Positions 1 through 64,000 of a DNA stretch of 64,000 nucleotides are shown piece after piece. The stretch lies in assembly GCA_010093815.1 (NCBI GenBank), contig ML996578.1. One strand, given 5' to 3'. Position 1 is the first letter of the stretch. Each line of letters begins with the position of its first letter. The position numbers were made by a program, and so were the translations under genes. The notes beneath the pieces are model-generated. The model searched no databases, was not told the origin of the DNA, and saw only the letters and a program-made list of their open reading frames with translations. Origin of the DNA: Pseudovirgaria hyperparasitica (taxonomy: Eukaryota).

Positions 1-1069
1 CCTCAAGATAACTCCCAACCGCCATCTTCCCGGCACTGTCGCCATTACGTATAGGCCACTTACACCAATCGAACGCATATACGCCCCATGGCGCGAGATA
101 GCTGCTGTTTGAGGGGGTTTGATCCGAAGACAGTGCTGCTGCAGGTCCTACGGTATCTTCCAGGCTAGACCCTGCCCTGGGTCTAATATCTGCCAACCCT
201 AGCGGGGACTGTGATAGTGCACCAGATGGCGTTTGCGGGTAGTATCTCGACGGAGTGGATGCCAATTTCGCGTTCTCGGGCGTGTTCGAGAAAGGTATGT
301 ACTTCTGTTCGAGGCCGGCAGGACTCGATCTGGAATATGTATGAGACGAACTCCCTCCTCCACCACCACCACCGGCACCACCACTCTGGTTTATGGTGTT
401 CGAGCGAGTAGGCAGTGTGTATTGCTGTGCATTCGTTTGTACTTGCGGCATTGTTGGGACAGTCGTGGGCGCGGTGTATGCGGAGGAAGGGCCTGGTCTT
501 TGATTTCCACCTGCTGGCTGGAGACTACCTGGAACGCCACCTGGAGAAGGTTGGCTCGGGACGTACTGATTGCCCTGAGGCGTGGCTTGCTGTAGGCTGA
601 TATTCGGAGCCCCGCCAGCAAACTGCTGCGGTGAGTCGAATGCCTGACCGTGTTGTTGAGGCGTGTGTAGACCTTGCTGTGCCGAGTGATGCTGACCCAT
701 TGAGCCCGGGCCGGTGGAGATGTGCAGTTCCTCTCCTCCTCTTCCAATAGTATTTGTCCGCCGTGGAGTCTCGAAGGGTTGCGGATTGTTCGCAGGGGCA
801 GAAGCGCTTGGGCCGGGCACCTGTGACGAGCCCAGCGCAGGCGTCGAGCCGCCGCTGAATGGACCAAGACCTGGAGCGTTCCCACTGCTTGGAAGAAGGG
901 AGTCTGTACCAGCAGCAGTCTGGCCTGAGGTTGCGCTTCTGAGATTTCCGGTTGGTGCGCCTATCGAGCCCAGCGCTCGGGCTGCTTGATAGATCCCCGC
1001 GGCGGGCGTGTTGCTTGAGGGGCCATGCTGCTGCTGCTGCTGTTGCTGCTGATGGTGGTGGAACGGCAT
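1..1069 (-). CDS. WD40 protein, DCAF7/WDR68/AN11 (yeast YPL247C)-like; 3' part lies outside the window
   Basis: Not in the ORF track because it runs off the edge. Hand translation from ATG 1069 is open to base 1: MPFHHHQQQQQQQQHGP...SSYLAPWGVYAFDWCKWPIRNGDSAGKMAVGSYLE. The end resembles the first WD-region motif of DCAF7 (Y.APW.VYA..W...LA.GSF.E). Confidence 0.8.
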   Translation of the reverse strand, partial: MPFHHHQQQQQQQQHGPSSNTPAAGIYQAARALGSIGAPTGNLRSATSGQTAAGTDSLLPSSGNAPGLGPFSGGSTPALGSSQVPGPSASAPANNPQPFETPRRTNTIGRGGEELHISTGPGSMGQHHSAQQGLHTPQQHGQAFDSPQQFAGGAPNISLQQATPQGNQYVPSQPSPGGVPGSLQPAGGNQRPGPSSAYTAPTTVPTMPQVQTNAQQYTLPTRSNTINQSGGAGGGGGGGSSSHTYSRSSPAGLEQKYIPFSNTPENAKLASTPSRYYPQTPSGALSQSPLGLADIRPRAGSSLEDTVGPAAALSSDQTPSNSSYLAPWGVYAFDWCKWPIRNGDSAGKMAVGSYLE

Positions 1070-1435
1070 GATGGCCGGACGAGGGCCGATGGCGAGTCCA
1101 GCGTAGGGGACTATGAATATCGCTAGAGGGAGAGAGGCTGGTGCTGTGAAGGATTGTGAACACTCAAAAGTGCCAGGGTGACTTCGCGCTGGTCATTCGA
1201 CGATACCTTACCGCCCGCATCGAGCTTGAACGGAGGTGACTAAGCGAAAGCTCACTTTCCACCCACCCACTCTCACTCCACCCTGAAAGTTCTCCGAGTC
1301 GAGCTTCGCCATAACCGCGTCCGGTGCGGGGGGATTCCAAATGGGAGAAGCAATCATGCCGACATCATCCACTGAACATATAACTCCAAATATCATCCGG
1401 CTCTGCGATCGCTTGTGAATATATATATATCAAAG

Positions 1436-2719
1436 ATGCCGCCCATCAAACCTCAGTCGTCATTGGTTCTCTTACCGCCGGCGCCAAGCTCCCCGACATA
1501 TGAGAACCTGAAGGCCGCTTACAACACGACATTACTCACTATTCTACGTGATGCATCTCTCAAACTTGATGGCACGGGCGGTGGAGCTGTGTTGGAGATA
1601 GCCCTGCCTTGTCCTCATTTGTATGGTCAAGAAGACGCGCCTCGCAGCACCCTGTACGAACCTACACAACGACTGCTCGCAAATCTGTATAAGCTGATCT
1701 GCGTCGTCTGCGCGAGGGGCTCAATCAACATAGAAGATGTAGATGGCGTCGACGTACGCTTGATTCTCGTAGCTTACCCCCGCAATGGCAAGCTACACCA
1801 TGCACAGTCAGGATCGCCCGAGGCAGACGCGGAGGGTCCAGTTGTCACTATTCAGACTTTAGCACGCAGTGGTCGGGTATGGAACATGGTATACGCCGTA
1901 GAGACTGAAGCAGGCGAGCAGATCCTACGGCATTTCACCACATTTCATCGCTCAGTGGCCCAGGTCACAAAAGTACGAGGAGGAATTGTGCAAGTGCTTC
2001 CGAAAGATGAACTCAACGCATCATCAGTGGCAGCATCAGATGGCCAGAAGAAGCGCAAGCATGCCTCGGTGGCCGTCGGAGGGACGTTCGATCATCTTCA
2101 TATTGGTCACAAGCTACTTCTGAGCATGACAGCCTTCATGGTCGATCGCGCAGCCGACACGCTAGACGCGACGGAGCAAGAACAGGATCGAACGATTATC
2201 ATTGGCATCACAGGAGACGAGTTGCTTCAAAACAAGAAATACGCCGAGCATCTGGAGAGTTGGTCTGCCCGCCAGCAATTCGTGGACGCGTACATGCGCT
2301 CCATCCTGGACTTCTCGGCGCATGGCCAGCACTTGATCAGAGTAGACGAGCGGACGGAACCTGGTCCGAACGGCCATGTTGTCCATGTTACATTGCCGTC
2401 TGGCCTGGTGCTTCAGTACGTGGAGATCTGGGATCCGTTTGGCCCGACGATCACGGACCAAGCGATCAGTGCGTTGGTGCTCTCAGGTGAGACCAGGCGA
2501 GGGGGAGCGGCAGTGAATTCGAAGCGGGAGGAGAAGGCGTGGCTTCCGCTCGAGGTGTTTGAGGTAGATGTACTCGACGCTGAAGAGGAATTTGCAGCAG
2601 AGGCAGCAGCAGCACATGGGTCGCCGAAGGGTGGACAAGACACGTTTCAGAGTAAGCTTAGTAGCACAGAGATTCGCAAGAAGTTGAGCGAGAAGGGTGC
2701 AGGAAGGAATAAGATGTAA
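1436..2719 (+). CDS. CAB4: Phosphopantetheine adenylyltransferase (CoA biosynthesis)
   Basis: Cytidylyltransferase-fold motifs VAVGGTFDHLHIGHKLLL, IGITGDELL, DPFGPTITD and KLSSTEIR. First ATG is at 1436. Confidence 0.88.
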   Translation: MPPIKPQSSLVLLPPAPSSPTYENLKAAYNTTLLTILRDASLKLDGTGGGAVLEIALPCPHLYGQEDAPRSTLYEPTQRLLANLYKLICVVCARGSINIEDVDGVDVRLILVAYPRNGKLHHAQSGSPEADAEGPVVTIQTLARSGRVWNMVYAVETEAGEQILRHFTTFHRSVAQVTKVRGGIVQVLPKDELNASSVAASDGQKKRKHASVAVGGTFDHLHIGHKLLLSMTAFMVDRAADTLDATEQEQDRTIIIGITGDELLQNKKYAEHLESWSARQQFVDAYMRSILDFSAHGQHLIRVDERTEPGPNGHVVHVTLPSGLVLQYVEIWDPFGPTITDQAISALVLSGETRRGGAAVNSKREEKAWLPLEVFEVDVLDAEEEFAAEAAAAHGSPKGGQDTFQSKLSSTEIRKKLSEKGAGRNKM

Positions 2720-4369
2720 TAGTAGAACATATACCTCGTACCATCTGCAGCATAAATCTAAATGACAGGCAGCCCTGGAGTGGGTCTGGAAGGCTTGGCC
2801 TGTTAAAAAATGGTGCACCTTACCGGGACTTTTTTTATCTGATATTCTCCGACATGCAGATATGCACGATGTATGTAAAGCAAAATGACGGGGCTGTAAG
2901 GTGATAATAAGAGCACAGATATGGACATTCGACATGAAAGACGATGCACGTTATATTCACGGGAGCAGAAGAAACATGTGGGTCTGATCCTTGTCAAAGA
3001 AAGTGTAGTTTCTACGTGGCGTACTGATGAGGGATAATTAGCATGTTTCGGCTTGACAGGTGTAGCCAGAGGCGTGTTGCGATCTATGTGGCTCGATACC
3101 ACTGAGCAGGATTGAGATGCTGCAATAAAAATGAGATGCTGCAGGGGGAGGGTACGGACAGGTAATGCATGCAAGGAGTTGCAAACGTCACCCGCATAGC
3201 GTGTTGTTCATGTGAGCTGCAAGTGAAGCTGCGGTGAGCGAAATGGATGCATGTGGTTTGCAAGAGGATTTCCATATCGGCGATCGGTGCGAGGAAGCAG
3301 ATGAAGAAGCCGTAAAGGCTAAAAGGGAATGCGGTCAAGCTATTCCGATGGTGGTGCGCTGTACGCTGTCCCCATGTGGAGAATGTAGTGTGTGTGTATG
3401 TACGTACTAAGACGAGCTAGTAAAGTCTAAGTTCTCCAACATGGTCCACCTTGCTGACTCCCGAGCCTTGTTTTGCATCATAGTCTGTGCAAAAAGACGG
3501 TTCGTCTCGACGGGACGGAGAAGAGCCGTGCCGTTGTCTGTCTCAATGGCTTCCGAGTTTCATTGAACGATCAACGACAACGTCTGTTCTTTCAATGATG
3601 CCAAGTGGCAGAAGACATGTATTGCAAACCAGGTAGCTGTGAACAGCGAAGCAGCGAGAGTACAGTATCAGCATGTCTCTTTTTGACTCTTTGAGTATTG
3701 TTGGACACATGCGGTGGGGTATTACTGCATGATACACGGCAGAAAAGTTTGATGGAAGCTTCTGGGCTGGTCGATTGTGCATATTTCTGCAGGCATGCAA
3801 GATCAAGTAATGAAGCAGTGCAGTGCAAGTGCAGTACAGTGCTTGGGATATTATGTATTTGGGTTCTGCAGCTGATCCGAAAAGTGCCGGTATGGACCGG
3901 GCCTTGCAACCGACGAGTAATTTTCTTCTTGTTTGCACGATTTTGCACGACTTTATCATGTCGACGACGCCCAGTACAGCAGCGGGTACATTTATTAATT
4001 GCATGATGGCAGCGATGGAAAATTGAGTGTGACGCCGGCGATATGGTCCGGAAAACGGCAAGACCAGTCCAGGACAGCTAGATTGAAGCCAGCTTGGGAC
4101 AGACGACAGACGACAGACTTGACATCCCAGCAACAGTTAGGTTCCTCGGCCTTGTGCAAGTCCCGGGCTCCTGGCGCACAAGGAGCCGAACATGTCAGGC
4201 GGCTCGCGTGGACTGATGATATGGCAAGCTTCGTCTAGCACGATCCATCCATGTAGTATTGAGCGAGACATGCATCAGCAGAGGATATGGAGGGATGGAG
4301 CGAGGGAGGAGGGGTCGCGTCGCAGCTTGATATCGCTGTTGGGGAGCTGTTGGAGCTGGGTATTGTGGT

Positions 4370-5472
4370 AGAGAGAGAGAGAGAGAGAGAGAGAGCAACT
4401 GGCGGCGGCGGCAGTGGACGCGCACGTCATGAGCGCTTATTGTGGCTGCATGATTGCCAGCGAAGCCTGCATGACAGGCATGAGGTAGTATCGTGTATTC
4501 TAGAGGAAGAGGAGGGAGGGTGTTGCTCGTTGTGGAGGTTAAGGTGGAGGTGGAGGTAAAGGATGAGGAGGAGGGTTGTGGTGGTTGGTGGTGGTTAGTG
4601 GTGGAGAGAGATGGAATTGAGGGAATGGGCGATTGGGATTGGTGGTAGAGGGGCTAGCAATTAGTCCATTTGGGACCAGTAAGGACCAGTAGGCAGCTTA
4701 ATAGCTTGACTAGCTAGTCGGCTAGTAGACATACCATACCATACCATACCATACATACATACAGTACCCATCCATACAGTACCCATACAGTCAGTACCCA
4801 TATATGGCTAGGGAGGGAGGTTTGTAGCAGAGGTGAGAGGTGTAGGTAATAGAGAGCGAGCAGTGAGAGGCAGTAGGCTGCTGGTCCATTTGGCGCGAGA
4901 CGGGCCTATACCCAGCTAATTCTGCCCCACCAACACCGCCAACTCTCGCTCTCGTTTCCCTCTCTGTCGCTCCCACCTGTCTTTTTATTGCCCTCTCTCC
5001 TCTCTCTCTCTCGACAGCCAACAGCCAACAGCTCCCCCCCCCCTCTTCATCCCCCCTCTGTTCCCCCTCATTGCTCGCCCCCTACACCCCCCTCCCCCCC
5101 TGTTTCCTCCCTCTGTGGTCCAAATAACTCTGCGCCTACACCCGCAGACCCGTTCCCGTTGTCTAAACACTGCTGAGGTGCATCAGATGTCGGTCATGTG
5201 ACTCGCTAGCAAGGGTGCAAAATCCGCTCTTAGCCAACCACAGCCTGCCCTGGCCTCTGCGCTGGTGCTCTGCCCTATCTCCACCACAATTGTCTTGGTG
5301 TTGTCGCCTCTATTACTCTACATAATACTACATCAATCAGATGAACCTGATCACTCATGTCTCCATCCATTTCTAGCTGACACCCACCACCCCCTTTCTC
5401 TCACTTCTCTCACTCTTTTCACACACGTACACACACGCACACACACACACACATACACATACATACATACAC
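4370..5472. repeat. Microsatellite cluster: (GA)n 4370-4395, (CATAC)n/(CATA)n about 4730-4762, C-rich tract about 5030-5100, (CA)-rich 5420-5472
   Basis: Simple repeats visible directly in the long intergenic region upstream of the 5847 gene. Confidence 0.85.
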
Positions 5473-5846
5473 GATACTATCTATTACTTACTCTCTGTAC
5501 CTCCGTCTTGCTGCAAATATCTTCTTCTCGTCTCTTCATCCTCCTCCGACATGTGCTGTTGTCATGCTGCAGCCGCTTCCGACCAGTATTAGCTTCTCTT
5601 CTCATGTGGCCCCGTAGCGCTATCGCTTCTGCATGCCCTCTTCACAATCTCTGCTTGCATTCTGCTCTGACTTCTCCAAAGTCTTTTCCACTCCTCCACT
5701 ACCGCTACTGTTGCTCTTCACTTACGCTCGTTCCTGTCCGTTGTCACTCTATCTGCGCCGCGCTGCCTGCTGTTTGCCGCTCCACTCGCGAAACAGGCCA
5801 TTTATCCGGTAGATGATTGAGTTACCCCGCCTAGACCGCCGCAGAC

Positions 5847-7538
5847 ATGGCTTCCAGTACTTTCATCTTGAAGCTGTCAAACGAACTACTGCGCGATGTC
5901 CTGGACCATATCGAGGCCGATCCCGAGAAGCTGGTTGGACTCGACCGTCGGGCGTACCTATCACAGGAGAGCTTTAGCATCAGACCGCCACCCATCCCAG
6001 AACGGAGCCAGGCACAGGACATTGGCAACTTTCGACTAGCTTGTAGGCGCTTCTCCGAGCTGGGCGCCATACATCAGTTCTCACGCGTCACCACGCGTTT
6101 TTCTCGAGGGGGTTTGAGGAGGTTAGAGAATATAGCGGGGCGGGAACACCTTGCCAAGCATGTTAAGAAATTTAGTTACATGGTACCGTATTTTTACGTC
6201 AAAGGTCCTCCTACCCATTCAACCCAACACCTCCAAATAGACTCCACTGACTTTGCACCACCTGCAGGCCGAGAAAGACTTAATGAACTGCTTCCCAATT
6301 TGCCCGAAAGTCTCGGTGCACTGGATGTGAGTCACTTTGTCACAAAAGCAACAGAACAGAGAGAGATCGTTGAGACCGAAGAAGATGTACGCGTTCTCAA
6401 GAAGGCATTACTAGCATTCACATCCCTCCAACATGTGCAGATTCTCAGAGTTCAGGACCATGAGGATCAAATGCTCATCTCTTACATTCGACAACACGAG
6501 CACAGCCATCAGCTAGTAGAGCTCAACTGGGCGCCAGCATGCTCGCACAGTACAAAGACTCTCGTCGTCGCTCTCCTTGCCTCCAGGTCACCATGCTCGC
6601 GCTTTTCCTCACCTATGCTAAGCCCGCAATCTGCCGTCGTGCTTGTGGAGCGGCCGTTGCAGTCGTTTTCGACTCTTGCAGAGCGGCTGACGTGTCTGGA
6701 GCTCCACTTCGACGATGGCAACGATCTTGACAACAAGATGCGCGAGCTATCGTCAGTCTTCAAGACTGTTTTCACTGCTGCAAAGAACATGCAAGCAGTC
6801 CATGTCGGCTTCCCATCGCACCGACCACTAGGCCTGAAACTCGAGGAGCTTTTCCATAATGTTCGGTGGGAGAAGCTAGTAGCTTTCGGCATTCAGTCCT
6901 GGAGACTGGATGCAAGCGAAATAATTGCCATGGCTAAGCGGCATCGAGAGCGACTAAAAGGCCTGAGGCTGCGCGACGTGCAGCTGAAGGAGGGCAGCAT
7001 GTGGAAAGACGTGCTAGGCTATCTGCACGACGACATGCTTCGCCTAGACTGGGTGAGTCTTCGTCGCATCGGCTACGAAAAGACCTTTGATGCACAGTGG
7101 TCCATGGGTGCCGAGGTGCCAGATGACCCGCCAGGTGGCGGGAGTGACAGCGACGACGAGAGCGACACCTGGGATCCGCATGCTGACCTTGACGACGATG
7201 ATGATAATTATGATGACATGGCTGATGACCAGCCACAGAGTCAGACAAACTTCGACAACGCAGATCAGGATGGAGACAGTGATTCCGACACCTCGACCTG
7301 GGAATCAGAAGATGGCACCGAGGCTGAAGAAGGTGCGTCTGGCGACGCTGGCATGGGCTTTCCACCGCTATCGCCAGACACTCCTTCAAGCCTACGCTGG
7401 TGCAACTGCAATGGCCACAATACGTACCCAAGCTCAGCCGAGGAGCTTGATGACGACGGTGAGATAGTCAGCAATGTCAAGAGGAAGATGTGGGAGAAGT
7501 GGGTCGTCAGAAGGTGCTTCCAACACAGCTTCAAATGA
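5847..7538 (+). CDS. F-box-like domain protein with acidic C-terminal tract; probable in-frame intron 6205-6267
   Basis: N-terminal ILKLSNELLRDVLDHI...DIGNFRLACRRFSELG, LRR-like middle region, Asp-rich tail. The 63-nt segment reads GT...CACTGAC...CTGCAG. Confidence 0.7.
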   Translation: MASSTFILKLSNELLRDVLDHIEADPEKLVGLDRRAYLSQESFSIRPPPIPERSQAQDIGNFRLACRRFSELGAIHQFSRVTTRFSRGGLRRLENIAGREHLAKHVKKFSYMVPYFYVKGPPTHSTQHLQIDSTDFAPPAGRERLNELLPNLPESLGALDVSHFVTKATEQREIVETEEDVRVLKKALLAFTSLQHVQILRVQDHEDQMLISYIRQHEHSHQLVELNWAPACSHSTKTLVVALLASRSPCSRFSSPMLSPQSAVVLVERPLQSFSTLAERLTCLELHFDDGNDLDNKMRELSSVFKTVFTAAKNMQAVHVGFPSHRPLGLKLEELFHNVRWEKLVAFGIQSWRLDASEIIAMAKRHRERLKGLRLRDVQLKEGSMWKDVLGYLHDDMLRLDWVSLRRIGYEKTFDAQWSMGAEVPDDPPGGGSDSDDESDTWDPHADLDDDDDNYDDMADDQPQSQTNFDNADQDGDSDSDTSTWESEDGTEAEEGASGDAGMGFPPLSPDTPSSLRWCNCNGHNTYPSSAEELDDDGEIVSNVKRKMWEKWVVRRCFQHSFK

Positions 7539-8692
7539 AGTTAGGTCACTGACCATTCCTGTCAATTCGCACTCGCGATGTACTTGTACGGCACAGCAAA
7601 CACACTTTCGGCATCACTCAGAGACTGCCTATCTTGGTATACTTCTTGTACATGACATTACACACCAATCGCGCCAGCTTTTCGGTATACGACATCGCTC
7701 GCCCTTCATTTCACACACATACATACACACACATATACACACACACACATACACGCCTTCGTGCCGATGATCCTGGGAGGCTGTACTCACTCACCATTAC
7801 GCTGATCAACGTCTTTTCAGAGACTTTTTTTTTATTTGGATACTATTTACACGCATGAGAGACGAGCAACGAAGTCACGTATGAGCACCATTTGAGAGAA
7901 AAAGTTGAACATGAATGAGTCCGGCGGCCAAACATCGATTATCAATCTGACTTTTTGTCAACCGTCCATTTAGACAGAGTTTTTGAGAACTTATCAGGAT
8001 TGTTTGAATCTGGGGCTCAGTTCGGGGCACGCACCTTTTTTCCAATCACTGTTTCTATGGAACTCGAATCTACCTCAGGATTGCTATATATACATACATA
8101 TATATATATCCCTTTATACACTACTTTCCCCAAGAAGTCTCAACATATAACGTGCAGGCAGCTACAATGGCCACACCACCTCAGCGGAAAGCCGCCACTC
8201 CTCTTCATTAGGAAGATTAGCTATGAATAGATATCTATTGTGACTTGGTCTTTTATGGTAGAGAAGAACCCGAGGCTCTTCCGGCTGAATCCCGGCGATA
8301 TGGGTTTGTGTACGTCCTGTCCTGCCTGCCAAGCGTATCCGGGTAGGGCTGATCGTGCTTTCTCCATGCGAGAGATAAAAAAGTGAGGCCTGCTAGATGA
8401 CGTTTCTAGTGGACATCCCGTGCTCGTAGTGGTTGTAGATCCATGCGACCTGTCGGTGGCTGTGGCAGAGCGGATGGCATGCATCTATCACAGGTCTTAA
8501 ATACACATATCTTTGTTTATATCTCCATGATTTGGACAGACAGAAACAGAATAGACGTACAGTGATTTTCCATATTTTCAAGCTCTAGAAAAACGTCTAC
8601 CATCTAATGTCCTACACCGAAAAGAAACCCTCCCCGGGGAAAAAAAATGCATTTCCTCCAAACCACCCCGTTTTTTCCCCTCTCTTCCTTTC

Positions 8693-9839
<1,147 letters not shown>

Positions 9840-10661
9840 TGGTGCTTGCGTGTCGAGATGGGAGAGGTGGTGGTTCAGGCTGTGAAGCTCCTTTCGCGCC
9901 TGTGCAGAGAAATAATTTATCGGCGGCCGCATCATCCGTACGTCCCGATGTCGGCTGGAACGTGGCCGAGCCAATAGCGGCAGAGCAGCAAACGCTTGTC
10001 AACAGTGTATGTATATGCAGGAGCAGGACTGCTGTCTGTAATAATGTTGGTGTTCTGGCTTCAAAACTTTATTTCTTGTACATGCAAGATACGTGAAGCA
10101 TATATCTGCCACATAGTCATCAATGTCAGCCCTGCTATGTATGGTTGAACGTCGAGTAAGGCCCCGAGTTCCCCGGATCCTCAACAACCTCCCCGTCCCG
10201 GCACGGCGTCACGAGTATCACGCATTATTATTCAAGGCATCCGGAGCTTTTTGCAATCGATAGTATAAATACTTTGTTCGACTATTATCCTCCCTACAAA
10301 AACCCCGATCATCTCTCCTTCCAACTTTCCCTGACGTGTCTTCTTGCTTTGCCAAACTGATACAAGCGAGTGAGTCCAGATTTTGGCCAGCACTAGAGCT
10401 TGTCTGCCAACCCTCCATTCCGGTCTCATTCGACGATACAAATGAGTAGTGGTGGTAATAGAATTCATACTGTGCATCGCATCTCCTTGAGCGAACAATG
10501 TGCGCTGTGATAACTAGGGAGCAAGCGCTCTACAGAGCCTCTGACAAGCCACCGCACTTGTTACCAATCCAAGCCCGTCGTGCATAACTCGTTGGCCTGG
10601 CCGCTCCTTGAGACACGATAGAAAGACAATTGGGTATTCAACTTGTACTCGAGAAATAGGC

Positions 10662-12404
10662 TTAGCGAATGGTGGCTCCTTCGAAATTCGGTGTTTCCGC
10701 TGTCAGATCGTTGCTCGTAACGTCTGGTGTAGCTTCACCGGTATTTTCAGTCGTGTTTCCTTCTTTTGAATTCGTTGCCGACTCTTCGTGTACTCCATTG
10801 CCATTAGATGTTACAGCCTCCTTCACCTTTGAAACGCCTTCATCGACTTTAGCCTTGACCTTTGATGCCGTACTCGCGCCTGTGCCAGACTTTGGCTTGC
10901 TCGACGCAGGCGCTGGAGCTGGGGCGCGGCGAGGAGGAGACTTGACTTCCACCTTTTCATGTGTTTTACTAGCCGAACTTGCCGTTGGTCGCATCATGCG
11001 TGCTAAGAATCCGCTATCAGGCGCGGCTGTGCTAGTCCTTGATTCGGATCGACTGGACGGTTGAGGTGGGAGAGATGCACGAGGCGCTTTCTTGACTGGC
11101 GCAGGAGGTTTGAAGCTCGAGGTGCGATCACGACCAGCAGGTTTGCGTGCTACTGAGGCTTCGGCCTCGTGTTTAGCGGCGGAGGAAGCAGTAGGCTGTG
11201 TCAAATGCGAGGGCAACTGGACCGGTCGAGTGGGTGACTTAGGCTTAGGTTTGACGAAACTACCTGTGGATGTCGAACCAGAAAGTCTTTCCTTGGCTGA
11301 TGAGGACGTAGAAGATGACATTGAGGCTCTTGGGGCTTTGGAAGTAGAGGGAGCTGGCTTCACAGGAGCTGTCTTGCTTGTGGCTGATGTCGGAGTCTTT
11401 GTTGGTGATTTGACAGCTGGTTTCACCGAGGTAGCTTTTGTTTGAATGGGAGCTGGCTTGCTAGTGGTGGTCGCCTTCAACTTTGCTTTTGCCTCTGCGA
11501 TAATAGAAGAGCCTCCATTGCTCTTGGCTGGCTCGGGCTTCTTTTCGGGCTTCTTCTCAGGCTCTGCAACTGGAGCTGGGGCTGCAGCTGGGGTGTCATC
11601 GGCTTTGGGCTTTGCAGTCGGAGGTTCAACGGTGGCATCAGGGACGGTGCTCGACGTGGACTTGGTCACCTGCTCGACTGGCTCTTGCGTCGCACGAGAA
11701 GCTTCTCCCGCGGAGACTGCAGGCGTGTCTGTGGAGTCCGATGGCTTCGTCACTGCCGGTGTTTCTTCTTTTACCGAATTGGGTTTGTCTGGGTTGATCA
11801 AAGGTGCTTCCACCTCGGTAGCTGGCCCGGACGAATTGGTCTTTTCCGTCAAAGGCTCTGTAGTGGGTGCATCTGGTGATGTTGGCAGAGCTTCAGCCTC
11901 AATTGCTGCAGTACTGTGCGGTGCGGTCTCTGGCGGCTGCGTATCAATGGCTCCGACAGTCTTGTCCGTTGGCTCGAGAATTGGTGTAGCTGTAGAGCCA
12001 GATCCAATGGCCGACTCTGGCACCACCTCGTCCACAACACCCATGTCCACGCTCATCTTACGTTGTTCGATTTCGTTGCTCATTGTTTTCTTAAGCTCTT
12101 CAATTTGTGCTATATCTCTGCTCTGTCTCAAGCTGAAACTCTCTCTTCGTTGGGCGAGAGGACTTGTGGCGTCGTAGTGACGACTTGTACTGCGCGCGGC
12201 GCTCGTTTCTCTTGGGAAGAAACCTGAAGATTCGACGGAGACAAAGCTGGCGCGTATCTTGGAGGTAGGACGACTGAGAGAAGTATCGCTTGTTATGGAA
12301 GCAGCGGGAGAGCGGCCACGGGGCTCTGGAGAGGTAGTCACGTCGGAGGTTTGCTCAAAGATTGCACGGAGGTTCCGAACGCCACTGGATCGATTTGTGG
12401 ACAT
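10662..12404 (-). CDS. 580-aa intronless Ser/Thr/Pro/Lys-rich, probably disordered protein of unknown function
   Basis: Long ORF with a good start (GCCATG) and islands that look conserved (GVRNLRAIFE, HLTQPTASSAAK, FLARMMRPTASSASK). Confidence 0.8.
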   Translation of the reverse strand: MSTNRSSGVRNLRAIFEQTSDVTTSPEPRGRSPAASITSDTSLSRPTSKIRASFVSVESSGFFPRETSAARSTSRHYDATSPLAQRRESFSLRQSRDIAQIEELKKTMSNEIEQRKMSVDMGVVDEVVPESAIGSGSTATPILEPTDKTVGAIDTQPPETAPHSTAAIEAEALPTSPDAPTTEPLTEKTNSSGPATEVEAPLINPDKPNSVKEETPAVTKPSDSTDTPAVSAGEASRATQEPVEQVTKSTSSTVPDATVEPPTAKPKADDTPAAAPAPVAEPEKKPEKKPEPAKSNGGSSIIAEAKAKLKATTTSKPAPIQTKATSVKPAVKSPTKTPTSATSKTAPVKPAPSTSKAPRASMSSSTSSSAKERLSGSTSTGSFVKPKPKSPTRPVQLPSHLTQPTASSAAKHEAEASVARKPAGRDRTSSFKPPAPVKKAPRASLPPQPSSRSESRTSTAAPDSGFLARMMRPTASSASKTHEKVEVKSPPRRAPAPAPASSKPKSGTGASTASKVKAKVDEGVSKVKEAVTSNGNGVHEESATNSKEGNTTENTGEATPDVTSNDLTAETPNFEGATIR

Positions 12405-13343
12405 GGCTACGGAAAAGCAAGAAGCGTCAGTACTCGAAGCGAGAGAAGATGCGTGTTGGGTATGATTGTGGGTTGCTGGTCAGGAACAGGTACGACGAGG
12501 GGCCGATCGAAATCGTCGACCAGGATGATGCAGAGGCGCATGAAACGCGTCCATACGTGTTTGACATTTAGGCGCTGGAGCGTCCTTCATTAGTGATGGC
12601 GGAAAGGGTGTTACTTACAATTCAGCAACAGTACAGGGGCATCGTCAGCAGTGAGAATGCGTGCAAAGATGGCGATGGAAGGATATCTTTGCGTAGCAAT
12701 TACAGGAAAAGGGGGGTTGTTTGGGGATGGTGGACCGTAGAACGAAAGGGAACCTGGAGCCTGCGCACGGAAATACTAACCTTAGGTCAGACCCCTTTTT
12801 TGCGCGCTTTTTCGCTACGTCACTTCGTCTTGACGATATTATCAAGCCATCTGCACTATTTACTCGTTTCTTACGCATCACATCTTGACTCGTGCCCAAA
12901 GTAAGAGAGATTACTAGAGCATTGTCGTTTCAGATACAAGTCCGCGCCCAATGATCACGCTGTCTGAAAGCTTTGCAAGGGCGTGCAACGCATTAAACAT
13001 TTCCGGCAAGCTCCGTCATACCTCGAAAGATATCTGCATGGATCACCCGTCGCTCAACGAGCGCAACATGTCTCTGTTGTACTACTGATTTCTGCTTTTT
13101 GTTACGTCAACGATGCAATGTGTTTCGAGTTTCAACCACATAGACGACCGTTGATAGCCCAAACGGGCTAGCTTCGGTGTGTCATCGGATCCATATTCTT
13201 GTCAACATCAAGGCTCACTTTCAGGACTCTGTTGAATCAACCAAACACTAATTCATGCAGAAAGTGTGTGATATGTGTGGAACGAACTACTTAAAGGCAT
13301 GAGCTGCCAAAGAAACTAGTAATGATACCAAAGGACTCCTCCC

Positions 13344-14033
13344 TCAGGCCTTCGCCTTATTGATGGCATAAGTTGCGCCCGCTTGCGCGTACTTCTGTAC
13401 AACACCAGTGTGCGGGCTCAAGCTGCTCCCACTATCACAGAACAGATCATTCGAATCGCAGATATCAAGGAGCCTGGCAGAGTATGTGTCTAGCGTCGTG
13501 GTAACACTCCTCTTATAGATGCCACTCCTAGTGCTGGTCCCGCTGTTATACGACTTCCCAGCAACATGCGCTGGACTCGCAAAGCTGACTGTGGCCACAA
13601 TGTTCTTCGTGTACGTGGAGGATAGCGGTGCTTCGGAGCTGAAGCTGGCCCCACCGAGCGCGTCGCCGATGACTTGTCCGCCCTGCGAGTATCCCAGCAA
13701 GACGATCTTGGAGGAAGGACAGGAGGTGGCGTAGGCTGTTATGGCTTTCTTGAGGTTTACCACGCCCGTGTTCTCTGAGGACTCGTAGTTGTCGAGTGTG
13801 GCTGGATAGTCGAGGCCGACTGAAACAGAGCCGGGCAGAGAGTTCTTGATAAGAGTAGAAACCTGGGAAAGGGAACCTTCACCCACAGCCTGGGTAGAGC
13901 CACGGGCAGAGATGATGTAGACGGCGGTTCCGCTGACGCAAGTCGCCTGACGGCTTTGGAGAAAAGAAGGAAGTGTCGGCCATGCTGAGGCGAGGGAGGC
14001 GAGGCCAAGGGCGAGGAGAGCAGTAGAGTGCAT
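13344..14033 (-). CDS. Secreted CE5 esterase (cutinase / acetylxylan esterase II type)
   Basis: Signal peptide MHSTALLALGLASLASA, ARGS motif, GYSQG nucleophile elbow, C...DLFCD and a downstream His. Confidence 0.9.
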   Translation of the reverse strand: MHSTALLALGLASLASAWPTLPSFLQSRQATCVSGTAVYIISARGSTQAVGEGSLSQVSTLIKNSLPGSVSVGLDYPATLDNYESSENTGVVNLKKAITAYATSCPSSKIVLLGYSQGGQVIGDALGGASFSSEAPLSSTYTKNIVATVSFASPAHVAGKSYNSGTSTRSGIYKRSVTTTLDTYSARLLDICDSNDLFCDSGSSLSPHTGVVQKYAQAGATYAINKAKA

Positions 14034-14089
14034 AGTGAGTGTGTTGAAGACGAGCTCTTGGTGCTTACAATCGATGTAGTGGAGCCCTC

Positions 14090-14097
14090 TATTTATA
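14090..14097 (-). promoter_or_regulatory. TATA box of the CE5 gene
   Basis: TATAAATA on the minus strand about 57 nt upstream of ATG 14033. Confidence 0.6.
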
Positions 14098-15087
14098 CAA
14101 ACACGACCACATCCTCGTATTCTTCAAACGGGCATGTAGGACAAGACAATATGTACCTGGCTCAGCGCTATAATACACTCTAAAGCCATACTACCGGCCA
14201 GCAAGCCCAAAGTGGAAGGAAACGAACTACGCACTCAGACTATCATCATAAGCGTTGCTCGAACTACTTGTTTAGTAACAAAGTTTAGCAACGTGATGGC
14301 TATACAATCCAGGAGAGGCTCCAGCCATATTGCTTGGCATATTCATAATAGCAACAGGGGAGAACACGCTAGGCAATTCGTCGAAATGGGATGTTTACTC
14401 CGGCTTGACAACCTTCCTTGACACTCCCCGCAAAAGCATCTAGTCGCAAATCACCCACCCGTTCTTCAAAAACCTAGCAACCCCGCACTCTTCACACAAG
14501 CGATCTTAACGAGCTGCCTGGTTAGGACTAAGGTCGCTACGTGATCGCCTTCCCGTATCCCGGCTGGGCGTCCGGATATGGCTGGACTCGGACCAATATC
14601 CGACGCCGAGACACCTCGTACTACGTACGCATCGCGGGTTCCTGACCATGATGAAACACACACAAAATGCCAAAGCACTTTATATGACATTGGGATTGCT
14701 TACCATCTAGTTCTTAGTATAGTCTGACCTAACCACTGGAGACCTACGACATGGGGCTCTGCGGCTGCGCCGCAATAGACGCTACATCGCCAGCTGTAGC
14801 CGCCTACGTACGACAGCGCACCCAAAAAAAGATAATGTTTCTTGCCATCAACACCAATGATGAATGTAGTACATGCGCTTTACCCGTGCCACATAGAAGA
14901 GGGAGCCGTGCAATATAATGCTCCAGAGTAGGCTGAAGACGCTATAGTGAAATTCTGACTCTGCTGCCTTTTACCTCATCTTTATCATTGTAGCGAAAAC
15001 ACCAGAATTTTCATGATTTCACATTATCGAATAGAAAACAGTTTTGGTCTTGTTTCTTCTTATCTCCCTCACACACACAAACACATA

Positions 15088-16053
15088 ATGAAGTTCCTGG
15101 ACTCGAGCAGGCAGCATTGGAAATTCTCAAAACGCCAGGACGTCGAGGCTCAAGCTCTGGTGTCGGCAACGTCGATATGCGGCTACAAGGACGGCAACGC
15201 CCTGTCCAGCCGGACTGCAGAACCAGGGTACAGATGCAGGTACGATGGCGCTGCGCAGGTCTGGGGCTTCTGCACAGAAAGCATCGACGACATAGCCGGG
15301 TGTCGACTGAACAGTGCGTGCTTCGACCTCAACTCCTGCACATCGGGATGCGGCTGGTTGAATGACCCATCTGGACATACGGTGAAATGGTTAGATGATC
15401 CCCGTAAACACACGTATATTTGGTTACTGATTGTAGTATGGTGTATATATAGTACGAAATCGAGCCGCGGCTTCTGCTCTGCCGCACTGCTTACGGCGAA
15501 TATCGATCAGACGTATACCTATCTCGACTGCGCCGACAGCGCGACCATCGATCATCTACAGGTTACACCGACGGACACCCCCGAGACTACGAGCTCGACG
15601 TTCAGCAGTACGGTGATGCCAGCTGTGGCTTCCTTCACATCGAGTCTCCCTTCTGCGACGACCGGCGTCGTTCCCATCACCACTCCAGCGCCGGCAGCAC
15701 TCACGGCGACGCCCTCTACGGCCACAGACACTGAGGCATCGAATAGAGCTCCACTTCCGGCAATTATTGGCGGTGTCCTGGGCGGGCTTGTGCTCACCTG
15801 CTGTACGCTGCTGGTCTTGCTCCTGGTCTTCCGACGGCGTAGTAAACCTCATGTATGCAAGGATATAAAGCCTACAATCAAGGGCCCGTATCCGGTGTCA
15901 AATGATACGAATGACATGGATGTCAAGTATTATATCAGCGATATCAAGGGGTCATTGAAGGGTAGTCGGGCTACGTTGAGGGTGAATCGCAGTCCGGTCG
16001 AGATTTCCGAGAGTAATTACTGGTCAAGGAGCCCAGTAGAATTAGCCGGTTGA
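15088..16053 (+). CDS. Cys-rich domain, Ser/Thr stalk and single transmembrane helix (cell-surface sensor-like architecture); probable in-frame intron 15390-15452
   Basis: SICGYKDG...GYRCRYD...WGFC...CTSGCG, a Thr/Ser-rich linker, then AIIGGVLGGLVLTCCTLLVLLLVF followed by RRR. The start could instead be 15013. Confidence 0.75.
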   Translation: MKFLDSSRQHWKFSKRQDVEAQALVSATSICGYKDGNALSSRTAEPGYRCRYDGAAQVWGFCTESIDDIAGCRLNSACFDLNSCTSGCGWLNDPSGHTVKWLDDPRKHTYIWLLIVVWCIYSTKSSRGFCSAALLTANIDQTYTYLDCADSATIDHLQVTPTDTPETTSSTFSSTVMPAVASFTSSLPSATTGVVPITTPAPAALTATPSTATDTEASNRAPLPAIIGGVLGGLVLTCCTLLVLLLVFRRRSKPHVCKDIKPTIKGPYPVSNDTNDMDVKYYISDIKGSLKGSRATLRVNRSPVEISESNYWSRSPVELAG

Positions 16054-16205
16054 GTGTGAGTATAAGAACGCATAGCATTCTTTCACAATTCAAACTCAGT
16101 TTACAACCTGCCAATACCCCTCCAACACATTCTGGCAATCGTTGCACGTGTAGAGGTTCCTGGACAAGCCAGGGATCCAGAGCCCAACTCCTCGACTTCA
16201 ATTGA

Positions 16206-17767
16206 TCAATCACCGCCCAGCAGCCCAGCCGCATTCCACACCGTCGTCCCAAACTGATCCAGATTGAAGCACCACAGCCCCAGATTTCTCAACAGCGCAT
16301 CGTCCTCGACAACGCCATTCCTCACGCTGCGCAAGTGTCCGATTGTCATGACTTCACGCCCGCTCTTCGCACGCAGATACTCCTGATACTTGCGCTCCCA
16401 CTCGATGCGCGTGCGCGCTTCCCACAGATCCTTGGTCGCGGGCAAGGGCACGGCGTCGAGCCCTTCTGGCTGTGTGGACGGAGACGGAGATGAGGTGGAG
16501 GTGGGCGTGATGCGCATGTCGAGAAGGCGACCTAGGATGAACAGCAGGATAGTAGTGCGACGCACGCTCTCGGCGTAGATCCATTCTTCCCATGAGGGGA
16601 AGCCGCCGGACTTTTCCTTGTCGCAGAGCAGGCCGTACCGTTGGAGGACGCGGTTGGCGACGATCTGTAGATGAGAAGCATTAGCATTAGCGCCATAGGC
16701 ATGTGCACGTCATAGACGACGACAAAAGACAAGAACGTAATGAGAAGACAGACTTACACCGAGCGCAACGACAATCGAACCATCGCACTGCACCTTCTGC
16801 TCGTCCGTAAGCAGACTATACATCAGCGTATACAGCGCCATCGTCTGGAAGCACTCGAGCAGCATCCACTTGCCATAGCCCTCAAACTACACAGAAAAAA
16901 TTTCCATCAGCAAACTCTTCAATCTCGAACAAAAAAAAGAGAATCCCACTGCCCCCCCCCCCCTTTCCTTCTCACTCAGACACACGCAACCACGTGACCC
17001 ACCTCGCTCAGCATCCTCTTCTGCTCATAATGCCCCGTCGTGCTCAGCAGCCCGAAATTGTTCACCGTCGTCGCAAGACTCATCTGCACCACCCCACACG
17101 CATTGTCCAGCGGGCCGTGCCAGCACACATGCTTGCCCTTGCCCTCACACTCGCGCGTGCCCGTCCGCAGACACGTCGCGTGGACGTACGGCGGCAACGC
17201 CAGACCCTCTACCAGCATGCGTGGCCACGTCGCCAGCGAGCCATGTACGACGCGGGATAGCAGTGCGGCTGAGGCCGTAGATGGGGTGCGCGCGAGCGTG
17301 AAGCGCGGGTTTGCGGACGTGGGGTCTGGGTCGAATAGGTGTGGGCGGTCGGACGTAGATCCGGATCCAGATCCAGAGCCGGTGGTGGATGAGGAGGAGG
17401 GACCGGACGGGGAGAAGGTGTCGAGGTCGAGCGGGCTGCCGAAGAGGGAGTCGAAGGGGGCTTCGGTGGTTTGGTAGTTGTTGTATGCTCCGGGGGCGTG
17501 CTCGGTGGGTATTGTGGATGTGTGGGATGGTGGCACTTGGGCTGTGGTGGTGAAGGAGAAGCCGTTGTAGTCTGATGATGAGGGAGCTGCTGCTGTGGAT
17601 AGGGTTTCGTCTCGTTCGCGCAGAGGTTGTATGTTTGGGAGTGTGACGTCCTTGTATATGCATGTCGAGCCGCGAGAGGTACAGCGGGTGCACGTGGGGA
17701 AGGTTAGACTGCAGCGGGTTTTTGCGGCGCGACATTGCTCGCAGGACTTTTTGCGCGAGTAGGACAT
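16206..17767 (-). CDS. Zn(II)2Cys6 transcription factor; introns 16887-17002 and about 16665-16757
   Basis: RKKSCEQCRAAKTRCSLTFPTCTRCTSRGSTCIY binuclear cluster. C-terminal WEEWIYAESVRRT and PLPATKDLWEA motifs join in frame through canonical introns. Confidence 0.88.
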
Positions 17768-18157
17768 GCTTTGTCTGTGGGATTGTGTATACCGGCTGTT
17801 TATAGACATCCTTGAAGGGGTTGCTGGGTTGGGGTGCTTGTATAGCGAGATTGGGGAAGGTCGTAGTATCAAGAAACCAGGGACTGGGATGTTGTCATAT
17901 AGTGCCCTAGTAAGCCTAGTGTGTGTATAAGGTACATACCGATCTGCGGACAAGAATAGTCTGTGTAAATAATTAATTATTCCCGCATCAACCACGTCTT
18001 CTGAGATTTATTTTTCGATCTATCCGAAGAAGGACAAGATAGAGCAAAGGAATATAAATTATACCAGTAGGCTAATCGTTCGTGGGGGCTGTGTATTTAT
18101 ACTTTGATATGAAGTCTTCGAGATTAATTAGTCCGCGATAACTCCCCCGGATGGCAG

Positions 18158-18195
18158 CCAAAAAGGCCCCCAAAAGGCCCCCAAAAGGCCCCCAA
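18158..18195. repeat. Short tandem repeat, roughly (CCAAAAGGCCC)x3
   Basis: ccaaaaaggccccaaaaggcccccaaaaggccccaaa. Confidence 0.7.
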
Positions 18196-18780
18196 ATCGG
18201 CTGCCAGACCCGCTGTCTGGGGCTGCCAAAGGTGCAAATATTGCGACTACGTTCCATGATGTTGTTCACTTGACATTGCCATTCCAAGCCAGCACGAGCC
18301 AATCAGAGCTCGTGGTTTGCTTCGTACCGACAGTACCGACATGCCAACAGTGCCGATGGTAATAGCATGTCTGACACACATCTACACTAGTAAATTCCAA
18401 TACTATTATAGATCGTCTCACTCCTGGATACTTAGGAAGCTCTTCTACAGATCTCATCGTTTCAGATCTTAATATACTTTCTCTATGTCCTTAGAACGAG
18501 CAGAGCACTGATCTGTAGGCCTGATGATGACAACCTCAAGGACTTACGATTCAAATCAAGTGAAGAGTAGCGCCATGTCACACGTATAGTTGAGCACATG
18601 AGTGGATCACAGAAACACTTCAATAAAGAGCAGTGATGAACATTTTCAACTATCATATTGTCTACTCTACAAGTCAAGCAAGTTCAGAAGCCAACAGAGC
18701 AACGAAAACGGACACAAAGTCCCACACAAACAACAAAGACTACGCAATGATACACTATCGCCCAAACGACTTGCTCTTCC

Positions 18781-19863
18781 CTAGTACGCATATGGCCGAA
18801 CCGTGAACCTCAAAGCGTCATACAGCTCCGCACTCAGCCAGTCCTGACCCTCCCCAAGAACCATCTCTCCTCCCAATATGATATTCCCATAGAAATCCTG
18901 CTCCACTTGCACACGAGGCCCAAAAGTCGCCCACTGCGTGGCGTCCAAGCCCGCCGTGCAGAACACCTGGAGCATAAGATAGTGACGCACCATGTTCCCA
19001 GCATGACGCCTAAACGCCTGGCCCTCCATGATAATCTGCATATATGGATACTCAACCCGCACCTGTCTCAGTTTTTCTGCGTCTTCGAGCCGCATGCCGA
19101 GCTCCGGCAGCCGGCGCACTACCATATCGTATAATTCGGCCAAGATGCTGATCTCGCGGATGTACTCAATCGGCGTCGTGAATGCGTCGAGGAAGGCGAG
19201 GAGCGAGTTGAGGTTGCCCAAGCGCAGGGTGCGGCCGTTGTACAGGCTTGCGGCGGCTTCGTTGTAGAGGGTGCGGCTGGCGGAGAGCAGGGAGGCGGTC
19301 GTGGTGACGAGGGTGGTTTTGGGAATCGGGTCGAGCTTGCGGTTGTAGCTGGCTGTGACGGGGAAGAGGTGGTAGAGCACGCCTGAGGAGAAGAGCGAGG
19401 TGAAGAGGAATTCGTAGATCATGTCGCGGAGCTCAGGGGGCAGGTCGAAGAGGCGGAAGTGTGTTGGAGGAACGCAATCGTGGGGAATTGGGGGAAGCCT
19501 GTACTGGACCTTGAAGTTGAGACTGATCTCGTCTGTCACAACAGGGGACTCATCGGGAATAGCTGGGACGAGTTCTGTCCATGCACGATCGCGTGTGTAC
19601 TGGCCTTGTATCAATCTGAACTTCTCTGCGTCGTCCAAGGGCATCAGGAATCTCCAATAGACGGTAGATGGATCAACATTATTCGCTATCAGCACCTTCA
19701 AACCGTCGACAATCAGGGAAGTTCCAACAATCTTGTGATATTCGGCAGTCTTGGTAATATCGATGGCGTCGGTTGACTCTTTGTCTTCGGGGCATTGTTT
19801 CCAAGGAAGCAACCATCTCCGTAGCGAAGCAATGCCGAAAGGCCTGGTGTGAATGCTGGCCAT
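18781..19863 (-). CDS. Hypothetical protein with F-box-like LP.E.R..IY motif
   Basis: FRLFDLPPELRDMIYEFL and LLSASRTLYNEAAASLY, motifs typical of large fungal F-box-like families. Confidence 0.72.
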   Translation of the reverse strand: MASIHTRPFGIASLRRWLLPWKQCPEDKESTDAIDITKTAEYHKIVGTSLIVDGLKVLIANNVDPSTVYWRFLMPLDDAEKFRLIQGQYTRDRAWTELVPAIPDESPVVTDEISLNFKVQYRLPPIPHDCVPPTHFRLFDLPPELRDMIYEFLFTSLFSSGVLYHLFPVTASYNRKLDPIPKTTLVTTTASLLSASRTLYNEAAASLYNGRTLRLGNLNSLLAFLDAFTTPIEYIREISILAELYDMVVRRLPELGMRLEDAEKLRQVRVEYPYMQIIMEGQAFRRHAGNMVRHYLMLQVFCTAGLDATQWATFGPRVQVEQDFYGNIILGGEMVLGEGQDWLSAELYDALRFTVRPYAY

Positions 19864-20900
19864 GTTCTCCAGAATGGGTGCTTATCGGACGTGGTGGATT
19901 GTCGATGGTAGAAGATAAGTTGACAGAAAATGAAGGGCTGTAGAAAACTTTTAAGTAAGCGAGCGTGGACGCGTTCGATAGAACACAACACATAAACAAA
20001 CATAACCCAGGTCACACGTGCTAAATAAGTGAAAAATACACGACAAGTAGATACCATCACTAACGGAGCGGTATTCAGCTGGAACAACATATAAAATTTG
20101 CAACCAGCAACAGCAAGATATCAAGATAGGTATTACTCCAAATGCCGACAATGTACGATAACAATCAATAGAACTACTTCTCCTTCCCACTGCAAGCGAG
20201 TAAAGCACGAGAGACGACTCTGAAGTGAAAATTTCATTACAGCCCACAAAAAACACGCCCACGCACCTATGAAAGGCCATTCATTGAACAGATTTTCAAT
20301 AACAAGACAGCATTCTGCGAACCACCCCTGCATAACCCCTATCTCCCCTCGACATTCGCGTGTCCAAAGAGCTCAACCCTTGGAATTAGGCCACGCAAGT
20401 GAAAAGAAAGTATACATAGCAAGAAGTAATCAGAATACGCCAACACCCACCCCCTATCTCAAATAATGAGTGTGTTCTACAACGAGTGTGCGTGGGTATT
20501 GATATCTACCTCCTTCGTCAGACACAAATATTAACAGTGACTCCTCAATATCATCCGGACAGTGGGCTCACAACTGAAAAGGGGGTGTGCTTCTCATCCG
20601 TCACGCACTATAAGAGGGAATGTGTTATGTTTACTTTGTTTGCTAGTCTACTTCAACCGCATGGCACGTCTCAACCAACACCAACAATCTCATCGCGCTC
20701 ATACCATCCGTTCCGTAATCCGATTCCGACTCCAACGCAAAAAATGTATCCAGCCTCAGTTTCCAACTAGGCTGCTTCAAACACGTACTCAAGTCTACCG
20801 TCACGATATCGAGATTTCTGTGTGGATTGACACAGTCTGAAGTTTCACTCAGCCGGCCCTTTCACCGCTGTGTCGGCTGTGGTCTTGCTGGTGGTTGAGC

Positions 20901-23900
20901 CTACGCCTGCTCTGCCTGTATTCCCAAACCCATTGTATCAACACTGGTCCCCGGACGTCCCGTTGCATCGGGTCCGGACGCACTCCCACCTCGCATTTCT
21001 CGCATCCTACGCCCTTCCATCAGCCCTCTCAGCCCTCGCTTCTGTAGTCCAACCACGGCACTGAGTTCGCCAGCCCAAATCTCGCGCTCGGTGCCGGGGC
21101 CCGAGAGCTCGGAGCCAAGTTCGCTTGCACTGGTACTTGTGCTGGTACTGCTCAGCTCGTCTTCACTGCGATTTCCATCGCCAGGGGCCCGCAGATCCGT
21201 GTTTATTCTCGCGAGGCCTTGGGCCATGGCTGTTGTGCCCATCGCGTTGGCCGAAGCTAATTTCGCTGCGGATAGGCTTGTATCGTCGTGAAGCTCGAGG
21301 TCGAGCTCGACGTCTTCATCAAGCTCTCGGAGTGCGGATGCGGAAAGGGCTTCGCCTTGGGAGAGGACTTGAGCTGGAGTCGACGTGAATGCAACACCGG
21401 CGCCGCCACCAGCAGCCATGGCAGCGGCGTTGAATATGGCGGCTGTGTTGCGGCCGTCGAGGACAGCGTGTTGACGCTCGATGATGGCTTCGAGAAGGCC
21501 GTCGATCTGGTACGGGCGTGCTATTTGTAGCAGAGAGCAAAGAATTTGTGGGGTGCATAGCGGACTGGACGGGGGAGGTAAAGCGGAAGTGTAGAGGAAG
21601 TGCACGAGCGCTTGTACGGTAAGTTTGGTATGAGGGAGGTAAAGGGCACGTGAGCGAGAAATAGCAGGAGGGCCAGAACGCAAGTCAGGTAGTGCCCATG
21701 GTGGTGATCCTGTGGTTTCTGAATATGTACTATTGTTGAGGGTGGTTGCAGACGAGTAGGTAGTTTTGATAGAAGGAGTGATCGTGATGGACGAGTTGCG
21801 AGATGGGTGGGTGGATAGACCGGAGGGACGAAGGGTAGCAGTGTCAGCGTTTTCAGCAGTGAGGTCAACTGAGAGAGTGCCCTCTCGAAGGAGTGTGTTG
21901 AAATACGGGCCCCACCTTCGAGCGGCGATGTGAGAATTAATAGGTATTCTATCATTTTCGATAGTAATGATTTCCATGTCGTTAAGTTCTCTGAGCCCCA
22001 TGGCCAGGTGTCCGAGGTCCTCCGCCGCTGCAGATAGCTGCCGGCCACCGGCATTATGGTCCAAATCAGCTGTTTGTAGCGGCGCACTGACTGACTGGTA
22101 TCTCGATAGCGGTGACGTCTTTCTCGGGTTCTCATATAGACCGAATGCCTCCAGCTCTACCATTATGACGTTTGTAAAGTTGATGCGTCGGTGGTTGTAG
22201 TCGTCTACTAGGCTCCTCTTACGATTTCCTAGAACCACGAAGGTGTTTCTTCTTGACCAAAGAACACCGCGATTCCAGCTCCCGGTGGTAAAGATGGTTC
22301 CTCCAGCATCGATCTTGCTCCACGTCATATTTCTCAGATCCAGTGCCCAGAGAGCGTACTCCTGCTTGGAGGATGTTAGAAATGTGCCACTGACAACGAA
22401 GTGATTGTTGATCACTCCGCCGTTGGGGAACCTGAGCCCTGGCGGGGATGGAGATCCTTCCATTTGCTTTTCTTGAAGATTACCGGCCGGATCTCGGATC
22501 TGGAGCTCTAGTTTTACATCGAGGAAGTTGTAGTTTGAATATAACAGCATTGATGAAGCGCCATGTGCTTGGCTTGTTGATTTCCGTTCCGGAGTCTGCC
22601 GTTCATTACTTTGAGAACCTACATCCTCAGCAGATATTGTTGTGAGAGGCGCAACGACACTTCTATAGGCACCACATGCCTTGCCTAGTCTGTTTGATGG
22701 TTGCCACTTTAGACTTCGTAGATTGAAAATGCTTATTTCTTCAATGTAATGATTCCCGCTGTCTTGGCCGCCAACGACTATCATTTCCGCGCCACCTGTG
22801 CCATCTATCTCGGTACCAAGCTTTCCCTGGTTTGGATTTTCAGAGGACGGATTGTGTTGTATCGCAGACGTGGTCGCACTGTTAGAGGTGAAAACCGCGG
22901 ATGAAGGTAGAATTGCAGCGCAATGGGCATAACGTCCTTGCGGTGAATCTGGCGATTGTATGTTTACCCAGGTTCGGCTTGGGACGTCGTAGATATGTAT
23001 GTCGGACATGACGACAACCTCCGGCTGTTCTTGAGCTGATTGTGGTTGTGTACTTTGGCCAGGAGGTGACCGGGCAGGCGACATTCCCCCGTAGCATACC
23101 ATTTTCTTATCTCCCAGTGGACAAACACTGTGAAAATATCTAGGTGGCGGAATGTCTCCTTTAGCATCGATTTTGGTCCAATGTCTCTTGATGAGATCCA
23201 GTTCGTACAAGTCCGAGGTCAACGGTGGTTTCGTGCGGGATAGCCTACGTCCTCCAAAGACATACACCTTGTCCCCTAAGACAGTAGTTGTGGCCCCAAC
23301 CAAAGGATGCGGTTCCCTCCCAGTTGTGCGGTGCACATTGCATACCAGTCCAGATAAGCCAGAGGTGGAATTTGCTGTTGAACCTACGCCTGCTGTCTGG
23401 CCCATCGCGGGCGAAGGTCCACCAGAAGCTACCGATCCCGGTGTGTGAGAGGTGGCGCTGTTAGGCTCCACGTCCTGGCCCATCCGATTGAGGCTCGTGG
23501 AACTCGCATTATTATTCATGTTGATATGGTTTCCGTTCAATCCGTTACGCAGGCCTAATTGTGAAGGTGAGGGCGCAGAAGTGGCAGAATCCAATGTACT
23601 CGTTCTACTTTTACTTGACTCTCGCCTTGCCATACTACCAAGTCTATCAACAAAGGTAGTGGGCAGTTCGGTAACGCCCTTCCCGTCCCGAGGACCAATT
23701 GAGACTGGATTGGTGGACGAACACGAGGACGAAGGAGGTACCAGAGAATCTATCCTCGGCCGTTCAGGAACAGATTGATCGATTATTTCATGCGGTCGTG
23801 CCCCGTTCGTGTGTTCTGCAAGACCCTTTGGACCCGGGGAATTCGGGATGGGAAAGTCTGATAATGAGATATCGTCAAGACTGGATATAAATGGAAGCTG

Positions 23901-24314
23901 CAGATGAAGGTACGGAGACGAACTAATTTGTTCTGCAGATTTGACCAGTGGGGAATCCTCGTGAGCCGGTTCTAAATCAGGACCCTCGACAGTAGATTGA
24001 AGCCTTTCTTCGCTCGAAGTGGACGGATGCGCTTCGGTCGTTGGTGATAGCTCAAGAGACACACTCGACTTGGTTGAAGGAGACAATACGTTACGCGTTC
24101 TCTGTCGTAAGTGGAGGCCTGTGACAGAGGGAGAACGGAGCCCAGCAGACCCAATATCTCGAGGCTTCTTACTCTTCTTGGAGCTTTTTGACTTTGTCCA
24201 CAGGTACGAGTCTTGCGCTATACCACACGCTGGATCGACCACTGCAGTTGGACGACTGCCGACTCCTAGAGGCAGCATCGTCAGCGACTTTCCAAGCATA
24301 GCAGCCTCGTTCAT
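20901..24314 (-). CDS. Kelch-repeat plus BTB-like protein, Mds3/Pmd1-like; start is ATG 24314 or 23633
   Basis: Kelch repeats (LVGATTTVLGDKVYVFGG, PPPRYFHS, PQGRYAHCA, PPGLRFP) and a BTB-like region (RIPINSHIAARRWGPYF...ALVHFLYT). The family name comes from recall and was not searched. Confidence 0.75.
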   Translation of the reverse strand: MNEAAMLGKSLTMLPLGVGSRPTAVVDPACGIAQDSYLWTKSKSSKKSKKPRDIGSAGLRSPSVTGLHLRQRTRNVLSPSTKSSVSLELSPTTEAHPSTSSEERLQSTVEGPDLEPAHEDSPLVKSAEQISSSPYLHLQLPFISSLDDISLSDFPIPNSPGPKGLAEHTNGARPHEIIDQSVPERPRIDSLVPPSSSCSSTNPVSIGPRDGKGVTELPTTFVDRLGSMARRESSKSRTSTLDSATSAPSPSQLGLRNGLNGNHINMNNNASSTSLNRMGQDVEPNSATSHTPGSVASGGPSPAMGQTAGVGSTANSTSGLSGLVCNVHRTTGREPHPLVGATTTVLGDKVYVFGGRRLSRTKPPLTSDLYELDLIKRHWTKIDAKGDIPPPRYFHSVCPLGDKKMVCYGGMSPARSPPGQSTQPQSAQEQPEVVVMSDIHIYDVPSRTWVNIQSPDSPQGRYAHCAAILPSSAVFTSNSATTSAIQHNPSSENPNQGKLGTEIDGTGGAEMIVVGGQDSGNHYIEEISIFNLRSLKWQPSNRLGKACGAYRSVVAPLTTISAEDVGSQSNERQTPERKSTSQAHGASSMLLYSNYNFLDVKLELQIRDPAGNLQEKQMEGSPSPPGLRFPNGGVINNHFVVSGTFLTSSKQEYALWALDLRNMTWSKIDAGGTIFTTGSWNRGVLWSRRNTFVVLGNRKRSLVDDYNHRRINFTNVIMVELEAFGLYENPRKTSPLSRYQSVSAPLQTADLDHNAGGRQLSAAAEDLGHLAMGLRELNDMEIITIENDRIPINSHIAARRWGPYFNTLLREGTLSVDLTAENADTATLRPSGLSTHPSRNSSITITPSIKTTYSSATTLNNSTYSETTGSPPWALPDLRSGPPAISRSRALYLPHTKLTVQALVHFLYTSALPPPSSPLCTPQILCSLLQIARPYQIDGLLEAIIERQHAVLDGRNTAAIFNAAAMAAGGGAGVAFTSTPAQVLSQGEALSASALRELDEDVELDLELHDDTSLSAAKLASANAMGTTAMAQGLARINTDLRAPGDGNRSEDELSSTSTSTSASELGSELSGPGTEREIWAGELSAVVGLQKRGLRGLMEGRRMREMRGGSASGPDATGRPGTSVDTMGLGIQAEQA

Positions 24315-25751
24315 GATGATTATGATATGATGAGAGCAGCAGAGCGAAAAGATTGAGGACAAAGAAAGATTGAGCAAGTACAAGAAGTCGATTAAGGATG
24401 ATGTGGCGGCGGAATGTCAGAAAATGCGCTTGGGCACGACGGCGCAGAGTATTGAGCATGGTTTGTGTTATCGAAGATAATTGTTAAGCCAGGACACTGA
24501 TCGAGTCGCGCATATACATGTACTCATGTGCATGGTGGAGGTACAAACGACAGGGAGGGAGGTTGTACCAATGGCACGCCTCGTCCCACGCAAGGCCTGC
24601 AACTTGCCCAGAGAGCACACCAAGGAGGATTGCAGGCTGCTTTCTCCAGGCCATAAGAGGCAGCGGTAGTGAATCAAGACACGCCAGGGAGAACCGGGGC
24701 TTGCTGAGGATGTGAAAAGGGAATAGGTGGAGATGTCGTACCTTTCACCACAAGGCCGCAATGCCCAACACGACCAAACCTATTACTGGCGTGCTTCGAG
24801 CGGGCTTAGACGACAAGCCAGAGATGCGAGCGAGAGTCCTGAGGTGATGAGGATGTTTCACTGGCCTCTCGGCTTGTTTCTGTTCTTCAGATGGTGCGCA
24901 CGAGAGGCATGGGAGAGTGGGCATGAGTGAAAAGAGAGCAGGCTCTTGTTCTCGTATGGAGAGGTCACTGTCCAGTCAGCGTCGTGGTAACTTTAACTTA
25001 ATTTACCGGGGGACCTATGCAGCTTTGGCCTGTAAGATATAAATAATAATCTCCGTTCTTTCGTTTTGTTTCTTCTGTAACCAATCGCTGTGGGAGGCGC
25101 TTGGCCGAAGCGAGTATGGCGCAGCCTCTCACCAGATGCGGGCAGACTTTTGTCACAATTCATTCCCGGGTCTCATCATTAAGGGGGATTGAAGTCTAAA
25201 CAGCATCATCAAGGGAATCGCAGGATATTGGTGCTACAGGTTTTCTGCTCTATCAGGCGCGACACGACAACAAGTTATTTTGATCCCTTTCTGTGCACCA
25301 TTGCATCATCTCATGCACTAATACATAAATAGCAGTGCCATCCAAGCTTATCCTATTTGTCTCATTATCATGCGTCTAAGCTTCAAATAAAGGTGGTGGC
25401 ATTCGCAAACCTACCTACACCGTTATAAAATGGAATGAAAGGGGAAAGCTTATTGTCCAAACCTGTTCTGCTCACATCGTGTCACCTCCGGCATTTAATA
25501 TTCCATTTGTGCTCACTGTCCAATAATAATAATACCACAGGCCTGTCGCCCATAGTGCCGCGCGTTATTTTTATCTAGTGCTCGGGACCTCACTCGTGCT
25601 CATCACCATGCAAAGTTGGACACAAAGTTTGAAGTATTCATCAATTACTAATCCACTAGGCTATTGAAATTTTGCCCAGGGTTGAATTTGTCGCATCATC
25701 GACCAGTCCATTTTATTCCTCCTCCGTGGTATCATGTCAACATCGTCTGAT

Positions 25752-26484
25752 TTATGCGGCGCTGGTCTTCTCTTTGGGGAGAGGAGTGAATCGTAGGTAT
25801 GGCTTCACAATGCGGAAGTTGGGGAAAAGGGTCTTGGCCTCGTCATTCTTAACCGAGGGGTGCACAATCACATCGTCACCAGGGACCCAGTTGATGGGAG
25901 TGGTGATGCGGTTTTTGTCACCAGTCTGCAGAGAATCGAGAATGCGGAGAACCTCAGCAGTGTTGCGACCGGTAGAGGCAGGGTAGGAGAGGATGGTTCG
26001 GATGGTCTTCTTGGGGTCGATGAAGAAGACCGAGCGTATAGTGAAGGCAATTCCCTTGGAATCGACGTTGGTGGCATCTTGGTGGTCAATCCTGCGCCGG
26101 GCCTCGTCAGATCTCCGTTCATCGGCATTGATATTCTGCTACTTACATGTCGTAGGCGAGTGCAACCTGGCGCTCCTTGTCGCCGATGATAGGGAAGCTC
26201 AGGCTTGAACCAGAGATCTCGTCAATGTCTGCAATCCACTTGCCATGGCTGTCGATTGTGTTGGCTGAGAGGCCAATGAGCTTCGCACCGCGCTTGGTAA
26301 ATTCTGGCTCGAGTTTGGCGAACGCGCCGAGCTCTGTAGTGCAGACAGGAGTGAAGTCCTCAGGGTGAGAGAACAAGATGACCCAGTTGTCGCCGATGAA
26401 CTCGTGGAAATTGATCTTTCCCTTGGTCGTATCAGCATCAAAGTTGGGAGCAGTGCTTCCAAGGCGTAGAGGTGCAGTAGACAT
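25752..26484 (-). CDS. PRX1: 1-Cys peroxiredoxin (Prx6 class); coding intron 26092-26146, probable 5'UTR intron 26494-26574
   Basis: FSHPEDFTPVCTTELG, YPASTGRNTAEVLR, TPINWVPGDDVIV, KPYLRFTP. Confidence 0.93.
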
Positions 26485-26676
26485 CCTGAAGAGCTAGAAC
26501 GGCATTAGCACCAATGAATGTCATTACGCCATCGTCCTCTGCCGAGACGTTCACGAACGGGCTTGGCAACGTACTAGGGCTTGGAGTTTAGAGTGTTTCG
26601 TGTGATTGAAGCTTTCTTTTGTCTTGGATTTAAGAGAAAGAAAATGGCGAGGACGTGAGGCGGGGGAAGTCGCAGG

Positions 26677-26683
26677 TTTATAA
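26677..26683 (-). promoter_or_regulatory. TATA-like box of PRX1
   Basis: TTATAAA on the minus strand upstream of a pyrimidine-rich leader. Confidence 0.5.
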
Positions 26684-27721
26684 GACGACACCGGCCACCA
26701 GAATGTGGTTATTAATGGGCGTCTTGCAAGCAGCACCTCAGTGATTTGTATGAACACACTCCTATTTCGGCTTGGTAGCTATTGCGTGATCGCTGTGCCC
26801 AGCAACAGTCGATCCATCTGGGTTGCAGGTAGCGGGCGGCATTACTCAATGCCTACGGTACCTTATGTTCGCTGCCCCGCCACGGCTTCGTGTGCCCCGC
26901 TGATGCCCCTCCATCATAGGTGCTATTCACAGGTAATTAGTCAGACTCAGGCTATCGATGCTTCGAATGTGGTGGAATCAGGAATTATTGGACCTGAAAT
27001 TGTTTACATTCACTCTCCACATGCTGTGAACCACACTGGCCACCATATTCTAGCCCCAAGGTCTTGCTAGACTTGTCACAGTGGTTAATTCACCGCGGAG
27101 TCCAACACGTACTACTTGTAAATATAACAACAACAACAACAACAACAACAGCAGTTCTAACATACACGCATTCGAAATGTACAACTTCAAGTCTAAGCTG
27201 AAACGCCAAGATAACCTTTTCAATCACGATTTTCTAGGTACTTCCCTATCTATCAGATTATCCAGTCGATCGTTACAGCCATATCGTGTTTTGAGAATAA
27301 TCGCTCCGCGGATGCTCGTTCATTATGCACTATGCCAGCCAGGCACATATATGTCCCTTGTTGCAGTGTAAATTTATTTTTTGGAAAGCAACGCAAATCG
27401 CCTGTGCTCGCCTCGGCATATTCATGTCGATCGACGGGCACGCAAATGCTCAAATTGCGTCAAATCGTCAAAAATTCGTCACAACGTAAGGTACAGATTC
27501 CGTGAAAGATGGAGGGGTCTCGAAGATGTAGTACATGGAGCATTCCAACATGAGGCTATCCATTGTCCTCAAAATCGGAGTCGAGATTAAGACTGAAGTC
27601 ACACAACGCATCGAATTTCCGTTGGTCGAGAACTCTCATGTGTCAGTGTGTGCAGGAGCACGATTGAGCTTTGCACTCTCAGATGTGTAGACGATGCTTA
27701 AATGAGCACAATGGTGCCTTG

Positions 27722-29125
27722 TCACCTCGGCGAATCATTCACTGCACTCTTCTCGTCCGTTTCATGATGACTCCGGACGAGGTCGTCCTGGTGTCTCTTA
27801 AACTGGTCTTCGTCGGTCATGGTAGGCGTACTTTGCTGGCTCTCGCGCAAGTGTTGTGGGTAAGGGTGGAAGTCCTTTGAGCTGGTACTGAAAGTCGAGA
27901 CTACAGGTGTATAGAATACACCATTGCTTGCGGAGTCGTCCCGGTGCTCTGCTTGTGTGGGTGTCTTTGCTTCCGGGCCTGCCGATATGGGACTCAGAAG
28001 CGTGTCCTGAGCGGTAACCTGGCCGTTCATGAGACCATTCCATCCACCTTCGATATCCCGGAGCAGCCGAACATATTCTTCAGGGACAAGACCGCTTTCC
28101 CCACTCTTCGGGTCCTGAGCTACCAGCCAGCCTTGTCCATGTCGGTAGGACACTAATATAACTTGACCTTCGATCAAAGGTAGCTCGTTATCATTCTCGC
28201 GTGCGAAGTCGAAAAGAGCCACAGCCTTGCCGGCCATTTCTTCGTCTGGGTCTGCAATCGTGAATTGATAGTCTCGAGAGTACCGGTTCTCGTCCCGAAT
28301 ATCAGCATTGGATGATGTGTCCGACATGTCCTCGTCATCTGAGCCGTATGCTCTCCTGGGAAGCGTTTTCGGAAAGTGAGAATCGCGCCGGACCGTCGCA
28401 GAATCTAGCGTCTGTTCCATGTCTTCTGCCAATTGTGTTGCGATTTCTCTAGGTCCATGTACCTGGTTGTCGAGTTCGTTGGCAAAGTATACGTCTTCGC
28501 CATCCCCATTGGTGCCCAAATGTGATCCTCGGCGGCCGCGATCATCGAGACCCCGTAGCGACCCTACGCGGTCGAAATCGACGAGATTCGATTTGTGCTT
28601 CTTATGTATCCTTGAACTCACCACTGGGCTTTGTATATCTTCGTCTTCACTCCATGGCGGCCCATCTTGGCCGTTGTCGAATGAGGTTTGCGGCAGCCGC
28701 TCACCAGTCTCCAAAGGAGGAATAGGCCATCCACCTCTTAACGATTCGTAAGACAGCTGTGGATCCGAGAGCCGACGGTTGAATTCACTTGCTGGTGTAG
28801 ATATCTCAGATGGACCATCTGGTAAGGGGCCATAAAAGAGAGGATGGGTAGGTCCATACGCGAAATCCCTTACCAACGTGTATGGTAGACTTGAATGGAA
28901 GACTGGAAACACTGTCGACTGTGGTCTTGAGCCTCTTTGAGGATTCGAAGATGTCGAGTACGTAGACAACCGGTTCTTGGCGTAGGAGGATGCTCTCTGT
29001 AGACGTGCTGACGAATTCGTGGTGACGATAGGTGGTAGTGGTGGGATGCCTGAGTTGGAAGGGGTCGAGCGGGCCGATGGTGAGGATGTTGGGTTCGTGT
29101 TTGTGTTCGACATGACAGCGGCCAT
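27722..29125 (-). CDS. NBP2: SH3 adaptor protein, Nbp2-like (HOG pathway negative regulator in yeast)
   Basis: SH3 domain KAVALFDFARENDNELPLIEGQVILVSYRHGQGWLVAQDPKSGESGLVPEEYV and an N-terminal VRDFAY motif. Confidence 0.82.
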   Translation of the reverse strand: MAAVMSNTNTNPTSSPSARSTPSNSGIPPLPPIVTTNSSARLQRASSYAKNRLSTYSTSSNPQRGSRPQSTVFPVFHSSLPYTLVRDFAYGPTHPLFYGPLPDGPSEISTPASEFNRRLSDPQLSYESLRGGWPIPPLETGERLPQTSFDNGQDGPPWSEDEDIQSPVVSSRIHKKHKSNLVDFDRVGSLRGLDDRGRRGSHLGTNGDGEDVYFANELDNQVHGPREIATQLAEDMEQTLDSATVRRDSHFPKTLPRRAYGSDDEDMSDTSSNADIRDENRYSRDYQFTIADPDEEMAGKAVALFDFARENDNELPLIEGQVILVSYRHGQGWLVAQDPKSGESGLVPEEYVRLLRDIEGGWNGLMNGQVTAQDTLLSPISAGPEAKTPTQAEHRDDSASNGVFYTPVVSTFSTSSKDFHPYPQHLRESQQSTPTMTDEDQFKRHQDDLVRSHHETDEKSAVNDSPR

Positions 29126-30087
29126 GCTTGAGGTGATGCGAAGGTTACTAAGACGTTACGGCAATGATCAATTTCAGCGTCTTCCTAGTACTGCGGACTG
29201 TGGAAGTATGATTGTACGCGCGCCTTATACCTTCACGGCTCCTTAGGCCAGTGTGGAGAGGTATAATATAAAGGCGAGAGTCGTCTTGTTGAGGTCGACG
29301 CTATTTGCCAGCAGACAGCGTATAGTGCAAAAGTGAAGTCTAAGAATCCCCAAAGGACCGTAAATGTCGAAAAGACTGAGCAACAAATGTTTATACGAAA
29401 GCGAAGTAATGAACCACCAATTAGTGCAGCGCAAGCGCGTACAGAGCCCCACGGAGCCTTACGAGTGGCTCGAAACTCGCAGAGACAGGGCTGTGACTTG
29501 TGTGTTTATGTTCGGTTTCTCGAATAGACGCCCAAGGAGGCAGCGTGGAGGGGATGATTCGAAGAAACGACGTCGGCGCTAAGTGAGAGGAGGATGTTTT
29601 AAGGACGAGGTTGAAGATAGGTAAGCGGGCGAGCGATGGCGGGGGAAAGGCTAGGCGATGGCAGTGGGCACTAAGTAGGCAGCGCAGTCGCGAATGACTG
29701 GAAATGGCGGGAGAAGAGGAGGTAGCCAATGTGCGTTTCGGCGAGGTTGTGTAGGTGGTATAGGTATAGGTGGTGGAGGTGGTGGAGGTAGGTTACAGAT
29801 TACAAGCAGGTAGTGTCGTGGGTAGTGGTTCTTGTGGAATGTTTTCTGTACGGAGGGCTATTAATAGGTCAGCACCAGGCGGCCGGCTGGACCGTTACTC
29901 GAGACGAAGAACGAAGACAAGAGTGTGTGCGCGCGCGCAAAAGGGAACGATATGAGAATAAGAATGATAATAATAATGGAGAAGGGCGTACGATGAGAGG
30001 AGAGATACCAGTAACAAGTAAAAAGGACCCAAGTCAGTAGGTGGTAATGAGTAAGTAGTCGGCAAGGAAACGGGGCGGCGTCGCGAG

Positions 30088-30228
30088 ACAGAGCAGGGCA
30101 GAGCAGGGCAGAGCAGGGCACAGCACAGGACAGACACAAGCGCAGACGCAGAACAGACAGAACAGACACACCACACACACACACACGCACACACACATAT
30201 GCACACACACACGCACACGCACACACGC
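30088..30228. repeat. (CAGAGCAGGG)n and (CA)-rich microsatellites
   Basis: Visible directly. They generate the spurious VCVC-type ORFs in the track. Confidence 0.85.
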
Positions 30229-30821
30229 AGGACCTGGTGGTGTAAAATGTTCATCAGGCGAGCGAGTCGAAGTGTTCTGTTTCTTCCAAGGTTGTTTCAG
30301 AAAGACGCTAACATGTTCGATTCCCCACCCGCGCGAGTCCTTGGGATTCGCTGCCTAGACCCGCCACTGCTTCAATCAAATTGCTGCCCCGCGATCCCGG
30401 CCAACCATAACTCGCCGTCTCTGCCGTTTTCCACTCCAGTCCTGCACGTCAACACTACTACTGTACTATTATTTATTAAACATCACTGCCCTCGCCCGTT
30501 GCCAACGTGGAAAGACTTGCGGCATTGTCAGTCCAAGCTCTGGCGCAAGTGGAGCCTCTCTAGCTATGCACGTTGGCTCATTCTCGGTCGCATACTTTGC
30601 AGGGGAAGAGAGAGAGAGAGCAAGAAGAAAACCAGATGAATTACAGATCGCCCACTCTTCTTCGTCGGAACACTGTTAATTCTCACACCTCTGATAGATA
30701 GTGCGAAAAGAGAGGCTTCTGTGAGACTGTACGGCATCCATCTCCAGCAGGGCGGTGAGGGAGCTCTCCACCTTGCCACCGACCATTGGGGAGGTTTCAC
30801 GTGAGGGGATACTGCAGTACC

Positions 30822-30953
30822 TGTGGGATTCCTATTAGGTAATCCCCGTTACTCAGATCTTATTCAGCGTTAGGCTGGTATATATAGCACTTAGATAGAC
30901 TTAGTAGACACGTTAATCAATTTTACCACGTCTAATTTACCAAAGTTCCCACA
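30822..30953 (+). repeat. 5' LTR (132 bp)
   Basis: TGTGGGA...TCCCACA termini; 127 of 132 positions identical to 39646-39777. Confidence 0.97.
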
Positions 30954-30955
30954 TC

Positions 30956-30962
30956 TAGTAGC
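30956..30962 (+). other. Putative primer-binding site
   Basis: TAGTAGC 2 nt after the LTR. Reversing one TG>TA change gives TGGTAGC, the start of the tRNA-iMet-type PBS of Ty1/Ty3. Confidence 0.45.
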
Positions 30963-31394
30963 TGAAATCTGGTTTTTATCCTCCTAGGGAGGCTATCGCT
31001 TTAGCGATACCTCCTAAGGGGTAGTTATCTTACCCCTTATATAAGGGAACTCGTTAAAAACATTTAATGCTCACGATAAACTATATAACTTACTAGATAA
31101 TAATAAGAACGAACCTAGAGTCTAACACGAAAACCCTTCTCTAAAGCGATACATCCTAATTTTAGAGATGGAAATTACGGTAATAAAGCTTAACGACTAA
31201 ATTCGATAGTCCTAGCGGATAGTAATATATTATAAAATAAGCTAAAAGAGTCACGTAAGAAAAATATATATTAACTCCCCCTATGTCCGCGATAGATATC
31301 CTAGCTACTCGTTAATATAAATTAACGCCGTAATTCTAACTCGGAAGATAATTATTACCCTAGGAAACGCCTTCCTTACCTAAGCTATATTAAG

Positions 31395-32672
31395 ATGTCT
31401 TCCTTATAGAACCCTAATTATAATAGCGATGTCTCTATAGGAGGAGCTAATACTCTCTAAAATATAGGACGCGCCCGTAATGAGCCGTTAAACACTATTA
31501 ACGCGCTTACCGCGCTCCTTAATACCAACCCGGCTATAAGGGACCTTACTAGAGACGCTCGTACGTTAGTACTAATTAATATATATACTAATCGACTCGA
31601 GTCATAAATAAGGAACGACTATGTTACTCGAGAAGAACTAGTAAGAGACTTTAATAACCTCCTCCTTAATAACCCTAACTAGGCGAGCCTAGCTATACTA
31701 GTAAGAAGAGGCCGTATCCTACTCCGAGCACCCGATATATACTTAGAAGAAACTAGAGATAACGCCTACGAAGAATAGTGCTTATTAATCTAGGAATAGA
31801 TTTATACTATAGAATTAGTAGAGCGCTAGGAAGCTATACCTAAGTTCGAGAAACTATAAATCTACGGGATATATATATTAAAGTATATCCGCACCCTTTA
31901 GCGTAGCCTTATAGAAGCCCGTGGACGTAATAACCTAGGTAGTCCTTAAATACTAGACGGCTTCCTAGACGTTATACGTTAAATATATATCTCTACTAAT
32001 CGCCCCGAATAGCGTAGAAAGGAATAGGAGAACCTTACTTAATATCGTTTTAGATCTACCTCGAAGCTTATTAACGCTATCGTTAAAAAGGCACGACTCC
32101 TACGACCTATACCTTCTAAATATAAGATATAGCGTAGAATTCTAGGCGCCCTTAAGTCTAAGGTTTAACGTAAGATCGAAAAGTAGCCCTTTCCTCCTAT
32201 AGGATTAGGAGAGTAGTACCTATAGATGAAGAGGCTAGAGGAAGCCTTATATACCTACTCTAGAAACGAATACTATAGGCGGGAGGCTACTTATTATATT
32301 AATACTATATATTACTAAGACGAAGAGGAGGAACCGGAAGAATTCGAACCTTCTAAGGACTTATACATATGCGAAGATAAATTAGGCGACTACTCTAGAG
32401 ACAAGGGTAAGCTCCACGCGTTCGTGAAGCGTTAATAGAGTAACCGAGGCCGCGGTAGAGGCTAGAACCGAGGCCGAGGCTATAGTAAATACTAAGGGGG
32501 CTCGTTAAGAGCTCTTAACGAAACCCAAGAATACTTTAACTATAAGAAGTTAGGATATATCTCGAGATTCTACCCCGAAAATCCGACTCTAGGTAAGCTA
32601 GCCTACGTTACTACCGAGGACGACGCGTTAAGCGTCTTTAACGAAGAGGCCCTAAAAGCTAGTCGCCCGTAG
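31395..32672 (+). pseudogene. gag: gag (RIP-mutated) with CCHC zinc knuckle
   Basis: ATG 31395 is in frame with tactttaactataagaagttaggatatatctcgagattctac (about 32532-32573), which de-RIPs to CFNCKKLGHISRFC. An RG-rich stretch precedes it. Confidence 0.8.
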
Positions 32673-35600
32673 TAGATATAGAAGACACCACGAGCGACTA
32701 TAAGAGCTTCTATACTAATAATACTAATGAAAATAAGATAAATATATAGGACTACGAACATATTAACGCGCTTTATAAATCGCTAGAGAGTGCCTACTAT
32801 TATTAAGAGGAGTTAACGGACGTTATTAACGATCGCCTCTATTAACTAAACTCCATTAGTAGATAGTTACTAGAACTTAAGGCTTACGTAGGGGAAGTCC
32901 ACCCCTAGAGGGTTTTAGTCCTTATTGACTATGGGGCTAATAGAACATATACGTTAACGAAGGTTACTAGGCGTCTAAAGCTAGTGCCGTAACCTGCCCC
33001 CGTAATACGTGTTAAGCTTCCGTTAGGAGCCCTAATAATAAGTCGAGAAGTTATAAAAATCCCTCTTTATATAGAAAGCTTTACTTACGAAGTCTCCGCG
33101 AGAGTACTCGACCTTAAGGGCTACGATCTAATTCTAGGTTATAAATGGCTTTACGAATAGGATCCCGATATATCGTAGAGATCCTATTCCCTAGTAATTA
33201 GGAGGCTAGTAGCTCGAGGAAGGACTAAGGAGTATCTCCTTAAGGGGATTCCCGCGTTAATCGATATTAACTTATAAGGAGAATAAGTACTAAACGTCCT
33301 TACCGCTAGCTAAGCACGGAAATAATATCTAAATGGCTATAAGTAAGGTGTAATATGGTTTATTAGGAAAGACAACCCTCCTATACTATAGGCACCCGAC
33401 CTAATACTATAAACGGTTTTAACGGAGTACTAGGACGTCTTTAAAGAGAAGCTACCTAAAGGACTACTACCTTCGAGATAATAGGACTATAAGATAGATA
33501 TAGGAGACGGCCGACCCGTTAATAACGCCGCCTACCGTCTCTCCCTAGAATAAATCGCTAAATAGTAGAAGTAGATATAGGAGCTTATCGAGCGAGGGCT
33601 TATCTAAGAATTAGAAAGTGCCTAGGGTAGCCTAGTACTTTTCGTACCCAAACCCGGAGGCAAATAGCGAATATATATTAATTATTAAGTACTTAATACA
33701 CTTACGTGTAAGGATACGACCCCTCTTCCGCGTATAGACGAATGCCTACGTGCCTTCGGCTAGTTAATAGTATTTAGTAAGATGGACTTAACCTTAGGGT
33801 TTTAGTAAGTACGAGTAGCCGACGAAGACGTCCCTAAGACCGCCTTTAATACGATTCACGGTAAATACGAGTTTAAGGTAATACCGTTCGGTCTATTAAA
33901 CGCACCTACCATATTCTAAAAGATAATAAATCGAGTCCTTTAACCCCTACTATATAAATCCGTGGTTATATACCTTAACGATATTATTATCTTTTCCGAA
34001 GATATAGAAGAACACGCTAGAGTACTATTAAAAGTACTTACTCTACTCCGTAAATACCGCTTACTTACTAATCCGGAGAAATATAGTTTTAGCTAGACCG
34101 AAGTTAACTTCTATAGATACCACGTCTTATAAGGATAACTTCGCCCGATAAAGGATAAGATTAAGGTAATTCGCGAATGGCTAGAGCCCACGAACGTTAG
34201 CGAAGTCCGATAGTTCCTCGGCCTAGCGAATTATTATTAGAGGTATATCCGGGGATTCGCGAGTATCGCCGTACCCCTAATAGACCTCCTTAAGGAAGTA
34301 GACCCTCTTATCTATAAATAGAAATATAGGTCTATTCGATAGACGCTATTAACGGCGTTTACCTTTAAGACTCTAAAGAATGCCCTATGTTCCGAACCGG
34401 TTCTAGCTTAACCTAATAAGACTAAGCCCTTCTATATTAAAACGGATATAAGTAACTATGCGATCGGTATAGTAATCTACTAGGAGGATCCTAGTAAGTA
34501 GTATTAGCCAATCGCGTTTAACGGACGAAAGCTTAATAGCGCCGAGCTTAACTATCCGGTTCATGAAAAAGAACTCCTTACTATTAAACACGCCCTACGC
34601 ACTTAGGGATACCTACTAGAAACAAAGAAGACGACGATCCTAACCGATTACCATAGCCTATAGTTCCTTAAGTCTATAAAGGAATAAGGAGACCGTGTAG
34701 ATAGATAGATCGATGAGTTCGGAAGCTTCGATCTCGATATAAAATATCACCTAGAATCTAAGGCGGTAGTACCTAACGCCATTAGTAGAAGGCTAGACTT
34801 CTAAGGCGAGATCTCCGCGATACTATTAAGTAAAGTTAACGAACACGTTCTTATAGCCTAAATCATCGAGTTCCTAAAAGGAGCCGACCCGATAGAGTAT
34901 ATACTAAAAGTCTCTCCTAAAATCCTATCTCGACTACGCCTTGACGCCGAGAGTAAACTTTAATATAAGCTATGGGATTTTAATAATAGTTAAGAAGATT
35001 TAGCGGAAAATTCAGCACCTTATATCCCGGAATAATACCGTAAGTCGCTAGTAGAAACTATATATTAATAATTCGGTTACTTTATATGGCCCGGACTACT
35101 AGGAGCCCTAGAAAAATAAGGCTAGTAGTTTAAAATGAAGAAAGACGTAGAGGTAGTCGCTTATAATTACCGTTAATGCTAATTAGCGTAACGAGTACTA
35201 CCAAATCCATAACACGAGAGATAGTTTTATAGGGTTACACGCCGAGCACCCTTTAAAGAATAGGGTATCAACTTTATAGGCGTACTCCCCACTACGTATA
35301 ACGGTAATAGTTAGGTGATAATAGTAATTAACTACGTAACGGGATGGTCTATTATATAGGCAGTCCCTGAGGCGACCGTAGAGTCCGTCGCGAGGTTCAT
35401 TTACGAATAAATCTTTATAGATTTTAGACCCCCCGCCGCACTAACCTTAGATAACGGTTAATAGTTCCTATTAAGAGTGGTTGGCGTACTACTACGCATC
35501 CTTAAGACGGAATATAAACTTACCACGCCTTATTACCCTCGTATAAACGGAAAGGTCGAACGCCTTAATAGAACCTTAGGAGGCATCCTTACCTATATAT

Positions 35601-36997
35601 ATATAGGCGAACTAGTAACCAACTAGGACATATACTTACCAGCCGCTGTTTTCGCCATAAGGATCCGACGACATAGGAGTATAGGAGTTAGTCTATATTA
35701 TCTAGTATATAGATAGTACCCTAACTTACTAGGGAACATTCCTAGAGAAAAGGATAAGTTAATATCCTTTAATAAACTTATTAAGCGAGTTAAGAAAGTG
35801 TAACACGCTAGGACGCTAGCGCTAAATAAACTACTTATGGAAGCCGCTCGCCGAGACCTTATAGATCCGACTCGGCTTAAACCTAAAGACTAGGCGCGAC
35901 TACCTATCGGTCAAATCGTTTTACTAAAGAATGAATAGAAAACGAAGTTTAAAACGAACTACTTAGATCCCTATAAGGTTTATATATAACACCCCTTAGG
36001 TATATACGCGCTAGAAACACCTAACGGACGTATCCTACGATACCTTATATATAGTAATAGACTAATTACGGTAAGAGGTATTAATAAGCTAGATAACTTC
36101 TAGACGAGATAGGAGATTAACTTATAAATATCTAAGGAAATTAGGAATTAAGTAGTACCTTACTTACTAGACATCGAGAAGGTTTTAGAGAAAGAGAAAC
36201 CTACCCTATATTAGACGACTCTATCCTCCCTTCCTAAGAAGGAGTAGAACCGGCTATAGTAGCTACGGAGTTAATAAGAGTTAACGTACGAGGGCGTACG
36301 TTCGTTCGTAGTAGGGGAGAGCTCGATAGACATAGATATTACACGTTAAATTAGGCTTACTAATATAAGAAATCGATATAAACGGAGAGCTACCGTAACT
36401 ACGTTAATCGTACTAGTGCTAAACGTTATTAACGAACTAAGAAATATACTAGAAGAATAACACGAGAATAGCGGAGCGATATAACCGCCGATAATAAACA
36501 TTAAAGAGAGCTATGATGCTCCAAGGGTAGAGGAAGCCTAAACGATAACTAAGAAACCGATAGATAACCCGTTAAATAAGATTAATACGATAGAGGAAGC
36601 CACGATAGAAGTAAGACAGAAAGAATTACCTAAAGAAATAAGCTTAGGAGACGAGTTTAATGATACACGAATGGACTTAGATAAGGATATCCAACTAGAA
36701 TATAAGAATCCTATAAGTATAGATATAGACTCGGATATAGAAGAAGTGTTAAAGGAGGTTAACGAAGTAAATAAACAACCCCTAACCGACTCGGACGTCC
36801 CTATACGGGATCTTATAGAAAGCGAACCTTACACGCGAAAGAGAAAGTAATCCTATATAGATGAACGTAGTAGAGAAACCTAAGCGGCTATAGCTAGCGC
36901 GTTAAGATAAGTTAATAGATTAGAGGGAGAGAGGTACTCTCTACGGAAAAAGATATTACCTTTAAAGCTATTATAGGAAAGCTTAGAATATAACTAA
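32669..36997 (+). pseudogene. pol: pol (protease, RT, RNase H, integrase, long C-terminal tail), RIP-mutated
   Basis: Motifs checked in one frame: LID.GA 32921, YLDD-equivalent 33971, TTPYHP.TNGKVER 35522, RYSLR 36932. Also seen: PLPRIDE about 33722, KTAF, (M)PFGL.NAP, NYPVHEKELL about 34550. Ends are approximate. Confidence 0.93.
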
Positions 36998-37266
36998 CTT
37001 TAGTCTTTCCCTAATTATCTCCTTTATATATAGTACTACTAACCCCCCATTTACTTATTTAGAATATATACGGCCGTTAAAGAAGATTAACGAGCCTTAG
37101 AAATTACTAGGAGGTTAAAGAAAGAAGACGTGGACTTATAATGACATTATATAAGTCTAAAATCGCTATTTAAGAACCGCAAGACTAAATAGAGATAAAA
37201 GAAAGCCGTTAACGCCTTTTGACGCTTAATAAGATGGGGTATTATTATAAAATAGAAGCCGCCTAC

Positions 37267-39262
37267 TTAGTCCTAGACCTTACGAGTAGAATTTAGTGGA
37301 TTCTTCATAAATTATACTAATACCTTCTCGCCCTCCTCGGGCATGCCATTATTAATTAAGAACTTATATAGTAGCCCTTAAGGCGTGCGGCTAACCTCGC
37401 TAAACGCGTTTATTAGACGACTAAACCAATCTTTAACGGCTTCGTTAAGCGGAAGTCCTTCATCTTTAAGGTCCTATATAGGATAAATAGAGATGATACT
37501 CGGGTTAGGAGGTATAGTATTATTAAAGCTAGGAACGAGGACCTCCGGACCGCCGTAATACATCTATTCTATTATAGCTATAACCTTTTAATTAGCTAGA
37601 GATTACACGAGATATAGATCTAACTTACGAGCGAAGGACTAGCCTTAGAGTTTAACCTAGTCTCCTTAAGATCTAATAACTTCTTTTAACGAAGTTTAGT
37701 AGCCGAATACTTTCTAGTGGCCTTAGTTATCTCTATAAATAAAGACTACTCGGTATGTTAGCGCTTTTTAATAATATTACGCTCGCCACGGTATACTATA
37801 GGAACGCGTTAAACCTATTAAAAGCCTTTAACGATATAAAGGAATAACTTATAACGCGATATACTATAGAATTTCCCATTCCCTTAGTGGAAATAGTTTA
37901 AATAGGTACCTTTAAATAGTAGGAACCCGTTAGGAAAAAGCTACATATACTCCCTAAAGATGCCTTTACTAGTAGAATAAGAACTATAGGCGCTCTCGCT
38001 AAAGTGCTAGTATATACCGCGAGCTATTATACCTAGGATAGCCGGAATAGTATAGGGATATAACCTATCTAGGCGTTTCGAAGGATCCCGAAAGATTCCT
38101 CCTCCTACCACGATATTCTAAGAATAATAGTAGTTACTAAACTTATCCGTTATATAGAACGGAAGTAGATTCTTCGGAATTAAGGCGTGCTAACCGCTGG
38201 CGTACGCCTTAATAAGGCCATCGATAAATTCCTTATAGAGCGCTCCGTTAATAGGAGGGTCCGAGAATAGCCACCCTAGGATAAGTTAGCTAACCGTTAA
38301 AGATAATTAACGAGATAAGGACTTACTCTAGTAAGCTAACCACTATATAAACTTAATAGACTTCCCCGAAAAGAAGTAGTAATTAGATTAAATTCAGAGG
38401 CCTATGCGACCTACTACTTCGATCTCGGCATCGCCATAGCTATTAAGTTTATTTACCATAGGTTACGCTATCGTACTAACCTTACGAGAAGCTATAGACC
38501 CCTTTCACTTCACGGGAGTCTTCTTAACGACCTTATTAGGACTTTTAAGGTCTATAATAGCCAGCTTAGAAGTTATAGAGCGAGTTTTAGGGCTGTTAAA
38601 CACCTTTAATAGAGTCCTTACGGCACTACGGGTCTTTACTAGAGTCCTAGGTATTCTAGGACGAGAGCCTAGATAAGAATTAGGAACTAGAATCTTAATA
38701 TAAGACTTAGCGACTTACCTTTCTTAGTTACCTTAGGAGTAACTATATCGCCGAGCTCGTTAACTTCGATTAACGTATTACTATTAAGGTCTAATAACCT
38801 AGAGCTTTCCCTATCTTTATTTTTAGGATAGAAAATATTATTAGAGTCTTCCGATAGGTTCGCGAACCGACTAGCTTTTATAGGGGCTTCGAAGGGCTCG
38901 TTAATAGCTATTACTAATCCTTAAGAGGCCGGAGCCTTAACTTTAGCCTTAGAGACCTTAGGTTTAAGGCTCTAACCGCCTTCTTCGATTAACTAAGCTA
39001 AAGCTTTATCTTCTAGGTCTAGTTCTTAAAAGAATAGCGAACCCTAAGGCCCGTTTAGATATAGATAGCCGTAGGCTATCTTTAAGTAACTCTTACGAAC
39101 TATATAGTTAACCTATACTTAAGGAATAAGGTAACTTAACCTACTATCTAGAGCACCTTCATTCGCCGCTAACACTTTATTAAGCGATAACTAGTTAGGA
39201 TTTCCGTATAGAGGACCTAAGAAAGCACGACGAAGATCCTTATTTATAACTATATCCGCTAT
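37267..39262 (-). pseudogene. Antisense five-exon accessory gene inside the retrotransposon (about 597 codons; DUF3716-like Cys motif), RIP-mutated
   Basis: Exons 39262-38719, 38668-38327, 38275-37853, 37795-37629, 37584-37267. Intron phases 1,1,1,0 join into one frame. Internal stops are TAA/TAG (RIP of CAA/CAG/TGG) plus two TGA (consistent with CGA). Confidence 0.8.
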
Positions 39263-39301
39263 AGGAAGTTTAAGTTAGAAGGGAAAAAGATAAAGTTAAA
39301 G

Positions 39302-39311
39302 TTTATATATA
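39302..39311 (-). promoter_or_regulatory. TATA-like box for the antisense gene
   Basis: TATATATAAA about 40 nt upstream of the inferred start. RIP also creates TA runs, so this is weak evidence. Confidence 0.4.
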
Positions 39312-39632
39312 TGAAATTATAGTATTAATCGGAGTAATTTCTAAGTTCACAGGAGTTTCAGCTATGTTATTAGATATTATTAAAAGGATTTAGCGCTGGA
39401 AAAAACTAAGGAAAAGGTCGAATTAGTTAAGAAATATAAGGTTAAAGGACGGTAGAATATAGGAATAGTAAAGGTAACTATTTAGCACTAAAATAAGCTC
39501 GGACTACTACCCTTACGCGACGTGTCGCTAATACGGCCTAGCGCTAAAGAGATTTCATACGCCTACCTCCCTATATTATATATTCTAACTCCGTTAATCG
39601 TCTTTAACGGCCTCGTAGAAGCTTATATAATT

Positions 39633-39645
39633 AGGAGGGGGAAGA
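39633..39645 (+). other. Polypurine tract
   Basis: AGGAGGGGGAAGA directly abutting the 3' LTR. Confidence 0.9.
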
Positions 39646-39777
39646 TGTGGGATTCCTATTAGGTAATCCCCGTTACTTAGATCTTATTTAGCGTTAGGCT
39701 AGTATATATAGCACTTAGATAGACTTAGTAGACACGTCAATCAATTTTGCCACGTCTAATTTACCAAAGTTCCCACA
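39646..39777 (+). repeat. 3' LTR (132 bp)
   Basis: Direct repeat of 30822-30953. Confidence 0.97.
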
Positions 39778-40120
39778 TACCCAACCATGCTGCCAGGTCC
39801 ACCTAACTGAAGCGCGCAACTCCTACAGAACACAGACACACGAAAGGTCTTTCGTTGCATCTCTTCACTTTCCCTTCCAAGAGTTCCTTCATGTAGTCGT
39901 TTTGGTTGCAACCATTCAGCCAAAGATTGACCCATCTTTGCAGCCTGACGTCATATGGTGACTTAGGAAGATACCGTGCCGTCTTGCACAATTTCTCGCT
40001 TCAAATTTCATCATATTTTCTGTCTGTCCTTTCAGTAACGATCGGCTCACCACCTCACGTGCTTCGAATTCCATAGTCAATCCTTGTGGAACAGTATTCT
40101 CGAGTTAGAAGCCAAGCATC

Positions 40121-42003
40121 ATGCCGACCTTGGCAGTGGTTAACTTCAATATCGTCTGTGCGACGTTAGGTGGCTTCATCACTGCCTTCGGACTTGTTTC
40201 CTATCTGCTCAAAGAGAAATACTACCTATCCGAAGCTCGTACGTACTAGCTTCCGTGCCCAAGCCCTTGCTGATCCGTGAAGTCATATCTACGCTTGCGG
40301 GCGTAGTCTTTGGACCACATGCGGCAAACTTCCTCAGGCCGCTTGATTATGCCTTGGGTGACGAAGAGGCATTGGGTACAATCACCTTGTATTTCACAAG
40401 GCTAGTCCTCGGTGTGCAGCTCGTGCTTGCTGGCGTTCAGCTTCCAAGCAGATATCTAATACTTGAATGGAGAAGTCTTGGTTTACTTATCGGTCCTGGT
40501 ATGACCGGGATGTGGGTCATGACAAGCCTTCTCGTATGGGCAATGGTCCCTCATCTAAGCTTCTTACATGCTCTCGCTGTTGCTGCATGTGTCACTCCGA
40601 CTGACCCTGTATTATCAAACTCCATTGTCAAAGGTAAGTTCGCGGACAAGAACATACCAAAAGAGCTGCAGAAGATCATAACGGCCGAGTCGGGTGCAAA
40701 TGATGGACTCGGCTATCCTTTTCTCTTCCTTCCCCTCTATCTTATCAAGTACATTGGGGAGGGTGGTGCAGGTCAAAGTGGAGGAGCCGGTAAGGCTATA
40801 GGCTACTGGTTTGGTGAAACCTGGGCCTACACCATCATTCTTAGTATCGTCTATGGCGGCGTGGTCGGGTGGATCGCGAAAGAGCTCTTGCACTGGGCCG
40901 AAGAGAGGAAATTTGTGGATAAAGAAAGCTTCCTGGTGTTCGCTATCACCCTAGCTGTAAGTTCTGCCTATCAGTGCAATCTTCTCTTCTAACCTATGGT
41001 AGCTGTTCATAGTTGGTACTGTGGGTATGATAGGCAGTGACGACGTACTTGCCTGCTTTATTGCTGGAAATACGTTCACATGGGAGTAGGAAATGATCAT
41101 GATCTGACTATGAGTCTCAGACTGACAATCGATAGTGACTGGTTCCGCCTCGAGACATTGGACGATTCATTCCAACCGACCATTGACATGCTTCTAAATG
41201 TCACAGTCTTTGTGTGGTTTGGCGCCATCTGCCCTTGGCATGAGTTTGCCCACAACAATGTGATCCCTATATACAGGCTCATCTTTCTGGGCATCCTGAT
41301 TATGCTGCTCCGCCGACTACCAGTCATATTCGCCCTGCACAAGAAGATACATCAGATTGAAGACTTCCGCCACGCCTTGTTCGTTGGATTCTTCGGACCC
41401 ATCGGCGTCTCCGCCATCTTCTATCTTTATGTCAGCTTGGAATTTCTAAGAGGTATTACGGTTGATGGTGAGCAGCGTGCAGATGCCCGGAAGCTTGCTG
41501 AAGTAATGTATGTTGTAATTTGGTTTGCAACAATCTGCAGCATCGTAGGTCTACAATCATCGAATATTCGCTTGACTGCTGACAACAACCAGGTCGTCCA
41601 TGGTTTAAGTATACCTGTGGGGAAACTAGGCTTTTGGATCCCACGCACGTTGTCCAATGCTGTGACCTCTGCAAGTGGTAGCGATACACCATTTCGCACC
41701 CGTGGTACCGCTCTTGAGAATACTGATCTGAGTGCGCGCGCACGTCGCTCCGGTAACACAACGCCAACAGGTGATAGCAGTCTTCCTCGATCTCTATATC
41801 GCATTGGGGGATCCATCATCCGTAGCAAACCAGGACAACATGGCCCCCCGAGGGATGCCTTAGCTTCACAGGATCGAATCACTGTTCCTCCCACTACAAT
41901 CGACGGCGGTATTGCTCCGAGAGCTATTCGCTTCCCAGATGATGTCGGAGATTCGCAATTGCCAGAGATCGCGCGCGCACGAAGCTCTACCAGGAGCAGC
42001 TGA
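40121..42003 (+). CDS. NHA1: Plasma-membrane Na+(K+)/H+ antiporter; introns 40239-40282, 40957-41002, 41086-41135, 41545-41592
   Basis: FGLVSYLLKEKYYLSEA, ACVTPTDPVLS, AESGANDGLGYPF, GSDDVLACFIAG, LRRLP, GFFGPIGVSA, SIVVHGLSIP. It may be a paralogue within the Nha1/Sod2 family. Confidence 0.85.
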
Positions 42004-42607
42004 ATGCTTATGGGACCAGGGACTGTTCAGGTGATATTTCGTTCATGATGGTATCGACATTAACATGCAGCACTCATCGTAACTTCTGTGTATGGATCCA
42101 TAATGTTTGCTTTGCGTCCAACCATAGGTTGCATGCTTACACTATGCACGTAAAACATTTTCTGTGTTACGAGGATCGGCTTACAGGATGAATGTAAGCA
42201 ATTGAAATGGATACCAGTTTGTACAAGGCTATCATGTTGATTATGAGGTAGGGCGAAGGCAGATTTGTGAATCCTTAGGACGGTTTGGCGTGCTTACTCA
42301 ACAGGACTGACCAATTGGGTAGACAAATAAGCGACCCCAAAATGCGGACCGCTCCCTTTGGTCGCACGATGAAGGTTGGCTTTCCCAGCACGGGCCACTG
42401 GCCTGGTTCACAACGACGCGTGCATGGAGCTGAACTTTTAGTCTACAGGAACAGGCCAACGATGAGAAGGAAGATCATGTACAACTGTTGTTGGACCCTG
42501 CGTGGTGCCCTGTTGGTGCACATCTCCTCGTTATTTCAAGGCTGCCGTTCCCGTTGAATATCTCCCTATTTGTCACCCGAATTCGCGACCTCGAGCAACA
42601 AGTAGAT

Positions 42608-44777
42608 ATGGCAACCCCGAGCGATAGTGTCGACGCGCTCAGCACCTCGAAACCTTCCATCTCAATTTCGCACGCGCCGACGCCGCGCCGACACCATCAT
42701 CACACTGGGCGTCGCTTACGGCATTTCCTCCGTCCTGATGGCCGCAAAGTTCACATTGCAGCAAGCCCGGAGGAGGTTGATTCACTTCGCAAGACGCTAT
42801 CGATGACGGAGAAGGAGTTTGATCTCGTAATTCATGGGAGTAACGAGCATGTCGAAGCATTGCGGGAAGCGCATACACACCAGGAGCTAACGAAGGAAGA
42901 GCTGCGTCGCCAGCACGGTGACACCTTGGATGAGTTCGAAAGAGTCATCAGAGAGCTGGACGCACTGAATTCAGAGCTGCATACTATTAGTGAGCACGCT
43001 GTGCAGTTGGACGCCAATTTCTCCAAATATGGGTATTCTGCCCATCTCAGTAAGTCAAAGCCTATTCTTAGCATGTCTTGTTGACTTGATCATTGCCTGT
43101 TCGCATCTCAGGTCACGTGGCTTGAGTGGACTCCTAACTGATGTAGCTATTCAAGCCTGCTCTACAATCCGTGTCTCGTGAGGCTCATATCTGAACTTCA
43201 ACTGACTGAATATAGGGACACGCGACAGCCCTAGCCAGTCCTCGGCCAACTCCCTTTTCGATGGCTCAACAGATAACGAGAGTCAGGACTGGGATGCCAC
43301 GCGCTCTCAAGGCCAGACTCTTCGATTCTGGCGAAAGCCTATCATTCGCCAATATTTTCACAAGGGCCTCCTGTGGCGTGCACAAGAGATGCAAGAAGTC
43401 GCCAGTTATGAGTTGTTCGTGGATCTCTTGTACGTCGGTATCCTGGATATAGCTGGTGAGGCAGCCGCCGAGTATGCGACCGGGCAAACACTCCACCAAT
43501 TCGCCATCGTCTTCATTCTCGGCTGGCGAATCTGGACAGACATTGGACAGCTGATCTCGTGGTTTGATGCTGATGACATGTTTCGTCGTTTCACGGTTCT
43601 TTTCATTCTGACCTGCCTGCTCGGCTTTACGACGAATATGAATGCAAGTCTGGAACACACTTACACACCCCTGGTCGCATTCTACCTCGCAGAACGTCTC
43701 TTCGTTGCCTCGTATTACGCTTGGAATGCATATCTGATTCCGATGGTCCGTGTCGCTATGTACGGTTTCGCGGTCGTCACAGCTCTTCCAGCAGCTCTCT
43801 GGATTGGTAGCATTCATGTCCACGTCCCAGAACGGTATGCGCTCATCTGGATTGCAATCGTGCTTGACCTCTGTAGCCAATTCTGGATCGTTGCGATGTA
43901 CCGTTGGGGAGGGTTTTCAGCAAGGATGAAAGCCTGGTTTAGCGAAAAGATTGAGTTCACGCCTGGTCTCAACATTGAGCATAGGATCGAGCGCACAAAC
44001 GCGTTCGTCACACTTGTTTTTGGCTACTCGGTGCTCGCACTGCTCTACCAGAACTCCGCAGAATTCGGCATCAACGGTTTCTTCGGCAAAGCGGTGCTCG
44101 GCCTTGTTCAGGCCTTTAGCTTCAACTGGCTGTACTTTGAGCTGGACAGCTTCAATCTGCACACGCACGCCATTCGCAGACACTACGTCAGTGCGATACT
44201 CTGGCAAGCACTGCATTTGCCCTTCATCCTCGGGTACGTCATTTCCAGCTCGTCGCTCGCGAAGCTAGTACTTGCGCACGACTTTGCAGACGCAGACTAC
44301 GACAGCCTCGAGGGACATTACCACGAGCGCTCCGAGGAGCACATTTTGACAGGCCAGCGCTGGTTCTACTGTGGCGGGCTAGCGCTTGCACTCGTGAGCA
44401 TGGGCGGCATCTCTTTAACGCACGTCTACAAGACACTGCCGGACCAGCGGCTCGTCAAGTACAAGCGTGTCTTTCTCCGGTGTCTCGTCGCGATCGCCAT
44501 CCTGTTGCTTCCGCTGGCGGAGAGTCTGAACAGTCTGGAGCTGATTGCGATTACGGCAAGTCTGGTCGTGTTTGTGCTTGCGATTGAGCTGGTGGGTAAC
44601 TCGTGCGCGAGTCAAAGCTTCTTCTGTCGCGACCGAAGGGAGTGCACATACCGGGCCAAGTGTGGGATGAGTCGCAAGGAGATGGCGGATCGTGTACGGA
44701 AGGGAGAGGTCGTGGATGTTGAGGAGGTTGCTAGAAGGGATGGAGGCACGAGAGAGACTGTCGGACCGGGGTTCTGA
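42608..44777 (+). CDS. LtrA (low temperature requirement A)-family polytopic membrane protein; intron 43050-43215
   Basis: VASYELFVDLLYVG, NIEHRIERTNAFVTLVFG, WLYF, LHLPF; many hydrophobic helices after a soluble N-terminus. Confidence 0.8.
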
Positions 44778-46318
44778 TGTTGAACATTGTTGCATGCAAA
44801 TGGGCACTATTACGGAGGTAGGAGAAATTGGCAAGTTGTTTTGCCGATGCATGGAGATGCATCGGGGATTGTCTTAGAGGAGGCTGTGACGGTGCGAGCA
44901 TGCATAAGGTAGCAACAAACACACACAGCATTTCGCAGCCCGGAAGCAGAGGAGGCGATCATGATGACAGAGGGCATGATAGTATCGTGATAGGTATGAT
45001 GAGAGACGACCAAACCACGCCGTCGTGCCAGCTCAGCGCCACCACCTCTGCGTCAAATAACGCATCATTATTTTTATGAAATCGGAAGTTCAACGGAATT
45101 TCTTGATAAAAATACATCCGATAGCTTTTCTCGGGCAGCGGCCGGACGAGCCCTATCCAGGCAGGCGAGTTTCTAGCGCGGCTTGCGGCTGCTAAGACAG
45201 CTAATAGTCGCGCCCGCATTAGGTAGACGGGTGCTGCAGATTGCAGCCGCATCGACAAAAAGACCGACAGGCAGGAGAATTGGCAATGCGGTCTTCAGGG
45301 CTAATAGTGATCAGCTCCGCGAGGCGGAATGACTGTACTGTGTAGTAATAGTTCTAGAATCTGGATGTGTTTTTAATAGCGATCGATTCAGGTCAGGGTA
45401 GGTAGCACACGTGACACACTGGCACTGACATTACTGACAGATGACAGATGACACGGCAGACATGCACAACTGTCGTGCAAGGGACGGACCCTGGTCTTGT
45501 GTGAGAAAGACGTTTCGACATGTGAGTGACGGTGCGTACTTGACAATACGTATACGTGTATATATATATATATATATACAACTTGTAACTCTTTCAATGG
45601 TCTGCCTTTTCTACACATTTAGTGTTCGATAGTCAATTAGTGCCTGTTCCTGTGTCATGCAGCCGGGAAGAGAGGCAGCCGTAAATAGCGAGGATTAGCT
45701 TTGCTTGGCTTATTGATTTGATTGTGGACGATCGATCGGGCCTGGTGGCCTGTCATTAGCCAGTAATAGCATGTAATAGTCAGTAATCAGCCACTAAAAG
45801 CCACTAAACGTCCAGTCACGGACCCCGTCTGGCTGTCGCAAGTGGGCGATGTGACCTTGTGGTGGTTCCGTTTACGGTATAGCGCGCAAATCGACCATCC
45901 CCTTCAAGGCTTTAGGGCTCCCAGGGCTCCAACTTTGCCTCGTTTTGCCTCCTTGCTGCCGTTCATCCATCTCGCTCTCCTCGTCTTCTTCTTCTTCTTC
46001 TCTTTCCCCAGGTCCACTCTTCAAGCTTCAACCTTGTGCCTGTTCTCCTTGTCGATTGTCGCCAGTTGTGCTTCAATCTGTCTCTCGCTACTTGACCACT
46101 GTCGTTGACCACTCTCGTTATTCCTACTACCCCTTCTGATACCCCTGGACCCTCTCTCTCGCTCGACAGTCCAGATCGACCTGACTATTCATTCAATACA
46201 CCGTGTTTCGACACTGCACGTAGCCTCCTAGTCTCGTTGTCGAGCCATACACTCATCGACAGTCGACTGCGCCATCTTCTACATCCCCGATTGTCCTCCA
46301 TAATACCTCTTCACAGCC

Positions 46319-47707
46319 ATGGTACGCTTCATCGTAGCCACGGCTCTCGCAGCCTTGTCGTCTGTCGCCCTCACTCAATCCATTCCATCTTGTGGCCCAA
46401 ACCAACCGTGTCCGGCTGAGACACCTTGCTGTTCCGGTATGTAGTGTTTTGGACATGGCCATCAGGACACCTTGAGAAACTGACTGTGTAAAGCTTACGG
46501 ACAATGTGGTGTGGGCGCGTACTGCTTGGGAGGATGCGATTCAAAACACTCCCACAAGCTCGATTCTTGCGTCCCTGCCCCTACCTGCCAGAACAAGAAC
46601 TACAAGTTCGACACCCTCGATAGCGTTATGGCCATCGATGAATACCTCGGTGACAGCACAAAGGCGGACTGGGTCGCTAGCGGCAAGCCTGCCATCTACA
46701 ACAAAGGACTTCTCATGACCATGGCCCAAGACACCGTCGGTACCCTACTCGCGACCACCCATTACGTCTGGTACGGCAAGATCTCTGCAAAGATGACGAC
46801 TTCCCAGGGACGCGGTGTCGTAACTGCTTTCATCATGATGTCGGACGTCAAGGATGAAATTGATTTTGAGTTTATCGGTGTCGATCTTGGCAAGGCTCAA
46901 TCCAACTACTACCACCAGGGTGTGACCGTTTATACCAACTCTGCAAACTTGACTGTCTCCAACGGAAACACCGTTGAGCAGGAGCACGAGTACACTATCG
47001 ACTGGACTCCAGACCAAATCACCTGGTCCATCGACGGAGCTGAGATGCGCACAGTCAAGAAGGCCGATACGTGGAATGCTACTGCCAACAGCTTTTACTA
47101 CCCGCAAACACCGGCCCGTGTCATGTTGTCGCTCTGGCCTGCTGGTCTCCCTACCAATGAGGAAGGTACCATTAACTGGGCTGGTGGTGTTATCGACTGG
47201 AACTCCAACGCCATGCAGAACGGATACTACTACGCTCGCGTCTCCGAGGTCAATGTGGAATGCTACGACCCCCCGTCCGGTGCCAACGTCCAGGGCGACA
47301 AGTCTTACACTTACACCGACGTTGCTGCAACCAACGACACCGTCAAGATCGGCAATGACCTCGTGACCCTTGCCTCCTTCTACGCTACCGGCGAGAACCC
47401 CAAGGAGGATCCTCACGCGTCTGCATCTGGCTCCGCTGCATCACCATCTATGACCTCGGCGCCCGAGACCGTCCCGGGTATGTCTGGTGGTGGCAACCGC
47501 GGCGACGAGTCTGGTGCTGGAGGTGCTGACGCCGGCGCTGACCCTCAAGCATCCGGTGCTGCTGGTGGCGATGGCTCTGCTCCAGCCAGCGGCGGAGGCA
47601 ACGGCGGCTTCACCCAGGGTGGCAACACGGGCGTGAACACAGCTGCCAAGGTAGGCGGCAGCACACTCGCTGTGCTGGTCGCCTTTATGGCCCTGCTGTT
47701 CCTGTAG
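46319..47707 (+). CDS. UTR2: GPI-anchored GH16 chitin transglycosylase (Crh family, Utr2/Crh2 type) with N-terminal Cys-rich chitin-binding module; intron 46437-46493
   Basis: Signal peptide, CGPNQPCPAETPCCS.YGQCGVGAYCLGGCD, catalytic DEIDFE, hydrophobic C-terminal GPI signal. Confidence 0.88.
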
Positions 47708-48232
47708 TTATCTTTTTTTGTTCGCGCGGATATATACTTGACCATTGCTTCCCTTTTACATCATGAGCGGTTTCACACCGGGAGATTTATCACTTTTTTT
47801 TCTCGCTTTTATGGATGGCTCCATTTTCATCATCTGGCCCGGACCTCATCGAAGGAGTTATTATTTTTTGCTTTGCCGGCGGAGCAAGTGGTATATGCTT
47901 GTATTCAAATGAGTAATGTCTGTCCGTAGCCTTTTGGGAAGGGGAAGAAAGGGGGGGGGGACGAGATCTAGGAATAGCATAAACATTATTATCAAGGCTT
48001 GCTAGAGCTGTAGTATTTAACAAATATGCATTTGAGATTCTGGGCAAAGAGAGTGAACTTGCCCTACCTGCTAAGAAGTCGAGTAGAAAAGTAGAGTAGG
48101 AGGAAGTAGTGACATTTCTTTGTGTATTGCTGCTATCTACGCATACATAACATACCATGGTACCAAAGAAAATTGAGAACTTGTTATCTCTCGAGAGAGA
48201 AAATAAAACATGTCAGTCTGGTTTCTGGCTAT

Positions 48233-48292
48233 GGTAGTGCTGGTGGTGCTGGTGGTGCTGGTGGTGCTGGTGGTGCTGGTGGTGCTGGTGGT
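48233..48292. repeat. (GGTGGTGCT)n minisatellite
   Basis: About six tandem 9-mers. Confidence 0.85.
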
Positions 48293-48580
48293 CTACTAAT
48301 TAGTAATTACAGGACAGGTCGATAGGTACTGGGTATTGGGTACTGGATCACTCGTGTGGTGTATATGTATATATACAGTAGGTACTAGGACATTAATTAG
48401 GCTAGGGGACAGTTCAGGCACTTTTCAGGCTTCGGAGTGTGCCCGGACTGATGTCTTGTCAGTGTACCTATATATAGCTCATATGGATGGATGGGATGGA
48501 TGGTGCGTGGTATAGGCGTGGTGTGTATGGATTAGGAGGTCTTATGTGGTGGGAGTGTTTATGGTTGGTTGTATATCTAC

Positions 48581-48614
<34 letters not shown>

Positions 48615-48944
48615 AAAGAAAGAGAGAGAGAGAGGGGAAACACTGAGAGGACAGGGCTTGCGAAGAGTCCGATGTGTGTCCATTACATTTCATCTTCTAT
48701 GGTAACATTCGTGTTTCTCTTTTACTATTACCTCATGGAGAGCCAGCCTATCACCTCTTGCGTCGTCGGTGAGGTGTTTTTTGTCAGTCAGTCAGTCAGT
48801 CAGTCCAGCCATCCAGCACACGCTCCCCAGTCTTCCTTCTTCCCCTTTTCGTTGTATGCCGAGACATGCACTCAATATCGTCCCTAACACCCTCCCTTCC
48901 CTCCCTCCTTTCCCACCTCCCTTCCTCCGTCCCTCCCAAGAATC

Positions 48945-49202
48945 CTACGTATACCCACCCCACCCCCGAAACGCCATCCCATACCGCCGCCACAACCGCT
49001 CATACTCATGCGGCTTCCACATCCGGTGTCTCTGCACGCACAGCGCGCACATGCCCCGGTGAGTAATCCTGTGTGGCGGCGGTGGTGTTCTGCGGTAGAG
49101 TTGTTGTTGCAGGAGCTGGGCGCGTAGGTGGGGTGGGAAGGGCTGCTCGATGAGGAAGGTGTGGGTGCAGTTTGTGTAGGATACTAGGTATTGTTCTGGC
49201 AT
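48945..49202 (-). CDS. Probable small protein (85 aa) with Y..C.H and G.C..C motifs
   Basis: C/A-rich leader ending CCAAAAAATG, a possible 5'UTR intron at 49428-49564, and potential Cys/His metal ligands. Confidence 0.5.
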   Translation of the reverse strand: MPEQYLVSYTNCTHTFLIEQPFPPHLRAQLLQQQLYRRTPPPPHRITHRGMCALCVQRHRMWKPHEYERLWRRYGMAFRGWGGYT

Positions 49203-50695
49203 TTTTTGGATGTGGTGTTGTGGGGTTGCTGGGGTTTGGTTTTTATTTGGTGGTTGGGGTGAGGGATGGGGTTGTGGGTTGTGTCTGGGTTGCTGCTGGT
49301 ATGGTTTGAGGGGTGAGGGAGATAGAGAGTTGTGAGGAGTGGAGTGGACCGTGGTTATCGTGGAATTGAGCTATTGCGTCTTCAGGCCGGGCGACTGAGC
49401 TGGAGTGAGCGTTGATCTGGGCTTGTGCTGGTGGAAGTATGAGGGGTGGATGATGGATGGTAAGGTAGCAGGTGAGCATGAAGCAGCTACTAATGTCTGT
49501 CCAGAGTGAAGAAGAACAAAGGAGAGAGCGGACCATGCGGGCTGCCTGGTACATACATACATACGATTGTCTCTTCAAGCTTGCCCATCAATCGTCTCTT
49601 GTTGACGTTTCAAACACAACATCGGGTGTGTGTGTGTGTCATGACGCTGTGCTATGAGCTGGCAGAGGTGTGGTGATTGAACATTACGGAAAGAATGGAT
49701 TCACCACTTACCCACCCGTGTCGATGGACACGAAGCTCATGTTCATTGTCGGAGTGACTTCCGGCGTATGTACGCGGCTGGCCGGTCTTCCGAAAAACGA
49801 CCTAGATGTGTGATAGATATGCGGTTGGGGAAAGCATGCCAGGGGGGTGGGGAGACGGGTTATTCTAGGAGAGGGGAGTTTGCTAAGACACGCTGTCTGG
49901 CACGAAAGTGAAGTGTCTGCGCTGGAATTTGCTGCAAAGTAGAGCCATAGTTGGGAAAGAAAGCTACACAGGTCGGTCCGGGTGATGATGGTATCTCTGA
50001 GCACTTCCAGCATTGTCCAGCGATCTCAGGATAGAAGAGGGGGCTGCGTACTTCGTTTCCAAAGCGAAGACGAAACGAGGCGGAGTTTGGCCTACGAACG
50101 CACAAACGAGGTATGTCTAGCAAGCGTCAATTATTGTCACGTCACGTTCACCGCCTAGGGAACTTAGCTGTTTGCCTCAGTCAGAGGTTGAATCTAATGG
50201 TTTGACCAGAGCTGACAATCTATGGGTGGTAATATGCTCAGAGCCCCAAAGCATATGGTCCTTCAGACAACCCAGATATCTTTCCAAGGTATTGTGTTTC
50301 AAAGGACTGGTATGGAGAGCAAAGTCGAAAGGTGGTGTTCAATATAGCTCACCAGACGCAGCAATTAGTCGGTATCTGACATTAATAGCGAGAGACGTGG
50401 AACGAACATGAGATGATGAGAATAGCAGTAATCACAGCTTACATGAGGCTCTGATGAGAATAGTAGAGTGAATTTTAGTCTCGATGGATACTGGTGACAC
50501 GAGTGGTGCTCACGTCCGTCTCACGTGGTAGTGCGATGGGTACTGCCAAAGGCATAGCCGTGGGACGCAATTAGTTCCGCTTGTGTTACACTCACCTTTC
50601 CTCGCTACTACTCAGTTCACAATTATGGGCAAGTCATCATCGCGTGTTGTAGTCTTCTCTCCAAGTAATGCAGGAACATTTTTGCTATGGATGGT

Positions 50696-52399
50696 TCAGG
50701 AAGGTTTCGGATTACCTCCAGGCTTCTTTGCATATATTACACGACTGAAGCGCACGTTAGTTATGAGAAATAGTCTTTGTAGGAGTCGGGTGATGTACAC
50801 TTCTTGGTAATTCCTCAGCCGCCGATTGTGGACAGCAGCCTTAACCTGACGTATGTGCTGCTGGACTTCCTCGTAGGTCCACTGAGAGATGACTGATTAG
50901 CCGGGCGAGACACCAACAGAAGACTGTGACTACGTACTCCGAGATCCCTTGTAAATAATGCGAGGCACCAACTTTCCATAGAGTCTTCCCAATTTCTTAC
51001 GTTCCAACGGCCTATGTTCTTGAGTCGTGCGTTCTTAGGCCATAGTCCGATTGGCCATACGTGGGCTTTATCGATTATATCAACGAAGCCTGATGCATGT
51101 TAATTCCTGCCTGTTCCATGACACTTGGTTGGTTCTTTGACACATGTCAGACATACCAGCGGCTTGCATATTGCTCGCAAGCTCGTTAGCAATATCGAAA
51201 CGTCTGCCATGCTTCTTTCCACAGTCGATCAAGTTGTCCATGAGTGTATCAAATCCATGGTTTTCTGGGTCTGTCGGTCCGGATGTGAATGAAAACACTT
51301 TCGCGTCGTACTCCATATGCTCTATGTAGCCACCTGGCTTGAGCGCTCTGACGATACAGATCAATGAGGTTCGAGTAATTCCACGAACTGTGAGACCATC
51401 ACTTACTTCAGTGCTTGTTGATAGAAGTTTATCCAAGATGTGGCACACCCGGCCAGGCCGCGCACATGTATGTAATCAAAGCTTTCTGCAGGATAGGTCC
51501 ATTCATCGGTGCAGTCGTCAATCTCGAAAGTCACGTTGGGAGGAGCGCTCGAGATCTGTATGGGCGACAAGTCCGTCCCTTTGTATTTGTCGGCGATTTG
51601 GGACATTCAGGAATGGATCAGATACTCACCTATGACTTCCGCCGAGGGATGAAGGTCCGCAAAATCACTAGACGTAGTATTAGCTAGAAACATCTCGTGA
51701 ACGCAAGTGACACACATAGCCCACAGTCCAGTACCTGTACCAACGTCAAGAACCCTCTGCGGATCTTGCAATGGCGCCGTGTATAGCTTGTCATCTAACG
51801 TAAGGAGCCAAAGATGATGCCTGCATCGGAGTCAATCTTAGACATGTATCACCACAAATTATACTTACTGGACGACCTCCGCGTTGCCAACTGTTTCATC
51901 GTTTGGTTGATAATACTGTCCATCTCCTGAGAGATATTAATGGGCTTGCCAAGCGAGTTGGAAATCTTTGTCTTACGCTGAAAAAGGTCAGCTTAGCTGC
52001 CTTTCCAAATCGAATATCAAAAGAAACTCACGTATCCCTTTTTGTTTCAGCTTGATGACTATGAATAGGTTTACTGATCGCCATGGGAGTAATAATGGTA
52101 GACTTATCCAGCTCATGTGTCTACATGGTGGATTCGAAGAGTCTGGGCCCGGGACATAGACTTACATGATACCTCCTGCCATTCTCATACACGTAGTCTG
52201 TTGCCGAAGATGCTAACGTGCGACCCCTGGAAGAGATTAGTAGCCAGAGCCGGAGACACGGAAATACGTACGACAAAAAGGTCTCGCGATCGTCCTCATC
52301 GCTTTCGTCGTACGAGTAGGATTCATCCTGGGCAACATCATTATGGTGCATTAGCTAGCGTGCGCTCCAACCTACCGCTTTCAGGTCGATAGGTAACAT
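50696..52399 (-). CDS. SAM-dependent methyltransferase (LaeA-like fungal family), about 12 introns including two micro-exons; start approximate
   Basis: Assembled protein contains YVYENGRRYHGYRDGQYYQPNDE, HHLWLLTLDDKLYTAP, RVLDVGTGTGLWA, GTDLSPIQ, FEIDD, FDYIHVR, LKPGGYIE, WPIGLWPK, YAKKP. Confidence 0.88.
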
Positions 52400-53617
52400 T
52401 TCCTCTCCAGACTCGCCTTTTGAAAAATTCAGCACTCTGTCCCAACGAGAGGCTGCTCATCTGTCGGAGTACGGAGTGCGGATTGCGAGTTGAAGGGGTT
52501 AGTGGGGAACGGTTTGCTGATGGAATGCTTTGATAGGCGCCGCTAGAGACGCCAGTCAAGTAGTGGTCTGTTCAAAAGCTGTATCAAGGCGAGCGAATTT
52601 GGTGGATCGTGGTTAGTTTGAACAACGCGAATTCGATTAGAATCGACGTGGTGGTGGAGAGCCGAGACAGCAATGCTAGGTACAGGTAGCCTGACCATGG
52701 ACTCGGGTCGAGGGATGAAAATGTCACTCTCATACGAGTTGTGATTCGAAGACATGGGCATCTTCGGGCCGGTATTACAATGGCGGACAGGCCGCCTAGA
52801 ACGACTCCAGTGTCGCTCTGCGCCAGTGCAACTTGCGTCTATGATGTTCATGAACATCAACGCAGAATCGACTAGGAATAGAATTCAAAGTGCGCACCGT
52901 CTCGAGAAAGCATGCTAACATCCCATCCACAGGTCCCGAGTAGACGGGCACCTCAAAGGTCCATCAGGCTGCGGCACATGGTGTCTAGACCTCGGAGACA
53001 GTCTAAGCACAAAGCACATGTAGGCCAAGGTGCATGTCGCTCCGATATCATCATATCCAGTAAGACAAGCTGTGATGCATTATAAACATATGCATGCTCC
53101 ACCGCGCCGTGCCGCGTTTTGGTGCAAGGCCCCAGCAACCAGAGTGAAGGGCTGGCTGGGTCCAATCCATGTTACTCCTTAGAATCGCTGGCCACAGTCT
53201 CGGGTCTGCGAGCAGGCTACCAACCTCATGGTGGCGGGCATGAACTATTAATCCCGAGCAACAACACAAGATCAGAGTATCTCATAGACTGGATTGTTTC
53301 CTTATTGTTTCCTTTGCTGCTGTCCTTCGCAATTTTCCGTGTCTCGGAGTATGTTATATACATCCATCAATCCATCCATCCTTTCCACCCACCATCGCCG
53401 ACGTCGCCAAAATGCATAACCTTTGCCGTGCTCCTGTACTGGACAAGCATGCATATTACCCCAACGCCTTGACCATTTGATCGTCCTCTTCACGAAATGC
53501 TGAATGCATCGTTCCACTTATGCTTTGAGTTGAAAGGCTTAAAAGGCCCGAATATCATAATATCGCAATGCCGCCCGGATGAATTTTGCTTCGACCAAAC
53601 GCCTCGCATATGCACTA

Positions 53618-56588
53618 TTAACTGCTTCCGCTTCCACGTTCGGCATCGTGTAGTTGTCTCAACTGACTCTTGCTGGCCTGTGACTTGACCACTCTCTTCT
53701 CATCCTCACTCTGACTAGAAGCTTCATCGTCAAGTCTACCACTCTTGGACTCACGGCGTAACCTCTCTGCTTTATCCTTCAAGGCCTTGGCCTCTTCTGC
53801 TGCCCTTTGTGCGCGTACCTGCTTCTTCCACATGTTTGCATATCGGCCTTTCTTCTCGAGAAGCTCCTCATGTGTTCCTCGTTCCGCGACTCGCCCTTCA
53901 TGCAATACTAGGATCTGATCGGCTGTCGTTATAGTGCTGAGACGATGAGCTATCACGAGCATGGTTCGGCCATTTCCTAACGCAGTCAATGCCTTTTGGA
54001 TGTGTTCTTCCGTCTCCGTATCGAGTGCTGCTGTGGCCTCGTCCAGTAGGATGATCCTTGGGTTTTTCAAAATGGTACGAGCAATTGCCACACGTTGTTT
54101 TTCACCACCGGACAGACGTAGCCCACGGTCTCCGACTTTGGCCTCGTATTTGTCTGGATATGAAATGATCTTGTCGTGTATACTCGCAGCACGACACGCT
54201 TCGTAAACTTCTTCGTCGGTCGCATCTGGACGTGCATACTTGAGATTGAACATGACTGACTCATTGAAAAGCACCGTGTCCTGCGGTACTACACCAATGT
54301 GTCTTCTGAGCTGGTCAATGGTGATGTCTTCGACGTCGTGTCCATCTATCTGAATGTTGCCAGAAACGGCATTGTAGAATCGAAAGAGTATCCGGAAGAC
54401 TGTGGATTTTCCTCCACCTGATTCGCCCACGAGAGCTGTTGTCGTTCCCGGAGCACAATGGAAATCGAGACCTTGTAACGCCGGCTTGCGAGTATCATAA
54501 GTGAAATGGACATTGTTGAATCGGATGTCGCCTTCACAGCTAGGAAATTGGCCTGCGCCAGCCTTGTCTACCACTGTGGGCTGTTCCTTGAACAGCTCCA
54601 GCATACGCTCCGAGTTGATCATAGCCGACTGGATAGTTCGATAGAAAGTGCCGAAAAAGTTTAGTGGACTTTGCAGCTGACCGAAGTATTGAACCAATGC
54701 GGAGAAGGAGCCCACGTCAAGCCTTGAAGTCGTCACTTGATGCGCAGCCAGAAAACATGCAACCATCAAACCCAACATAAATACCAAATTCTGACAGACA
54801 TTCATCAAGTTGAGAGAAAGAAGTACTTTGTATTCCGAGAATTGGAATTTGTTTACGGCTTGTCGATATCTGTTAAATTCGAATTCTTCGGCATTGAAAT
54901 ACTTCACGTTCTCGTACGAAACCATGGAGTCGTTCCTGTAGTACTTAGTATTTACGCTAGACTTTCAGATGGACCATTTGCTTACTTTACCGCTTCTTCT
55001 TCACGCCCGGCATTGACCATCTGTCTGCGGATGTCGGCACGCCACTGAGCGAGACGAATTGTAATGTAGACGTACCAAAACGTGACAACAGCTACCACAA
55101 GAGCATAGTAAGCATCATACTGAGTCAAGAAATACCCAAAGGCAAGAACTAGGTCGACAAGCATCGGTAAGACATTGAATGTGATCTGCTCGAGGAATGT
55201 GTTGATTGCAGTCCCCTTGTTCAGAGCTGACACGACCTCTCCGGTTTTCTTGCTTATATGAAATTCGAGGCTCAGACCATGGACGTGTTCAAATGCAGCG
55301 ACAGATAGCTCCCTGTATGAGTATTGACTGATCGGGATCCATAGAGTCGACCGAGAGGCTGCTAGTAGTCCGTTGCTTCCTTGGAGTAGTTTCAGAAAAA
55401 TAAATACGCAGATGGCTGCCCAAGGAGTGTTGGACGGTCCTCCGCCTTGAGCATCAACAAGAGCATTGGTGATGATTTTGACTTGGTTAGGAACCGCCAG
55501 ATTCACCACACGCTGCAGTAAGACCAGGACAAAACAAGCAACCACCACGACCTTGAGCTTTGTATCCTTTGATGGCCAGAGGTAAGGGAAGAAAACCGAA
55601 TAACCACGGATATACTCCCACCATCCACGTGCTGGCACAGAAGTCGGCCGTACCCAACCATCTGTGTGAGGGGTGGTACCGTGAGCGCCATTGCCCGGAA
55701 TAGAACCGTAGCCTTGTGCGGACCCGTTTGCAGCTCCATTCGGGGTTCCGTTTTCGGTAGACCCCTCATCCAAGAGTCTGGCTGTCTCGGGTGTGTTGAG
55801 GCGTGCAAATCTTTCTCTTCGCCTTTTCGTATGCACGAAAATGACATAAGATATCATCATGAATATGAGCAAGAGCACTCTTATTAGGTCGATGGTGACC
55901 TCGAGTATTTCCCATTCTGTCATCTCAGTCCGCAGAGGCCCTTTGCTATCACCAGCGCTGGGATCATTGTGGGCGTGTGTGTAGTATTGGAATGATAGTG
56001 CCAACAGAGCCACCTCATATATGGTTGCAAAGAACCATGTGTACATGTGCGCCGAGGTTGGTGAAGGCGTGCCATCGATCAAGGAGATGAAGAAGAGAAG
56101 GTAAATGAAGAAAGATCCGATGAGGTAGACCTGCAAGTGGCCGTTAGAATACAAAGGCTGGACTGGCTTTGAGAATAACTCACCACTGTCGGTTGTCCAC
56201 ACCAATACTGGTGCTCACGCTCAGCTACAGCATGGATAACCACATTCGCCGAATTTGCAAAGAAGGTCAGGGCTGTAGCCACAGCGAGGGTGTAGAAGAG
56301 ATGCTTCTGCGATTTTGAAACGTCGTCCTTGATTTTGGGCTTCGGTTTGTTGTGAGTAGGGTGATGTGCAGGTAGTGGTTTTCCGCCAGGACCAGTCTTG
56401 GACGTCGGAACGTCGTTGTTTGCCGGAGGTACAGCTCTGATGCTTCGATAAGTGAAGGCTACCAGAAACACAAGGAGCAGTGCTATTGGGTAAGCATAAT
56501 GCAGGTACATCAGAGCCACACCAATTTTTTCCTGCGAGGTCATGTCAAGGGTAGTCCTAGGTCTTGCCATGGTAGAAGAGGTAGCCAT
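53618..56588 (-). CDS. HMT1: Heavy-metal tolerance half-size ABC transporter (HMT1/ABCB6-like); introns 56131-56183 and 54936-54985
   Basis: N-terminal membrane extension, FFPYLWP, FEHVHGLSLEFH..KKTGEV, Walker A GESGGGKST, signature LSGGEKQRVAIAR, Walker B ILLDEATAALD. Confidence 0.9.
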
Positions 56589-57804
56589 GGTGACAGACGG
56601 CAGCTCGACCGTACTCCCGGATGAGCAGGAAGTAGAGAATGATCAAGAAGGAGAAGGCGAATGGACGGTGCAGCAAACACAGCCGGCTATGACATGGCTT
56701 GGTCGTGTGCTCAGGATCCACGGGAGAGCCGACGGTGGTGGCGGTCGAGGTTCGGTGATGGTGGGATGGACGAAGTGAAAGAGGTCTAGAGGGAGCGGTA
56801 GGGCTCAAGTTTAAAACAGCGTTGGAATTCCAGAACCAGTCCTCTGGGAGAAATGGAGTCTGATACGATGTACAGAGCGATACAAAGCATGCACGTCTGA
56901 AGGAGCTTGGCCGATGTTCGGAATTGAAGATTAGTGAAGCGTATCGGGGAAGACGGGAGAAGCTCAGGATATACGACTAATGGTGCAGATAGCGCCAGTC
57001 AAAGAGTGATTAGCTTCGGTTTGAAGCTAGTTGAAGTGAACAAGACCTGCAAGTGGCACGAGCAGAACCGGGACGAGTAAAAGTGAGAGTGAGAGAGAGG
57101 TGGGAAATTGAATGGTGAAGCGAAAAGAGAGAGAGAGAGCAAGGAATGATTAGGAGCAAAAGAAGAAAGATAAAAGATGGACAGGGAAGTTGAGGAGCTA
57201 GTTGTCGAATCTGGAGCATCGTATGCAGGTGCAGGACGGCAGGCGGAAGGCGGAAAGGTGGTGGGTGGAAGCACTGGAAGCCCTGGAAGGTGATAGGATG
57301 GAGGATACTTGGGTAGGTACCAGGGCTGCGGCATGCCGGTGCCTCGCCGTACTACCTGTGTGTGTCTAGAATGTTTAGAGTGTCTAAAGTTGGGTTGTCT
57401 ATAGTAGGGTGTGTTTGAAGTCTATCAACATATGCTAATCAATCAATACTTTTGAACACGGCACGGGGCACGACGAAGACAATGATGTGGTGACAGATGA
57501 TACTATTAACCATGGTACGATGGGAGTGTGACAAGCAGTAGTACCTCTCTGTAGGTGGGCGTGAGTGTCGATAGGAGGTGGAGGTGTGGTAATATGTAGC
57601 TGATAGGTAGTCAACAAGTAATAATTTAGTGCCCAGACAGGCGGTGATGGTGGGTGGATGCGGTGGATGTGGTGGAGGTGGTGGTGCCAGGTGGGCGGGT
57701 GTCCACGGTGCCAGGTGGTCGTGGGGTTGGCAACGTGGAAAGGGGGTCAGTCATGATCCTGTGCAGTAGTATCAGATAGCCATCCATAATTAGTCTAATA
57801 GAGG

Positions 57805-57862
57805 GCAAAGCCAAAAGCCAAAAAAGCCAAAAGGCAAAAAAGGCAAAAAAGGCAAAAAGGTA
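57805..57862. repeat. Degenerate (AAAAGCC/AAAAAAGGC)n tandem repeat
   Basis: caaagccaaaagccaaaaagccaaaaggcaaaaaaggcaaaaaaggcaaaaagg. Confidence 0.7.
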
Positions 57863-58704
57863 AAATGGCACCTGGCATAGACATATTCCTACCGGTCGCC
57901 ACGAGACATGGACATGCAGATATGCAGACGCGGGTGCAGACGCCGCCCACGATCCCCTCCACCGCCTTAAATTTAGTGAACGTTGTGCTGCCAGTCCGGG
58001 GGGCGTGGGCAGCCAGACAGGGCAGCTAGACAGGGCAGACCGGGGGAGGCAGACGCAGCAGACCCAACTCCGGCGCTATAGATGTGCCTGCTGCTCTACC
58101 CTACCTACATACAGTATCTAATTACAGCGTCTGTCTGTATAGCCGTTTGATCCTCCGAGATCATGATCCACAGTCCGCCAGCGCATGACCAACAGCTGCA
58201 TACGGATATAGGTAGGCAGGTTATAACTGTGTACCATTATTGCGATTGCGTGGCCCAGTCTGCAGCCCGGAGCAGTAATCTCAGATTTCCCAGATTTCCA
58301 GATTCTCACCTTCCCAGCACCCGCGCTCGCCTCGCCTATCTGATGGGGAGGGGGGGCCCTCGAGATCGCTGTAGTCGCGCGCCACAAGTCGCTTGCTGGC
58401 CTTTGCTGCTTTTGCTGGCCGATCCTCCCCACACCGCCGCGGTTCGTCTGCAGCCTGCACGCGCTTCCACTGGTTCCGTCCAGACTTCGCCGATCAACTT
58501 CCTCCGCCTATACCACAACGCGCCGAAAAACCTCACCGCAACATCTCCGTACGCTTCCTCCACCCTTCCACCCTGCACACACACCTACACACACACACAC
58601 ACCTACACACACACACACACACACCTTCTCTCTCTTTCTGAAGAGCTCCATCCGAACCTATCGCCCCAACCCTTACAAAGCAATGTGTCCAGCACTCTCG
58701 GCAC

Positions 58705-61700
58705 ATGGCTGATCATCCGAGACGGCCCTCGCAATCCGCCGCGGCTTCGTCCATCCCTCCCGCTCCTCCACTTCCACCGCCCAAGTTCGCAGCGCGTAAC
58801 GTCTTTACCAGATTCGTCACTCAGCCCTTCACATACGGCTCTCGTCCTCCAAGCGTGCAGGCGAACCGTGCAGATGGCCAACGTTCGGCTTCGTTGGCTC
58901 CCCGGGGTACAGGGTATGTATCATAGCTTTCAACAACGTGCTCCACTTGGACAGGACGATACCCTCCTACTTAAAAAGCCACAGTATCGTACTCTCCTCT
59001 CCAGCCAACTACATCTCTTCCTGTCCCTACCACTTCTGACACGTCGTACTGCAGAGTAAACCCGGCCTTCTCCAAAGAAGCAAGCCACAAGACCGGCCTT
59101 GAAATATCTGCTGTCGATATCAACCATGACGGCACACATGCAGTCCTTGCAGGTCGCGAGATCTTGAAGACGATCAGCGTCACCGACACACATTGCGCCG
59201 AAGAGGACAACCTGCGTTCCGCAATCATTAATTACACCGGAACCGTCACAGGCCCCGGCCCCGCCGCTTCTAGACATAGAGAAACGTTCGAGATACATGA
59301 TGTAAAGTGGTCCCACGGCCAATACGACTCGTATATTGCTACTGCTGCAACAAATGGCAAAGTCATCCTCTACGACTTGAAACGTACAGGCAAGGAAGTC
59401 GCTAGGTTGCATGAGCATCACCGTCAGGTACACAAGCTTGCTTTTAATCCGCACAAGGGCCATTTATTGTTGTCGGGCAGCCAAGATGCGACGGTGCGTC
59501 TGTGGGACTTGCGCGACATGCGACGAGATGTCATGTCATGCGCCAGTCGGGACAAGTTCTCTGGCATGAGTGAAGGCATTCGTGACCTCAAATGGTCGCC
59601 CACCGATGGGGTAGAATTCGCTTTTGGAACCGACAATGGCGTAATACAACGCTGGGACTTCCGACAAAACAGAGGCCCGAAGCTGAAGATCAACGCGCAC
59701 GAAAAGACAGTCAACGCTATTGATTGGCATCCTGATGGGAAGCACCTGATGAGTGCGAGCACCGATAAGACGGTCAGGGTGTGGGACTTCTCATCGGAAG
59801 TACGCAGGCAGAAACCTGCATTTGTGTTACGTACACCCTTTCCTGTGTACAACGCACGTTGGAGACCATCTTGTTGGGTTCCAGAATCACGAGAACATGG
59901 CTCTCTTCAATGCACTCAGCTAGCGACGTCGTACGACAGAGACCACGCTATGGTGCACCTATGGGACCTCCGCCGCCCATATCTACCGTTCAGGGAGATA
60001 CACCGATACAGCATGGCCCCAACAGATATGCTATGGCACGGACGCGATCTGCTCTGGACTGTTGGCCGCGAAGGCATGTTCACACAGAATGACGTCAATT
60101 TTGCTCCGAAAGTCATCGACAGACGAAATATGCAAGCTTTCGCAGTATCTGCAACGGGTGAAATTAACGCTTTCTCACAGAAGAGATCACGAAGTCGCAA
60201 CTCGGAGCATACAAATTTCACCCAGGAGAATTATCCTCTCGACTCCGAGAAGACCCGTAGCAGTCCTGACAAAGGTAGCCTTGGCCGCGTCTCAGCAGAC
60301 GACAGTCTCGATGACAGTTTTCTTAGCACGTCTTTCAATCGACACCACGGCAGAACCGCAAGTAACAGGTCTGCTAAGTCATTTAGCAGTACGCCACCAT
60401 CATCTGACATGTTGACCAAAGTTGTATTCTTGGATGAGTCCCTAGCAATTCGTGCTGATGCGTTCAAGCCTAATCAGACAGCCTTTCGAGGATCCCTCCC
60501 CGGATCGTTGAATCTGCCCGTGTTCACTTACCTTGCACAAAAATACAAGGCCATGGCTTTGACTGACCCACCATCTGTTGATTCATACTTAAATCTTCCT
60601 AAACTTTTCGGGCACAACGCAGAGTATGCAGAAAAAGCTGCTCTGTTTCGGCTCGCAGAAACTTGGCAGATCGTTGGGCATGCAGTCTTCAACGTTGTGA
60701 GTTCAAGGGCAGAGCAGCATAGAAGACTACGAGTAGAGCAAAGCCATCCTCCCCGACAGGTCTCAGAAAGCCGATCTAAATCAAACCTGGACGTAGTCAC
60801 ACCTGCAAAGACTGCTAGCATAGCGCATAGGGCGGTATATGGACCGTCTAGTCACTCGAGTCCACTTCTCACTGTAGGCCACGCTGAGAGCACGTCAAAT
60901 CTACCAACTCCACTTGCAAGACCTGTAGCCCATTCGACCTCGCATACTGGCGATGGTCATCTTAGACTTCCTGACTTGGACAATGAAGACGCTCTCAACC
61001 TTCCACCTGCGATTGTAGGTCCTCATTCTAATGGAGATGTAAGCTCCGTCAGTCGTTCCCATCGGGACGATTTGCAAATACCACGTCCAAATTTCAACAA
61101 CCCACGATGGTATAGTACCACAACTGATCTAGACGAGCGACGGGCAATGGTAGGAAGCTACAGGGCACAGCGACGAACCCCTCTTACGTACGATCAACCC
61201 AATCCTCATGCCATCGATATTAGAGCACCACCCAACCTAGACAGACACAATTCAGACGAGAGCTTTGCGATGTTTTCGGCTTCTTCAGGGTCGCAACGCG
61301 AACCGTCCATGTCGGGCTCCTTCGCAAGCGTCCACTCGCAAAACATGGAGTCAAAAACTGAGGGACCGCAGGAGTCTCATGACAGTAGTCCGAATCTCGA
61401 TCGATATGCATTGAGTCCCATCTCTAGGTCAGCCCATAGACGCCCACGTCTTGACATGCGGCACATGAGCCCAAGTCCTTCAAGTACACAAACAGAACAA
61501 CGTCTCGCCGAGAGCACGCTGAGCCCAAAGAATACAATTTCTCAAGCGCAGGTCACGTCATCGGGATCCCAGGCGTTGAGTCCAGCACAGTTTAGTGCAG
61601 AAAGGAGGAAAGCAATCGAAGATATTGATGTGCTCCATCGTAACAATTACCTCATGCGTCATGACAGCTCCGAATCAGAGGCATTGACCAGTGATAAGGG

Positions 61701-63045
61701 TAGTCCCTTTTCGGCACTCTCTGCAATCCACGAAACGATAGACGCCAGTGGAACAATAGTTCCTGACGGTTTTCAAGGTGGCATCATGTCGCCCGAAAGC
61801 GCTGACCTTGCCCATCCACCGTTCCGCCACGGAAGCACAACCGCTGCTACTTCCTCGGAGACTCATGCCGTAGACGAGTCGTTGCAACTCGAAGACTTTC
61901 AAGTTCAGAGTTCAGACGTGGATACGGAGTCAAATTCGCCTTTTACCGTGATCGATATGATCCGATCTGTCCTTTGTTTCCATACTGGGGTCATGGCAGA
62001 TGCTCAAACCTCTTCTCTCATTCTGCTACTAGTCTCACCTCTGCTCCCTCCAACGCATCCTCTCTGCTCTTCCGACACAGAGCTTGTGAAGTCCACATAC
62101 GCTGAAGTCCTAACTTCTCTAGGAATGGCCCCTACTCAGGTCCATGCCATAATCCATGGCCATCTTGCGGACCTCCTCAAGACAGGCATACACCCCTTCG
62201 AAGCCGAATCTATCATATCAACCTACCACACACAACTACACAGTCTCGGCCTCTTCAACGCCGCAGCATCTCTCCGCCGCCTCGCCTACCCCGTCTACCC
62301 CGGCGTGTACGAGTACGCCCTCAAAGACACCCAACTCAACCTCCTTTGCACAAATTGCAAATCCCCTCTGAACAATCCTCGCGACAAAACCCGCTGCGAA
62401 ACTTGCCGCGCCCGCTCCAAGCCTTGCCCCATCTGCGGCTGCAAAGCAGCCTTGCTCGACCCAGCAAGCAAGCACGTCAAGTACAAACCACGCAAAAAGG
62501 GCGTCAAATTCGGCGATCCCGGCCTCGCGAACAAGTCTGATCAACTATCTGACTCCATCCTCGGCACGCCTCAAGTATCCCGCGATAATCTCGCAGACAC
62601 CGAGTCTTCTTCGAACGCGTCCTCATCCTCGCCGATAGTCCCAGTCGTATTCCAGCAACCGGCGGTTCTTTGGACGGCATGTCCGCTCTGCTCCCACGGC
62701 GGCCACAGCGCGTGTATGGCTGCGTGGTGGGCAGACGCCGAGTCGGAAGGCGCGTGTCCGACGCAGGGCTGTATCTGTGACTGTGTCAAGGGCACGCGCC
62801 GCACCGAGAGGCTGCGGAAGCTGGAGGAGGAGGTTGCGGAGAAGGAGAAGGGGAAGGTTAAGGGTGATGAGTGGCTTGCGAGGGAGAGCAAGGCTGTTGT
62901 GGGTGTGAGAGGGGCGTTGGGCGGTGGCGGTGGGAGCGGGAGCGCGGAGTCTGGGCTGGGTGGTGTGTCGGGGAAGGTGGTGGTGAAGGATGAGGGCAAG
63001 AGGGTTAATAGAGCTGGGGGCGGTGCCGGGGTGGCGAAGAAGTGA
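58705..63045 (+). CDS. RTC1: SEACAT/GATOR2 subunit Rtc1/Sea2 (WDR24-like): N-terminal WD40 and C-terminal Cys/His RING-like region; intron 58914-59054
   Basis: HAVLAGREILKTI, LLSGSQDATVRLWDLR, WDLRRPYLP, CTNC...CETC...CPIC...CPLCSHGGHSAC...W...CPTQGCICDC. Confidence 0.85.
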
Positions 63046-63337
63046 CGCTTTTGGGCGGATCTGAGCTTGTTGTTTGCTACAGGTACTTTGATATTGCATG
63101 TTCGGGGAGTTGGGATTTGGACCTTGGGTACTAATACGCTCCATCTTTTTCCGATCAATTGGGAAGATGAAAAGAAGATCTCACGAAATGGTGAGAGAAT
63201 TGCTTGTATCAAGAAGAACGCGGGACGGCAATACTAGGCGAGCCGTGCCGTGTGCAAATAAGCCTAGAGTCTGTAAAATAGATATATATATGATGATACC
63301 CACCTAACTGATTATACATTACGCATGAGCTCACTTG

Positions 63338-63385
63338 TCAATCAATCACTCAATCACTCAATCACTCAATCACTCAATCACTCGA
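63338..63385. repeat. (TCAATCAC)n tandem repeat
   Basis: About five tandem 8-mers downstream of RTC1. Confidence 0.8.
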
Positions 63386-64000
63386 TCAACCAGAACCAAT
63401 AACAACGATAATAAGAAGAAAGTCACACATTCATGTACCGCCTGTATCTGTGCTCCAACGCAAAAAGACTCGTGCGTCAGCTCTTTTCAAGGCGGCTTCT
63501 GTTTATACATTTTCCATCTTGCGGCGTGAAGTTTCTTTTCACCTATAGTGCCCCCCCTTTCCCCTTCCCTACCCGAGGGTAGGTAGGTGGTAGGGGCGGC
63601 GCTGCGACCCTCGTCCATGGAGCAGGGACGAGGGCGGCTGGAGTGGAGACCGCGTATGTCACGAAAATATGAGGAGGGGTGTGTAGGATCTTTGTGGATA
63701 TGGATGGGGGATGATTGTGTCAAGGGATGATGGGGTAATTGGGTTGGTTGAGAAGATCGCACGGGGAAGGTTTCATGGATATGGAGTCTGACAAAGTGAT
63801 CGATAGCAGGTCAAGCTTGCATCTTCAGGGATCCACGGCAGTTTTCCAGCTGGGCATATCCCGTAGGAGGAGGTGCAGTCACAGATCGATTTCCTCGAGA
63901 GAAGTCGTAGGGTCGTTTGCATTTGACGTGGTGTATAATTCGTTTACATCCTCAGCCCTGCGCGCCATAACATGACTATGCCGACAGGACCACCGCCATC

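Follow-up and report, generated by a model that had tools for sequence, protein, structure and literature searches.

A probable antisense gene between pol and the 3′ LTR of a RIP-mutated Ty3/Gypsy retrotransposon in Pseudovirgaria hyperparasitica

Antisense genes of reverse-transcribing elements

An extra gene lying antisense between pol and the 3′ LTR, brtn, has been described in Ty3/Gypsy elements of the Boty-like kind from Botrytis cinerea and from Sclerotinia sclerotiorum (Zhao et al., 2011, as cited in PMC7264820, PMC8365987, PMC4227169 and PMC5987419). A Monilinia transcript resembling BRTN has been reported (PMC5987419), and Boty is described as having a chromodomain (PMC4227169). In the literature on antisense ORFs in fungal Gypsy elements, brtn was the only fungal case that we found. 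An earlier note on the DNA discussed here implied that no fungal example had been characterised; brtn, as presented in these four sources, is such a precedent. In plant Ty3/Gypsy elements, antisense ORFs occupy the same position in Retand/Tat (with a TRP28 domain), maize Grande and rice RIRE2 (PMC7264820; PMC11963269). The plant ORF is described there as present in most copies of a family, with a nuclear or DNA-binding role that is suspected but unproven (PMC7264820; PMC11963269).

The locus compared here lies in Pseudovirgaria hyperparasitica (GenBank assembly GCA_010093815.1, contig ML996578.1), in a stretch of 64,000 nucleotides, the window, which contains a Ty3/Gypsy element with a 2.7-kb tail between pol and the 3′ LTR. 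The candidate gene in this tail, 37267-39262, sits inside the element, between the end of pol (about 36850) and the start of the 3′ LTR (39646).

HBZ of HTLV-1, an animal retrovirus, encodes a bZIP protein, is transcribed from the 3′ LTR and has one intron. This deltaretrovirus antisense gene is mentioned in PMC11963269. The candidate resembles it in antisense orientation and in its place at the 3′ end of an element that replicates through reverse transcription, HBZ being spliced with introns that are invisible in the genomic RNA. It differs in that no bZIP or other domain was found in its product, and the gene here is known from DNA sequence alone.

The candidate and brtn are both extra genes of ascomycete Ty3/Gypsy elements, between pol and the 3′ LTR and antisense to gag-pol, with products of no known function. 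The host element here, however, is of the non-chromodomain type, whereas Boty is described with a chromodomain (PMC4227169). With the plant ORFs the candidate shares position and orientation and a long region from pol to the 3′ LTR (2.9–6.6 kb in Retand), but their hosts are plants, and neither PF04195 (TRP28) nor tandem-repeat arrays in the tail were found here. The only tandem repeat detected in the tail region is a 26-nt array inside the LTR. The descriptions of the plant ORFs in PMC7264820 and PMC11963269 give no introns, in contrast to the intron-like segments found here. By location, between pol and the 3′ LTR and inside the element, the candidate falls into the antisense additional ORF class aORF-3R as PMC7264820 uses the term. 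This layout has been described once before in fungi (brtn) and several times in plants.

The host element and its mutational state

The element spans 30822-39777 and has LTRs of 132 nt each and a perfect flanking 4-bp TACC duplication, read directly. Its parts, outside the antisense gene, are as follows.

30818..30821, no strand: target-site duplication, left copy, TACC, identical to 39778-39781
30822..30953, plus strand: 5′ LTR, 132 nt, TG...CA, ends read; direct repeat with 96% identity to 39646-39778
31100..32800 (approximate), plus strand: probable gag, heavily RIPed; plus frame with the fewest stops (6.9%) and purine-rich first codon positions
32909..36850 (C-terminal end approximate), plus strand: pol, with protease, RT (33644-34111), RNase H (34361-34714) and integrase
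36851..37266, no strand: spacer from the end of pol to the 3′ end of the antisense gene, without three-base periodicity (chi2 2.1, p=0.91) or a coding-scoring frame
39633..39645, plus strand: polypurine tract AGGAGGGGGAAGA, adjoining the 3′ LTR, read directly
39646..39777, plus strand: 3′ LTR, 132 nt, direct repeat and ends read
39778..39781, no strand: target-site duplication, right copy, TACC, read directly

The element is a Ty3/Gypsy LTR retrotransposon by its TG..CA LTRs, target duplication and order of pol domains (PR-RT-RNaseH-IN). Pfam matches to RVP_2, RVT_1 (1.5e-23) and RT_RNaseH_2 (3e-25) lie in a single plus frame, and the translation of 33644-36190 aligns over 95–100% of its length to polyproteins with PF00078, PF17917/19, PF17921 and PF00665. 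The integrase part was assigned through relatives carrying PF17921 and PF00665. In protein collection searches, at near and at longer lengths, the closest pol relative had 48% identity (E 9e-257). The gag region had no Pfam match. No chromodomain was matched in six frames of the element with Pfam, and PF00385 is also absent from the closest pol relatives listed.

RIP-type mutation has saturated the whole element; its flanks show no RIP. TpA/ApT is 1.89 in the tail and 1.76–1.80 in gag-pol, and (CpA+TpG)/(ApC+GpT) is 0.20 and 0.18–0.23, respectively. The two LTRs differ at five positions, all of them transitions. In sequencing runs X1 and X2, of the same organism, every bin of the tail is covered by diverged contigs that are 80–99% alike, and nearly all differences between these contigs and the element are transitions. 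Contig depth, which is not copy number and is summed over contigs in these two runs, was 2609–4855 for the tail, 2579–4611 for pol and 305–315 for the flanks. These findings bear out the earlier view that the segment is RIPed as heavily as pol and is part of the element, and they support its assignment to the retrotransposon as one insertion, bounded by LTRs and TACC and RIPed along with gag-pol.

A less-RIPed, high-depth contig from runs X3 and X4 aligns to the tail in patches, leaving 38850-39557 uncovered at 80% likeness; such coverage gaps in X3 and X4 were set aside as evidence. The X3 contig of 9033 nt has a depth of 755, compared with about 150–160 for single-copy flanks, and its counterparts in X4, X1 and X2 are colinear with pol, and with the tail in patches.

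The coding signal on the minus strand

The earlier note had proposed that the tail holds a spliced minus-strand frame. Its coordinates and exon arithmetic are right: exons of 544+342+423+167+318 nt join into 1794 nt, or 598 codons. The four intron-like segments likewise read in the sequence exactly as described, in motifs, lengths and coordinates. From 5′ to 3′ on the minus strand, with frame scores for the frame claimed, the features are as follows.

39263..39632, minus strand: upstream region containing a TATA-like run (about 39300-39311), putatively the promoter and 5′ UTR
38719..39262, minus strand: exon 1, 181 codons, 8 stops; claimed frame best of six (11.7 nats), G1 0.31, periodicity p=0.00017
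38669..38718, minus strand: intron-like segment 1, GTAAGT..CTAAT..TAG, 50 nt, shifts the frame; strict motif match
38327..38668, minus strand: exon 2, 114 codons, in which a basic stretch begins; claimed frame best of six, score slightly negative (-1.8)
38276..38326, minus strand: intron-like segment 2, GTAAGT..GCTAAC..TAG, 51 nt, in frame; strict motif, 2 stops in 17 codons
37853..38275, minus strand: exon 3, 141 codons; stop density 3.6%, below that of the other exons; weak composition signal
37796..37852, minus strand: intron-like segment 3, ATAAGT..TAG, 57 nt, in frame; the weakest segment, matched by the loose pattern only, 3 stops in 19 codons
37629..37795, minus strand: exon 4, 55 codons; claimed frame best of six (2.7 nats)
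37585..37628, minus strand: intron-like segment 4, GTAAGT..GCTAAT..AAG, 44 nt; strict motif at 37628
37267..37584, minus strand: exon 5, 106 codons, 6 stops, putative stop region; claimed frame best of six (10.6 nats)

In the window copy the antisense gene is dead and has no open frame. The codon at the start position is ATA, a single TpG>TpA change away from ATG, and the joined frame contains 28 stops (15 TAG, 11 TAA and 2 TGA); the two alternative joined frames contain 58 and 85. That all of these stops can be explained by C>T or G>A changes, as had been claimed, is literally true, but it holds for any stop codon and discriminates nothing. Nor can stop poverty alone give the strand, because the mirror of a real gene is equally stop-poor in RIPed DNA: stop density is 6.5% in pol read in the sense direction and 5.7% in its mirror. 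The antisense translation has 4.7% stops and, as in RIPed pol, 0% Gln and 0% Cys.

A codon-position statistic, D, was 0.142 on the minus strand of the tail, against 0.011 +/- 0.035 (maximum 0.092) in 200 simulations, none of which reached the observed D or had stops as few. Controls gave 0.17–0.24 for sense gag and pol and -0.11 to -0.19 for mirror frames. When one frame switch was allowed, the best path on the minus strand had 38 stops, compared with 50.3 +/- 4.6 in 300 simulations (P=0.003). In the joined frame, three-base periodicity is strong (chi2 48, p=1e-8), and G1, T1, A2 and C2 are 0.25, 0.24, 0.34 and 0.20. The corresponding values are 0.26, 0.21, 0.37 and 0.17 in pol sense and 0.17, 0.37, 0.21 and 0.26 in the pol mirror; the minus-strand frame is sense-like, not mirror-like, in composition. 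On this statistical evidence the coding strand is the one opposite gag-pol.

The same measurements bear on the proposal that the plus strand encodes a third, env-like sense ORF, of which the minus-strand frames would be the stop-poor mirror. In its favour, mirror frames in this DNA have stops as rarely as true frames, there are open runs of 78–89 codons on the plus strand at 38340-38673, and a plus frame scores best over 37750-38350. However, D for the best plus-strand path is 0.017, which equals the mean of the simulations and is far from the values of true sense frames, exons 1 and 5 have mirror frames that score -20.8 and -12.3 with T-rich first positions, and the plus strand of the tail is free of intron-like motifs. 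A sense ORF is extremely improbable.

Frames were also scanned unsupervised, with a scorer that, cross-validated on pol, chose the true frame in 27/31 and 28/30 windows. The claimed frame came out top of six in four of the five exons, the exception being exon 3, where the coding signal is weakest and the claimed frame ranks second behind a stop-rich plus frame. Codon scores in exons 2–4 are weak or ambiguous, and for parts of exons 3 and 5 longer open runs exist in other frames. Exon 2 contains a stop-free stretch of 69 codons (38714-38508). Exon 5 scores 6.0 nats per 60 codons, with G1 0.27 and T1 0.19, and the coding signal ends at about 37250-37270.

The two frame switches found by the scan coincide with introns 1 and 4, the latter being a switch from q%3=2 to q%3=0. 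At intron 1 two open runs in different frames, of 77 and 69 codons, meet. The lengths of introns 2 and 3 are multiples of three, which leaves introns 1 and 4 as the only ones to shift the frame, and the case for introns 2 and 3 consists of motifs and clusters of stops. The acceptor of intron 4 is non-canonical or ambiguous: in the 44-nt form it is AAG, use of the first YAG makes the intron 51 nt long and breaks the phase, and an in-phase form of 65 nt has its acceptor at 37564. Strict intron-like motifs number three on the minus strand of the tail, against a mean expectation of 0.217 (P(>=3)=0.002 in 2000 simulations), and all three sit at claimed junctions. Elsewhere there are none on the plus strand of gag-pol and one on its minus strand, only 36 nt long. 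Among the 12 of 13 indels listed relative to the contigs, none falls within the two frame-shifting introns, and the claimed gene contains no other than a compensating pair at 39019-39023. The frame changes are thus not seen as private indels of the window copy.

These results also have to be weighed against the view that the tail is non-coding, simply a long 3′ region of the element, and that a free choice of frames and introns made RIPed, TA-rich DNA look like a gene. The stop poverty is modest, and mirror frames show that such poverty arises without coding; competing frames exist in exon 3 and parts of exon 5, and searches of a large collection and of Pfam gave no homologue or domain. The hexamer GTAAGT is frequent throughout the element's minus strand (12 copies) and is not enriched in the tail, with 3 copies in 2.7 kb compared with 8 in the 4 kb of the pol minus strand. 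Against this, tests that involve no choice still give sense-like composition on the minus strand, the unsupervised scan recovers identical frames at identical places, and the enrichment of the strict intron motif is confined to the minus strand of the tail. The periodicity of the claimed coding sequence is missing from the spacers on both sides, 36851-37266 and 39312-39645 (p=0.37 for the latter, upstream of the start; GC is 27.5% over 39300-39499). We regard a non-coding tail as rather unlikely. The earlier claim of a coding-like signal on the minus strand, with frame changes at intron-like motifs, holds in D, composition, strict motifs and frame scan alike. Probably, then, 37267-39262 on the minus strand is a RIP-destroyed protein-coding gene of about 600 codons, integral to its Ty3/Gypsy family and placed antisense between pol and the 3′ LTR.

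Origin, relatives and possible role of the candidate gene

Relatives of the product were sought widely. With exons 2–4, phmmer against 1.84 billion representatives returned a single match (E 1.2e-5), which was rejected: it is a 3205-residue protein with 10 identical ubiquitin-hydrolase-like His-box repeats, one of which gives E 0.016 by BLASTP, pointing to score inflation. A search with exon 5 and the region downstream found nothing. Pfam searches of six frames (E up to 0.1) found no family besides those of pol, exon peptides matched none at E up to 10, and Transposase_28 (PF04195) specifically was not matched at either threshold. In the PDB nothing fell below E=0.05, and nothing below E 0.47 for exon 1 and the exon-5 region. 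A PDB match to yeast Swi1 over residues 56–182 (E 0.057, 15.9 bits) crosses the translated intron 2 and was judged to be chance, because nothing similar reached E 1e-3 in the large search. No relation to BRTN was detected with RIP-damaged queries from exons 2–4 and exon 5, in collections whose content of BRTN is unconfirmed. No metagenome contigs were found with loci matching the antisense peptide or the best pol relative, and no viral contigs with the latter. A pol alignment gave four distant Gypsy loci (29–39% identity), which are uninformative: one (L003) has a 671-residue sense ORF after pol, and in L003 and another (L001) the longest minus-strand ORF downstream of pol is 166 residues. Since the best pol identity is 48%, the protein collection holds no un-RIPed copy of the family, and missing antisense homologues say little.

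A coding segment could also be foreign cargo, either a host gene captured in antisense orientation or a transposon nested in an ancestor, that does not serve the element. Captured genes keep introns only if antisense, by established logic. The tail of the window copy diverges more than pol from the less-RIPed contig, AT skew shifts at about 37100-37300, and a 21-nt inverted repeat with 95% complementarity (37072-37092 and 39592-39612) brackets the whole gene. This repeat, however, is formed by two of the 15 occurrences of a palindromic motif across the element, gag and pol included; it is not colinear with a neighbouring repeat (I3) and has no adjacent target duplication. No transposase or other domain was found by Pfam in six frames, and a nested DNA transposon was rejected on these grounds. 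Comparison of the tail with the rest of the window by tblastx gave a best E of 0.88, and the phmmer search gave no host-type homologue; the contigs spanning the tail come from many diverged copies, and an element-specific excess of TAA-N6-TTA is common to tail, gag and pol. Capture of foreign cargo is accordingly quite unlikely.

Copies of a strict dyad motif, CGTTAA-N6-TTAACG, lie dispersed over the whole element; we found nothing on it in the literature. TAA-N6-TTA cores exceed expectation by about 40 in the element. Exact copies of the dyad at 37075 and 39592 bracket the antisense gene, and a half-unmutated copy at 37207 suggests that the ancestral form was perhaps CGTCAA-N6-TTGACG.

A regulator, an anti-silencing factor or a targeting factor had been put forward in the earlier note as possible products of an independently transcribed gene. 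If the tail carries an integral antisense gene, as we think probable, it would have its own promoter, in the 384 nt from its start to the 3′ LTR or within that LTR in reverse orientation, and its transcript would be spliced two to four times. In plus-strand genomic RNA its introns read CT..AC; they would go unseen by the spliceosome and be copied back by reverse transcription, and lack of recognition in that RNA would be the reason that they survived retrotransposition. The product has Lys/Arg-rich stretches at residues of about 161–250 and 441–500. From these, and by analogy with other antisense ORFs, a nuclear role on nucleic acid seems most likely, although the Lys/Arg argument is weakened because RIP turns Glu codons into Lys codons; modulation of the element's own transcription or silencing would be an example, and this last step is a guess. 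That the gene encoded a dimeric nucleic-acid-binding protein targeting the CGTTAA-N6-TTAACG dyads, and that intact copies in other strains still express it from a spliced antisense transcript, is a highly improbable combination. If true, the element would carry both a factor and an array of its binding sites, which might, for instance, shield DNA or cDNA from silencing or regulate both promoters.

The window copy is a fossil, and the claim made for it rests on the statistics of a single degraded sequence. In plants, LTR retrotransposons are known to carry antisense accessory genes that have yet to be explained, and brtn is the sole fungal case in print. Distinct features here are the length of about 600 codons, putative introns kept by antisense logic and a host lineage of non-chromodomain Gypsy elements. 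Given an intact copy, for example the high-depth contig in the run of another strain, fungi would offer a tractable system, being easily transformed. A further fungal case unrelated to brtn would point to repeated origins of such genes in Ty3/Gypsy elements.

The host element and its surroundings

The DNA from about 30900 to 39900 is AT-rich (36-41% GC, against about 50% in the surrounding window DNA). This block is a single LTR retrotransposon of the Ty3/Gypsy type, bounded as follows.

Boundary features of the element (30822-39777)
30822-30953: 5' LTR, 132 nt
39646-39777: 3' LTR, 132 nt, 96% identical to the 5' LTR, the differences being transitions only
Both sides of the element: target-site duplication TACC, 4 bp, perfect
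Adjoining the 3' LTR: polypurine tract, AGGAGGGGGAAGA

With stop codons translated as X, a Pfam scan revealed in a single plus frame RVP_2, then RVT_1 (1.5e-23), then RT_RNaseH(_2) (3e-25); in all six frames of the element it found pol only, with no other family and no chromodomain. The translation of 33644-36190 aligns over 95-100% of its length with fungal and metagenomic Gypsy polyproteins having integrase families, the top match at 48% identity. The pol frame signal is lost at about 36850, leaving about 2.8 kb, here called the tail, up to the 3' LTR. The roughly 650 nt of pol frame beyond the integrase core (36400-36850, plus strand) form an acidic extension that matches no Pfam family and has very few stops (3 in 150 codons); its antisense mirror frame is just as stop-poor. 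The element is flanked by host genes, an SH3-domain ORF upstream (27725-29155, minus strand) and a Na+/H+ exchanger-family ORF (40144-40989, plus strand) beginning about 370 nt past the 3' LTR; RIP has reached neither flank.

RIP targets duplicated DNA. Across gag, pol, the spacer and the claimed gene region, TpA/ApT is 1.76-1.89 and (CpA+TpG)/(ApC+GpT) is 0.18-0.23; the corresponding values in both flanks are 0.65-0.73 and 1.16-1.29. The tail is RIPed as heavily as pol and is therefore part of the duplicated unit, as an earlier note had proposed. Contigs from four public sequencing runs under the same species label (X1-X4) were compared with 30000-40600 at 80% likeness. In X1 and X2 every bin of the element is covered by diverged contigs, and the summed depth in X1, a contig sum and not a copy number, is 2609-4855 in the tail, 2579-4611 in pol and 305-315 in the flanks. 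Contig differences are nearly all transitions (947 vs. 69 transversions in X1, counted as places), and the two frame-shifting intron-like segments contain no indels, among the 12 listed of 13 found. X3 and X4, from a second strain, yielded a 9033-nt contig at about 5x flank depth, colinear with pol (3' half, 34967-37182 and onward) and with patches of the tail. Because its differences are mainly T>C and A>G, it is a less RIPed copy, possibly one that was recently active.

Other contigs show rearranged forms. In X1, X3 and X4, 31603 is joined to 33745 with 3 other letters between, a deletion derivative found in both strains and lacking 2.1 kb (the gag end, protease and RT start). Some X1 and X2 contigs join LTR directly to LTR (30887/39719), skipping 8831 nt; in others the 3' LTR leads back into the 5' LTR (39725/30910). 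Such junctions would be expected if solo-LTR-like or LTR-to-LTR forms existed at other places in the genome, or if the assembly had run through the repeat.

Coding signal on the minus strand of the tail

The earlier note had described a five-exon antisense gene in the tail; a re-check confirmed the lengths given for the exons, the sequences at the junctions and the number of stops.

The claimed antisense gene (minus strand)
39262 to 37267: start to end; exons 544+342+423+167+318 nt
38718-38669: intron 1
38326-38276: intron 2
37852-37796: intron 3
37628-37585: intron 4 (or acceptor at 37564)
36851-37266 and 39312-39645: neighbouring spacers

Two of the arguments made for it carry no weight. Transitions were said to explain all its stops, and any stop codon is one transition from a sense codon. 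Nor does stop poverty give the strand: here the mirror frame of a real gene, its antisense counterpart, is equally stop-poor (pol stops: 6.5% in the sense frame, 5.7% in the mirror), since TpA, which RIP produces, is self-complementary. Stop poverty therefore shows past coding on one of the two strands, not on which. The poverty itself is real, with 38 stops on the best minus-strand path that allows a single frame switch vs. 50.3 +/- 4.6 simulated (P=0.003), a deficit close to that of true pol.

In gag and pol, codon-position composition distinguishes sense from mirror frames. The frequencies of G1, T1, A2 and C2 are 0.25, 0.24, 0.34 and 0.20 in the joined minus-strand frame, 0.26, 0.21, 0.37 and 0.17 in the pol sense frame, and 0.17, 0.37, 0.21 and 0.26 in the pol mirror. 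Periodicity is strong in the joined frame (p=1e-8) and absent from the two neighbouring spacers. An unsupervised minimum-stop path, independent of the earlier gene model, gave D=(G1+A2)-(T1+C2) of 0.142 for the minus and 0.017 for the plus strand; simulated values were 0.011 +/- 0.035, with a maximum of 0.092 (n=200), and D ranged over 0.17-0.24 in true sense regions and from -0.11 to -0.19 in the mirror frames of these. A coding ORF on the plus strand is disfavoured by composition, and the unsupervised tests, on one degraded copy, make it less likely that the minus-strand pattern arose purely by chance.

Frames were also scored by their likeness to gag and pol at codon positions 1-2; on cross-validation this scorer recovered the true pol frame in 27/31 and 28/30 windows. 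Of the six frames, the claimed one came out on top in exons 1, 2, 4 and 5, and in exon 3 it came second. When slid over the tail the scorer reproduced the succession of frames at the expected positions, and its signal ends near 39250 and 37260, in agreement with the proposed start and stop. The amino acids of the claimed protein resemble those of RIPed pol, with no Gln or Cys and few His, Met and Trp; stops amount to 4.7%, about the figure predicted by loss of Gln and Trp codons.

Predicted introns and a bracketing repeat

GTAAGT by itself is no proof of an intron, because it is commoner on the minus strand of pol. The full fungal pattern, GTAAGT followed by CTAAY and YAG within 75 nt, occurs three times on the tail minus strand (simulated expectation 0.217, P(>=3)=0.002), not at all on the plus strands of the tail and of gag-pol, and once on the gag-pol minus strand, where it is merely 36 nt long. 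All three copies had been chosen as donors in the gene model, and two lie exactly at frame changes: at 38718-38669 an open run of 77 codons meets one of 69 codons in another frame, and the unsupervised scan switches frame at about 37600-37650. Introns 2 and 3 are in frame, and the evidence for them consists only of motifs and clustered stops; the donor of intron 3 is ATAAGT and its branch site is poor. For intron 4 the acceptor is AAG, giving 44 nt, or else an in-phase TAG farther on, giving 65 nt. Introns 1, 2 and 4 are likely, and intron 3 is possible.

The claimed gene lies between the arms of a 21-nt inverted repeat (37072-37092 / 39592-39612), which made a nested DNA transposon carrying it worth testing. 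However, the repeat is two copies of a palindromic motif scattered over the whole element, and the bracketed segment has neither a target duplication nor a transposase.

The motif, CGTTAA-N6-TTAACG, has 8 exact copies (31310, 31486, 32503, 32626, 37075, 38295, 38758, 39592) and 7 with one mismatch, all within the element (15 sites, 31052-39609); the expectation for exact copies is 0.06 under a fifth-order Markov model with hexamer frequencies kept. The arms of exact pairs are always 6 nt apart, with no pair at spacings of 0-5 or 7-14. The core TAA-N6-TTA is present 58 times vs. 21 +/- 4.6 expected, an excess common to gag, pol and tail and not found in the host DNA of the window or in four distant un-RIPed Gypsy loci. 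Of the 25 cores in pol, 16 lie in one codon phase. The copy at 37207 has the right arm TTGACG, perhaps the unmutated form.

The putative gene product and known antisense ORFs

Exon peptides gave no Pfam match at E up to 10, exon 5 no match in the protein search, and a PDB search of the antisense peptides no convincing match; the tail has no likeness to the rest of the 64,000-nt window. The sole phmmer match to exons 2-4, among 1.84 billion representatives, had a repeat-inflated score and was discarded. In the protein collections no un-RIPed relative of the element's pol exceeds 48% identity, and missing antisense homologues therefore say little. The only feature of the predicted product is its basic stretches (residues ~161-250 and 441-500, 9-12 Lys+Arg per 40 residues), weakened by the fact that RIP changes Glu codons to Lys codons. 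Overall, the sequence observation in the earlier note is upheld, and its reading as an independently transcribed accessory gene is supported in part.

Among plant Gypsy families, Retand (TRP28), Grande and RIRE2 are described as having an antisense ORF between pol and the 3' LTR (PMC7264820, PMC11963269); in fungi, the same is described for Boty of Botrytis and Sclerotinia, as brtn (PMC7264820, PMC8365987, PMC4227169, PMC5987419). This kind of arrangement is therefore already known, fungi included; the earlier note knew of no characterised fungal example, and brtn is one. A literature search covering few subscription journals found no fungal example besides it. The putative P. hyperparasitica gene has no detectable relation to TRP28, and none to brtn was detected in searches with the RIP-damaged sequences of exons 2-5. 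The most likely reading, held with somewhat better than even confidence, is that the claimed region is a fossil accessory gene of the element, antisense and intron-bearing, which would differ from the known antisense ORFs in its host lineage without a chromodomain, its apparent length and its several predicted introns.

Follow-up and report, generated by a model that had tools for sequence, protein, structure and literature searches.

The window, a stretch of 64,000 nucleotides from Pseudovirgaria hyperparasitica analysed over its full length, contains a Ty3/Gypsy LTR retrotransposon of 8956 bp on the plus strand (30822–39777), identified as complete but RIP-degraded from its LTR pair, Pfam matches and RIP indices. 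The element is delimited by two plus-strand LTRs of 132 bp, a 5' LTR reading TGTGGG...CCCACA (30822–30953) and a 3' LTR (39646–39777), which differ from each other at five sites, all of them transitions. Direct reading of the bases outside the LTRs gives the target site duplication TACC (left copy 30818–30821; right copy 39778–39781), and a plus-strand polypurine tract, AGGAGGGGGAAGA, adjoins the 3' LTR upstream (39633–39645). Paired TG...CA LTRs, the target site duplication and the polypurine tract, together with a pol in the order PR-RT-RH-INT, place the element among the Ty3/Gypsy retrotransposons.

Relatives were collected by searching with the window pol (33644–36529, stops written as X), which yielded 80 loci on metagenome contigs (L001 and so on), each oriented with pol on the plus strand. 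In the window itself, the remains of an aspartic protease (RVP_2, which at 18.6 bits falls short of the gathering score; 32909–33172, residues 804–891 of the frame from 30500), the reverse transcriptase (RVT_1, 83.8 bits; 33644–34111) and RNase H (RT_RNaseH_2, 88.4 bits, and RT_RNaseH, 78.4 bits; 34361–34714) share a single plus-strand frame, read through stops, and follow one another in the Ty3/Gypsy pol order. The integrase and the C-terminal part of pol (34715–36529, plus strand) are recognised through relatives only. The RIP-mutated window copy gave no Pfam match for integrase; the INT part was assigned through tblastn to relatives, in which window pol residues align up to 962 on L012 and up to 915 on L002, and through an rve match in L002. 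About 3.1 kb separates the end of pol, near 36530, from the 3' LTR.

The base composition of the element sets it apart from its surroundings. TpA/ApT is 1.77 within the element (30822 to about 39777) and 0.73 in the flanks, (CpA+TpG)/(ApC+GpT) is 0.23 as against 1.2 in both flanks, and GC is about 0.38 at 30.8–39.8 kb as against 0.51–0.52 in the flanks. Because the dinucleotide indices depart from those of the flanks and GC drops, the RIP signature in the element is real. The element is thus a complete insertion that has been wrecked by RIP. Other copies were sought among contigs from two sequencing runs of the same sample, at a likeness of at least 80% to 37450–38750; 143 contigs of the source organism matched in run X1 and 64 in run X2. 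The X1 contigs differ from the window by C>T at 40 sites, G>A at 30, T>C at 22 and A>G at 16, with only six transversions. So many contigs, differing mostly by transitions in both directions, indicate that the family is multi-copy and that its copies were mutated independently. A contig of 9033 nt from runs X3 and X4 is a candidate for a relative with fewer mutations.

Between pol and the 3' LTR lies an antisense gene remnant, for which the initial annotation had proposed three exons with a basic, (S/T)P-rich segment in the middle. That model agrees with the candidate GTAAGT...TAG introns found here, both of which join open frames on the minus strand. A putative exon 1 region (38719–38990; raw reading ...NEPFEAPIKASRFANLSEDSNN...VTPKVTKK) is followed by a candidate intron 1 of 50 nt (38669–38718; GTAAGT...TAG), the removal of which joins the frame ending in VTPKVTKK to the frame that begins SRPRIPRTLVKTRS... 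in the next exon. Putative exon 2 (38327–38668; raw reading GSRPRIPRTLVKTRS...SPKTRS...KSPNKVVKKTPVK) is basic and contains SP/TP motifs. Candidate intron 2, of 51 nt (38276–38326; GTAAGT...GCTAAC...TAG), keeps the frame into the domain-bearing, putative last exon (37560–38275), which was defined by reading the frame and splice acceptor and corresponds to exon 3 of the initial annotation.

The last exon contains six TAT codons, which had been proposed to mark the lost cysteines of a DUF3716-like motif. The six do share a frame of the minus strand, where they start at 37988, 37979, 37949, 37904, 37895 and 37868. The interval given for the motif, 37863–38022, is right to within two bases, but the minus-strand frame begins at 38024 and the exact interval translates out of frame. 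Read from 38024, the unaltered minus strand gives ARGIY*HFSESAYSSYSTSKGIFREYM*LFPNGFLLFKGTYLNYFH*GNGKFYSI, with in-frame stops at 38009–38007, 37943–37941 and 37886–37884. The putative DUF3716 domain remnant occupies 47 columns of this reading (37854–37994, minus strand), with TAT at all six Cys columns and two in-frame stops. Since the six Cys columns read Tyr and three stops interrupt the domain region, the window copy is unable to make the protein; as it now reads, it is a dead relic without a function of its own.

Taken by itself, the number of TAT codons carries little weight. About 5% of the codons in the minus frames of the element are TAT, and six in 53 codons is only about twice that background; it is the spacing that exceeds chance. 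All six codons are one RIP-type step from a Cys codon in their present context; if nothing but the sequence is considered, an ancestral His or Tyr would account for each of them just as well as Cys.

The unaltered window peptide was not recognised by direct searches. PF12511, the Pfam model of DUF3716, gave no match at E up to 1 for long frames or up to 10 for pieces of 55 and 107 aa, and a TaqI Pfam match of the raw peptide (E 0.14) was attributed to chance. In a word-indexed search of 5.8 billion proteins, neither the raw antisense frame (2062 candidates) nor the motif region alone (six candidates, E up to 10) produced a match. The sole phmmer match among 1.84 billion proteins, P0001, consists of ten tandem ubiquitin-hydrolase repeats, and its score, the sum of ten weak stretches, is spurious.

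Relatives of the element and the intact protein

When all frames of the 80 loci were scanned for the six-Cys pattern, L002, L012 and L026 each proved to have an ORF on the minus strand, downstream of pol. All three passed the PF12511 gathering score of 22, with 45.3, 52.2 and 31.0 bits, respectively. With a local HMM built from these three sequences, segments on the minus strand downstream of pol were also identified in L003, L001, L004 and L009; of these, L001 (26.0 bits), L003 (25.7) and L004 (23.4) also passed PF12511 while L009 (16.8) fell below, so that the gathering score is reached by six of the seven DUF3716-like loci. The ORFs of the six unmutated relatives that pass have Cys, rather than Tyr or His, at the six columns, in the same place and orientation as the window site; the refuting condition set in the initial annotation, applied to these relatives, thus came out in favour of the proposed motif. 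The scan also picked up an unrelated Cys-rich match in L067, located upstream of pol.

The gene is intact or split by an intron in several relatives and decayed in others. L002 is an intact element: its gag contains Retrotrans_gag and a zinc knuckle, its pol of 1297 codons has PR, RT, RH, Integrase_H2C2 and rve, and its antisense DUF3716 open frame is 350 codons long. In L004, an antisense intron (GTAAGT...ACTAAC...CAG) splits the domain, and its splicing restores the conserved core ...HRG|ACANC..., where the bar marks the junction. The domain of L009 is likewise split across two frames by a canonical antisense intron. L001 and L003 contain in-frame stops, and the L012 frame is broken. The LTRs of L009, two identical repeats of 69 bp (1919–1987 and 9411–9479) that start TGTGATTCC much like the window LTR, enclose both pol and the DUF3716 segment (8499–8630). 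The contigs of L002, L012 and L026 each carry the same 99–127 bases at both ends, as expected for a repeated element assembled onto itself. As the initial annotation had suggested, the gene is encoded by the element: the LTRs and target site duplication of the window enclose it, and the relatives keep its place and strand.

To place these loci, a quick IQ-TREE of 75 rows was computed. Besides the window it includes those 74 of the 80 loci whose HSP reached 250 aa or more (L029, L033, L043, L050, L054 and L066 were left out). The window and all seven DUF3716 loci fall into one 16-row clade with an SH-aLRT of 99, in which the window is sister to L003 with a support of 92. RT-RNase H identity to the window is 46–49% for L001–L013 and L026 and at most 41% for all other loci. 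The remaining eight rows of the clade stop at or shortly past pol; L006, which reaches 1155 bp past pol, showed no match in that stretch. Among loci whose sequence continues for 1300 bp or more beyond the point where pol is projected to end, a cut-off picked after the distances had been seen, the segment is present in six of six clade members, of which five pass Pfam and one, L009, has a partial segment. Outside the clade, none of the 13 loci of that length had a match at E <0.1 (best 1.0 and 6.0) to the local HMM, which may miss distant forms of DUF3716. The gene thus belongs to the element and is common to the whole RT clade, where it runs antisense and sits between pol and the 3' LTR.

Searching protein collections with the domain region of L002 retrieved three proteins, P0002, P0003 and P0004, all of which contain PF12511. 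P0002 is 333 aa long and matches the L002 ORF without any difference from the first Met onwards; its cluster is present on several contigs of up to 9954 bp. P0003 and P0004, the latter from NCBI, are 66–70% identical over the domain region, and overall identity among the three is 59–60%. Invariant residues concentrate in positions 2–56, 60–140 (the domain and the part that follows) and 250–299, while the linker at 170–245 has almost none. All three proteins end in KKRKR or KKRKRA, and the intact proteins measure 332–360 aa. The domain lies near the N-terminus in P0002 and after two low-complexity exons in the window. The nearest Atlas clusters, useful as leads only, consist of Ascomycota DUF3716 proteins (scores 0.81–0.83; 59–77 members, of which 92–100% have PF12511).

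Structure prediction was of limited use for the domain. AlphaFold gave the L012 domain a mean pLDDT of 49.9 and full-length P0002 a pLDDT of 46.8, with the domain near 30, both too poor for fold comparison. Only a long charged helix and some helices at the C-terminus reached moderate confidence, and the domain part is unusable. A PDB sequence search returned an alcohol dehydrogenase at E 0.17 and nothing else. The six-Cys pattern is similar to CX2C...C...CX2C...C of the Zn(II)2Cys6 binuclear cluster. This family was considered and rejected: Zn_clus had no match in any natural relative at E up to 1, and the gaps of 9, 14 and 8 exceed those of that cluster.

Register of the window site against natural relatives

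In both L002 and L012 the cysteines are spaced Cx2Cx9Cx14Cx2Cx8C, and the six TAT codons have precisely these intervals. A mask demanding a Tyr or Cys codon at each of the six L002/L012 positions was applied to every placement on both strands of the window. It fits once in 127,754 placements, at minus-strand position 37988. When the element was simulated with a first-order Markov model, 7 of 2000 simulations gave any fit to the mask.

We also scored the site with a gap-free profile of 47 columns made from P0002–P0004 (down-weighted), L012 and L026; a gap-free register was preferred because MAFFT misplaced the first CxxC of the window. On the unaltered translation the site ranks first among 17,632 placements in the element (8.1, next best -7.6; z 6.1), and when RIP-reachable residues are allowed it again ranks first of 17,632 (93.1, next best 28.8; z 9.3). 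Over the whole window the raw profile puts the site only second of 127,714, and fourth when L012 and L026 are used alone. Removal of the six Cys columns brings it to first of 127,714 in the window, with 19.7 against 7.06 for the next best. The mask and the profile layout were fixed after the match had been seen, and the profile was built from natural sequences only.

The columns other than Cys resemble natural domains about as the latter resemble each other. The raw window matches each natural domain at 8–10 of 40–41 non-Cys columns, and natural domains of different subfamilies match one another at 10–12 of 40–41. The site retains the characteristic non-Cys residues of DUF3716, namely G-x-F before the third Cys, L-x-x-G-x-C-x-N-C and the final C-S. 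Because Tyr codons occupy the Cys columns and the other residues match as well, two independent signals agree. The assignment to DUF3716 proposed in the initial annotation therefore gains support from two sides, the PF12511 passes of the relatives and the non-Cys columns that choose the same site.

Searches of the other kinds stayed blank. The local HMM from the relatives did not find the site in the raw six-frame translation of the window, and tblastn of the natural proteins against the element gave noise only (best E 0.03, on the wrong strand). The window copy, with Tyr at all six Cys columns, has the same spacing and the conserved non-Cys residues of PF12511, yet fails the model.

Origin and possible role of the antisense gene

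Taken together, the minus-strand segment 37854–37994 is very probably the RIP-destroyed DUF3716 domain of a clade-wide antisense accessory gene in a Ty3/Gypsy element, as judged by comparison of sequences. In intact relatives the gene is open, sometimes with an antisense spliceosomal intron. The encoded protein is conserved at its N-terminus; the six-Cys DUF3716 domain comes next, then a charged linker that varies, and last a set of conserved helices with KKRKR at the very end. Retrotransposition leaves an antisense intron in place, as the sense genomic RNA is unspliced there. A gene of this orientation can accordingly be transcribed solely from copies integrated in the DNA, for which it must have its own promoter.

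As to function, the protein lacks a signal peptide and its six cysteines are invariant, which suggests that it binds zinc, and the terminal basic patch suggests nuclear import. A nuclear protein whose six cysteines bind zinc and which binds DNA or chromatin for the benefit of the element is a tentative proposal, to which we would give somewhat less than an even chance. Possible benefits would be the targeting or tethering of integration, or control of the element's transcription or silencing. A broader idea, that DUF3716 is at root a transposon-borne six-Cys zinc module, with Gypsy and IS3EU carriers using it to steer integration or evade genome defence and with host genes, including a telomere-repeat binder, having been domesticated from it, strikes us as unlikely on present evidence.

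Several other explanations have to be weighed against an element-encoded DUF3716 gene. The six TAT codons might be a by-product of AT-rich RIP DNA at a place that never encoded DUF3716, and the commonness of TAT in these frames, as well as the failure of the raw peptide to match any profile or database entry significantly, would be compatible with such an origin. That origin becomes extremely improbable in view of the mask, unique among all placements in the window and fitted anywhere in only a few of the simulated elements, of the first rank that the non-Cys columns alone assign to the site, and of its location where relatives have the domain, on the same strand. A different possibility accepts the domain and denies it a role: a host DUF3716 gene could have been captured once by an ancestral Gypsy element and carried along since without serving it. 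DUF3716 occurs mostly in ordinary Ascomycota proteins, as far as the Atlas leads indicate, and the stops in L001 and L003 and the broken L012 show that several copies have decayed. A mere passenger would hardly be expected to keep the same place and strand in all six evaluable clade loci, at 46–49% RT-RNase H identity to the window, nor to confine its invariant residues in P0002–P0004 to three blocks while the linker varies freely. The intact element L002 retains its 350-codon frame, and the intron of L004 still restores the domain; we consider simple carriage very unlikely.

The protein might instead be directed at the host, altering development or countering genome defence rather than acting in transposition. 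REP9-1, which carries the same domain in an unrelated class of transposon, is described as affecting pycnidia formation (PMC8232023) and lends this idea some weight. The two roles, host-directed and element-serving, are compatible with each other, and as a replacement for a role in the element's own interest we judge the former improbable. The preferred reading remains that of an element-encoded DUF3716 gene conserved across the RT clade. It gives a widespread ascomycete domain a concrete setting for testing, a conserved, intron-bearing antisense gene in a Gypsy clade. It also illustrates that, even after RIP has erased a domain, its register with unmutated relatives allows it to be recognised, with no sequence altered.

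Comparison with known systems

The nearest parallel among retrotransposons is provided by the Ty3/Gypsy elements known as Boty and Boty-like in Botrytis cinerea and Sclerotinia sclerotiorum, which are described as carrying a further gene, brtn, on the antisense strand (Zhao et al. 2011, Virology 417:248; PMC7264820, PMC8365987, PMC4227169, PMC5987419). The window element and its relatives likewise have one more gene that faces the other way and occupies the interval from pol to the 3' LTR. The Boty pol differs in that a chromodomain is described for it (PMC4227169), whereas neither the L002 pol nor the window has a chromodomain match. The passages on BRTN in PMC7264820, PMC8365987, PMC4227169 and PMC5987419 give no domain name for the protein, and brtn may be the same gene as the DUF3716 gene of the window.

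Antisense genes at this position are also described in plants, where the LTR retrotransposons Grande1, RIRE2, Retand and PvRetro13 have antisense aORFs between pol and the 3' LTR (PMC7264820). Likened by description, these aORFs share the position and orientation of the window gene and are conserved within families. We know of no domain common to the plant aORFs and the window gene.

DUF3716 itself is on record in another ascomycete mobile element. REP9, an IS3EU-type class II transposon of Zymoseptoria tritici, is reported to contain two DUF3716 genes, REP9-1 and REP9-2, and changed expression of REP9-1 to affect pycnidia formation (PMC8232023). The likeness, again one of description, lies in DUF3716 genes residing inside a mobile element; the difference is that REP9 belongs to the DNA transposons instead of the retrotransposons and has another gene arrangement. 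Our literature search found no link between DUF3716 and LTR retrotransposons, and the original description of brtn, which lies outside that search, may cover the same gene. DUF3716 genes in a DNA transposon and antisense extra ORFs in plant and Boty elements are already in print.

What a DUF3716 protein might do is hinted at by a host gene. Neurospora crassa NCU05718 directly binds double-stranded TTAGGG, according to PMC4650311, and is termed an orthologue of the DUF3716 protein PSC58 in PMC10776026. NCU05718 differs from the window gene in being a host gene; its connection to DUF3716 runs through the orthologue call, and the part of the protein that binds DNA is unmapped in the account of PMC4650311. 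By analogy, NCU05718 may nevertheless give a hint, the only one from experiment, of how DUF3716 proteins act, and that hint points to DNA binding.

The contig recovered from runs X3 and X4

Sequencing runs X3 and X4, which bear the species label of the source organism and come from a different sample, were compared with the window over positions 37492-38624, around the antisense accessory gene. Each run yielded a single long contig (9033 and 6345 nt, respectively) with a high word depth. This contig matches the window only piecewise, with a likeness below 90%, and it is shorter over window 37572-38020, having 339 letters against 447 in the window. Changes that undo RIP dominate the differences (8 T>C and 2 A>G, compared with 1 C>T and 1 G>A). 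The X3/X4 contig may represent a relative of the window element that is less mutated and perhaps expressed.

Open frames near the DUF3716 gene

In L002, a metagenomic locus fetched with the window's pol and oriented with pol on the plus strand, a 403-codon open frame (5538-6749, plus strand) lies exactly opposite the 350-codon DUF3716 ORF. A Pfam scan of this plus-strand frame identified no family. The frame could possibly be an overlapping sense ORF; it is probably a shadow of the DUF3716 coding strand, which is GC-rich and encodes K/E repeats. In L012 (4930-5733, minus strand), a second such locus, the DUF3716 ORF is followed by a single stop and then by 125 more open codons in the same frame, an extension in which a Pfam scan likewise found no family. 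The pol of L012 is split into several ORFs, and the copy is therefore regarded as decaying.

Directly 3′ of pol in the window, the plus-strand frame at 36530-36900 is unusually open for RIP-mutated DNA; its translation is an acidic stretch that ends in ...YTRKRK. In a tblastn search of the element, a weak, non-significant alignment (E = 0.64) to the C-terminal part of P0002, an intact 333-aa DUF3716 protein, is located here on the plus strand.

A spurious match to the RIP-mutated peptide

P0001, a database protein matched by the RIP-mutated window peptide in phmmer, consists of ten near-identical ubiquitin-hydrolase units in tandem (3205 aa). The match was rejected, as its E-value of 9e-9 arises only from the sum of ten weak stretches. 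Tandem repeats can thus produce false positives in searches with RIP-mutated peptides.

Downstream flank and LTRs of the element

The 3′ LTR is followed, after about 500 bp, by the start of a Na+/H+ exchanger gene (40282-40600, plus strand; Pfam Na_H_Exchanger, 24.8 bits, with the match truncated at the edge of the scanned stretch). The window LTRs (30822-30953 and 39646-39777) and that of the metagenomic locus L009 (1919-1987) begin similarly, with TGTG(G)GATTCC. By the standard of Gypsy elements these LTRs are very short, at 132 bp in the window and with an identical core of 69 bp in L009.

Follow-up and report, generated by a model that had tools for sequence, protein, structure and literature searches.

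Internal exons of a single nucleotide are already known from Arabidopsis, Fusarium and Coprinopsis. One was described in the Arabidopsis APC11 gene (Guo & Liu 2015, PMC4674806), where it was tested by reporter constructs, and the available text of that report also takes up recursive splicing at ratchet points in its Discussion. A one-nucleotide exon has since been described in the CYP621A P450 genes of Fusarium (Nelson & Syed 2026, PMC12940212), in a paper which, in its accessible part, calls itself the second example and the first from fungi; there the exon, a G, provides the second position of a Gly codon and is aligned across 20 orthologues. In addition, the entry '1 nt, 13 exons in 13 genes' appears in an annotation of Coprinopsis cinerea based on long reads (PMC12230235, available text). 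A related arrangement is that of the stwintrons, the spliceosomal twin introns of Pezizomycotina, in which, according to the available portions of the reports, the donor, branch or acceptor of an external intron is split by an internal one, and the external intron is canonical only once the internal one has been excised (PMC8469720, PMC12403724).

Here we describe a site in Pseudovirgaria hyperparasitica at which a C at position 51977, on the minus strand of the window (the whole stretch of 64 kb of DNA that was analysed), is very probably (we put the probability at about 0.88) a genuine internal one-nucleotide exon directly after a 6-nt exon, in a gene for a LaeA-like/UMTA methyltransferase. 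The original prediction of this exon called such exons very rarely documented, a description which still holds, with fungal precedents now published (PMC12940212 and PMC12230235, as far as their available texts go). A literature search, with supplements outside its scope, found no published link between Pseudovirgaria and a one-base exon.

Exon structure and transcript of the methyltransferase gene

The elements of the gene and of the tiny-exon site, which spans 239 nt, are given below as they fall under the reading preferred here, with positions counted in the window.

50696..52399, minus strand: methyltransferase coding region, with 13 exons, 12 GT-AG introns and 331 aa (contig joints and coordinate-joined translation)
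52166..52226, minus strand: exon 3, ending ...GAGAATGGCAGGAGGTATCAT, last letters ...TATCAT, coding for ..YENGRRYH (sequence, contigs, spliced ORF)
52038..52165, minus strand: intron A, 128 nt, GTAAGT...AAAAAG, phase 0 between the H and G codons (sequence, contigs, tiling)
52032..52037, minus strand: 6-nt exon GGATAC (Gly-Tyr), its letters found in the spliced contigs and placed here in the sole tiling with GT-AG at all three introns
51978..52031, minus strand: intron B, 54 nt, GTGAGT..GCTGAC..TTTTTCAG, phase 0 between the Y and R codons
51977..51977, minus strand: very probable one-base exon C, first base of the Arg codon CGA in the conserved Y-R-D-G stretch
51927..51976, minus strand: intron C, 50 nt, GTAAGA..ATTAAT..CTCTCAG, phase 1 inside the Arg codon
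51869..51926, minus strand: exon 6, starting GAGATGGACAG (GAGATGG), coding for (..R)DGQYYQPNDETVGNAEVVQ (sequence, contigs, spliced ORF)

The succession of intron A, GGATAC, intron B, C and intron C can be read directly in the window on the minus strand, with all splice signals present: GAG AAT GGC AGG AGG TAT CAT, ending at 52166, is followed by intron A, GGATAC, intron B, the C, intron C and exon 6, whose codons run GA GAT GGA CAG TAT TAT CAA CCA AAC GAT GAA from 51926. The coordinates, lengths and motifs that had been predicted for intron B, the C at 51977 and intron C are all correct. Seven coding nucleotides, GGATAC-C, are split by three short U2-type GT-AG introns of 128, 54 and 50 nt, the last two of which lie within the 45-67 nt range of the gene's nine other short introns. 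The single base stands in the context cag|C|gtaaga, with AG before it and GT after it. Intron B carries GTGAGT, CTGAC and CAG, and its likely branch motif is the CTGAC at 51991-51987, with the A 10 nt from the 3' end; the signal set of intron C is likewise complete (GTAAGA, TTAAT, CAG), with the TTAAT at 51940-51936 as the likely branch motif, both branch motifs being assigned by consensus only. The 3' end of intron A is weak, consisting of AAG in an A-rich setting with no clear CTRAY motif.

Evidence from transcripts comes from two public runs, X1 and X2, which derive from one sample of one study, their kind not being on record, and in which the fractions of sampled words present were 0.41 and 0.40. 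Because every intron is absent from them and about 0.4 of the sampled words are present, which is the share expected from exon-only sequence, we infer that both runs are RNA-derived (cDNA, not genomic). When the contigs of X1 and X2 were aligned to positions 50700-52420 of the window, all 12 introns of the gene were found to have been removed and all exons to be covered, and the exon pieces listed matched the window with 0 differing letters and 0 gaps. Nine of the ten joints listed show CT..AC when read on the plus strand, which corresponds to GT..AG on the gene strand, and the tenth is a compound joint. At this joint the X1 contig (2667 nt, depth 143) connects 51926 to 52165 with GGTATC on the plus strand (GATACC on the gene strand) between them, the aligner having matched the first of the seven letters, a G, to the g that opens the GTAAGT donor (52165); in X2, this junction is again read, from either side, by loose ends at 51926 and 52165. 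The mature transcript is TATCAT-GGATACC-GAGATGG, with seven letters between two large exons, and this is exactly the junction that had been predicted and was looked for in the spliced contigs. The C of GGATACC is contiguous with neither flanking exon in the assembly. Introns A-C have no contig coverage in X1 or X2, although contigs as such drop rare isoforms, intermediates and the order of splicing.

The X1 contig seems to reach about 300 nt beyond 52420. Within 52460-52320 (minus strand), a short frame begins at an upstream ATG (52460) and, with intron 1 spliced out, is closed by a TGA near the beginning of exon 2; it runs across the main start at 52399 in a different frame, and may represent a uORF.

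Joined by their coordinates, the exons give an open frame from the ATG at 52399 to a stop ending at 50696, and the resulting spliced ORF of 331 aa reads YENGRRYHGYRDGQYYQPNDE. The product is a predicted LaeA-like/UMTA class I SAM-dependent methyltransferase: it contains the glycine-rich SAM motif VLDVGTGTGLW, and Pfam Methyltransf_23 matches the deposited product of the locus with an E value of 3e-19 (69.8 bits against a cut-off of 27), as do related class I SAM models. Protein searches with one exon and then the deposited product as query returned 2276 relatives at E <=0.001, the best of them 51-53% identical and belonging to Dothideomycetes and other Pezizomycotina, with close orthologues lying outside the sample. 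When the C is included, the product reads YENGRRYH-GY-R-DGQYYQPNDE, and the family spacing H-x-Y-x-x-G-x-Y-x-x-PND is restored, in line with the original prediction; NGR.YH, four residues and G.Y..PND are found in this arrangement in 93 of the 120 homologues listed, mostly as H-A-Y-R-D/E-G, and E, N, G, R, Y, H, G, Y, P, N and D of the motif are invariant in an alignment of 30 homologues. In several of these predicted homologues, for instance P0005, P0039, P0058, P0061, P0026 and P0056, inserted, odd or truncated sequence is seen in or just before H-x-Y-R-D/E-G, and this aberrant motif may reflect unrecognised introns or tiny exons in other fungi.

The public protein of the locus, identified in the protein search, is a 310-aa 'UMTA methyltransferase family protein [Pseudovirgaria hyperparasitica]' (P0001), and it misses the one-base exon in the way that had been expected of gene predictors. 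In the deposited model an ATG within intron A serves as the start (MSWISLPLLL...), GGATAC is translated in a different frame (..KQKGI) and 52031-51927 is taken out as one intron; the first 47 residues, including YENGRRYH, are absent from it. The N-terminal ENGRRYH-x-Y-x-x-G-x-Y-x-x-PND motif is present only in the RNA-supported form, and the deposited model is contradicted by the spliced contigs. Such exons thus corrupt public annotation, here to the extent that the deposited protein starts in an intron and is without the most conserved N-terminal motif of its family.

Consequences of mis-splicing and alternative sources of the C

Errors at the site would have the following effects on the reading frame.

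C skipped: stop after 76 aa
Both tiny exons skipped: stop after 74 aa
Intron A retained: stop after 61 aa
Intron B retained: stop after 53 aa
Intron C retained: stop after 93 aa
6-nt exon alone skipped: frame kept, Gly-Tyr lost

That omission of the C would break the methyltransferase frame had also been predicted, and the stop after 76 aa confirms it; skipping would therefore switch the gene off. It can be imagined from this, in extension of the on/off switch raised in the original prediction, that the cell varies the skipping of the C, and that the skipped form, degraded or truncated, sets the level of the enzyme, an idea which adds to the one-base-exon reading. In work cited in the available text of PMC4674806, a third of the transcripts lacked an artificial one-base exon. 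Nothing in the present data, however, speaks for regulation, and the only junction assembled is the one that contains the C, albeit from one sample and from contigs, which drop rare forms. Inclusion of the C looks constitutive in the single sample available, and we consider a regulatory switch unlikely.

Another explanation is that the assembly is without one C, such that the true DNA would read GGATACC|GTGAGT or CAG|CGAGATGG and 52031-51927 would be one ordinary 105-nt intron. The same transcript as in the contigs would result, the deposited model excises exactly this interval (105 nt) as a single intron, and the 128-nt intron A provides a precedent in the gene for introns of more than 100 nt. 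Against this, the internal cag-C-gtaaga, the CTGAC 10 nt upstream and the T-run would all have to be coincidence, both halves of the 105 nt have lengths typical of the gene's introns, and the contig exon pieces listed show 0 differences and 0 gaps with respect to the assembly. The interior of the 105-nt stretch 52031-51927 was shuffled 20000 times with dinucleotides preserved, and any AG-C-GT with both halves of at least 40 nt arose in 190 of the shuffles, one with additionally a pyrimidine before the AG and a GTR.G-type donor in 4, and the full set of YAG-C-GTRAG, an upstream CTRAY and both halves of at least 40 nt in 0. The coincidence is therefore of the order of 1 in 5000 or rarer, and as it would be needed in addition to a base-specific assembly error, we regard this explanation as very improbable. 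In the 64-kb window, YAG-C-GTRAG occurs twice on the minus strand and 0 times on the plus strand, one of the two being the site of C 51977. The other such string, gcgcag-C-gtgagg, lies at 16326 on the minus strand.

Colinear placements of the transcript segment on 52190-51900 were enumerated, with no more than three introns, each of 20 nt or longer, and alternative splice sites restoring the frame without C 51977 were also sought by hand. Sixty placements were found, 0 of them with fewer than three introns; GT-AG is present at all three introns in 1, at two in 4 and at one or none in 55. The sole all-canonical placement combines GGATAC at 52037-52032 with C 51977, and it is this unique placement, together with the contigs, that bears out the C as a one-base exon between two GT-AG introns. 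Derivation of the extra C from another C (e.g. 51996 or 51991) by non-canonical splicing, or from some other non-GT-AG tiling, has a negligible chance of being right: although four tilings are canonical at two of their three introns, and two of these use C 51996 or C 51991, each after AG, these two have TA or TG donors and would need TA..AG or TG..AG introns, and the other two are one-base shifts giving TA..GG, whereas 12 of the 12 introns of the accepted tiling are GT..AG. A 19-nt exon after the CAAG at 52051, which would keep the frame and correspond to the LKQKGIR of the deposited model, is contradicted by both the contigs and the enumeration.

Putative order of intron removal

Intron definition is the usual mode of recognition for short fungal introns. 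Our working model for the one-base-exon reading is that introns A, B and C (50-128 nt) are each recognised separately by intron definition, and that the one-base exon would never be recognised as an exon, and would amount to no more than the nucleotide that separates the 3' site of B from the 5' site of C. Only 12 nt lie between the likely branch A of intron B (51988) and position 51976, where the donor of intron C begins; because of this proximity, the presence of two spliceosomes on B and C at once seems implausible, and the two introns would be removed one after the other, with the neighbouring intron that has not yet been removed serving as the flanking 'exon'. An order of A, B and C, 5'-to-3' and co-transcriptional, would be our guess. 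The RNA fold of 51915-52180 is ordinary (z +0.62), 149 of 200 shuffles folding at least as well, and therefore no structural aid to splicing is apparent.

The original prediction had envisaged that the exon might be handled by ordered or stwintron-like two-step splicing, and only the first part of this suggestion survives. GT, a branch-like motif and AG are intact in both introns of the primary transcript, so that no splice signal is interrupted, and a nested all-canonical tiling was found in none of the 60 placements. Because neither order of removal would create or destroy a splice signal, the arrangement is not a stwintron; ordered two-step removal of complete introns, in contrast, is likely. 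At a ratchet point AG and GT are juxtaposed (AG|GT) with no base left in the mRNA, and such points serve very long introns. Here AG and GT are separated by one base, the C, and because this base is retained in the mRNA the site is not a ratchet point.

Possible intron gain and comparison with known systems

Metagenome contigs were scanned with the family alignment, using patterns that would have caught the architecture of this gene, and 80 loci (L001-L080) were obtained, of which L012, cut at a contig end, was excluded as uninformative. An intron between the H and G codons was found in 0 of the 79 informative loci, the DNA being contiguous there, and comparison of intron positions in orthologues, which had been put forward as a check, did not recover the one-base-exon arrangement in any of these 79 relatives, which are at most 53% identical. 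Loci L019-L021, L038, L046 and L049 lose frame just after the G-x-Y-W codons, which suggests that an intron lies close by, though not at the same place. The matched span is longer than the coding length by at most 90 nt in 72 of the 80 loci, leaving room for about 0-2 introns, and the positions of introns 3-9 are spanned unbroken in 74-80 of the 80 when the RNA-supported protein is aligned. Some of the metagenome contigs may be transcript-derived; many of the loci can be taken as genomic, because more than 30 extra nt are present in 50 of the 80 and the frame changes in 24. Since H and G are contiguous in 79 loci and the positions of introns 3-9 are mostly unbroken, the three introns of the site and most of the other introns of the gene are, on the alignments made, not shared with the sampled relatives, all of which are distant (<=53% identity).

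The genes around the methyltransferase, as assigned by Pfam, are the following.

53618-57400, minus strand: ABC transporter, directly upstream of the methyltransferase and on the same strand, ORFs of 448 and 410 aa
58975-63045, plus strand: large WD40-repeat protein, ORF of 1356 aa
43206-44777, plus strand: LtrA-like membrane protein, ORF of 523 aa
46484-47707, plus strand: GH16 glycoside hydrolase, ORF of 407 aa

About 1 kb of methyltransferase coding sequence is divided by 12 introns, and the neighbouring genes have long uninterrupted ORFs (407-1356 aa, up to about 4 kb); within the 64-kb window, such an intron load seems peculiar to the methyltransferase gene. Comparison by blastn of the 12 introns with the window and with each other gave only chance matches of 7-13 nt. 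An introner-like origin of the introns was rejected, there being no repeated intron copies within the 64 kb. We tentatively suggest, as a possibility that is less likely than not, that the pair of 6-nt and 1-nt exons arose by three lineage-specific intron gains within seven coding nucleotides, in a gene-local burst beside existing introns. If there was such a burst of intron gain, expression of the gene now depends on strictly ordered, recursive-like removal of three abutting introns. With 12 introns here against few or none in relatives, the gene is a candidate for studies of recent intron gain.

Positions 30001-40000 of the window are AT-rich, with a GC content of 0.36-0.44 against about 0.50-0.56 elsewhere; AT-rich blocks occur in RIP-mutated repeats of filamentous ascomycetes. 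Two YAG-A-GTAAGT strings are present in this block, at 34042 and 38327 on the minus strand.

The site in Pseudovirgaria resembles Arabidopsis APC11 in its internal exon of one base, apparently constitutive here as it is there and flanked by two GT-AG introns, and in a public annotation that is wrong, and sequential intron-defined or recursive removal is also what the Discussion of that report proposes (PMC4674806, available text). It differs in that APC11 is a plant gene of another family with longer introns, and in the nature of the evidence, reporter constructs having been used for APC11 whereas the Pseudovirgaria exon is known from transcript contigs; the adjoining 6-nt exon is a feature of Pseudovirgaria, and none is described for APC11 in the part of the report available (PMC4674806). 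The Fusarium CYP621A exon is closer, in that it too belongs to a filamentous ascomycete, supplies a base of a codon in a conserved motif, is seen in public RNA reads and is missed by predictors (PMC12940212, available text). There the base is the G of a Gly codon, whereas here a C opens an Arg codon of a methyltransferase gene, with a 6-nt exon beside it; the Fusarium exon moreover has support across orthologues, while that of Pseudovirgaria is not conserved among the sampled relatives (PMC12940212, as far as its text was available). The annotation of Coprinopsis cinerea indicates, in its accessible part, that fungi repeatedly have exons of 1-3 nt and that gene models fail where these are overlooked, although in that case in a basidiomycete with an intron-rich genome (PMC12230235).

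Stwintrons have in common with the present site that two U2 introns are excised consecutively within one intervening region, but here no element is interrupted, both introns are complete and one exonic base stands between them (PMC8469720, PMC12403724, available portions). The likeness to recursive-splicing ratchet points lies in a 3' site that abuts a 5' site and in stepwise removal, and the difference in the one base kept and in introns of 50-54 nt. Because the site is small (239 nt) and the fungus has short introns, it would be a handy natural substrate for studying how the spliceosome handles splice sites 1 nt apart and the order in which abutting introns are removed. Relative to the one-base exons described before, what is new here is the occurrence in a dothideomycete and in a methyltransferase, the C in first position of an Arg codon and the 6-nt exon directly beside it, and one-base exons with RNA support thereby extend to a second ascomycete class and to a further gene family.
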